A DNA stretch of 64,000 nucleotides, taken from NCBI GenBank assembly GCA_964057225.1, contig OZ059898.1, forward strand, positions 16,120,001-16,184,000, read 5' to 3'. This document shows, one piece after another, positions 1 through 64,000 of this stretch. The stretch's first letter is position 1. Every line of letters starts with the position of its first letter. Both the position numbers and the translations under genes were made by a program. Source of the DNA: Auanema rhodensis (lineage: Eukaryota > Animalia > Nematoda). A model generated the notes under the pieces. That model worked only from the letters and a program-made list of their open reading frames with translations. It did not search any database and was not told the origin of the DNA.

Positions 1-2
1 AA

Positions 3-3000
3 ATGGGCGCAGCTTCATCAGATCATACTGATGAATCCATTATCAGTGATAATTCATCTCAAAACGGAAAAAGTAAAAACAAAATGGTATATCATACTGA
101 TGAATATGACGTGAGTCTAACTTACTATATGTATAACTTATGAATTTATTATATGATTATTTGCTTCCTTTTAATTTATAAATTTCATCAAAGAATGAGT
201 CATTGTTCCAATGAAGAGATTAATATGAGGGAAGTGAATGAGAAGCCTAAGGAAACCTTGTGAGAACTAATGCAATTTCCCTGAATGATTTCGCATCCTT
301 TAGAGTTGAATGAAAGCTCATCATAATCTGTTTTTCAGATTAATAAAACAGAAAATATTTTTTTTTTCTGTAACATTAGATTAATCTCCTTATTACTTCA
401 TATTTTGTGAGCAATCATATTTTTAATAAAATTGAGAATAAAAACAGAAAGAAAGAATAAGAGTTATATACAAAAATTATTATAATATGATGACACATGA
501 TGTAGCAAATTAGCGCGTCATTCATCACTTTATTGAGAATCTTCGTCAGTTTTCTCAAAATCTAAGCCAAATGACACCTCATATGTCGGATTAAGATGAC
601 AGCATATGACCTCACTGACGACATTCAAATGTAGAATGTGACGATTTGTAGTTCCCAAAAAAATATTTAGAAACCTTCTATATTCCATATAGATTTTATA
701 TTTATTATTATCTATACATTGTGATATTTACCGACCTTTGGGCTTATTTTTTATTCACGCAATGTACACTAATTACAGCTGGAAACATCTGTCAAACGTT
801 GGTGCCGCCAATGTCCTCTCTCTGTGTGTCTCAATAACTAGTCAGGCCTTGTAAGTCTGGCCTTCTGTTTCTATTCTATGGATCTTGATTTCCATAGATG
901 GTTGGATTCATTTACGCATTCAGCATCCCTATTGGCACCACATTTTCACTTCCATGAACTGACCTATTGTGAGATAGAGGGAAAAAAAGTAGAGGAAAAG
1001 GGAAGAGTAGAGTGGTAGAGGGGAAAAGGATATAGTTTTTATGTTAATTTAAAGAATACTATTAAGAATATTAAAAAATATTTTAATAATATTACATGAT
1101 ATGTGAATATTGAAAATAGACAACATGTATGATGGAGGTTGATTAGATCCAAAATTAGCTTGAAACGCTAATTTATTGATTCACCTTGTTGTCATCGGTT
1201 TCATAATTTCTTCAAAACGAATTAATCGGCTTGAAATTGGTTTCAATTCGATAAAAATGGAAAATTCAAAATTGATGTAAGAAAGAAAGCCTTGCAACTG
1301 AGGCAATGGTCATTAATTTACCAATAAATAGAGAAGCAGAAAATGATGAAAAAAATGAGAGATAGAGAGAGAGAAAGAACTGAATAGTTAAGTGATAAAT
1401 ACATTGAAGTCTTTCAAACACGTTCTGAATATGTTATATGCTGTTCCAGGATGCTGCAGCAGCTATACCCAAATTCTGCCGAGGAAAAGATAGAAAAGTC
1501 TCAACCGGCACCTTGAATCGACTAATCCTTGTTGCTCAGGTTTGTTTCAAGTTTTTTTCATTTTTCATTACATAACTGCTGGGAAAGATGTCAGCATGCA
1601 ATTTTTCTTTGTAGGCTCTAGAATCAGAAGTGGACAGTCGTCGACAAACGGACATTTCCGGAGGCAAAATCACGCTATCTCTTCGAATGGCAAACTTGGT
1701 GAGTAGTTTTCCTGTTTGATAAATGAGTCAAAATTGACTTTGTGCAATGAAATCCAACTTCAATACATGTAAACTTATACTAAAAGGAAAACTTGTATAG
1801 TATAAGTAAAATTAACAATTACAATTATGTATATGACTCAATTTTCTATTCAGATTCTACTAATTCTTATAAATATTCTCATTTTCACGGGCTTTGGAAA
1901 ATATCAAGAGCCTAGAGACAGTGCGTATAAGGTAAAACTTACTTGTAATAGTAATAGATAAAACTTTTTTTTTCATATTTTAGGATTTATTATTAACCGC
2001 AGATAAATGGACGTTTGATTCAATCTCATCAGATTTTCCGGAAACTTTTGCTTTAATGCAACTGAATGGGCAATATCTGGCTGCAGCAATATCTGTTTCA
2101 TTGCTGATTTCAACGACAGGACTTCAAATATTCCATTTATGTCAATCACCATCATCGAGAATAACTGTAAGTTTATAATTATATATTATATAAAATAAAG
2201 AATACAAAAATGATTGGAAACGTTAATTATATATTTGATTTACTACTAATTAGGGGATCTCAAAATATACTTAATCATATCCAAATCATAATATATTATT
2301 AACCTAGAATCTTTTCCAGGTGAGGATATATATGTACATATGTATATAATAATAAACTAACTATATATGTATATATCGTAATGTATATATTAATTTTTTT
2401 AATTCTTCTAAAATATAATTAAAAAATAATGCGAAAATGAATGATAACAACAATTAATTTTAACTTTTTTTTATTTATTCTTCTCAATTTCCTGAAAATA
2501 TGAATCAATTAAAAGATATAAGCTTAGAATTTGAGAGGTAGAGCCATATCAAATAACTTATTTGACACATGTAATCCAGCATTGTTAATTGAATGAAATC
2601 ATATGTACACATTCATATTCATATGTGTATAAATACTGATAGAAATTAATCTGAAATATAAAAAAAAGATTAAACCAAGATAAATAAGATTTGATATTAA
2701 ACAAAAAAAAAAGATAAAAACAATAAAAATTTAGTTGTCATTCATATACAATAAATATATTAATATAATATATATATATATACATACGTATATATGTATA
2801 GTATAAGTTAAGAAAGATATACAAATAATAATTGATTTTTTGTTTTTTGTTTTTTGTTTTTTTCTCTTATATGATATCCGTAAAAAGGTGTGATTTTAGT
2901 TTACAATAGCTGAAAGCAGTTTCAGTACCAATATATTATATAAATATTATTTAAAAACTTAATTATAAATATAAATAAATATAATTATAATTTATAGAGT

Positions 3001-3304
3001 ATGTGCTATTCATTTGGTGCAGTTCCATTCTCTTTATTTGTATTTGGATTGGAAATGCATTACAGTACTTGTCCATGGGTTGATGAGTATTACATCAAAT
3101 TTTCTGTTTCTGATATGAGTGCTCAATGTGCTATCAACGGCTGGGCTCTTGCAGGGGTATTTGAAATAGAGTAAACGAAATATATTACTTTCATTATTGT
3201 TTCAGATTTTCTCACTCCTTTCATGTGGTTTATATGTAAGTGAAGGATTGATCACAGCATTTTTTCGGCCAGAAATCCGTTCTCGTAAAGAAACAATTCT
3301 ATAA
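3..3304 (+). CDS. Uncharacterised nematode 4-TM (MARVEL/tetraspan-like) membrane protein, ~266 aa, 7 exons; the true start may lie upstream of the window
   Basis: Exons 3-110, 1450-1539, 1615-1698, 1854-1931, 1984-2166, 2998-3156 and 3206-3304 join via GT-AG introns into one open frame (MGAASSDH...ILLILINILIFTGF...YLAAAISVSLLISTTGL...FGAVPFSLFVFGLEMHYSTCPW...CAINGWALAGIFSLLSCGLYVSEGL...KETIL*). Four hydrophobic segments. Confidence 0.8.
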
Positions 3305-3362
3305 AAAATCTCAACGAATCTCTCTCTGTCTCTTTTTCTCTTGTTTTACCACTAAAGTTTTA

Positions 3363-3369
<7 letters not shown>

Positions 3370-3411
<42 letters not shown>
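3370..3411. repeat. (AT)n microsatellite
   Basis: About 20 perfect AT units; many similar tracts occur between 2.7 and 26.9 kb. Confidence 0.95.
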
Positions 3412-3417
<6 letters not shown>

Positions 3418-3825
3418 TTCAAATAACAAATAACGTCTTAAAAATCTTGGTTTAATTTATATTACTGGTACAAACATATTATGTATATGTACACATATGT
3501 ATATAATAATTATTGTTATTCTATTATTAACATTTATAGATTTTGTCTAAAATTTTTATTAATTCAAAGATTTTTTAAAAATAAAAGTTTATTTAAAATA
3601 TTTTTAAAATGATGATGTTAATGAACTTCAAAGAATTGTATTCATACTATGAAAGCTTAATCCAGTTTTCATCAAAATAAATGAAATGAGTTGGACAACG
3701 TTTATACCTAATCAAATACAGATTCAGCTATATATGTATTTTAGTTTAAAATATCTATTTTTAGGAAACAATTTCACTAAAATCCATTGTTTTTATTGAA
3801 AGTTCACTTAAAAGGTAAAAGAAAA

Positions 3826-3827
<2 letters not shown>

Positions 3828-3887
<60 letters not shown>

Positions 3888-3888
3888 G
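3828..3888. repeat. (AG)n microsatellite
   Basis: About 30 AG units with one interruption. Confidence 0.95.
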
Positions 3889-5791
3889 AATAATATTGTA
3901 GTTACAGGTCAAATGAAATACATTATTATATTCTTTCTTTCTTCTTCGAAATTTTTCAATTAAAACTTGCATTTTGCTGATTAAAATATAATGTGTTTAA
4001 TTTCAACTTTTTCCTCATGATTAGATTAGATGCCCAAATCCACCTCTCAAGTACAACATGCAACCGACCTAGATTGATATTTTTCTTTTTCATTTTCCTA
4101 TTTTTAATTAACAAATAAAACTTTTGATGAAAAGGCTATGAAAATCAAAAATAAATCAAAGAAATTCCAACGATTGTAGAAACTAATCGATACTTCTCAC
4201 TTTATTTCAGAAAATGGCAACTACAAAGCTGTTCAAACAATTCAAATTCTAGGAAAATTTGCAAATATACTTAGTTTTCTAACATTTTTAACTGTATTTT
4301 TTTATTTTTGTTTTAATTCTTTATTTTAAATTTTTTTAAAAAAATACTATTCAGTATCTAAATATAATATATGTAAACATATAAATAAATAAATTATTTT
4401 GTATATTTATGTGTATATAAATATATTAATAATCACAAACTTTATCCTATTTTTGTATTTGTAAATTTTTATATAAAATCTATTATTTATTACTTATTTA
4501 TTATATGAAAGTTAATTTTTTTTTTGATTTTATACTATGTTCTACATATATGATGAATGATCCCACATACTCAACTCACTTACATATTTTATAATTTTTT
4601 TGATAAACTACATTATTTCTATAATTTCAATATCTATATCTCGGAGAGAAAAAAAAGAATTTTTTTATAGACTTTTTTCTATTATTATTTATATTTTAAT
4701 TGAAATTTATTTAAATTTATATGAACATTTGGAAATGTTTTGTGAGATATAATTTAAAGAAGATGATCTTTTCATTTAAGAATAATCTTATTGAGGTACT
4801 TTTCTTTAAAATTTCTTTTTTTAATAAATAAATAATTGATAGATGGAAAGGTTGATTATCATTTGTCGTCAATTGTACAGCTTATTCTCAGCCAATACAA
4901 ATAAAATGTGTAGAACTATCTCAGCTAAAGACATCTCATTTCGATGAAATTGCCAAAACAAGGAGACTTATGTGACTGAGAAGAAAATGAATTTTTTCAT
5001 TTGAAATTTTATATTTAATCGAAAAATTCTCAGGCTATATGACAAGGTTTTAGGTGATTATTGTAAATTTTGAGAAACAAAGCTTTTCATTTTTTCTGAG
5101 AACGTTATTGCTTCGACTCATAATCTTCAGTTGAAAAATCGAAATCGTAGTCTATTTATTATCCTTGCTTCATTTATTTTCCCACGCACTGCCTTCGATA
5201 CTGTCTACTTACAATTTATATTAAAAAAACAGAAAATACGAGATATGGACAAAAAAAGATTGAATGAAAGTAAGAGATATTAAGAAAAAAAGAGAGAAAG
5301 AAAGAGGGAGGGAGGGAGGCGGTAAAAAGGTGCAAACGCGAGGACGATTCCGGAAACTGCTGATGAAGCTGATGCTTGACTAATTTCTCAATAACGCTTT
5401 TCTTCATTTCTTCCTTCATCATTATAATGTTGGCGTATATTGTATTGCGACTTCGCGAATCTATGATCGTCCTGAGACATAATGCTCTCGTCTGAGCTTT
5501 GTTTGACTTCTACCCAGGTGACCGGGCGAAAATAAGAAGCTTAATTAGTCATCTCTCATCATTATCGACTATTTCCTCATTGTAGCTACTCGAGTATATT
5601 ACTACTCTCCTCACCTCATCCTTTCATACATTCTCGAAGTTTAGCAGAAGTTCATTCAATTATTTTCTCTACACTCTACTAATATCAATACTAAAGATAT
5701 ATGTAGCTATTAGTTCATATATCAAAGAAGTTAAGCCATTTAGCTTATATCATTTACTATATGTATACTCTTAAACATCTTTTGTACTTTA

Positions 5792-5830
<39 letters not shown>

Positions 5831-5880
5831 TATATAATTAATTTTATTATAATGTTTGATTGGATATTATTCCAGAAGAA

Positions 5881-21637
<15,757 letters not shown>

Positions 21638-22536
21638 CGACTTTTAAATTTTCAAAATATGCTTTAATTACTGAACTATAGTTGAATACTATGTTTGATC
21701 TTTCGCACATGCTTCTTCGAATGCCTTATGTATTTAAACGTTTTTAGCTACTAAAAAGCAAAAGAAAGAGATTTAAGAAAAATGACAGCATGACAAAAAA
21801 AAGTTTATTATACAAATTAAGGAATAATATAGTTTCTTCTATAATTTTTTTAAAGAGAAATTTAAAGCAAATGTTTCTTTATTCATATTATATATTTAAC
21901 ATTACTTATACGGGAATGGCATTTCACATAATTTTGTAGAAATATATTTTCTAATTGATGAGCAAATTTCAATAATCAACGATCTCTAATAAAGGCCAAA
22001 ACCTTAAAAAAAAGTTCACTCATTTCAACATATTTAAATCAGATAATCACTATCTTTATGCATAAAATTCTGATGTGTGATTGCTATTTACCAGAATTTC
22101 AAAGCTTTTTTTTGTATTTTTGTGCGCTATTGCCTCAACTTTTTTTTGTGGAAATCTTTTGATTACCAATTTAAGAAAAATAATGCATTTTGTTGATTTG
22201 TTTATAGACTTTATTGTTAGTTCTTATTTCAACAGAACAAATAAATATTCAGATCATATTAAGTTAAAGCTTTGGCACTCTACTAATATACAATTCATAC
22301 AGTTTTCTAAAAAAAAACTTGCTAGCTCAAGTAATAAGAAACAGAAAATAAGCTCAATGACCAGGAAAAGACTGGAGACACAGTAAAGCGAAATGAAAGA
22401 AGTAGCTTCTAAACATAGAATAAATTCGTGTTTTAAACTAATAGATGAACATGTGGCATGCTTGAGAACATGATAAAAAATTAAGAATTAAGAAGAAACA
22501 TCTCTTTCTTTTTTCTTTTTCTAACTTATTCTCCCC

Positions 22537-22630
<94 letters not shown>

Positions 22631-22634
22631 TTTT
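22537..22634. repeat. (CT)n with CG interruptions plus poly-T, 3' of the GPCR gene
   Basis: Directly visible. Confidence 0.9.
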
Positions 22635-22742
22635 CTCACACACAAATAGATTTCCCTCTTTTTCTCAAATAAGTATAGTTAGCCGCATAAGCATTGAATG
22701 AGATAGCGCTTTGTTCCTGGGAATTGTTATCTTGTTTCATAT

Positions 22743-24674
22743 TTAGTTATTCTGTCTTTCCACATCACTTTCTTCAGGAGTTTCTATAGAACTAGGCTCC
22801 ATCACTATTTTTACTTTTTCTTTATCGAATGCAAATTCTTCTTCAGTTTTCACACCTGGACTTTTGGCAGGAGTCCATGGACTATCACTGATTGACATTC
22901 GAACCTTAATATTTGGCACATAATCAACTATTGAATTTTGCTTTAATGATAGTTTGAAATTCTAACTCACAACTTCAGTAGATTGGCGAAGACTAGCAAG
23001 CTCAGTTGATGACGACCTACGGTTTCGTCCACGTCGAACGGATACAAAACTGAATGTAGTCATTCAAAAAATGTTTTCCCAACCGACTAATTACCTGCTG
23101 TCAGAATGCAAATTGTCTCCTTGATAACTATAGATAGGACGATTACCCACAGGAATATTAACAAGGAATTTCTTAATCGTTAGCCGGTATGGTGCATAGA
23201 TTAAAGCTGTTATCACGGGGTTAACAATCTGTAAAAATATGTTCAAAAAATCAACAATCAACTGTTATCTATTCGTACAGGATTAATAGTCAAAAGATAT
23301 ACAAGAATCCATGCTACCCAATTAACCGCTTGCTTTCCTTCACAAGATAACTCAGACCAGCTACAAATATGTATTTAGCTTTTTGAATACTTCTTTTCAG
23401 ATAAAAATTATCAAAAAAGACTTACGCAAACAGATGAATTCGAGCTAAATTCATAATTCTGTATGGTAATAAACTACATGATGTCCAAGCGGTTGTAGCA
23501 AATATGAAAACCATTGATTTAACCTTTAAAAAAATAATATATCAATAAAATTTGTATGAAATAAGTTGTATAATACCTTAGTTTTAAATGCATTTGAATG
23601 ACCGTCAGTGCTAGAGTTTCTTTTTTGTCGAGTTAAATTGAATAAATATATAGAAACAATCAGGGAAGATGTCACCGGTAATACACAGAATAGAATAAGA
23701 AATATTTCATAATAAAATTTTTTTCCCCTAGACATCTAAAGGAAACATGATTTTTAAAAAGATAAAATATTATATGTTATAGTATACCTGAAGAGAACAA
23801 TCAAATTCATATATATATACGATATCAAATGCCCAGCAATAAGTAACAAATCTTAAAAATAGCATATATATCAAAAGAATGAAAAGAGGATTTGGTTTTG
23901 GAAGCTTAAAAACATACCCAACTGATAAACTCCAAATTAACAGACAAAACAAGGCTGCACGCCTTTTGGACATTGAACGGTCATAGTTTAGAGGCCAACG
24001 AAAGTAAATAAGCTGAAAGAAAATTGAAACATGTCACTTTTTAATTTTTCCAACTTTATCTACGTTCAGCATAGTCAGTGATAATCCTGATACGGCTAAA
24101 CCAATCCAATTAAAGTAATGCACAACAGCACACAAATGAATTTGTTGTAAAAAGTCATGTTTACGAATAAGCAATTCATTTGGATGGCAGAAAACTGAAT
24201 TTATTATATAATAAGTATAAATTATTAATATATTACCTGTTAAAATCAGATCACCAACTGTCATATTTAAAATAAATAGATGCATCGTATCCCCACTTCT
24301 TTTGAATAGTTTTACAGCACAGAATATTACCATAACATTAAAAACAGTAGCAGCCATTGAAGCTGCCAAAAGGAGATCATCAGTCTAAGATAGAGTTCTT
24401 GAACAAAATATTTTTGAAAGACGGATCATCATCAGCTTTAAACGCAAAATATAAAAAATGTCAAGCTTAATGACGTAAGTCATATTCTGAATTTTAAAAT
24501 TTATACTGATTAGCTTACAGTGTACATGAAAATGAGGAAAGCTTGATCATTATAACAATCTTGTTGAGCTGCTTCAGTTGTCAATATTGGAGTAATAGAT
24601 TGAATAGGAGCAGATGTAGTACTGACTGTAGCTGTAGAATTGAGGTCGTACTCGTTGTTCAGGAATTCATCCAT
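22743..24674 (-). CDS. Rhodopsin-class GPCR of the nematode AEX-2/AEXR family
   Basis: Spliced product MDEFLNNEY...FNVMVIFCA...FILNMTVGDL...LNVDKLIYFRWPLNY...WTSCSLLPYR...INPIVNPVITALIYAPYR. The NMTxxDL, LNVDKLIY and LPYR motifs match AEX-2-like receptors. C-terminus is ambiguous (stop at 22792 without, or 22743 with, a final intron). Confidence 0.85.
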
Positions 24675-26823
24675 CGCTATTTTATCATAACTAAAAAATA
24701 AGTAAAAATAATTTTAAAAATTTTAATATTTTTTAAAAATAGAAGAAGATAATTTAGAAAACATCATAAAGAAATAGAAATGATTATTTTTAAAAATCGG
24801 TGATTGAATTTTTAAAAAAAATTATTTGTAAATACATAGAAGTAAAATCCTGATTTCAAATGGAAGAGCAAATAATGAAAACCAAATTTTTTATTGTTTT
24901 AATGTTATAACTTTGTTTCTAAATGATTTGACTGCAGATCATCATTCTGATGTTCGAGACGTCAACCAACTTGACGATGCGATGATGTTGATGACGATCA
25001 TGATGACTATATATATATGATCATCTTACAATGTCACCGTATGTCTGATTCTTACTCTTATCGTCGTTACATTGTTGAGAACAGTGCTCCAGATGAAACG
25101 GAATACAAACGGATTACTGTAATTGGTCACGTTTGACAACAAGTAATTGACATGGATTGAAGGCAATTTTGCAGCACTCTCGTTGGCTATCTATCTCAAA
25201 TTACAATTTCTTGTCAGTCTGTTTCTCAGTTATAAGAGTAGGAAAACTGGAATATTTTGTTTTTGATTTCAACTATCAAAACCTATTTCTAAGTCAATAT
25301 TATCTTAAAAAAAGAAGAGAAAAAAGCAAAATTTGTAAGAAGGAATTTAATTTTTCAGAAAATCATGGCGAAGTACAAAATTTTTTTTCGAATAAATGGC
25401 GATTATATGGGGTTTTTTAAAAGTAAAACAAACAACAGAGTTAACTGTCAACGAGACAAATGAGTAAAAGTATGTAATTTCAAATACATGTATACTATAT
25501 AGTAGGTGTGACTAAAAATGGAATAAGCAAATTACCTATAGCATTTATATTTTCTTGTGAGAGAGGCCTTGTTGAAGAAAAAAACAACAAGAAAGAAAAC
25601 GAATGTAAAAATAATTTTTGATCGGAAGTTCAAAAAACTGACAGGAAACGTAAAACCTGTGTTAGTGAACTTTGAGAAAAGAAACAGTTATTTGCAGTAA
25701 TTCTGACGGAACTAAAAAAAATAAAAGGATCTGGAGGGGGAATCTGATAAGCGACAAAAAATAAAAAAGTAAGGTGGTTACTATAAAGAATTATTACTTT
25801 ACAGGCTTTCGAAGAGAGATTGTTAACTGAGTATATCAGCGTAATGAAGAGATCATACACACTTAAATTCATAAACGTTCATCGTAGATTGAGAAATTGT
25901 TGCAATCGTATAGGTAAATGACTGTTAAGAGAAGGATAGCGATATGAAATATTCATCTTTTGCCGTTTCTCTTTCGCTTGCAAAAGGATCTCGTCAGACA
26001 GCAGTACCTGTTGCAATATTCTTTGAATCTGGTGGCATCATATAATGTCTTAAAGAAGATAAAGAGGAAGAACTGATTTTAAGAGGGATAAGCTATGGAA
26101 AACAGCTAACGGAATGAAAAAAACTGTTTGGAGCGTGTAGGATGAAAGGCAGAGAAAAATGTAAGGAAGAACATGGACAACGCCAGAGAGAAAAGGGAGA
26201 TAGTGAGAAAGACTTGCAGCCAGAGATAGAGTTAGAGAGACAACCCAGCGAGAAAATGAAAACCCATCTTAGATTCCGGTAGTCGGCTTGAACCTTTTGG
26301 ACAGTTACGTTCACTCTCATGAGAAGACGTCAAAAGAAATCTTATGAAGAACAAGACGGGGCGGCGGAAGGGGTGTTCTTCATGTTTCTTTCATTTCTTT
26401 GTTTCTCTACCTCTCTATCTTGCAATCCATAAATTGTCAATCTCTAACCCACCCCTCTCTTTTTTTTGTCTTTTCTAATTTGATCATGAAGACATAAAAA
26501 GGAAGAAAACGATCTCAAGTTTTAGTCTGATCGTTGGCTATACTTTTAACATATTGACCAATTGACCATCACCGAAGAGCTCTAAAAAGAACAATTAAAA
26601 TCACAAAATTATTTGATTGATTGTCTAATTATGAGTATTTATTTCTATTTCAATTATAATCTTGGAGATTGTACAGATTATAGATAACAAATATACAAAG
26701 TGTCCATAAAAATGACGAATTGAACGTGGGTCAGATAAAAGGTTCAGAAGTTCGACAGATATAGGTTTAGAAGAATAAAAAAATTCAATCAATAATTTGT
26801 AAATTTTAATATAGAATATCATC

Positions 26824-26860
<37 letters not shown>

Positions 26861-27094
26861 CTTTAAAAGGCTTAGTTATAGTATTATATATCAAGAGAAA
26901 TATTAAATAATAATTTGCAGAAATGATAAAACGTTTTATTGGAGGGAGTATAACGGAACTCAAATCGATAGTTTGCAAAACAATTTAGGATGCAAATGTT
27001 TATTTCTCTCCTGAACTGTTTATAACACAAAGTTCAATCAACAGTTCAGGTGGTTCCAACTTAACACAAATTTTATATTTCACATTTTTTGTCT

Positions 27095-29743
27095 TTAAGT
27101 ATTACGCCATGAAAGTTTACATGATGTTTTATTTCTCCATTTTCTAACACAGTCGTCTTGAGACGTTTAGGATGATCTGGCTCTAACTGTCCTGTTGCAC
27201 CTGTATGCATATTATAATATGATCACTACTTGATTTTAATAAAATTCAACCTTCTAAGTCAGCACATAACTCTTCGGAGTGATGTGATTTACGTAGAGCA
27301 CAGAGATGCTCCATTTTACATTTCCGATCGCATGGTGGATAATCGGTTCTTCGGTAAAAGTTTCTAGAATGAATCAACTTTATTATAAATTGCTTATGTA
27401 AATAGAGTTTACTTCAAAAATTTTGCAAATAGAGAATCATCTATTTTCATCCTATTGATAAGATTATGCCATTCGCTTGGAATGTTTCCAGACAGTCCAT
27501 ATTCCTAATTAACTATGTTATTTTTCTAAGTCATAGAAGTTTCCTACCTGAACAACTGAAGCATAGAGAGTTGTCCAAACCGGATTCATTGGTGGTAAAT
27601 TATTAGCAGTTAAGTTAAACATATACTCTTCCCAGTCAATTACTCTCTTAAGCCATATAAGTAAGAATACAATGTCATGCTACATACATAAGTGGATCCT
27701 TCATAGTGCCCATCAACAGTATATATTCTATATGCAGGGTTGTATCGAGAATATGGTGTAACACTTGGTGCACTAAACAAAGCATTACTTTTATGTTTTA
27801 AATTGTTTTCAATCAAGAAAAACTTCGAAAATTGAAGTTTATAAATAATATGATTTACATATATCTAATTCCTTATTTCAAATTTTTCTAGTAAAATCAG
27901 TTATTTTATACTAATTAAATTAATGTTTAACTAAACCTATAAACTACATCAACTGGACGACTATTAGCATTATTGGGATTTTCATAAAACATATAAAATT
28001 GCTCTGAATGAACATGACCATAAAACTGTCCAGCTATAATATTTTCATATCTACAAGAAAATTTAGAAATATAGCCAAAGATAATTAGATTTCACCTGTT
28101 TATAGCTCTATAATAATTCAAAGAAAAGCTTTCTAGTCCTTCAGGAGTTCCACCAGGTATATGAGCAATGATGTGAACCTTGAAATAAATATTTCATGCC
28201 AACCTAATAGAGGCTCACTTTATCTCCTGCTTTTTCAGCTTCATCAAGCTGTTTAATAAACCACGACATTGAGCCATCTGGATCAGTTTGATTTACCATC
28301 AAAAATCTATTTTGAATATTTAAAATAATTAGAGTTAGAAAACAACTACAGATTTAGATTATCCCCGTATCCATTGTTCAGAGAAATAAGCCGTAGCCCT
28401 GGGAATAGCTTCACCATATAACATCCATTGCTGTTGTTAAAGAACTTATTGAAAGAAGAAAACTTTTTCTATACTATCGAACGGTGTCAACTTGATCAGA
28501 TGGAATGGAGTCTTTCCAAGAATATGCGATTGTATCATACAGCCAAGACATGTTAAACCGTGCTGGAGTGAAGTGAGGAGCAAAACTAAACATTTTTTAT
28601 CAAAAGTTTGAATGTAATTCCATGATACCTGTCCATTGGAACACCTTCATGATTTCCTACTGCAAAATAGACAGGTGTTCTTGGAAAATGTTTTTTGATT
28701 AAGGCAGAAATATTTCTGATTCTATCAGCATGAGCTTCTTTAGTATAATCCCATAATGCATGTGATTCCAAATCTCCAGTTAATAAAATGTAAGACAACT
28801 ATAAACTGAAACATTGAGAATGAATAGAAAATACAACAAACATCAGTATGCTTCTGAGATATTTGTTGTAACATGTTATCCACAAACCAATAGGGCGCAT
28901 CACATTGTCCTACAGTTCCCCAATAGCCAGCAGGCTCTTTGATTTTGGATTCCGAAACTTCCTAATAGCTGTGATTGCACATGTAACTATGCAGCAACTT
29001 ACGTCTGGATCATTGTTTGGTCTACAACATAGAGCCATAGTATTGGAGCATTGAGCTTCTGCTCCAACAACATAATCTCTATCCATATGAATATCAGTTA
29101 AGTGAAGTACTTTGAAAGTTGGTTTTCCAGACTGCAACATGTTTTTAGATAATTTAAGTCATAATTATCACACCTTGATAATAGTCTTAGGGATAAGACT
29201 TGGCTTATTACCTGGTAATGGTAAAATCCATGTCACATTCAATGGATCAAAAAACTTAATATAGCGTTATAAGTTAATAATTTTTGGAAATTAAACTAAC
29301 TTTTCCACAGTCATCTATAACTAAAGAACAAACTTCTTTAGGAGTGACTAGGCATTTTTCTAGAACATATTCAACTTCATCCTATAATTAATTTAAATGC
29401 CCAAGAATATAGAAATCCCAAACTTTATAATTAGATAAAGCAGCCTTACAAATATAATTACTTTCCACATTGAATTGCACACATATATAAGCTAGAAGAT
29501 CTCCCACACAATCTACAGCATTCTAAACATGGTTGTACCCAATTCACATATCAATGGTATTGAAACACCTCGCCCCATTTTCTTTCCAATAAATTAACCA
29601 TCAAACGACATTGTAGGCATTCCTCTGATACTGCGTTTCCTAAACACTTTTCAGCATTTGAAAAAAGCTAATAACAAACCATTTGGAATAGAATGACCAG
29701 ATACCAACACAAGAACTGGTAAGAACCAAAAGCTTAAACTCAT
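27095..29743 (-). CDS. Acid sphingomyelinase (SMPD1/ASM family): signal peptide, saposin domain and metallophosphoesterase domain
   Basis: About 16 exons. Signal peptide MSLSFWFLPVLVL; saposin cysteines; metal ligands LTDIH, TGD, GNHE, AHIP, GHVH; PSVTPY..NPAYRIY. The specific asm paralog was not assigned. Confidence 0.95.
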
Positions 29744-29785
29744 AATTAACTGCTCTCTACTAAAGCTGTCTTTATTTGAATAGGT

Positions 29786-29795
29786 TCTTATCAGT
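29786..29795 (-). promoter_or_regulatory. Extended GATA (ELT-2-type ACTGATAAGA) site just upstream of the ASM gene
   Basis: tcttatcagt on +, about 43 bp upstream of the ATG; further TGATAA sites near 30011, 30080, 30199 and 30426. Confidence 0.5.
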
Positions 29796-30729
29796 TTTAT
29801 GACACTCCGGCATATTTATTGATCTATAACCATAATATTTACCTAATTTCCCGAAAGAATTTTAGATAATAAGCTTGCTTCATTCAATAACCTCTATCTA
29901 CATGTCCAATTTTTTGGCATTATTTTTTTCCTATTTTTCATTTGATTCTAGAGGTATTTCAATTCTAGATTATCAACTTTCTTATGCTAGTTTCTATATC
30001 ATAACAGCAATTATCAATCGTAGTACCAAAGTCAACTTCAATTGTACGTACGTATAAGATTTTTTTCGTTTGTTCCATTCTTATCATAACGAACAGCAAT
30101 CCTGGAAAGACCTTGACACAAGCCATTCTATATTTTAGCCGATAAATGAACTATTTACTTTCATTGAAAACTTTCTTTTTACCGTCGATTCTATCATGTT
30201 TATCAAACTGCTCTAATATAATTTCATAGTTGTTTGAAAATTAGACGTGTCTTCCTATCCGCCCTTTACTTCATTGTTTAATGTTTCAAATTGTAGCAGT
30301 TTGGGTCAGTTTTACAATTCTCAGTGCAAGTATATTGTAAAGCATTTTTTCATTTTCCAGGAATGATGTATTGACTTAATTCTATAATATTTTCAATGCG
30401 AAACGTGTGAATTGATATTACATTCCTTATCAGTGTTTCAATCTTGTTAGGCAACATAATTCTTTTTCAAGATACAATGTTTGCTCTTTCAGCTTTGATT
30501 TTATATTTTTTTCTTCAAAATTTTCATAATATTAGTACATTTACTAAAAGTTAATTTATTTCTTTTCACCTAATTTGACCCACAAATTTTTCTTACTGTA
30601 TGAGAATTGTACGTAGTGATTCAAAATTCTCTTGGTACACGTTTTTTAACATTACATCTTTCATGATAACCTAGATTTCTTTCAACAATTTCTCTAGCTA
30701 AACTATCGAAACTTATATTTTTAGACATA

Positions 30730-31775
<1,046 letters not shown>

Positions 31776-32055
31776 GAAAAAAAATAATATTTATCTTTTT
31801 GATGTTCCATTGCATCAGATTGTAAGATTTTCACTTTGAGATCGTAATCTGTTTTTTGTTTTCTGTTTTCTAATAAAATATGCGTTTATTTTATATTCTT
31901 TCATGTAGTTTACACTAGTTTGGTCATTTACCCCGTGTTACCTTTCGTCCTGCCTTGATCTCTGTGTAGTTTCATCAAATTCTACCTCCTCAAATCGATT
32001 GGTTTCTGTATAGGTAGAATCGTTGGGCCTTTTGTTACTTGTTTTGGCTCTCACG

Positions 32056-35000
32056 ATGTTCCGACCTCTGAGTCTTTCTTTAAGAAACTGTAGACCAAAT
32101 GGTGGAGGTTTGAGTATTAATTATATTTGTTTAACTTTCCCTCTAATAATCCTGTGTCTGAGTTCCTAAAGTCTAATGTACTCTATCTGTTATTGTTCAT
32201 TAATTGAGAAAGAAAAATGACCCATGATCCGTGGGTTTAAATTATCACGATCACTTGTTGACGTTTAACAGTGAAGTAGTGAAGTAGTGAGCAGACAATT
32301 GATGACGGATCGCCAGTTTTTTTTTTTGTCCCTCTGTCTAACATTTAAGATTTTTTTTACCTTTTTACTGATAAGCTTCTGACAGCTATTCCTTATTCAT
32401 TTTATTTCCATCTTGTAATTAGTCAGTTAGTACTATATTTTTTCTTGTTACTAGTATTCTCTGAAAAACCTTTTTTTCAGGGTTCACTAGAAAATTTCAG
32501 AGTGCTCGATCTCATTCTAGAGCATTCCGGTTAGTGAAACGTCCGCTCTGTTTAACAGGTATACTATCAAAATAATCTGATTACTAGATAGGTTTTACAG
32601 CTCCTCGTGTCCTCAATTTAAATACTTTTAATTCACCGTCGTTACGATATTACACGATGGCTACCTGTGCCGCTCCTGCTAAAGAAAAATATGAGCGCCT
32701 CCCAGACTTTGCTCGTCCAACCCATTATAATGTAAAGCTTTGTCCTGATTTGTCGAAGTAAGAGGTGTCATCGATGACTTAGCATTCACTGAAACTTATA
32801 GATTTACTTTTGATGGTTTGATTAATATTGATGTTAATGTGATTAAGCCTACAAATATCTTGAAGTTGCATGCCCAAGAATTACAAATTTCTAGCGCATC
32901 TGTTCAACTTGCTGATCAATCTGGTAATATTAATTTCAAATGTATGAGCAATTAAATGATTCAGTTCTTAACAACTTGCAACATACGTATGACGAGAAGT
33001 TCCAGATTCTTACTGTAAATCTCCCCAATGAGATTGCTTCTCAACAAGTTTGTTAATATTTACAAAAAATAGTCCATATAGTCATTTATCAGATTAAACT
33101 TACGATTGATTTTGTTGGAGAACTCAATGATAAAATGAGAGGATTCTATAGAAGTTCCTACAAAAACGGTGAAGGAGAAAACAAATTCTTAGCTTCCACT
33201 CAATTCGAGGTTCTTTCCCGTTTCCATGTTGCCCTCATAATTTGTTTTACAGTCAACCTATGCTCGCTACTCTTTCCCATGTTGGGACGAACCTATTTAC
33301 AAGGCTACCTTTGATGTGACCTTGGTTGTTGATAAAGAACATACAGCTTTGTCCAATATGGTACATAAATATACCAAAACTATTAATTACGATTATTGAA
33401 GGATGTCAAATCCGAGAAGGAAAGCCCATGTGGAAAAAAAAAGATAGTTGAATTCAACACTTCGCCAATAATGTCAACATATCTTGTTGCTTTTGCTGTG
33501 GGGGAGCTCGAATACATTGAGGTGATTACAAAATGGGTGTGAATATGAAACATATTGTTATAGAGCAAAACCAAAAGTGGAACCGTCATGAGGGTTTACA
33601 CTGTTCCTGGAAAGAAGGATCACGGAGAATTCGCTTTAGAACTCTCGACTAAGTATCTAAATTTATAATTTTATTTAACATTAATGATATTATTCATAGG
33701 GCTATTGATTGGTACAATGAATGGTTTGATATTCCATATCCACTTCCAAAATGTGATCTGATCGCTATCCCAGATTTCAGCATGGGTAAACAAGCGGGGA
33801 TACTCGAATTTTTGAAATGAGTATGTTTCAGGAGCTATGGAGAATTGGGGTCTCGTAACATACCGTGAGGTCGCTCTTCTTTTCGACGCTAATAAGTCTT
33901 CTACTAGACAAAAGGCTAGAATTGCTCTTATTATTGCTCACGAGTTAGCTCATCTTTGGTTTGGAGATCTTGTCACCATGGTATGCTCTGAGATTTATTT
34001 ACATTTTATATGCTTTCTTGAAGAAATGGTGGACTGATCTATGGCTGAAGGAAGGATTCGCTTCTTTCATGGAGTATATGTTTGTTGGATATAATTATGA
34101 TGAGTTCAAAATTTGGTTGTACTTCTTAAATGATGAACTTGCCCAAGGATTCCAACTAGATGCTTTGAGAAGTTCCCATCCCATTGAAGTTAGTGGTGAA
34201 ATGTGATCATAGTTTTATATGTTTTACCAGGTTGAAATCGATGATCCCAATGAGTTGGACGAAATCTACGACTCTATCACTTATGCCAAATCCAATTCTG
34301 TCAATAGAATGCTCTGCTATTACTTAGGAGAAGAAACCTTCCAAAAGGGTCTTCGTCACTATCTTAAGAAGTATCAATACGGAAATGCCGTAACGGTGGA
34401 TTTATGGAACTCTTTAAGTGAGGCTTCCGGCCAGGTTGAAATGACCAGATTATTCTTGTCATATTTCATATTTTAGGATGTAGCTAGTTTGATGTCTGGA
34501 TGGACAAAGCAAATGGGTTTCCCACTTGTAACATGTACTCAATCCCAAAATGGCTCCGACCGTGTTTTGAAACTCAAACAAAAGAGATTCCTTGCTGATG
34601 GCGGAGACGATTGTGCTAATCAGTTGTGGCAGGTAACAATATGATGCTTTTATTAATTAGTGAATTCATATTATCAGGTTCCTATTACTGTGTCAGTAGG
34701 ATCCAATCCATCTGGAGTCAAAGCAAGCTTTCTTCTCAAGGAAAGAGAACAAGAATTCGTTATAAAGGATGTACCTGCTGGTGAATGGTTGAAAGTTTGT
34801 TATTTTTCTAATTTCTCGGTTTAATGCAATTTTTAAGTTGAACGCCGGAACTACTGGGTTCTACAGAGTCGAGTATGATGAAGAATCTTTCAAGACTCTT
34901 CTGGCTGCTATTGCAAGCGGACAAATGCCTGTTTTGGATCGTTTCGGAATTACCAACGATCTCTTCGCTCTTGTTAGAGCCGGAAGAGCTCCTGCTTCTC

Positions 35001-36132
35001 AGTTCTTATCTCTACTTGAAGCATCTGTCAATGAAGAAGAAAATGTTGTTTGGGGAGCTTTGGATGCCGGAATTTCTGCTTTGAATAATGTCATAATGCA
35101 TGCTGATACCGACGGAAGTCTCAAAAAACGGTATATAATACATTAGGTAACTACAAAATCTTCATATTTTCAGCCTTGACAACTTCATTTCTAAAACCAT
35201 TGCTCCAGTTGGGGAACGAGTTGGATGGGAGCCAAAACCCGGAGAAGGTCGAACATATATGGTTTAAATAATAATGTTTATGTTTCAGATTCTCAAAGAT
35301 CACTTATGCGTTCAGTTATTCACGGACGTTTATCTAAGGCTGGACATCAACCCACAATTCTCAAGATGAAATCACTCTTCGACGAGCATTTTCATCAAAA
35401 AAAAGAACTTCACCCTGACCTTCGTTTAGCGGTTTGGCTACCAATTTGTTTTGAATTTGTCTTTTTTCCGTTATAGATCTACGGATCTGTAGCCCGCAAT
35501 TATGGAGAAGAAGCTTTCAATCAACTTCTTCAAATTTACGAAACTGTCGGATTTGGAGAAGTTGAAAGACAAGCTCTGGTTGCTCTTGCTCAAACACCTT
35601 CAATTCCCCTTCTTCAAAACTTATATAATTACGGTATCGTAGAGGTGAGTAGACGGGATTCTTGCTGTTGATTCATAAATGTTATACAGGGTAAAGTCAG
35701 ATCTCAAGACTTAATGATGTTGATGGTTGGTCCAAGTGGAAGTAAACCAGGCCAAGAATTCCTCTGGCCTTATTTCAAAGAAAATGTCAAACTCTTGATT
35801 GACAAATTCGGAGGAGCAAATGCCAGTTTATTCCAGGTTCTTAGTCTCGAACATACAATTATTTAAAAAATATGTTTCAGCATTGTTTCAAGCTTTCTGC
35901 CGACAGTTACTGTACCGAAGAAGTTGCTAAAGATGTAGAAGGCTTTTTCTGCACTTGTCTAGACGCAAGCTCGGTCAGAATTTTAGATAGACCTATCAGA
36001 CAGGTAAAAAACATATTTGTCTAAATAAGAAATTCAATGTTGCAGGTTACTGAATCTATTCGTTTGAATCGCTCTCTTCTAATGAAGAACTCACCTGTTG
36101 TTGACGAGTTCTTGAAGACGAAAAATTTTTAA
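32056..36132 (+). CDS. pam-1: Puromycin-sensitive aminopeptidase (M1 family): long isoform from ATG 32056, short isoform from ATG 32657
   Basis: 22 exons. ERLP start, [26 protein letters not shown]...WLKEGFA zinc motif, ERAP-C domain. Confidence 0.95.
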
Positions 36133-36248
36133 TTCCTTTCAGCGTACACCAACACATTAATTTCTGTCAATAACTTTATTGTAATAACTTTATTTTCTGC
36201 ATAAAGTAATTTCTTGAACAATTTATGAAATTTATGAACTAATGTGAC

Positions 36249-36778
36249 TTAATTTTTCTCTTCGCTTGGATCGGAGTTGATACCTGAATTTTTTCGAATA
36301 TTCAATGCATATTATCCAAATACCTAACCTTTAAAACATTCTGTGCGCGTGACGCATTCCATAAAAGCCATCATCTCTTCCCCACATCTGCCATTCTGCA
36401 TTTCTTCCTGTGTAGCAACATTCTGGCAATTTATAGCCTCTCTGCGATCATAATTCAAAGTTTGTAGAATAATATTAACGGTACCTAAAACTCCATCCAC
36501 AAGGGCTTGCAACCATATGTCCTACACAGTGGCATTCGAAATTCATAGATCCATCTGGCTTAGTTGGGCCAGGATTGTTACTTCGATAAACTTCCGTAGG
36601 GTCGGTATCAGCTAGCGTTTGTATGTAGTCATCACTAATATCGCTCCAAAATTCTGCTGGGGTCACATAATTTATCTAAAGAACTAAACTGAGTAGTCAA
36701 AATAATGAGATCCTCAAATACACTATGCCTCTCAGAAAATATAGGTGGTGACGAAGATGAAGTTGTATCTGAAGACAT
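36249..36778 (-). CDS. MIA40/CHCHD4-like oxidoreductase paralog with CHC in place of CPC
   Basis: 4 exons. DGSMNFECHCVGHMVASPCGWSF|REAINC...CGEEMMAFMEC gives CxC plus twin CX9C. Confidence 0.85.
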
Positions 36779-36981
36779 AACTGTACTATTAGCATTATTA
36801 AAGATATGTTCTGTCTGCTTAGACTACAGCTAATTTAAAGGTCTGTGTTATCTACTTCCTGCCACGATGTTTTCATAATTTCCTTCATGAATTTTGGTTG
36901 TGGAATATTTCTAATATTTTTAATTTAATTTAATATTTTGATATTTGGTCAAGCTTATTTTTTTTTTTTAGAATATTCTAG

Positions 36982-37909
36982 ATGCCTCGTTCCAGGAGAG
37001 ATAAGGATGGTAAGTGTAGTACAGCAGATTTTACTTGAACTTTCTTAATTTCAGTTTCTTTGACCAAGGTCAAGAAGAAGACTAAAGCAACAAAAGAGAG
37101 TTTAATTAAAGAGGTATGCTTAATAGTTAAAGTTTGTTAGATATGCATTTATAACCTAATGCATTTCAGGTTAGAAAATCTGTCGATTCTTATTCTGATG
37201 TTTACGTTTTCACTATTGAAAATTTGCGTAGTACCCTATTCACTGATGTAAGAGTAAACTAATCGATATTCAGTATGATTATTTTTCAGATCAGACAGAA
37301 GTTGAAGGCTTCTTCTCGGTTTTTCCTTGGCAGGAATAATGTTATGGCAGTTGCTCTTGGCAGGGACTCAAATACCGAGTGCGCTGAGAAACTACACAAA
37401 GTACGGCCTCGTCTATTATTTTTGCATAACATAATCAACTTTCAGATTAGTGAGCAATTAAAAGGCAATTGTGGATTGATGTTCACAAACTTACCTAAAG
37501 AAGAAGTTATCAAGTATGTAGAAAATTAATTTTCTCTTATGTGAATGTGCTTAGATTTTTTGAACAAGTAAAAGAAGCTGATTATGCTCGTGCTGGTGAA
37601 ATCGCTACCCAAGATGTTATCATTCCTGAAGGGCCTCTTCCACAATTTGCCTTTTCTATTGAACCTCAGTTAAGAAAGCTTGGATTGCCAACTCAGTTAG
37701 TAAAGGGAGCTATAGCTTTGTATCAAGATTTCGAAGTTTGTAAGGAAGGTAGCGCTATCAGTGTTGAAAGTGCAAAGGTAGGAAATACATTAACTTTATA
37801 TTTATGAAACTTTTTCCAGATTCTTAAAATGTTTGAGCGTAAATTGGCATTTTTCCAAGTAAAGCTGAATTCACACTGGTCGAAGTCAACTGGATTTGAG
37901 TCTTTGTAG
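36982..37909 (+). CDS. Ribosome assembly factor MRT4/MRTO4
   Basis: MPRSRRDKDVSLTKVKKK, SRFFLGRNNVMAVALG, CGLMFTN, DYARAG, IEPQLRKLGLPT; 7 exons. Confidence 0.93.
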
Positions 37910-38099
37910 AGTTATCGCTACCTCGTTGTTATTGTTTGTTGTTGTTGTTAAGATTATTATGGTGCAGTTTCCAATTGTTTAAGTTTTTTTATTGCAACAA
38001 AGTTTTTAAAATACACTGTTTAATAATGTTTCTGATCGTCTTCGTCCAGCTACTTATAGTTTTTTCTGGGTAAAATTAAAGCTAGATAGTTTAATTTAG

Positions 38100-38664
38100 A
38101 TGTTATTACGCCGTATTGGGTTAGTGGCTACGAGAAGATTAGCTTCGAAAGAAGCTGTTGAACCTCAGTTTAGTAAAAGCGCTGCTTTCATGGTATCTTT
38201 CGAGTCATTTTCTTGTTCGTCAGTTGTGTTTAGGGTAAAAAACGAGTTATTCATGGGCCTAGTGCTACCTTCGATTATTATACCACGGATGAATTTGCTA
38301 ACAAAAAAATATTATCAGCTCTTCTGAGTTTAACGGCACTTGTCGCATATTTTGGTTGGATCAGGTTCGATTAAGCTTGGGTATGAGAACATAAATTTGA
38401 GTTTATCAGAGAACCATCTGATTTGGATGATGTTTGGAGTACTCCACCTCATATATTAACTGCTAATTTAGAGCGAAAGATGTTAAGAAATCAGATCAAA
38501 GATGTTGTAAATCTGCTTTGAAACTATATATATCAATTTTTTAGGCTCAAGATAAAGGCCAAAATACTGAATTCTTACAAGCCCAACTTGAATACGTAGA
38601 TGTCAAGGAGGAAGCCCTGAGAATACAGTTCCAGGACAAAACCAAAAAGATTGGTTCTGTATAA
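38100..38664 (+). CDS. Small mitochondrial single-TM protein, CCSMST1/UQCC4-like
   Basis: Presequence MLLRRIGLVATRRLAS; TM ILSALLSLTALVAYFGWI followed by REPSDLDD, similar to the family YF..LREE.D.D motif; 4 exons. Confidence 0.6.
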
Positions 38665-38955
38665 TTTTTTTAGTTTTAGATAATTGTAGTTTATTTATTA
38701 ATAAAATTTTATATTTTCAATACTCTTATTATTATATGGGATCTGATTCTATTAATGGAAACATGAATGTTGACAATTTCATTTTTTTTGTTTCTTTGCT
38801 TTCTCATTTCTTTTCAAATCAAAAAAATCAAAAACACATGAGAGAAGGTATACATTTATTTTGATAGTATTGGAATGTATCATTTCTAAGTGCTTTACAA
38901 TACAAATTAAACCAAATATAAAACCTTGCAAACTAATAGATAAAACATTTCTAGA

Positions 38956-40059
38956 TTAGTCTTTCTTCATTCGAGTGGTGGTCATTCTATAGATGATAGA
39001 ATCCTTTCCTGGGTCCATGGTCATCATTCCAACAGCAGCATAAAGAACAGCCAATGCAAGAGCTAAGGTGATACCAAGGAAGATGGCGAAGATAGCGGGG
39101 TAGTCAGATGAGGTGAAGACGGATACGTTGAACATTTGGCGGTATGTTTTAAGGTTCTTGTCACTATCAGTAATTGCTGTTGCTTCTCTCTTCTTGATAT
39201 TATGCTCAGGCTCAGCAACCTTGATGAGGGAAGAAACACAGGCGATCTCTACAACGACATTATCTCCATAAGCAGTAGTTAAAGCTGAAGTAAGTTCCTG
39301 GACGGCATTATTGATGTCAGCGATGGCTACGGCACGTTCGTCATCGGAAAGATTAAGTCCAGAAAGACTCTGTAAGTATACAGTTATATCATGTTTTTGT
39401 GAATTAAAAAACCTTAATATCGGCACGGTAGATATCGGCGGTTTCAGAGACAGCGAATTTAGCTCCCTGAGCTTTAATAGCCTGAGCGAGCTTATAAATT
39501 TGTTCCAATTCACTACGAAGAGCATCAATCTTAGTCTTGATGACAGAGGTATCAACAGTCTGTTCAGCAGCTAGTCCGGAAATAGAAGATCCGCTGATGC
39601 CTCCCTTGGTAGCATGAGCAAACTCGCGATCAGCTCCAAAAGTCAAAGCGAGCTTAGCATCCAAAGATACAAGGTCCAGCCCGTTCTGAAAAACAAACTA
39701 GTCACTAAAAACAATTAAACTAGCTACAAACATTTTCAAGATCGAAAGTTTTGGCGTTTTCAGCAATCAAGTCAACTCCCTCAACGTAAACTGAAGCAAG
39801 AGCACGAGGACGGCTAAACAAATCACTTTCTACGGAGAAGCCTAAACATATAACACTTGAAAGAAAATATTATTAGTTAATTGTTACCTTTTACTGGAAC
39901 AGCGGAAAGTCCAAGAATGTTAGCATTCAAATCGGCAATCTTAGAAGATTTGATAGATCCTTCACCTGAGATGTCGATACTCTTTGGCAGGGTTGTGAAT
40001 TGAAGAGAGGAAGCCGAGACTCCGGCTATCAGAGCAATGCTGAATACTATCCACTTCAT
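38956..40059 (-). CDS. vha-20: V-ATPase accessory subunit / (pro)renin receptor ATP6AP2
   Basis: Signal peptide MKWIVFSIALIAGVSA directly after a TTTTCAG acceptor; LFSRPRA; dibasic IKKREA; DYPAIFAI plus TM; tail MDPGKDSIIYRMTTTRMKKD. Confidence 0.92.
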
Positions 40060-40293
40060 CTGAAAATAAAAATTGAAAGCAAAAAACAAAATATATTAAA
40101 AGTATAGAAGCCCGTTGTGACAGGTGATAATACATACAATATAAAGGTTTAAAATACATTTATAATAACAAGATAACAAAGAAAACACAACAATAATTGC
40201 ACTTATAATTGACAAAAATAAAAGATCCTACTCATCTACTTAAAGGCTATTATTAAATGAGGTCTATGATATTGTGCTTGAATTGAGAACATT

Positions 40294-40992
40294 TTACCAC
40301 ATAGCTCTTTGAACTCCACTGAGCTGACTATGATCTGCCATTTTTCTAAAACCGTTTCGTACATTACGATTTTATTTACAACTTTTTAATATACCTGAAC
40401 AAATGACGATTCAATCTGTATGGTTTTATTTTTCCTCTTTGCCTTCCTGTGAACATACACATGTTGAGAATCAAACGGGGTCTGCTGTATTTGGGCATAT
40501 TGTGAAGATTCTCAGCTGCTTCATCTCTAATAGCTTGGGGCAATATGTTATTCTCTTTTAAAGCCTTAAGCCTCATTCGATCTGCTCCTGTTTCTTGCAA
40601 AACTTCACGACGATTTACATCTCTCAACTGTCTCCAGGTTGCCCAGAAAGTCATGCGCTTGCCCTTTTTCCACCATTCTCTCTCAACATAGTAGGGATAC
40701 TGGTCGAGTCTAAATATTTTAAGATTGTACAATATGAATCATATGGTTTCTCACTTAAGAGCAGTTATAGTTTCACCTGAATATGGCTGATAAACCACGG
40801 ACTTGTTAGCAGCAGCCTCAATTTCATCCACAACTGGAAGCTCTTTCTGAAAATCAATAAATATTATAAGAATTATTATTAAAAACTTACCGATTCAGAA
40901 GCTTCAGCAGCAGTGGTAGTAGATGAAGGAGTACACAGAGAGCGACAGGAAGGTGTAAATGATTGCCTCAGGGTGTTTAAAACCCGTAACAT
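40294..40992 (-). CDS. mrps-14: Mitochondrial ribosomal protein uS14m
   Basis: Presequence MLRVLNTLRQ; WRQLRDVNRR...LNMCMFTGRQRG...LNRHLFR|KMADHSQLSGVQRAMW*. Confidence 0.93.
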
Positions 40993-41378
40993 TCTTAACA
41001 AATACCAAAGTAGTGAGAAATACAGTGATATAACGAAGAGAAAACAGAGCCGTACTTAAACGGAAGGTTCAACGTCATAAATACATAAAATAAACAATTC
41101 TTTAATTATCAATTGATGTACATCAGACATTTTTTTAAATTATTTTGTATGACCTACTGGATAACAAACTTTAAGGCACGAAACTCAAAAATTTCTCGAT
41201 AACCGTGTTGATCGTATAATGCTAAACCCGAGATGTTAATTTTGAAGCTATCCTATGGAAAGCTTGCAATTAAAGAAAGTGAGGCTTAAAAAGTGAGAAC
41301 ACAGAGTCAAATATATCACAGGATGACCACAGGTATATTAATTATAGAAATAAATAGAATTTGTAGAAAATAACATTA

Positions 41379-44300
41379 CTATTCTTGTTCGAAAAAGGTA
41401 CTTTGTCCAGCCTTAGTTGCTCTTGGCCGGCTCACCATAATTTTTATTGATCCTGTCAAATCAGCACTGACAATGACATGACCTCCTACACGTTCTCCGC
41501 TAACTTGACAATCTTTGCGATCTAGCATGGCCATGAAAACCTGTATTCAATTTCAAAAGATTGAAAAACAAAAACCAAAAATTAATACCTGAGGTTTAGG
41601 AGCAAAAACAGCAACAGAAACCGGGGTATTATGCGCTCGAACTCGTTCCCACATAGCATTTCTATCTTTTCTAACTGATAAAGTAGTAGGAAGATCGGAT
41701 GTTCTCCATATGTATACAAATCTGTCATATAGAGGCTATATTTTGTAAATAAATTATTTAAATACTTGTCTTCAGAGCCACAAATTATATGGCGACCATC
41801 CGGTGAAAACGCAGCTCGAATCTGTGAATGATCGTTTTGAGCTCCACGGAATTTACAAGTTAATGCCATGTCTCTCACATCATACATTCGAATTCGAGAG
41901 TCATTGGATGTAACCTAGAATAGCAAAGTGTATTACTAAAAAAAGAAGAAAGACTAAAAACCAGAAGTTTATCGCCATGAACAGCTAAGCCTGTAACTTT
42001 ATGGCCTCTCGCATTTTTTCCACGAGTGGAACGAACATCAACCACTGTGTGGTATTTCAATTGCTAAAGTAAAAAATAGGAATTAAATACGAATTGAACG
42101 TGTCTTACATCACTAGTATAGAAATAACAACGACCGTTATATGTGCCAACAACGGCAAATTTCCCATTTTTGACGAATGTAATTGCAGTGATAAACTTGA
42201 CTTGAACTTCGTTCCATACCGCAACTTTCTTATCAGGAATGTACCACAAACGGAGCTTGCCATCAAGGGAACCAGACAAGAAATAACGGTCATCCTAATC
42301 AATATGGAACGATGACACAAAAAATATGAAAATCCTACCTTTGGAAGAAAAGCTACACAAGTTACAAAATCAACATGTTGGAAGCAACATAAACATTCTG
42401 CTCTTGATAAATGCCATAATTTTACAGTGCGATCCATGCCAGAGGAAAGGATGAAATAGTTTTTCGACCAGGAAAGATCAAGGATATCAGCACTATGACC
42501 CTTAAATCACTTTTACATTTTGCTTCATGACTACAGGAAATACCTTAAATACAGCAAATGGTTTGCCAGCCAGCAGAGTTGTATGATCTTCGGATTCATC
42601 CATCATGGAATCACTTGCGGGTAGACTGTCTGCGGAACTTGGAGGACGGAACGATGCCATATCGTTCATAGTTGACTCAAATACATCAGAAGCTGATCCA
42701 CATGCATCTGCTTTCTGCTGATACCTACAAACTTAAATAATATTCAATTCATCTATATAACTATGCAAACCTTTCTCTCATTTCCTGAAAATGTTTGATA
42801 TGACTTCGTGCTGCCCAGACTCTAATGATTGCATCCTGGCCTGCAGTAGCAATTAATCTTCCACAAATAGAAAACCTTATACACCACACCGCTCCGGTAT
42901 GTTCGTTATTAATTTCCTAAATATTTGAAAAAAGGACTATACACCTGATTATCTAAAATTCACCTGTTCGATTCTTAGCTGTTCAAAATCGAAAGGACCC
43001 TTTTTCGCCTTTCGAGGACGAACAATAGATCCCCCAATACTTCGACCAGTAGTAGCGCCATCGCTCTGTTCTCCATCACTATCAGTGGTATCCTCATCAA
43101 CACCCTTAACACTAGCAGTTCTGAAGATACGGTATGTTCATAAATCAAACAAGTAGAAAAAGCTACCCTATATGACCAGCTCTTTTTACTTTTTGTATAG
43201 CCCCACGAAATAAGCCTGAAGCAATAGCCCCATAATTTTGAGCAAATGTTTTGGCTTGTCCAACAGTAGATCTGGCAGTAGAAAATGTTTCTGATCTTCC
43301 ATCATCACTGAAATAAAAAAATATCCAAGAAATGTAATACAACTTTTTTATTACCACAATGAATCATTTAAAGTTCCATCTCTTTTCATACTCATTCTTC
43401 TTTCGACATCTCTTGTTATTGGATCTATGGAAGATGACAACGATGTCGAAGGTAAACGAGACTCTATATCCGATGTCTGAAACTCATCACGGAGCTAAAG
43501 TAAAATATTAACATATCTAGCAAGACATCTTATCTTACGGAATAATCAGTTATATTCATCTGCTGATTATCTTCGACGGCATTATTTTCAACATCATTCT
43601 CGGTTTTGTTTCCTTTCGATACATGTGAGCTTGGAGAAGATACCGAAGAAGATCCCGAAGTTATGGGTTCTAAAGTATCAGGAGGAAGCTATAAGATATT
43701 TAAGTAATATATTGCAGTATCAGTAAAAGTAACCTTGTCAGGTAAAATACCAGTTGTTATTTGGCGAATAACACCGGCAGCAGCTGAGTTTCTTTCTCCT
43801 TCCTCGCCATCAGTCTCATCTGGCCTTTTTAAAGAATTCGATTTATTTGATGGAGGTGGAAACGGTCCAGCCTAACGTTTAGAATAACAAAATCAAGTAT
43901 AAAATCAATACATACTTTCAAACTTTTTGCTAAAGTCAGTCCTCGATCAAGAGAATTAGTTTTAGCATGGCCTCTTCGGCGGGAGCCATTTTCACCCGTA
44001 GAACTAATAGAATCATTTGAAGTTGTGGACATTCTAAAAAAAGCAAGTGAGGGTGCTGACAACGTTTTGATATGCTTACCTTTGACTCTTTAAAGAAATC
44101 CCTTGGCTTGCAACACTGTCCGTTGATGTTTTTGCAACAGGTGTGTGAAAACTTAAAAATTTGAGAATTTCATTAGTACGAAAATAACTGAATATACCTG
44201 TCTGTGTCAGCATTCGCTAATCGTGCTACAACTTCTGATGCTACAGGATCAGGCAATCTGATAGAAGGATTTCGGGGAGGAAGTGGCGGGGGTGTTCGAA

Positions 44301-45210
44301 ATTCAGTAACAGGAGTGGGAGCCTACAATTTTATCATGTTCAAATGATTTTAGAGTGAAAAACTCACTGATCCCACACGTTCTCGTGCTGGGAGAGGTGG
44401 TGGAGGATGTTTGGGAGGTGGGCCGATAGGCGATGAAACAAGTGATCCAGGACTGCATGCTTTGAATGAAGAAAATGCTGGTTCCTAGAAAAAAAGATTG
44501 ATAAAAAAGTAATTATCATAAGTAATTACAGATGGATAAATATCAACAGGGCAATTTTCTGGGACAGTGCATATCCGATTTGCTGATTCTAAAGGAGATC
44601 CAAAAGAACTAATTATATGACCGGACGTTGACGGTGCTCTTGTGCTAACACTATCGGAAGGAAGAACAACCTGAACAAAAGTTTAAGAACGTGTATACAG
44701 AATTTTAAAACTCACAACAGTATCTGGTCCTGCTAAAACTCGACGATGCCATGAATGTAAACTAGTTGTATCACTTATAATAGAAATTCCATCATTATCT
44801 CCTTGAAGCGCTGAAGGGGTGAAGACATCGCGAGTACCGAATTCTTCTTTCATTCTATTACGAAAAGCAGCTAACCGCTCTCTACGACTATTACCACCAA
44901 GAGTATCCTGAAACAGAATATTTAAAGTATTAATAGTATCAAATAAATAAAATACCTGAGGCGTTGTGGAACTCAAAGGTGCTGGGACAGCAAATTGCGA
45001 GGAAGGTCGCGAAGGAGAATATGTTTGAGGACATGGAATAGATAATTCGTCAGGCCTAGGAAGATGATTCAAAGCAGGCTAAAAGAGTCAAAATATAAAG
45101 TTGAAAAATAGTAAAATTCACACCTGAGGTTGAGCCTTTTCTCCTACAGTTAAATTCGCCTGCTCAAGGGTATCCAAAGCATCCTCAAACTCTTCATCTT
45201 CATCATTCAT
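41379..45210 (-). CDS. sym-4: WDR44/Rab11-binding WD40 protein
   Basis: N-terminal FFAT-like [10 protein letters not shown]; proline-rich region; [10 protein letters not shown]; WD40 repeats ([58 protein letters not shown]). Confidence 0.93.
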
Positions 45211-45753
45211 TTAACCCCCTTAAACAATAAGGGAGGTAAATAAGAGTAGAAATAATAATCCATGACGAAAATATGGTTATTGGAGGATTCTATTTGATGG
45301 ACGAAGCATGTTATAGCATAGGACCGAAGACCGATATTCGCTCTCATGTGTTCTAGACGCAGAGAGCGAAGTGAGAGTGCAGAGAAGAGAGATCATAGGG
45401 AACGAGAGTCGATAAAGACAAAAGAAAAACAGGTTAAAACGAAAACCGAACGAAATAACCGCAACATTGAATGATAAAAGTTATAGGGATGCGAAATAAA
45501 TCTTTGAAAAGTTGAAAATAAGTAAGGACCTGCGACCTCAACTTTAAAAAATAAGAATAATAGCTACCTACATATTTATCTTTTTGAAGCAACACTAACA
45601 TGTAAAAATGCACTCTAAAACAAAGTGTGAGCAGTATTAAGACCTATTTGGAGGTTGATATAATCCGTAAAAATTTAGCTATATACAAATTAAAAGGCAC
45701 TTATAAAACTATGCAAATATTCTAATTCTACAAATTATTTGATCGGTAAGTAG

Positions 45754-47450
45754 TTAGAGGTTGTATTTCTGGATAACTGCATCGGCAAATTCAATTGTAG
45801 TGTTGTATCTAAATATTCATATATACATTCAGTTTAAAATATCACTCTTACCCTCCTAAATCACGAGTGCGAACTTTCTTCTCACTGATGACATCAGCAA
45901 CAGCTTTACGAAGAGCTTGGCCATGCTCAGTCAAATGAAGATGGTCCAACATATTTGCCGTGCAAAGGATCATAGCAGTTGGGTTAGCAATATTCCTATT
46001 TCAACAAAATAAGAATGACGACTGAAGTATGAACCATTTACCTTCCTAATGCCTGTTGGAAGGAGTGACGGCAACCTGGTTCAAAGATAACGAAATCACT
46101 TCCTACTGATTGACCAGTGACAACTCCAGCGCCACCAACCAAACTAAACAAATCATATAGTCAAAAAAACTCATTCTTGCATACCCGGCAGCTAAGTTAT
46201 CAATAATGTTTCCATATAAGTTTGGCATAACAAGAACGTCGAACTGTTCAGGCTTGCTTACCATTTGCATGCAAGTATTATCAACAATCATTGAATCAAA
46301 TTCAATTTTTGGATAACGGCTAGCAACCTGAAATTTTATAAAAAAATATTTATAAAATATAAAAGTAAATAATTATACTGACCTCTTGGCAAGTCTTGAG
46401 GAAAAGTCCATCTCCAAGCTTCATAATATTGGCTTTATGAACAGCGGTAACTTTTTTACGTCCATATTTAGTAGCATAATCGAAAGCATACTTAGCAATA
46501 CGTTCACATTTTACCCTGGTTGATATTTTTAGGCACTCAATAACACCTAAAGTAAGCGCAAAGCATAAGAAGTTTAATAAGTTAATCTTACCAGGAACAA
46601 GTTCATGCTCTAAACTTGAATATTCGCCTTCTGTTTGCTCACGGACAATGACAAAATCCAGAGCTTTGCCATGACGAGTCTTGATGCCATCCAAAGCCTG
46701 ATAAAATTTGTATATAAACAAATATTGGTGGAAATAGCTTTAATGTTCATGGCTTCAGAAAAAACCGTCAATAAGAGGGGCGCTTTATGCTAATGACGGC
46801 GTGTGCTATTTAGTCAAATAACTCATTTAGAAAATAGCAAAGAAGTGAAAATGTTATATTTAAAAAAATTAACTGAGTAAAATGCTTAAGCTTATTAATA
46901 TACCTTAATGTGAACAACATTAGCAAAAAGGTCCAGCTCACGGCGAAGGCGCATATTCAATCCATGAAGTTCCCCTTCATTGTGTATAACAGCTGATTCT
47001 TCAATAGCTCCTGAAGTAAAAGAATGCTTTCCGTTAAGATTTCTTTCTGAAAACTTGCCTTTCAAGGCAACATTATTATTGCGAGCAATGGCCTCTTTAG
47101 CGTTTTCAATTGATGCGGATCGTGAGTAATGAACTTCGGAGAGGAAAACTTCTGTAAAACACTATTATGCAAATAATAATAATAATATGACTCACCTTCA
47201 AACTCTAATGGAATACCGGTATTCTTCACAATGTCTTGAACCACATAAAGAAGTTCTGGTCCAACTCCGTCTCCTGGAATCATTGTAACCTAAAAGAGTT
47301 TCTCATTGTTAAATAGCTCTACTTATATAAGCTTGCCTTTAATTTTTGCGCAATCTCGGCTTGAGGTTTTACTGATGTCACTGCTGTACGGTGTGAGGCA
47401 AGAACTTGAGGTGCGCATCGGAGAGCATTTCCCACGGTTCTGGATAACAT
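45754..47450 (-). CDS. idhb-1: NAD-dependent isocitrate dehydrogenase beta subunit
   Basis: MLSRTV...KLK|[53 protein letters not shown]; 10 exons, two introns with GC donors. Confidence 0.95.
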
Positions 47451-48129
47451 TCTGAAAGAACGATATTAGAATTCAGATTGAATATTTAAGAAATACAGGC
47501 AATAAAATATTCATACACTTTTCGCTGAAGAAAATTTTAAAATAGTGAATTTTAAATTTTTTAACGGGAAATATCATAAAATTCAAATTGTCGCTTAATC
47601 TTGAAGCTTATGCTCCATAATCATAATCAGGGTTACATGCTGATATACTTAGACCCCAGTTAAACACTACATTTGCGCCATTAACCTTCGTCAGGAGCTC
47701 TGTTTGCGCTTTTGACTCACTGACGCTTCTTCCAGAATTTCTACTCAATAACCACATGGCTTGTGTAAGCATATGCTTGATGTATGGAGGAATTAGTTTT
47801 TCAATATAAAAGAGAAACCTTTGGATACAACTATTTCTCTTCAGTGAAAATGCTCGTATTTTACAGTGGTAAAGTGGGTCATGGTCTCTAACGGATATTG
47901 ATTCGCATAAACATATTTCAATGTGTAGAATACGCATACACTTTTACTATAACTATTGAAAATTGCTGTAATCTATGTTGTGTACATTGTCTTTTGATAT
48001 CAAATGTGAAAATGTGATGTGATAAGGTTACTTTGGGGTGTATTTTTATTGCCACGTTGCTTGGAATTTCTGTCCCAAACAGAATATTTGTGTTTTGAAT
48101 ACTTCGTTTCAATCTCACATTTTCTGGAG

Positions 48130-48981
48130 ATGAGTCTACGAACCGCTTTCCATGTAGTTTCTTTTGGAGCTTATGCAGCTACTGCTTATTACGATATTCA
48201 ACTTGTTTATGGAGATCGTTTGCCCATTCCAGGACAGTTTTTGTCTAAGTTTGTATGGCTTACTCTAGTAAATTTGGTTAGTATTTAACATAACCAATTA
48301 AATTAACAAAACTTATTAGTATCTTCAAATGTTCTATCATTTTGCTGGTATTTTTGTGTCTGCTATTGGGGGAAAACATCCAATTTTTGATTTTATATCC
48401 AGAGCAATCATTGCTCCAGTCGGAATGGTTGAGTCAACTAGCTCAATACTCAAATCAAAATCTGAATTCAGACTGTCGTACTTCTATTCTGGACTCTTTA
48501 CTTGCTTGACCCCAATACTTTATTGGCAGATGATATTGCTAAACAAATTATATCGATCAAATGGTATAACAATGGTTTGGTGAGTCTTGTCGAATATTGT
48601 ACAAATAGAGTAAATTTTGTTCCTTCTTTAGCACACCCTTCCTCTGATAACTTCAATTCTTGACACTGTAATCACGAATCATGGTCATGTATCGGGCAAG
48701 AAAGCTATCAAGGCCATTGCTGCATTTGCAATCTTCTATATCATTGAGTATGATCATATATTTCAACTAGCGTATGCATTTACCTAATCTTCAGCATTCA
48801 TGTTGTTCATCACATTTCTGGCTTCTGGGCCTATCCCATCTTGGGTGATTTGATCCTTCCATTCCGTGCTGTATTCATTGTGGCTTGCATGGGAGTCTTG
48901 TTCGTCAACTTCAAAGTCGTCGACTTTCTTCATTGCGTTGTTCACGGAAGATCAACGAATATCAAAAAGAAAAAACTCTAA
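48130..48981 (+). CDS. FAR-17a/AIG1/ADTRP-family multipass Thr hydrolase (copy 1)
   Basis: KFVWLTLVNL, LFWTLYLLDP, WYNNGL|HTLP, GFWAYPIL; C-terminus KKKKL. Confidence 0.88.
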
Positions 48982-49117
48982 TTTTATATTCAATTAGTCA
49001 TAATAATTGTGTTGTATTCATTATTCTAATAAAATCGGTGATTATTTGTTATCCCCCGTTTACTTTTTTGGAATATTTGGAAATCATTAAAGTAACTATT
49101 ATACTATTTTTTTAAGA

Positions 49118-49934
49118 ATGTCGAGAGTTCAAGATCTTTCTTTCTTTCCTCGTGTTATTCGTGTAGCGTTTGCTGTGATGTGGTGTTCTTCCTTGTATTT
49201 TGATGTTACATATCAGCCTCGTCTTGGGCATGAATGGTATATATATAAGTTGGTCATGCTTACCAATTTGAATTTTGTAAGTTTCTATGTTAGGTAAAAC
49301 TGTAAAACTTCCCTTCAGGTTATATTCACTGTTTACTCAACAGTTTGTGCATTCTGCTCATTCTCTATTGCCAAATTTTTGGATCCTGTTAGAAATTTTA
49401 TGTTCTTCACAAGCGTTTTTCCTATAGGAATGGTATTAATTATATGATAGCACAACTGTGATTGATTTTATAGATAACCTGTGCTATGTTCTGGGGTTTA
49501 TATTCTATAAATCCGGCCTTAGTAATGCCAGAATGGGTCGCTAAACTGATTCCAAGTTGGCTAAACCATGTCACCCATACCGTGCCAGCTTTCCAACTTT
49601 TATTCGAACTTGTTTGTGGAAGCTACGAAGCTTTAGCTGTTAGGACAAACATAGTTATGTCCTTCTTATTGGTCGCTATATACTTCGGGATGTACGTTAA
49701 TATGTATTTCATTAATTGAAGAGCAAAGATTTTAGAATTTTGGTTGTACGTGCAGTCGATGGATATTGGCTATATCCTCTTTTGGAATTATTCCAAATTG
49801 AACATTTCTTTATTGGATATTTCGTTGCCGTGATAGGATACTTTTCGTTAATTATTTTGGCACAACTAATATCCGGAAAATTATACAATCCAGGAAGATC
49901 AGGAAAGAACAAAAACAACAAAAAACTTCATTAG
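49118..49934 (+). CDS. FAR-17a/AIG1/ADTRP-family multipass Thr hydrolase (copy 2)
   Basis: KLVMLTNLNF, MFWGLYSINP, IPSWLNHVTHTVP, GYWLYPLL; C-terminus KKLH. AATAAA at 49028 and acceptor at 49116 give operon-type spacing. Confidence 0.9.
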
Positions 49935-49971
49935 GAATATATAATACTTTTTTTTTATTTTGGGTAACTGA

Positions 49972-52731
49972 TTATTGGTGAATGAAAGACATATTATCAT
50001 TGAAGTCATAATAAATATCTTGAGACTGTTCGTATGTAAGAAAACATAAGATTGTAGAAAAGATTCCAATAAGGAATAAAATTGTTTGTATGATTTTCAT
50101 TGAATGAACATTTAAGCCTTCAAGCTTTTCCCATATTGTTTTACCTAATAATAGCATACATTTCGATTCAATAAAAATTCACCTACGAATTCCACAGTTG
50201 ATCTATGAACAGGCTTCAGAGAGTTTTGTATAGGTACAGCTTTGGCTATGAAAAAACTCAGCCTATCATCAGTGGCTTCCACTACTCTCTTTAAAGCAAT
50301 TATACATATTTCAAACAAAATATTCTTACCTGAACAGGTCCGGCTATTAACGCTTTCCATGGCACTTGTTTGACTCCAAACTGTGGAGCAATCACAGCCT
50401 AAATGAGAATGAAAACTGCTAAAAATATAAGAAAATGTACAGATAAGCAATCCGTAGACTTAAGTCTTTCAATATCTACTAAACTTTGACTCTGCTGAAC
50501 CACTACGGTAACATTGGGATAAGTAATTGATTGGAGTACAAATTGGCCTCTCTGTAAACAATGTGAACATTATAGTTGAAAGCGGTTTACCGCATTTTTT
50601 TTGCTTTGGAGTCGTAAGTCATCAAAACGATAAGCTTCTAATGGATAGCAATGTTCCTTATGTTTTGCCTATATGATGCAGATATATGCACAACAACATT
50701 GAGAATAACATGAGTTATACCTCTGAACTCTTGAAGGATTCAATATTCATTACCGTCCACTTATTTTGCGAGATGGAATCAGATAATATCTCTCTAAATT
50801 AAAAATTGGAAATATATTAAGCAAATGTTATTACTCCTCCCAATTCGAGCGTAATGTAACAGAGACTAAGTCTAATGGTTTGAAAATATTAGAGTTGTGC
50901 TTTTCGTTCCAATTTGAAACTTCTGTAGCTGCGAACGTTATAAAGCCTATTCCGTCGCTCCTGAAAACTTGTATAAACAACAGATATTCTAATTTTATTA
51001 CCAAAGCAAGAGTGATTCCTTTCTAGCAATCATTTCATCAATGGAATATGTATTGAAAGATACAACAGCTGGTACAGTGACAATTATTTGATTATGTGAC
51101 AGCAGCTATATGATAGAGTTATATATTTTTCAATACGTTAACTTACTTTCAAATCGTGTAAAAATGATAATCTGGGTCTGCCCGGTTTTATCTGTAACTA
51201 TTTCTTCAAGATAATTTTTTTTAGTTAACCTCAAATCCTTCATCTGGAACCATGCGATACTGGTAAACTGAACATTTCTTAAGATCATTAATTTCCAATT
51301 CGGTTAATGGAATACAAAATCGTCCGTATCTTGGAGTAAACAATTCAATCTTCAAGCTACAATATTACTGTTCAATAATAAAGCCAGGTTACTACTCCAA
51401 TATAAGGCTTTTTAGACGGTGGGTGAAACGCAATTAGTATCCCTGTATCCCAACTTTGGTCATTTGCTAGCCTTTTGAAGAGAGGATACCAACAGTCTTC
51501 AGATAAATCAGTTGTTTCAGATGGGGAATAATCCGAAACAACTGACAAATTTTCCATAGATAAATACTGAAATTTGAACGATCAGATATACTTATGAAAT
51601 CTATGTATACGTCATTCCTTAAAGGAGTATCAGTAACATGCCTGAAACAAATACATTAATCAAATTTTTACAGTTTTTCCTACTCATTAATTCCATCGCA
51701 CGAATTGAACTTTCGCATCGCTGGCACATAATCTGGAAAGTCTGGTACTACCATAGGCAGATGAGTTGTCCTCTGAGTTTCTGTCTTTCTATCAAATTTA
51801 TATTGTGGCGCTTTGGAATTATGCCATAATTCATTTCCAGAAATTTTTTTATCGGAGGATAGTGTGTCTTTCCAGTTGTATGACCTCTTCTTATCGTTAA
51901 TGGAACCATGAATCAAAGTTTTTGCTACTGCACTTCGAGATTTCATTCGCTTCTGAAAGTTTGTAATAACAAAAGACCCAAAAAGAATTGTGTTACCTGA
52001 CCAGTGAAACCGAAAGATGTTTTATGAGAATCATTTGGCTCCTTTGGCCAACCATCAGCAGCATTCAATGCCCAATCTAAAGATTAAAACTTGATTTCTC
52101 TTCAATTTTTCAAAAATACCTTCATTTTTAACCCAAACTTTCGAGTTATCTCGCGTATTATTATTATTTATCTAAAAAAAAATAATATAAGCAAAACGAG
52201 CATACGTTTTTTACATTGGTGTTATAATAAGTATTCACTTCCGATTTTGGTTTTTCAACATTGAAGACAGAACTGTTGTGAAATCCGATTCTTCCTAACT
52301 TCGCTTGTACTTTCTGCTGCTTCATATCATTATACTCCAAACGGCTATTAGAGTTTGCAACCGAGCAATGAGCCCATCCATCACCCAACTTTAAGCATTT
52401 AGTATGATTAGGTGATTGTATAGTTAAGGCACCTTGTCATCATGGTTAATTTCCTTTTCGATTAATTGAGGAGTGACTTTGACCCCAACAGAATGGTTTT
52501 CATTCAAAAAATCTGTTAAAAATTTCTTTCACATTCTCAACATAATAATCTTACCACATGCTCTCAAAATTTTATGAATACCCGAAGAATAGCATACCAA
52601 TTCTAAGTCTTTATCGCAACACGGACACTGACGTGAAAATATTTTTGCATAAGTAGGATATCTTATACCTTTATCACATAAACATGAGCGGCTGCAGTTT
52701 GAACGTTATTTTGAACTTTATTTTCATCCAT
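49972..52731 (-). CDS. Unrecognised protein, ~670 aa, ~19 exons
   Basis: A continuous frame can be built through about 18 GT-AG introns of roughly 35-48 nt: MDENKVQ...K|CPCCDKDLELVC...LLW|SDGIGFI...PWKALIAGPVQ|RVVEA...hydrophobic C-terminus. No family recognised. Confidence 0.7.
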
Positions 52732-53284
52732 AATCGAAATATATTCTTTGGTGCCCTTCCTGATAAAATCAAATAGAAAACAAACTTAGTGCTCGTTTTG
52801 TTCCTTTCCATACCGATAAAATTAACAGCTCTTTTATTTGAAAATTCCTTTTTCCTACGAAGCTTCTGGAATTAAATGACATCATTCCAGTTTAACTTAG
52901 CTTCAAATATTTGTATATTTTTGATTAGTTCAACTATGAACAACGTTTGATCACCAACCAACTTGATTTTGTAAAGATCAAGATATTTATCACAGCCACA
53001 AGCTTGTGCACGTGATTCTTGAGAGCAGCCTCGTTTCTCGAATCTCTGAGAATTTGGACTTGGTCCGCAATCGCCCGTTCTTTAGATTTCATCGACTACT
53101 CACGTACTGCTCAATTAGAGCGTGTACTTTCCGCGTTTGAAATCAATCATCAAATTAACCTTTTCGTTTTTTTCTAAGGAAAATTCAATTTTCAATGACA
53201 ACCTAGACAACTGTAATAGTTCATCGTAATTCCTCATTACCAACTATATTTTAGTGTAGAAGGTGCACTCGTATTAGATTTCAA

Positions 53285-54660
53285 ATGGAAGTTAGTGTTC
53301 GTCCTGCGCATATTTTAGATGACGGTTTGTTTCCAATTTAAATACATATATTCATGGTTCAAATAAAGGAACTAAAGAAAGACTTATTAAATTCTCAAAA
53401 GATTTCGCTGCGGGTGCATCTGCCGCTGTGGTTGCAAAAACTGTTATAGCTCCAGTAGAACGTGTAAAGCTTATATTGCAGGTTTGTAAACTTTATTTTA
53501 CCGGTTCAAACGCTAATAATATTGTTATTTAGCTGCAAAATGCACAAACAACTTTGGATATCAAACATCGATATAAAGGAATGCTTGATTGTTTTCTCCG
53601 AGTTCCGAAAGAACAAGGGTTTTTTTCATTTTGGCGTGGGAACTGGGTTAATATTTTGAGAGCGTGTGGACAGGTTTAAAATATTTATTTCAGAACTTTA
53701 TTCTATAAATTTCTGTTTTCAGGAGTCCTTAGGATTCGCTTTCAAGGATCTTTTCAAAAAATGGAGCTTAGATGGTGTAGACATGTCCAATAATCGAACA
53801 AGGTTTTTAGTAGGTATGCAATCTTTCTCATTTCTCTTTGTTTACGGTAGTACTTTTACTTTAACTGTAAGCTGAATTGTAGAAGTTTTATATTTTTTGT
53901 TTTCAATTTTCTAAATGATAAATTTAAGGAAATTTACTCGCTGGCGGAGGAGCGGGAGTGGTAACTTTTATGTTCATATATCCACTTGATTTTGTTAGAA
54001 CTCGTTTAGCTATTGACTTAGGAAAATATAAAAAGGTGAGAGGTTTATACGTTGAGCTGAATGTTAATGATATGAGTTTAGGACCGTGAATTCAATGGCA
54101 TGTTTGATTGTATGAGGAAAATTGTAAGACACGATGGAATTTTCGGCCTTTACAAGTGCACAACTATTTTTGATAAAATTTTTTAATCTGTTATTCCAGA
54201 GGTCTTTTACCTTCTTTACAATATATATTTATTTACCGTGGCTCGTATTATGGTCTTTTTGATACTGCTCGCCCTCATTTTTCCTCTAACGATGGAGTTT
54301 TAAGCTTTTGGAGGGCTTTCGCTGTAGGACAGGTTTGCTCCATCTATTTGAGCAGTTACTCAAGACAAAGACATTTCTAGGTTGTTACTTTAGTTAGTGC
54401 TATGATTTCTTATCCCTGGGATACTGTTCGTCGACGAATCATGATGACTGCTGGAAAAAAACAAGAAAAACCTCTCGGAACAATTGCTTGCACGAAAGTA
54501 CTATACCTGGTTAATACCTTTTTTAAACAATTATTTTCAGAACATACTGAAAAACGAAGGTTGGCGTGCTTTTTACCATGGTGCTATGGTTAATGCTATG
54601 CGTGGTACGGGGGCTGCCTTAGTCTTAGCTTTATATAACGAGATGGAAAAGTATATGTAG
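53285..54660 (+). CDS. Divergent ADP/ATP translocase (SLC25A4-6/ANT-like)
   Basis: [43 protein letters not shown]; 8 exons. Confidence 0.92.
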
Positions 54661-55379
54661 TTATGCTTAACATTTTGTTTTAAAAATTCCCACCGGTTTT
54701 TACTGAGAGCTTAGCATTATTATATATGCTCATCTTGCCGTTATTCGTATTGATACTTTTTGCTGCTCAGGTTCAAAAATAACTCTTCCTTTGCTTTTCT
54801 TATTTCTTATTATTTGAATCTGGTCACTCTTTAGATCAAAAGTTTGTTTCGTATGATTTCCATTAGGAATTGAAAAGCCAATGCTATTTTGATTATTATA
54901 TTGCACTTTCTTTTGAACTGTAAGTTCTTATCTACTGGTCTGAAATGTCTAGTCACTACATAATTGATAAATAACAGATACGTTTTGCAGAGAAATTTAT
55001 TACTTTTGTTTTATATGTACATATACAATTATTTTGATATACTTTTACTTTGGTTTACTATATATCTATAGTAAAACAAAGATTCAAAATTAATGGTATC
55101 TTTCTTTTTGTCTCCTTGTTTCATTTCAGATGTTTTGTATCTTTTAAAGTTTATCCCAGAATTTTAACATTAAAATTGCTTACTTCAACTGTAGAGTTAA
55201 AATGTGAGAATCTTGAATAGCTGAAATTGTTAGATGTTTTTCGTAATTTTCACCACGTATAATGAATATAACCTTATTCTATAGCCTTATTTTGAAACTT
55301 AATCAGTATTATTGAAGTATGCTATATAAAATTTTATTATATTAATCGAGTATTCATGATACATGCCATTATTTGCAGT

Positions 55380-55996
55380 CTATGATTTGGCTGGTTTTAT
55401 AACATTAAAACAATCGTTATGAATTAACCATTCTCCTTTAACCTGAATGGTGAATTTGATCAAGATGAAGTTATATTTTATGCGAGAGTTTTTCAAACCT
55501 TTTTCCAAACTTGAAGATATGCTCCACTTTCAATTCCACGAGTTCCATCCAAATGGTAGCTTCCTCGTTCGAAAGCCCAATCTCCCCCTCCATTAACCTC
55601 TTCAGTAATAATCTTAAAATTATAAATTAAATACTGGTCGATACACTATAAGATCTTACTTGAGCGGTTTGAACACCGTCGGCCATATCTTTTTTGAAAA
55701 ATGCTTCGATTCCTATAAAAGTTATGTTCAAATTTCACAAACAAAATGAAATACCAGCCCTCCCTTTCACAGGGGACGTGCCATTTGGCATGAAATATCC
55801 ATCAGGATCATATATATTTGCCGCTCCAGCAGCATCACCGGCATTGAAAGCTTTCATAAAATCCTGCTGACGTCTTTTAATCTCTTGACATAAGACTTAA
55901 TAATATAGATTTAAAGTAAATTTTCATTTAAAGAATTTGTAATTTAATATAATTCTTTAAGTTATGAAAACAATTAAGCATGAACGAAGATGTCAT
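55380..55996 (-). CDS. NTF2-like / SnoaL / DUF4440 small protein (first exon uncertain)
   Basis: EIKRRQQDFMKAFNAGDAAGAANIYDPDGYFMPNGTSPVKGRAGIEAFF...GDWAFERGSY...GAYLQVWKK|VKGEWLIHND. Confidence 0.85.
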
Positions 55997-56965
55997 TCTG
56001 CAACTAATTGAAGATGTTCAAGCAAAAAGAATTTTTTTTATTCCAAGGCTGCACGTCAACTTCAGTGGTGTATAACTTAGAATTAATCTGTCATCAACAG
56101 CTTCTTTAGTCTATTTCCGTACTAACTCAAATAACTCAAATGCTTCTTTTATAAAATACCAAATTTTTAAAAGGGTTAAACTATTTATATATCCATGGGT
56201 AGAGAAAAATGAAAAAGAAAAAAAGAAAACAGATTATGAATTATTATTTTTATTCTCGGGTACTTTTAACTAGATCAAATATAATCTATCATACTAGTAT
56301 AAACATTTACAGTTTAGTTTTTATGGAATTAAACTTCTAAAGAAAGTTCAATAATAGACAAAATTGATTAGAAACTTGAGAAAATATTTAAAACTAACCA
56401 TTGTTAGCTGCATTTAGACTACTATCCGTTAGAGGAATATGACGAAAATAATTAGTCATAATGGGAAGGAGATATTCTCGATAAAAGAAGTATATGGAAT
56501 AAGACGAAATTCGTTCTCATATTATCATGTGAGTGACAACTCTTCTGTGCTCCGCCCAAGTTACTACGTTTAAGAAGCCCAGTTGAAGTGAATGTAGGTC
56601 GAATACGAACATTGAACTTCAATTATTAAAATCAGGGCAATAGGAAAAACATTAAGAACTTAAGATATGCGTAATGTTTATTACGAAAAGGAAAGCAAAA
56701 TAAAACCAGTCGAGAAATAAAGGTGCACAAGAGCCTAAGCTCAATAAACACAATAAGGAAAGATTATTTAACAATCAATAAACATTTGTACTTAGCGTAT
56801 TACTCTAGAGAACATGATCACAGTATATATACTATTTGTTGCAAACAGCTGTTGAAAATACACAAAATGACAATATATGTGGAAGCATATATTCTTATCA
56901 GCAAGGGATGACAGTAACCCGAGTATAGGAAAAGCAGATTAACTAAAAATCCTCATTTTCATAAT

Positions 56966-56998
56966 AGAGAGAGAGAGAGAGAGAGATAGAGAGAGAGA
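56966..56998. repeat. (GA)n microsatellite in the toca-1 3' region
   Basis: Directly visible. Confidence 0.85.
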
Positions 56999-57208
56999 TG
57001 ACAGAAGATATAAAGATATAGACTGAGAAATAAACAACGGAGAGAATATGCTCATGCACAGAAATGTTTTTCTGAGATGAAACGACGTTAGTACAATGTA
57101 TGTAGATGCTCAATAAAAAAATTAATAAAGCCTATACGGTAACAAACTGAATATCAGCGAATTATTATACCTCACCGAGAGTAGGACTACAAGACTTTCT
57201 TTGCAGCT

Positions 57209-60200
57209 TTATTCAGGATACCATTTACATTTAAGGTAACTAGTCGGGACAAATCCTTCTTGTCTACCATCCAATCTGAAGACAATAATGTTAAGAAAAC
57301 CATAGTAAACTTCGCATTTGAAAGTTCTAGGAAGAAAACATACTTCCTAACTCTCGTCCAGCCATCTCCTTCATCTTTTTCAATTAAAAGAAGCTCATCA
57401 CCCTCTCCAATCTTCATAGTTCCTTCAGTTCCACCGTCATATGCAAACTGGGCCATAGCTGTGCCAAGTACAGGCATGTCACATTCCTCATACATCTATA
57501 CTTTTTAAATGCATGATACAATTATAAAAGATACTTACTTCATCCTTCTTTTCAGCTTTTTGACTAGTGTGACTTGCTCCATCACTGCTGGTAACACTTT
57601 CTTCAGACATACTAGCTCTGTTACCCGGTAGAGCTGGACGTGGAGGAGCGAAGCTAGAAGCGGAACTTCCACTTCTGGCTGAAGGAGGAGTTTCAGCTCC
57701 ACCTAGATGAAACAGAATAAATTGAAAAATATCAGTATTCATACCTATGGGAAGATTATTCTGAGATTGAGCATCTTCCAATAATATCCGGAATTTCTCT
57801 ATTTGTTGAGTCAAATTGTTAATCTCTTTCCCATACTGAGAAAGTTGAGCATCGCAGTCAGCAGGATTACCAAGTTTGGTGTTTTCACGATAAACCTACA
57901 AATTTTAATATCAATGTTAAACACATTTGAAAGCTTGTACTTGTTGCATTTTCGCTAAACCATCACGGCTTTGTTGATTTTTTTCGCGTTCCTTCTCAAG
58001 TTCAGAAATTTTTGTTTGAAGTCTCCGAATTCTTTGTTGAGGCGGTAACTGTCCGTAATCTCCATTAGCATCCACCTTAAAAACTTTTTTTACACAGAAG
58101 GAACTGCAGTATGTTTTACCTTATTTTTATCTCCTCCGCCAAAAATTTTTTGATGCATCGACTGCTTCCGAGAGACCTTTCCGTCTTTTTTCCCACCACT
58201 TAACATACCCCGCTTAAGCGTAGAGTCAATTTCTGAAAAAATGAAAAGAAACATGAAATTATATTTACTGCAATCACAAACCTCCAGTGGCATTGATACA
58301 TCCATCTGTGGGACCCAAATCTTCGAATTGAAACGGGGGAGGATGCAAATAGCCAGTCCTACAACAATATGTAGATTAAGAATGCAAATTGAAAAAAACA
58401 TACTTGAACTGTTCCACGACAGTTGCCGTATCTCTTTCCTGATCTATTTGTTCTACTGTTTTTCTCATATCCTCATGACAACGACCTGAAGAAACCATTT
58501 TATTAAATTTCTTTGCAGTAGCTCAGCACCAATAATAGGCATGACATCTGCTTCTGCAGCTATACACAATTGTAATGCTAATCTAGTATCTTTTATTCGT
58601 TCCATATCCACCATCTGAATAAAACATTGAGAATATGATTAAAATAGACCACTTGCTTTCAATTTATCTAAAGTTTCAGGCAAAAGTTGATTGTAATGAT
58701 TATGTTGAGCATTATTAGCTGATTGCATCGCATGCGCATAGTTCTGTTTAGCATCTTCACTTATCTGATTTCTCATCTAAATAAGAAAAAAAAGTTTTTA
58801 AAGTTAAAATTGAAACATACATGTGCGTTGCCTTTTGCTTTTTCCAGATCAAGCCTAGATATTTCCATATTCTTCTCAGCTTTACAGTACTTCGCGAAAG
58901 CAGCTTCGGCTTCTTTAAAAGATTTCCTGAAAGAAACGTTGTGAGTTGAAGAAAGATTAGAGAATAGCCCACCCATATTGTCGTTGAGACTTAAACATAT
59001 GATCAAGAGCACTATTTAGATTATTATGGATAGTTTGTAAATCGTTAAGACAAGCTTTCCTATTTGCGCGATGTTGGTTTGATTTTTGGGCTACAAAAGG
59101 AAGAACATCTGTTCTTAATTTCTCGGCAACAATCTAAAATTATAATTAAAGAAATTATATTTTATTATAAAGCTTACTTCATGCTGTCCAGCCAATGACT
59201 CAATCTCTCTCAATAAACTTGCGAAGGATCGAACATAACTGAACGTCTTAATTGCCTCTTCATCCTCTTTTTTCTTTCCTAACGATTTTTTTGCTAACTG
59301 CCTACAAACAAATGAAGTTTCATAATATCTTTATATTAGAAAAACCTTAGTTTGGCAGCATATTCATCTTCTATTGATGCTCTTTCCTTTGCGAAATTTC
59401 CTATTCGTTCAAGAAACTCAACTCCTTTTTGAGTGTGAGCAGCCACAGAATCTGTCCGATCCTATAAGTAGATTCGTTATTTAAAAACTAATTATATTGT
59501 TTGCGCATTATTTCTTGTGCTAGGAAGATATCAAACAAATTTGTCTTGAACATATATATGATCTTTAGGTTTTGTGTTGCTTTCTTATAGTAGAAACACT
59601 TAAGGGCTCTTCAACACAGGGTTCGTATTGATAACATTGTTTGACCAATCTCTATAACCAATTCACGCTACCCAACCCATCAATAGAACAGCTCTTGCAC
59701 TACTTCAAACGCATGAAATATTACATAAAAATAAAATAAAAATCTTCTTGAATACAAAGCTTATCAACATATGAAATAATTGTATATAGGTTTGATATAA
59801 CTCATTCCAACGCGTTAACAACTTTACTATCTATGTATCCAACTAAACATGACTATTAACATTGCTAGTGAGAATAATATATCAAATATAGAACTTGTTT
59901 TGAGCCTTAACTTAATCCTCGACGTATGGAATATACTATTATACAGGGCTAGGATAGTCTGACCTTCTCTTTCCGGTCCGAAAACTATTCTTAGTGGTAT
60001 GCTATATATTAGATCAATTTACAGTGGACAACACTTTACATAAAGAAAGAACAGATTTGAAAAAAGAAAATTCGTCTTTGAAGTGGATTAGAATCACACT
60101 GACCCTGATCGTACCATCTGGAACAATCGATTAGCTAACAAATACACGAAAGAGCTCTGCCTCACTCTTTAGTTCATGTATATAGATTACCTAGCTTGAA

Positions 60201-61806
60201 AAGCTGAGCGGATAATTAGGTCACGTTATACGAGTGAAGGCTGGGATGGAAAATGTCAATCTTAGCACCCATATGCATAATGAATTATTCCCCCAGAGAA
60301 TTATGCTGCGAAACACGAGAATAAGACTGGACGAGCTGCAGTAGTTTCTCTCCGTCTTCGTTGTTTCAGCTCATAAGTCATAGTGTCAAGCGAAGCATCA
60401 AAGAAAAGTCCCCTACTGCGCAACATAGATACCGGTAGTACAACAAGATAGAAATTTAAAACATGAATAGCTCATGAACTTTAGAATGAGTAGCAATAAG
60501 TAAAAATAAAGAGAAATGTGAATAACACCTTAAAAATATATCAAAAATTGAAAAATCAAAGAGTGACAACAGGAATTAACGAAACAAAATATATTAAAAA
60601 ACAATAACTAAAAATTTACCTTTTGATTAAAATTTAGAGATTTGAGAAAATCATCATCTGAAGTAGGCATTATAGATGAAGCCGAATGAAAAAGATCAAG
60701 CATTGATGCCTTCAGAGTCATAGACTTCTCCGAAACAGTTACATCATCTGACTTCAAGCTACGATCAAGAGATTTCCGAGATGCTCTGCTATGGAAAACC
60801 ATGAATCACATCCAGTGTTCTGGTTTCAAAGCAACTAGATAGCAGACTCTAGCTGCCCCCAACGAGAACAGAGAATAAGAGGAGAGGCCTCAGAGGGCGG
60901 AGGGCCTGACGACAAAGTACTAAAGAGAAATTGCCGCTACGAATGGGTCATGGCAACATAAGATATAGTGACCAATGCGGAGACGCAGCATATTCACAGA
61001 CCACATAGACAGGATGAGGAGAGCGAGAGATATCGAATAGAAGCGAAATATTAAAGAAAATGTGAGATGAAGAGAGGAAATGAAAACGAAGGAACCATCA
61101 AGGAGGAAATAGTAGATAGAGAGCGTATGAGAGAAAACAGCGAGCTTAGTTCACATACAGGGAAATGTTGTGTATATTGCTCACAGATAGGAAGACAGGT
61201 AACCGTAAGCTAAATCAAAAGTTTTTGATTACAAAATCCCTGTTTTAATTCATATTTTATTTACATCACAAAATTTTTTTACCAGAGGGTCAAGAAAGGA
61301 TTAATACAGTCATATTGAATCTCAATCTTAAAACATAAATTCCCATTTAACACAATCAAAACAAACTTCACAAGTGAAGAAGGCTACAAGTGTTGTTGAG
61401 GGCTCTGTGTTAGACATTATTCTCATTCGTTTATTTTCGAATATTTAGATAAATTATTATTTTTAAATTTTAACGAAATGATGTTTAAATCGCATTCAAT
61501 TTATAGGTATGCTTTATAATATGCATTGAACAATGCTGAGGACTAGTTCGAATATTATTATGCTGAGGGATGTCAGTGATTTTAACTTAATGTGACATTA
61601 ACTAGCAAATTAAAGATAAATTATAAAATCAGAGGAAAAAATGGTCAAGGTATCGACATTGATGGTATTAATATTTAATATTTGAGTGAAAGAGAAAGGT
61701 CATTAATGAATCATGTTTTTGAAAAAAAATCCAATATGAACATGTAAAAACATCTACTTACCCATAGATCTGCCCAACTGACACTTGGGGAACCATTCAC
61801 CGACAT
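57209..61806 (-). CDS. toca-1: F-BAR/HR1/SH3 protein TOCA (FNBP1/CIP4 family)
   Basis: SWADLW|DRTD..KERASIEDEYAAKLR (F-BAR), DYGQLPPQQRIRRLQ (HR1), SH3 AQFAYDG..DEGDGWTRVR..GFVPTSYL. The toca-1 vs toca-2 assignment is tentative. Confidence 0.9.
60620..60802 (-). CDS. Putative alternative first coding exon of toca (61 aa)
   Basis: ATG at 60802; open to AAG|gtaaat, a phase-0 donor compatible with the phase-0 acceptor at ~59461. Confidence 0.55.
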
Positions 61807-64000
61807 CGTGAACTTCTCATAACACAATCCACACTATAATATATTGTACTAAATTTAATTTATGTAAAAGCAGGCAAAAAATAACGAAACTTTCGATGAG
61901 AAAGGTTACATAAGATAACTATGAATACGGAAATAAAACGGTCTTATACGGCATATATAGAAATATAAAAAGGAGAGAGAGGGACAAAGCACAAAATATG
62001 TATTATTCACATTATTATACAAAGTTGCAAGCGTATTAAAACGTATTGAAACATAGAAAATGAAAACAAATTCGAAGTTATGTTTTATAAAGAACCACCC
62101 ATAGTATTAACTGACTGATGTAAACAGAACAACAGTAATATAGTAAAGTTAGTACATTGATTAAATAGCAAAAAAAACTTATCTTCTCAATTTTTTATTT
62201 GTAAGGAGTAAAGAGAACGGATCGTTCACGCCTGTATATATAAATCGAAACATATGACCCGAACAAGAAAATCGATAAGAAAAAATAAATAACTACTTCA
62301 AGATAAAAATATCCTCATTAGGGACAAAAATATCAGTAGTCCTCATACTATATGGCAAAAAATATGAGTTATAGCTTTAGAAGAACAGGTAAGTCGAGAG
62401 TAAACTTTCCTGGTTGAGGGCTGAATCGTTGGTCTAAGAAGGAAAGCACACAATGCAAGAAGCAAAAAAGGTGACGTAGTGTCTTTAACAAGAAAATGTA
62501 TACAAAATCGAACTTTAAGAAGAAATGATGACATTTTAGTTATGTTAACCAGAGGGAAAAGAGCCTTTCAAGGACATCACCTTAACCTTCCGTAGAAATA
62601 GCTGATGTAGCATTTACTAAAGAAGAACGCGGGAAAGCCCGAAGATACTATTATGGTGGACAGGGTAGCAAAAAAACTAAAACCAGAACGATTACATAAT
62701 ACAATGGTACAGTGTACGGCGTACAGAGGCAGAGAAAGTAGACAGATCTCCGCGATTGAAAACGTATAGAGAAGTATAAGAAGGAAAAAATGATGGAGCA
62801 GGTAAAAGTAGAACAAATTTTGTTAATGGCCTGCCCAACAGCTAAGATCGATTTCAGTTTTCTAGGCTTTGCAGTTTGCATTACGGCTTTCCTAACCACC
62901 TGTTCTTGGATGATCTGCTGTTCCTGGTTGTCAAAGGAAATCTAATAGGCAAGTCATTAACAACTCATGAACAAACTAGTTACTTTAAGCAAAAAACCAC
63001 TTGTCAAAAAAAATTTGATATAATTTAAAAATTATAAAAGCTAAAACGTATTAAGTCCGTTCATGGACGCATGCTGTCTAATTATTCACTGAAAGCACAA
63101 CAAATCGTGATTAGGCTTATGCTACAGAATTAAAAGACAGATGTCATATGGACCAAATGCTTTGTTCGAAAGACTGGTTGGTATTCAGAAGACATAATAG
63201 AAAGGGCACAGCAAGGGGGTAAAAAGGTTTACAAACAGTAACGTTAGTAGTATAACCAACAGAAACTTTTTTTTTCGTAAAAAGGAAACAACTGCAACTA
63301 TGCAAATGAGAAACATTGGATAATAATAATGATACACTAGTGAAGTAGCATTGACAAATTATAAAGGTGTTGATTGATAGAAAATATAGAACAGATGTTC
63401 AAATAAACAGATAGAAAAGTTAGGTCCAATTTGAATAATATAAAACATGGAATGATCAGCAAATGGAGAAAGAAAGAGTTCATTGAGAGAGCTACGTATT
63501 CAAACAGAGTGAATATTCAACTAGCGTAGTCAACTAGGAACAAAAGATAAAGCTAGAGGTTGAATATTTCGTTTTCAAATCTCGCAAGCTACTAGAACAG
63601 CAAGCAAGAAAGACCAAATCAAAATTCTCCAATTGTACCAAACAACTCTATGTCGGGAAATCCCACTTCGAAGATCAAGAGCCGCGCTCAAAAAGTAGAA
63701 AACGAAAAAAGATGGAACTTGTAAACGATACGACATATAATAATTTGCAAAAAGAATAAACATAAATTTAAAGATTACAAATGGGCATTATGTAGTTCTA
63801 TACAATAATAAAAGGGTTTAGGATGGAATGGCTGCTAATAAGAGTTGTAAGGGAAGAATAGACCGCGTCTTGGCGCATTAAGTGACCCCCAACGTCCTCT
63901 TCCGATATTGAAGGATCGATCGCGTTTTCTCCCTCAGCACCCATATGTCGAGAGTAAAGACAATAACCTAATATCTTGCAAGTAATCACAGTCAATGCAT

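Follow-up and report, generated by a model that had tools for sequence, protein, structure and literature searches.

A two-start PAM-1 gene behind AK2 in the nematode Auanema rhodensis: a putative operon, a candidate internal promoter, and a presequence-like N-terminal extension

Puromycin-sensitive aminopeptidase (PSA; NPEPPS in humans, PAM-1 in C. elegans) is regarded as cytosolic; it functions in the C. elegans zygote and contributes to turning over aggregation-prone proteins. Two isoforms, one long and one short, are listed for C. elegans pam-1, and the initiator of human NPEPPS is uncertain, being either Met-1 or Met-46. For SL2 operons, the defining feature is an SL2 leader on the downstream mRNA. 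The yeast PSA-like M1 enzyme Ape2 was among the multi-localised candidates against which antibodies were raised in a mitochondrial proteome study (PMC5561175); dual targeting through alternative trans-splicing has been documented for the isoleucyl-tRNA synthetase of T. brucei (PMC3273800); and an isoform-specific first exon, with a second promoter located inside its long first intron, has been described for C. elegans mpk-1a/b (PMC7812387), as has the binding of transcription factors in first introns (PMC3874175). Our literature search returned no paper tying pam-1 to an operon, none on a mitochondrial PSA isoform in animals or on a mitochondrial presequence of PSA/NPEPPS, and none that localised the long form.

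Here, we analyzed a 64,000-nt stretch of A. rhodensis DNA (the window; contig OZ059898.1, positions 16,120,001 to 16,184,000), in which AK2 (adenylate kinase 2) and PAM-1 follow one another on the forward strand. AK2, the first gene of the putative operon, comprises seven exons from ATG to stop (30730–31775, with the stop codon at 31773–31775). In our domain and structure searches, exons were queried singly, and were joined only for the N-terminal translation and the ATG counts; in these searches, AK2 exons matched the Pfam families ADK and ADK_lid, and one of them matched solved chains of AK2 at 2e-18 and of AK3 at 2.6e-6. All four RNA runs (X1–X4, which belong to one study) showed the AK2 splice joints, and the region aligns collinearly to the ADK gene of Auanema sp. 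JU1783. Its 3' UTR (31776–31888) carries an AATAAA at 31872–31877, with cleavage and polyadenylation at ~31885–31888, where the AK2 RNA contigs ended, one of them, at 31888, with a poly(A) tail. The AK2 contig from X1 extended into AAAAAAAAA.

By its translated sequence, the downstream gene is an orthologue of PAM-1/puromycin-sensitive aminopeptidase, of the M1 family. Its single exons matched PF17900 (2.6e-10), PF01433 (1.3e-21), and PF11838 (3.5e-24), in the domain order Peptidase_M1_N, Peptidase_M1, and ERAP1_C, and the frame translations contained (i) the GAMENWG exopeptidase motif and (ii) HELAH with the downstream LKEGFA glutamate, which comprise the HEXXH-X18-E zinc site. Against solved structures, one exon matched human PSA at 8e-16 and aminopeptidase N at 5e-7, and the relatives found by exon searches included P. 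pacificus 'pam-1' as well as many entries labelled 'puromycin-sensitive aminopeptidase'. The PAM-1 region is collinear with the JU1783 gene, and a tblastn alignment with the JU1783 protein P0163 as the query extended to 36123.

Three exons precede or contain the conserved start of the enzyme. Exon 1 (32014–32107, followed by GT) comprises a 42-nt 5' UTR, AUG1 at 32056, and 17 codons plus 1 nt of an N-terminal extension. Exon 2 (32481–32558), assigned from its joints and translation, lies mid-extension and contains no ATG; its length of 78 nt is identical in JU1783. After the 42-nt intron 2, exon 3 (32601–32757) completes the extension (…SLRYYT) and then contains AUG2 (32657) and the beginning of the conserved enzyme, and the remaining coding sequence (32803–36132) runs through many short exons to a stop at ~36130–36132. 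RNA contigs from X1 and X2 contained the 32107^32481 junction, the absence of which had been named as a refutation in an earlier, sequence-only reading of this locus, and contigs from all four runs contained 32558^32601 (both junctions GT..AG) and 32757^32803. Moreover, the coordinates given in that reading were all correct when checked against the sequence, and exon-by-exon translation reproduced its 62-residue peptide. In X1, depth arithmetic suggests an unlisted unitig over 32012–32107 at ~36x, versus 141x for the mRNA body; transcript starts and levels are not derivable from contigs, and 5'-end coverage loss alone could explain this difference, to which we attach no weight.

Between the two genes lies a U-rich, putatively intercistronic spacer of 125 nt (31889–32013), which runs from the AK2 poly(A) site (~31888) to the PAM-1 acceptor …TGTATAG|G, with its AG at 32012–32013. 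The main PAM-1 contig of X2 has its 5' boundary at 32012, and thus consists at this end of the AG plus exon 1. The acceptor is weaker than consensus, its ATAG|GT is kept in JU1783, and a similar CATAG|GT lies upstream of the first ATG in P. pacificus. Spliced-leader sequence was present on no assembled RNA contig of the four runs; contigs beginning at the AG plus exon 1 are what would be expected if several upstream leaders had been clipped as assembly tips. SL1 genes of canonical type are present in the genome, as are four SL2 genes that exceed the Rfam cut-off, with the leader sequences GGTTTAATTACCCAAGTTTGAG for SL1 and GGTTTTAACCCAGTATCTCAAG / GGTTTAAACCCAGTACTCAAAG for SL2. SL2-type operons join same-strand genes with ~100 nt from poly(A) site to acceptor, and the 125 nt between AK2 and PAM-1 is compatible with such an operon, as the sequence-only reading had proposed from the position of exon 1.

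To place this arrangement among nematodes, we compared gene order around pam-1. In JU1783 and in Pristionchus pacificus, pam-1 is immediately preceded by an ADK gene on the same strand; in the latter, the spacer, at ~640 nt from the ADK stop, is long for an SL2 operon. The adjacency is absent in seven of the nine other nematodes examined (A. ceylanicum, T. colubriformis, C. bovis, Mesorhabditis, Diploscapter, Steinernema, and Brugia), several of which retain the extension, and the AK2–pam-1 link is, on this gene-order evidence, not general among nematodes. In Brugia, the gene upstream of pam-1 is divergent; strongylids have no ADK gene upstream; and in one Caenorhabditis species a cytidine deaminase, not ADK, precedes pam-1, with an AATAAA ~10 nt before the acceptor. 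Strongylids, Brugia, and Steinernema nevertheless combine a basic extension and an internal Met with a short first exon and a long first intron, and the AK2 operon is therefore not the creator of the isoform choice. Accordingly, of the earlier proposal of operon-coupled isoforms, the long mRNA, its presequence-like extension, and the operon-type spacing after AK2 stood, whereas the AK2 operon as the source of isoform choice did not. Judged from these genomes, the operon would be a lineage-specific carrier, that is, one lineage's means of supplying the upstream transcript, and would not itself have given rise to the isoform.

The same comparisons bear on an alternative without any operon, in which exon 1 is transcribed from its own promoter, located inside the 125-nt spacer or shortly before it, its transcript is SL1-spliced as in most nematode genes, and the AK2 adjacency is plain synteny. 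The long form is annotated in Brugia, behind a divergent gene, and in strongylids, without an upstream ADK, so that a promoter of its own is possible; SL2 was on no RNA contig; and the nucleotide-level conservation with JU1783 of the 5' UTR (27/27 identical at 32024–32050) and of exon 1 (11/13 identical codons versus a 47.5% baseline, p = 0.007) might stem from a DNA element. An RNA structure behind this conserved segment was considered and rejected, the predicted fold of 32014–32130 being like that of its shuffles (z = -0.29). However, the gap between poly(A) site and acceptor is only 125 nt and poorly conserved with JU1783, SL2 genes are present in the genome, and the same-strand adjacency persists from Auanema to Pristionchus, in the manner in which operons preserve adjacency. 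We consider an independent exon 1 promoter rather unlikely.

Intron 1 (32108–32480) is 373 nt long and ends in TTTTTTTCAG, whereas the other listed PAM-1 introns measure 41–45 nt, which bears out the roughly eightfold difference first read from the sequence. The GATA site and repeats pointed out at that stage are likewise present: GTGAAGTA occurs twice at 32271–32286, and TGATAA lies at 32369–32374, inside ACTGATAAG (32367–32375), which is conserved with JU1783. Blocks of conservation with JU1783 were found at 32237–32266 and at ~32350–32395 (identities 27/30 and 25/31), the latter containing the GATA site. blastn aligned 32024–32402 to JU1783 at 69.5% identity, whereas it gave no HSP there for the AK2 3' UTR, the spacer, or the AK2 upstream region. 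An Rfam search of 31700–32700, covering the spacer and intron 1, yielded no match at E <= 1, and a C/D snoRNA candidate (TGATGA at ~32301, with CTGA boxes near 32368–32384) was dropped because its C box sits in an alignment gap in JU1783.

In seven nematode species, exon 1 is short and intron 1 long, the latter spanning 373–2391 nt, compared with 42–287 nt for the next intron in the five species with one mapped. From exon 2 to AUG2, the seven species contain no ATG (7.1 expected, P ~2.5e-4), and the only ATGs intervening between the two starts, namely those of the window gene and A. ceylanicum, both reside within exon 1. Low-depth unspliced contigs cover 32079–32442, including an X1 contig (32079–32430) that spans the exon 1 donor, while the main X3 contig is unbroken over 32197–32554 and thereby reaches exon 2 from the intron, and an X4 contig has its 5' end at the AG plus exon 2. 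The intron 1 RNA could be unspliced precursor, and the X3 and X4 patterns at exon 2 are also compatible with unspliced precursor combined with assembly-graph branching. The conservation and architecture lend indirect support to an internal promoter in intron 1, a candidate promoter or enhancer site.

This promoter would be unnecessary if exon 1-containing mRNA were the only PAM-1 mRNA and gave rise to two proteins, with ribosomes either bypassing AUG1 through leaky scanning or reinitiating downstream of a 20-codon ORF that is out of frame and begins at 32099. The context of AUG2 is the stronger one (A at -3 and G at +4, versus T at +4 for AUG1), the short ORF stops upstream of AUG2, the main contig includes exon 1 in two of the four runs, and the cross-species depletion of ATGs between the starts suits scanning as well as a separate leader. 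Such an mRNA, however, leaves the long, conserved intron 1 of seven species unexplained; further, the intervening ATGs are confined to exon 1, which a transcript starting at exon 2 lacks, and the X3 and X4 contigs break at the exon 2 acceptor or follow the intron path there. Production of both forms from one mRNA hence appears improbable to us.

The extension itself comprises 62 residues, with 12 Lys/Arg, 11 Ser/Thr, and no Asp/Glu, and motif matching placed an R-x-Y|T motif (RYY|T) immediately before Met-63, in agreement with the Arg/Ser/Leu-rich, acid-free peptide with a processing-peptidase-like end that had been predicted. Asp and Glu make up ~12–14% of mature PAM-1, and their absence from 62 residues therefore exceeds chance (P ~2e-4). 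In JU1783, the collinear extension also has 62 residues, with 13 Lys/Arg, no Asp/Glu, and RTL|A before the internal Met; the Arg at -2/-3 that characterizes processing-peptidase motifs is found in both species (R-Y-Y|T-M here and R-T-L|A-M in JU1783). Residues 19–62 are ~27% identical between the two proteins as counted by eye and, on this alignment, it is the composition that is conserved, not the sequence. The maximum 11-residue helical moment was 0.90 on the Eisenberg scale, an uncalibrated measure. With these features, the extension resembles a presequence that targets the mitochondrial matrix and is cut by the mitochondrial processing peptidase.

Extensions that are basic and poor in acidic residues, and that precede a conserved internal Met, are present in strongylids, Brugia, Ascaris, Steinernema, Pristionchus, insects, and molluscs. 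The extension is therefore not new in itself, and the two-start design is, as far as protein models tell, old and widespread. In models from Strongyloides and Parastrongyloides, the N-terminus is of another kind, resembling a signal peptide and containing acidic residues, and the Caenorhabditis models compared are short forms (884 aa in C. bovis, 864 aa in C. angaria, and 885 aa in a Logan contig). A word search with residues 1–100 of the JU1783 protein returned the self-match only. The unusual N-terminus of P0155 was set aside as a gene-caller artefact (TTG start). The P0155 RNA contig, L023, has its 5' end at a strongylid-type AUG1, the frame of which stops at 130–132, before the main ATG at 159–161; this main ATG is in a different frame from AUG1, which may point to a splice variant or to a misassembly.

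That the extension is instead a nuclear or nucleolar basic signal, a tail with a regulatory function, or a leader that is translated but plays no part in targeting would accord with the uncalibrated amphipathicity, with the signal-peptide-like N-termini of Strongyloides and Parastrongyloides, and with a literature search that found no report of a mitochondrial PSA isoform in animals, but it is unlikely in view of (i) its N-terminal position and Arg/Ser/Leu-rich, acid-free composition (0/62), (ii) the R-3-type motif exactly at the mature-enzyme junction in both the window and JU1783, (iii) the retention of composition without sequence, and (iv) the recurrence of like extensions across animal phyla.

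Taken together, we favor, at a probability of about one-half, a two-gene unit in which AK2 is followed on the same strand by a two-start PAM-1, with a spliced-leader-spliced long form and a short form from an intron 1 promoter. The exon 1 mRNAs, with their 5' end at the acceptor 125 nt past the AK2 poly(A) site, would most likely be excised from an AK2–PAM-1 polycistronic precursor by spliced-leader trans-splicing, with SL2 as the putative leader. They encode the basic, acid-free 62-residue leader with R-x-Y|T abutting Met-63, and the long form would be imported into mitochondria and cleaved there. Transcripts for the short form, predicted to be cytosolic and to initiate at AUG2 (32657), would most likely originate within the conserved intron 1 (373 nt) and undergo trans-splicing at the exon 2 acceptor, leaving a 134-nt 5' leader without AUG.

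A stronger version, in which location is set by transcript origin, such that the SL2 mRNA of the AK2–pam-1 operon yields mitochondrial PSA and a GATA-driven SL1 mRNA from intron 1 yields the cytosolic enzyme, we hold only as a tentative possibility. If true, the operon would have been kept since the Pristionchus–Auanema split, with mitochondrial PSA co-expressed with mitochondrial AK2, and the 27-nt invariant 5' UTR and the codon conservation of exon 1 would mark an element that controls the long mRNA specifically. More broadly, the recurrence across animal phyla of a presequence-like extension and a retained internal start suggests that a mitochondrial pool of PSA has been overlooked; such a pool could trim peptides released within the organelle. 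The locus offers a compact, RNA-supported case for this idea, and allows the splitting of one gene's product between compartments by an operon and an intronic promoter to be tested; were the extension inert, it would represent an ordinary alternative 5' end.

Compared with C. elegans-type SL2 operons, AK2/PAM-1 shares same-strand neighbours, ~125 nt between poly(A) site and acceptor, a genome that encodes SL2 RNAs, and an adjacency retained in distant relatives, with the SL2 on the PAM-1 mRNA being a prediction here. As in T. brucei, the choice of trans-splice site would decide whether a presequence is included in the mRNA; the trypanosome gene, however, uses one leader and one polycistron, whereas our proposal for PAM-1 involves two leader types and two promoters. 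With mpk-1-like genes, PAM-1 has in common a short exclusive exon 1, a long conserved intron 1, and a downstream start for transcripts lacking exon 1, although the intronic transcription start and the SL1 at exon 2 are proposals here. Yeast Ape2 differs in being a fungal gene without trans-splicing or an operon. The closest case is that of Auanema sp. JU1783, in which an annotated 945-aa protein has a collinear extension of 62 residues and the three exons are laid out in the same way, followed by the strongylid models (939–941 aa) and many insect and mollusc models, in which a basic extension precedes an M-P-E-K-K-P-F-E-R-L-P-type start. All of these PAM-1/PSA orthologues (NPEPPS, Psa) share the family, the domain order, and an N-terminal extension before an internal Met, whereas the A. 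rhodensis gene is set apart by a long mRNA that is supported by RNA junctions and has its 5' end one operon-spacer length past AK2.

The genes flanking the putative operon junction were identified by searching their exons singly. Exons of the upstream gene matched the Pfam profiles ADK and ADK_lid, and one of them matched solved chains of AK2 (2e-18) better than AK3 (2.6e-6); by these matches the gene is identified as adenylate kinase 2 (AK2). Single exons of the downstream gene matched Peptidase_M1_N, Peptidase_M1 and ERAP1_C in Pfam. This gene also carries GAMEN and HELAH…E and has the solved human puromycin-sensitive aminopeptidase (PSA) as its best structure match, and from its sequence we assign it as PAM-1, the PSA orthologue. 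Inspection of the plus strand placed the AK2 stop codon TAG at 31773-31775, its AATAAA at 31872-31877, an acceptor AG at 32012-13, and the first ATG of PAM-1 at 32056. Three small exons (32056-32107, 32481-32558, and 32601 onward), separated by introns of 373 nt and then 42 nt, continue in frame to a second ATG at 32657. These positions agree exactly with the sequence-only reading, whose 62-residue peptide was reproduced by exon-wise translation.

RNA data comprised assembled contigs from four runs of one study (X1 to X4), containing ∼60% of the region's sampled words; the contigs are spliced and therefore represent RNA. The predicted joint 32107^32481 is carried by the main PAM-1 contig in X1 and X2, and 32558^32601 was seen in all four runs. 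All joints of AK2 and PAM-1 are GT..AG, bar one GC..AG intron in AK2. That intron (31419-31460), which restores the conserved NPPK|VPMKDD reading, has its joint, recorded as 31416->31459 with an ambiguity of 3 bases, in 4/4 runs.

The exon search led to PAM-1 of N. brasiliensis and thence to about a hundred orthologues. PAM-1 of Auanema sp. JU1783 (945 aa; N-terminus MFRPLSISLRNCRP.GGG…) has an extension of 62 residues that is collinear with that of the window, encoded by coding exons of 52 nt and 78 nt as in the window, with an intron 1 of 400 nt. Between the two, residues 1-18 are identical at 16 of 18 positions, whereas residues 19-62 share only ∼27% identity (counted by eye). Both extensions contain (i) 12-13 Lys/Arg and no Asp/Glu, as well as (ii) an Arg three residues ahead of the internal-Met junction (RYY|T in the window, RTL|A in JU1783). 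Such retention of composition but not of sequence is typical of targeting peptides. Leader peptides of 56-58 residues (MLSPLRLARN…) occur in strongylids, of ∼22-70 residues in Brugia, Ascaris, Steinernema, Pristionchus, Bursaphelenchus, and Aphelenchoides, and of 60-110 residues in insects and molluscs; nearly all are basic and acid-poor, and after them comes a conserved Met at which the short form starts. The proposed long isoform with a presequence-like N-terminus is real and conserved, as judged by the RNA joints and the relatives' leaders. A strongylid-like Logan RNA contig (L023, 1-170) opens at a strongylid-type first AUG (MLSYLRLARN…), its frame stops at 130-132, and the main ATG (159-161) lies in a different frame; this break stems either from an indel in the assembly or from a splice variant making the leader an upstream ORF.

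The 5' end of PAM-1 is conserved at the nucleotide level as well. Its 5' UTR is identical to that of JU1783 at 27/27 positions, and in exon 1 the same codon is used at 11 of 13 identical residues, versus 47.5% across the remainder of the gene (p = 0.007); 5' UTR and exon 1 were compared over window 32024-32107 and JU1783 locus L013 7968-8052. Neither a stable RNA fold nor an Rfam match was found for the conserved 5' UTR and exon 1, and the apparent constraint is explained by neither.

An internal promoter in intron 1 had also been proposed. A short exon 1 (40-58 coding nt) precedes a long intron 1 (373-2391 nt) in each of seven nematodes; in the five species whose mapped N-terminal part has a next intron, that one spans 42-287 nt. 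By blastn against Auanema, 32024-32402 aligned at 69.5%, with no match in the AK2 3' UTR, the spacer, the AK2 upstream region, or leader exons 2-3. Within intron 1 the kept blocks are 32237-32266 (27/30) and ∼32350-32395, the latter holding ACTGATAAG, an extended GATA site. Moreover, ATGs between the two starts occur only in exon 1: from exon 2 to the second start none is present in any frame of the seven species, where chance predicts 7.1 (P ∼2.5e-4, the species being only partly independent). A transcript that begins at exon 2 would need just this pattern, and leaky scanning appears to fit it less well. The long intron, conserved GATA block, and ATG-free stretch are indirect but consistent evidence, making an intronic promoter a reasonable reading and the promoter itself a candidate. 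At the exon 2 acceptor the contigs are heterogeneous: one in X4 begins with AG plus exon 2, the main X3 contig (32197-32554) runs from within intron 1 into exon 2, and the remaining three runs have unspliced contigs of low depth over 32079-32442; unspliced precursor could be the cause. At 32316 the X3 contig has an intron 1 poly-T run longer by two T, owing either to length polymorphism or to a slip of the assembly.

As to the suggested SL2-type operon, contigs of AK2 end at 31885-31888 and in one case carry a poly(A) tail, leaving a spacer of 125 nt to the PAM-1 acceptor, which fits operon spacing. The PAM-1 contig of X2 has 32012 as its first base, and a separate X1 unitig with the same start can be deduced from the depth table. 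This leaderless boundary exactly on the AG in two runs fits tips of several different upstream sequences (leader variants, precursor) clipped during assembly; it is compatible with more than one leader type and does not indicate a choice. The genome (181 Mb, 112 contigs) contains canonical SL1 genes in a tandem array, together with four SL2 genes that pass the Rfam cut-off, so the means for SL2-type operon processing are present. The SL1 array is large (contig C3 of assembly G000, ∼6.74-7.10 Mb), with neighbouring copies spaced by 252 nt or its multiples; the copies L001-L008 all score slightly below the Rfam SL1 gathering score, yet all carry the canonical 22-nt leader.

A same-strand ADK gene lies immediately upstream of pam-1 in JU1783 and P. 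pacificus. JU1783 is collinear over ∼12 kb (window 26476-38677; L013 2600-14601), in the order Metallophos (-), ADK (+), pam-1 (+), CHCH (-), and ribosomal L10-like (+); the two are related, though clearly diverged. A neighbour check of seven other species (A. ceylanicum, T. colubriformis, C. bovis, Mesorhabditis, Diploscapter, Steinernema, and Brugia) found no ADK upstream of pam-1; C. bovis instead has a cytidine deaminase 135 nt upstream. Several of the seven still encode the leader, and the AK2-pam-1 operon is therefore not what allows the long form. Gene order and spacing make the operon plausible, though putative, and probably old within clade V. The proposal that promoter and spliced-leader type choose the compartment stands as a hypothesis. 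The 10-mer TTTGGTCATT occurs in the window's spacer (31921-31930) and in the P. pacificus ADK-pam-1 spacer (L015 7690-7699), with GTGGTC/GTGGTCC at the matching place in Auanema; the match may be fortuitous or may mark an element of the spacer. A Caenorhabditis Logan RNA contig (L022, 1-760) joins a cytidine-deaminase-like ORF (3-503) and pam-1 in one spliced contig, with AATAAA ∼10 nt ahead of an TTTTTTTCAG acceptor and the pam-1 ATG 1 nt past it; unlike the window, it has almost no intercistronic spacer and a different upstream partner.

A basic leader with an internal Met recurs across nematodes, insects, and molluscs; the design is thus an old one, and many annotations contain it. Our literature search found no paper testing this two-start PSA design in animals. 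The extension, already annotated in the PAM-1 family, would here be a further case of alternative 5' ends adding a targeting peptide. In yeast, Ape2, which is PSA-like, was among the candidates for multiple localisations given antibodies in a mitochondrial proteome study (PMC5561175).
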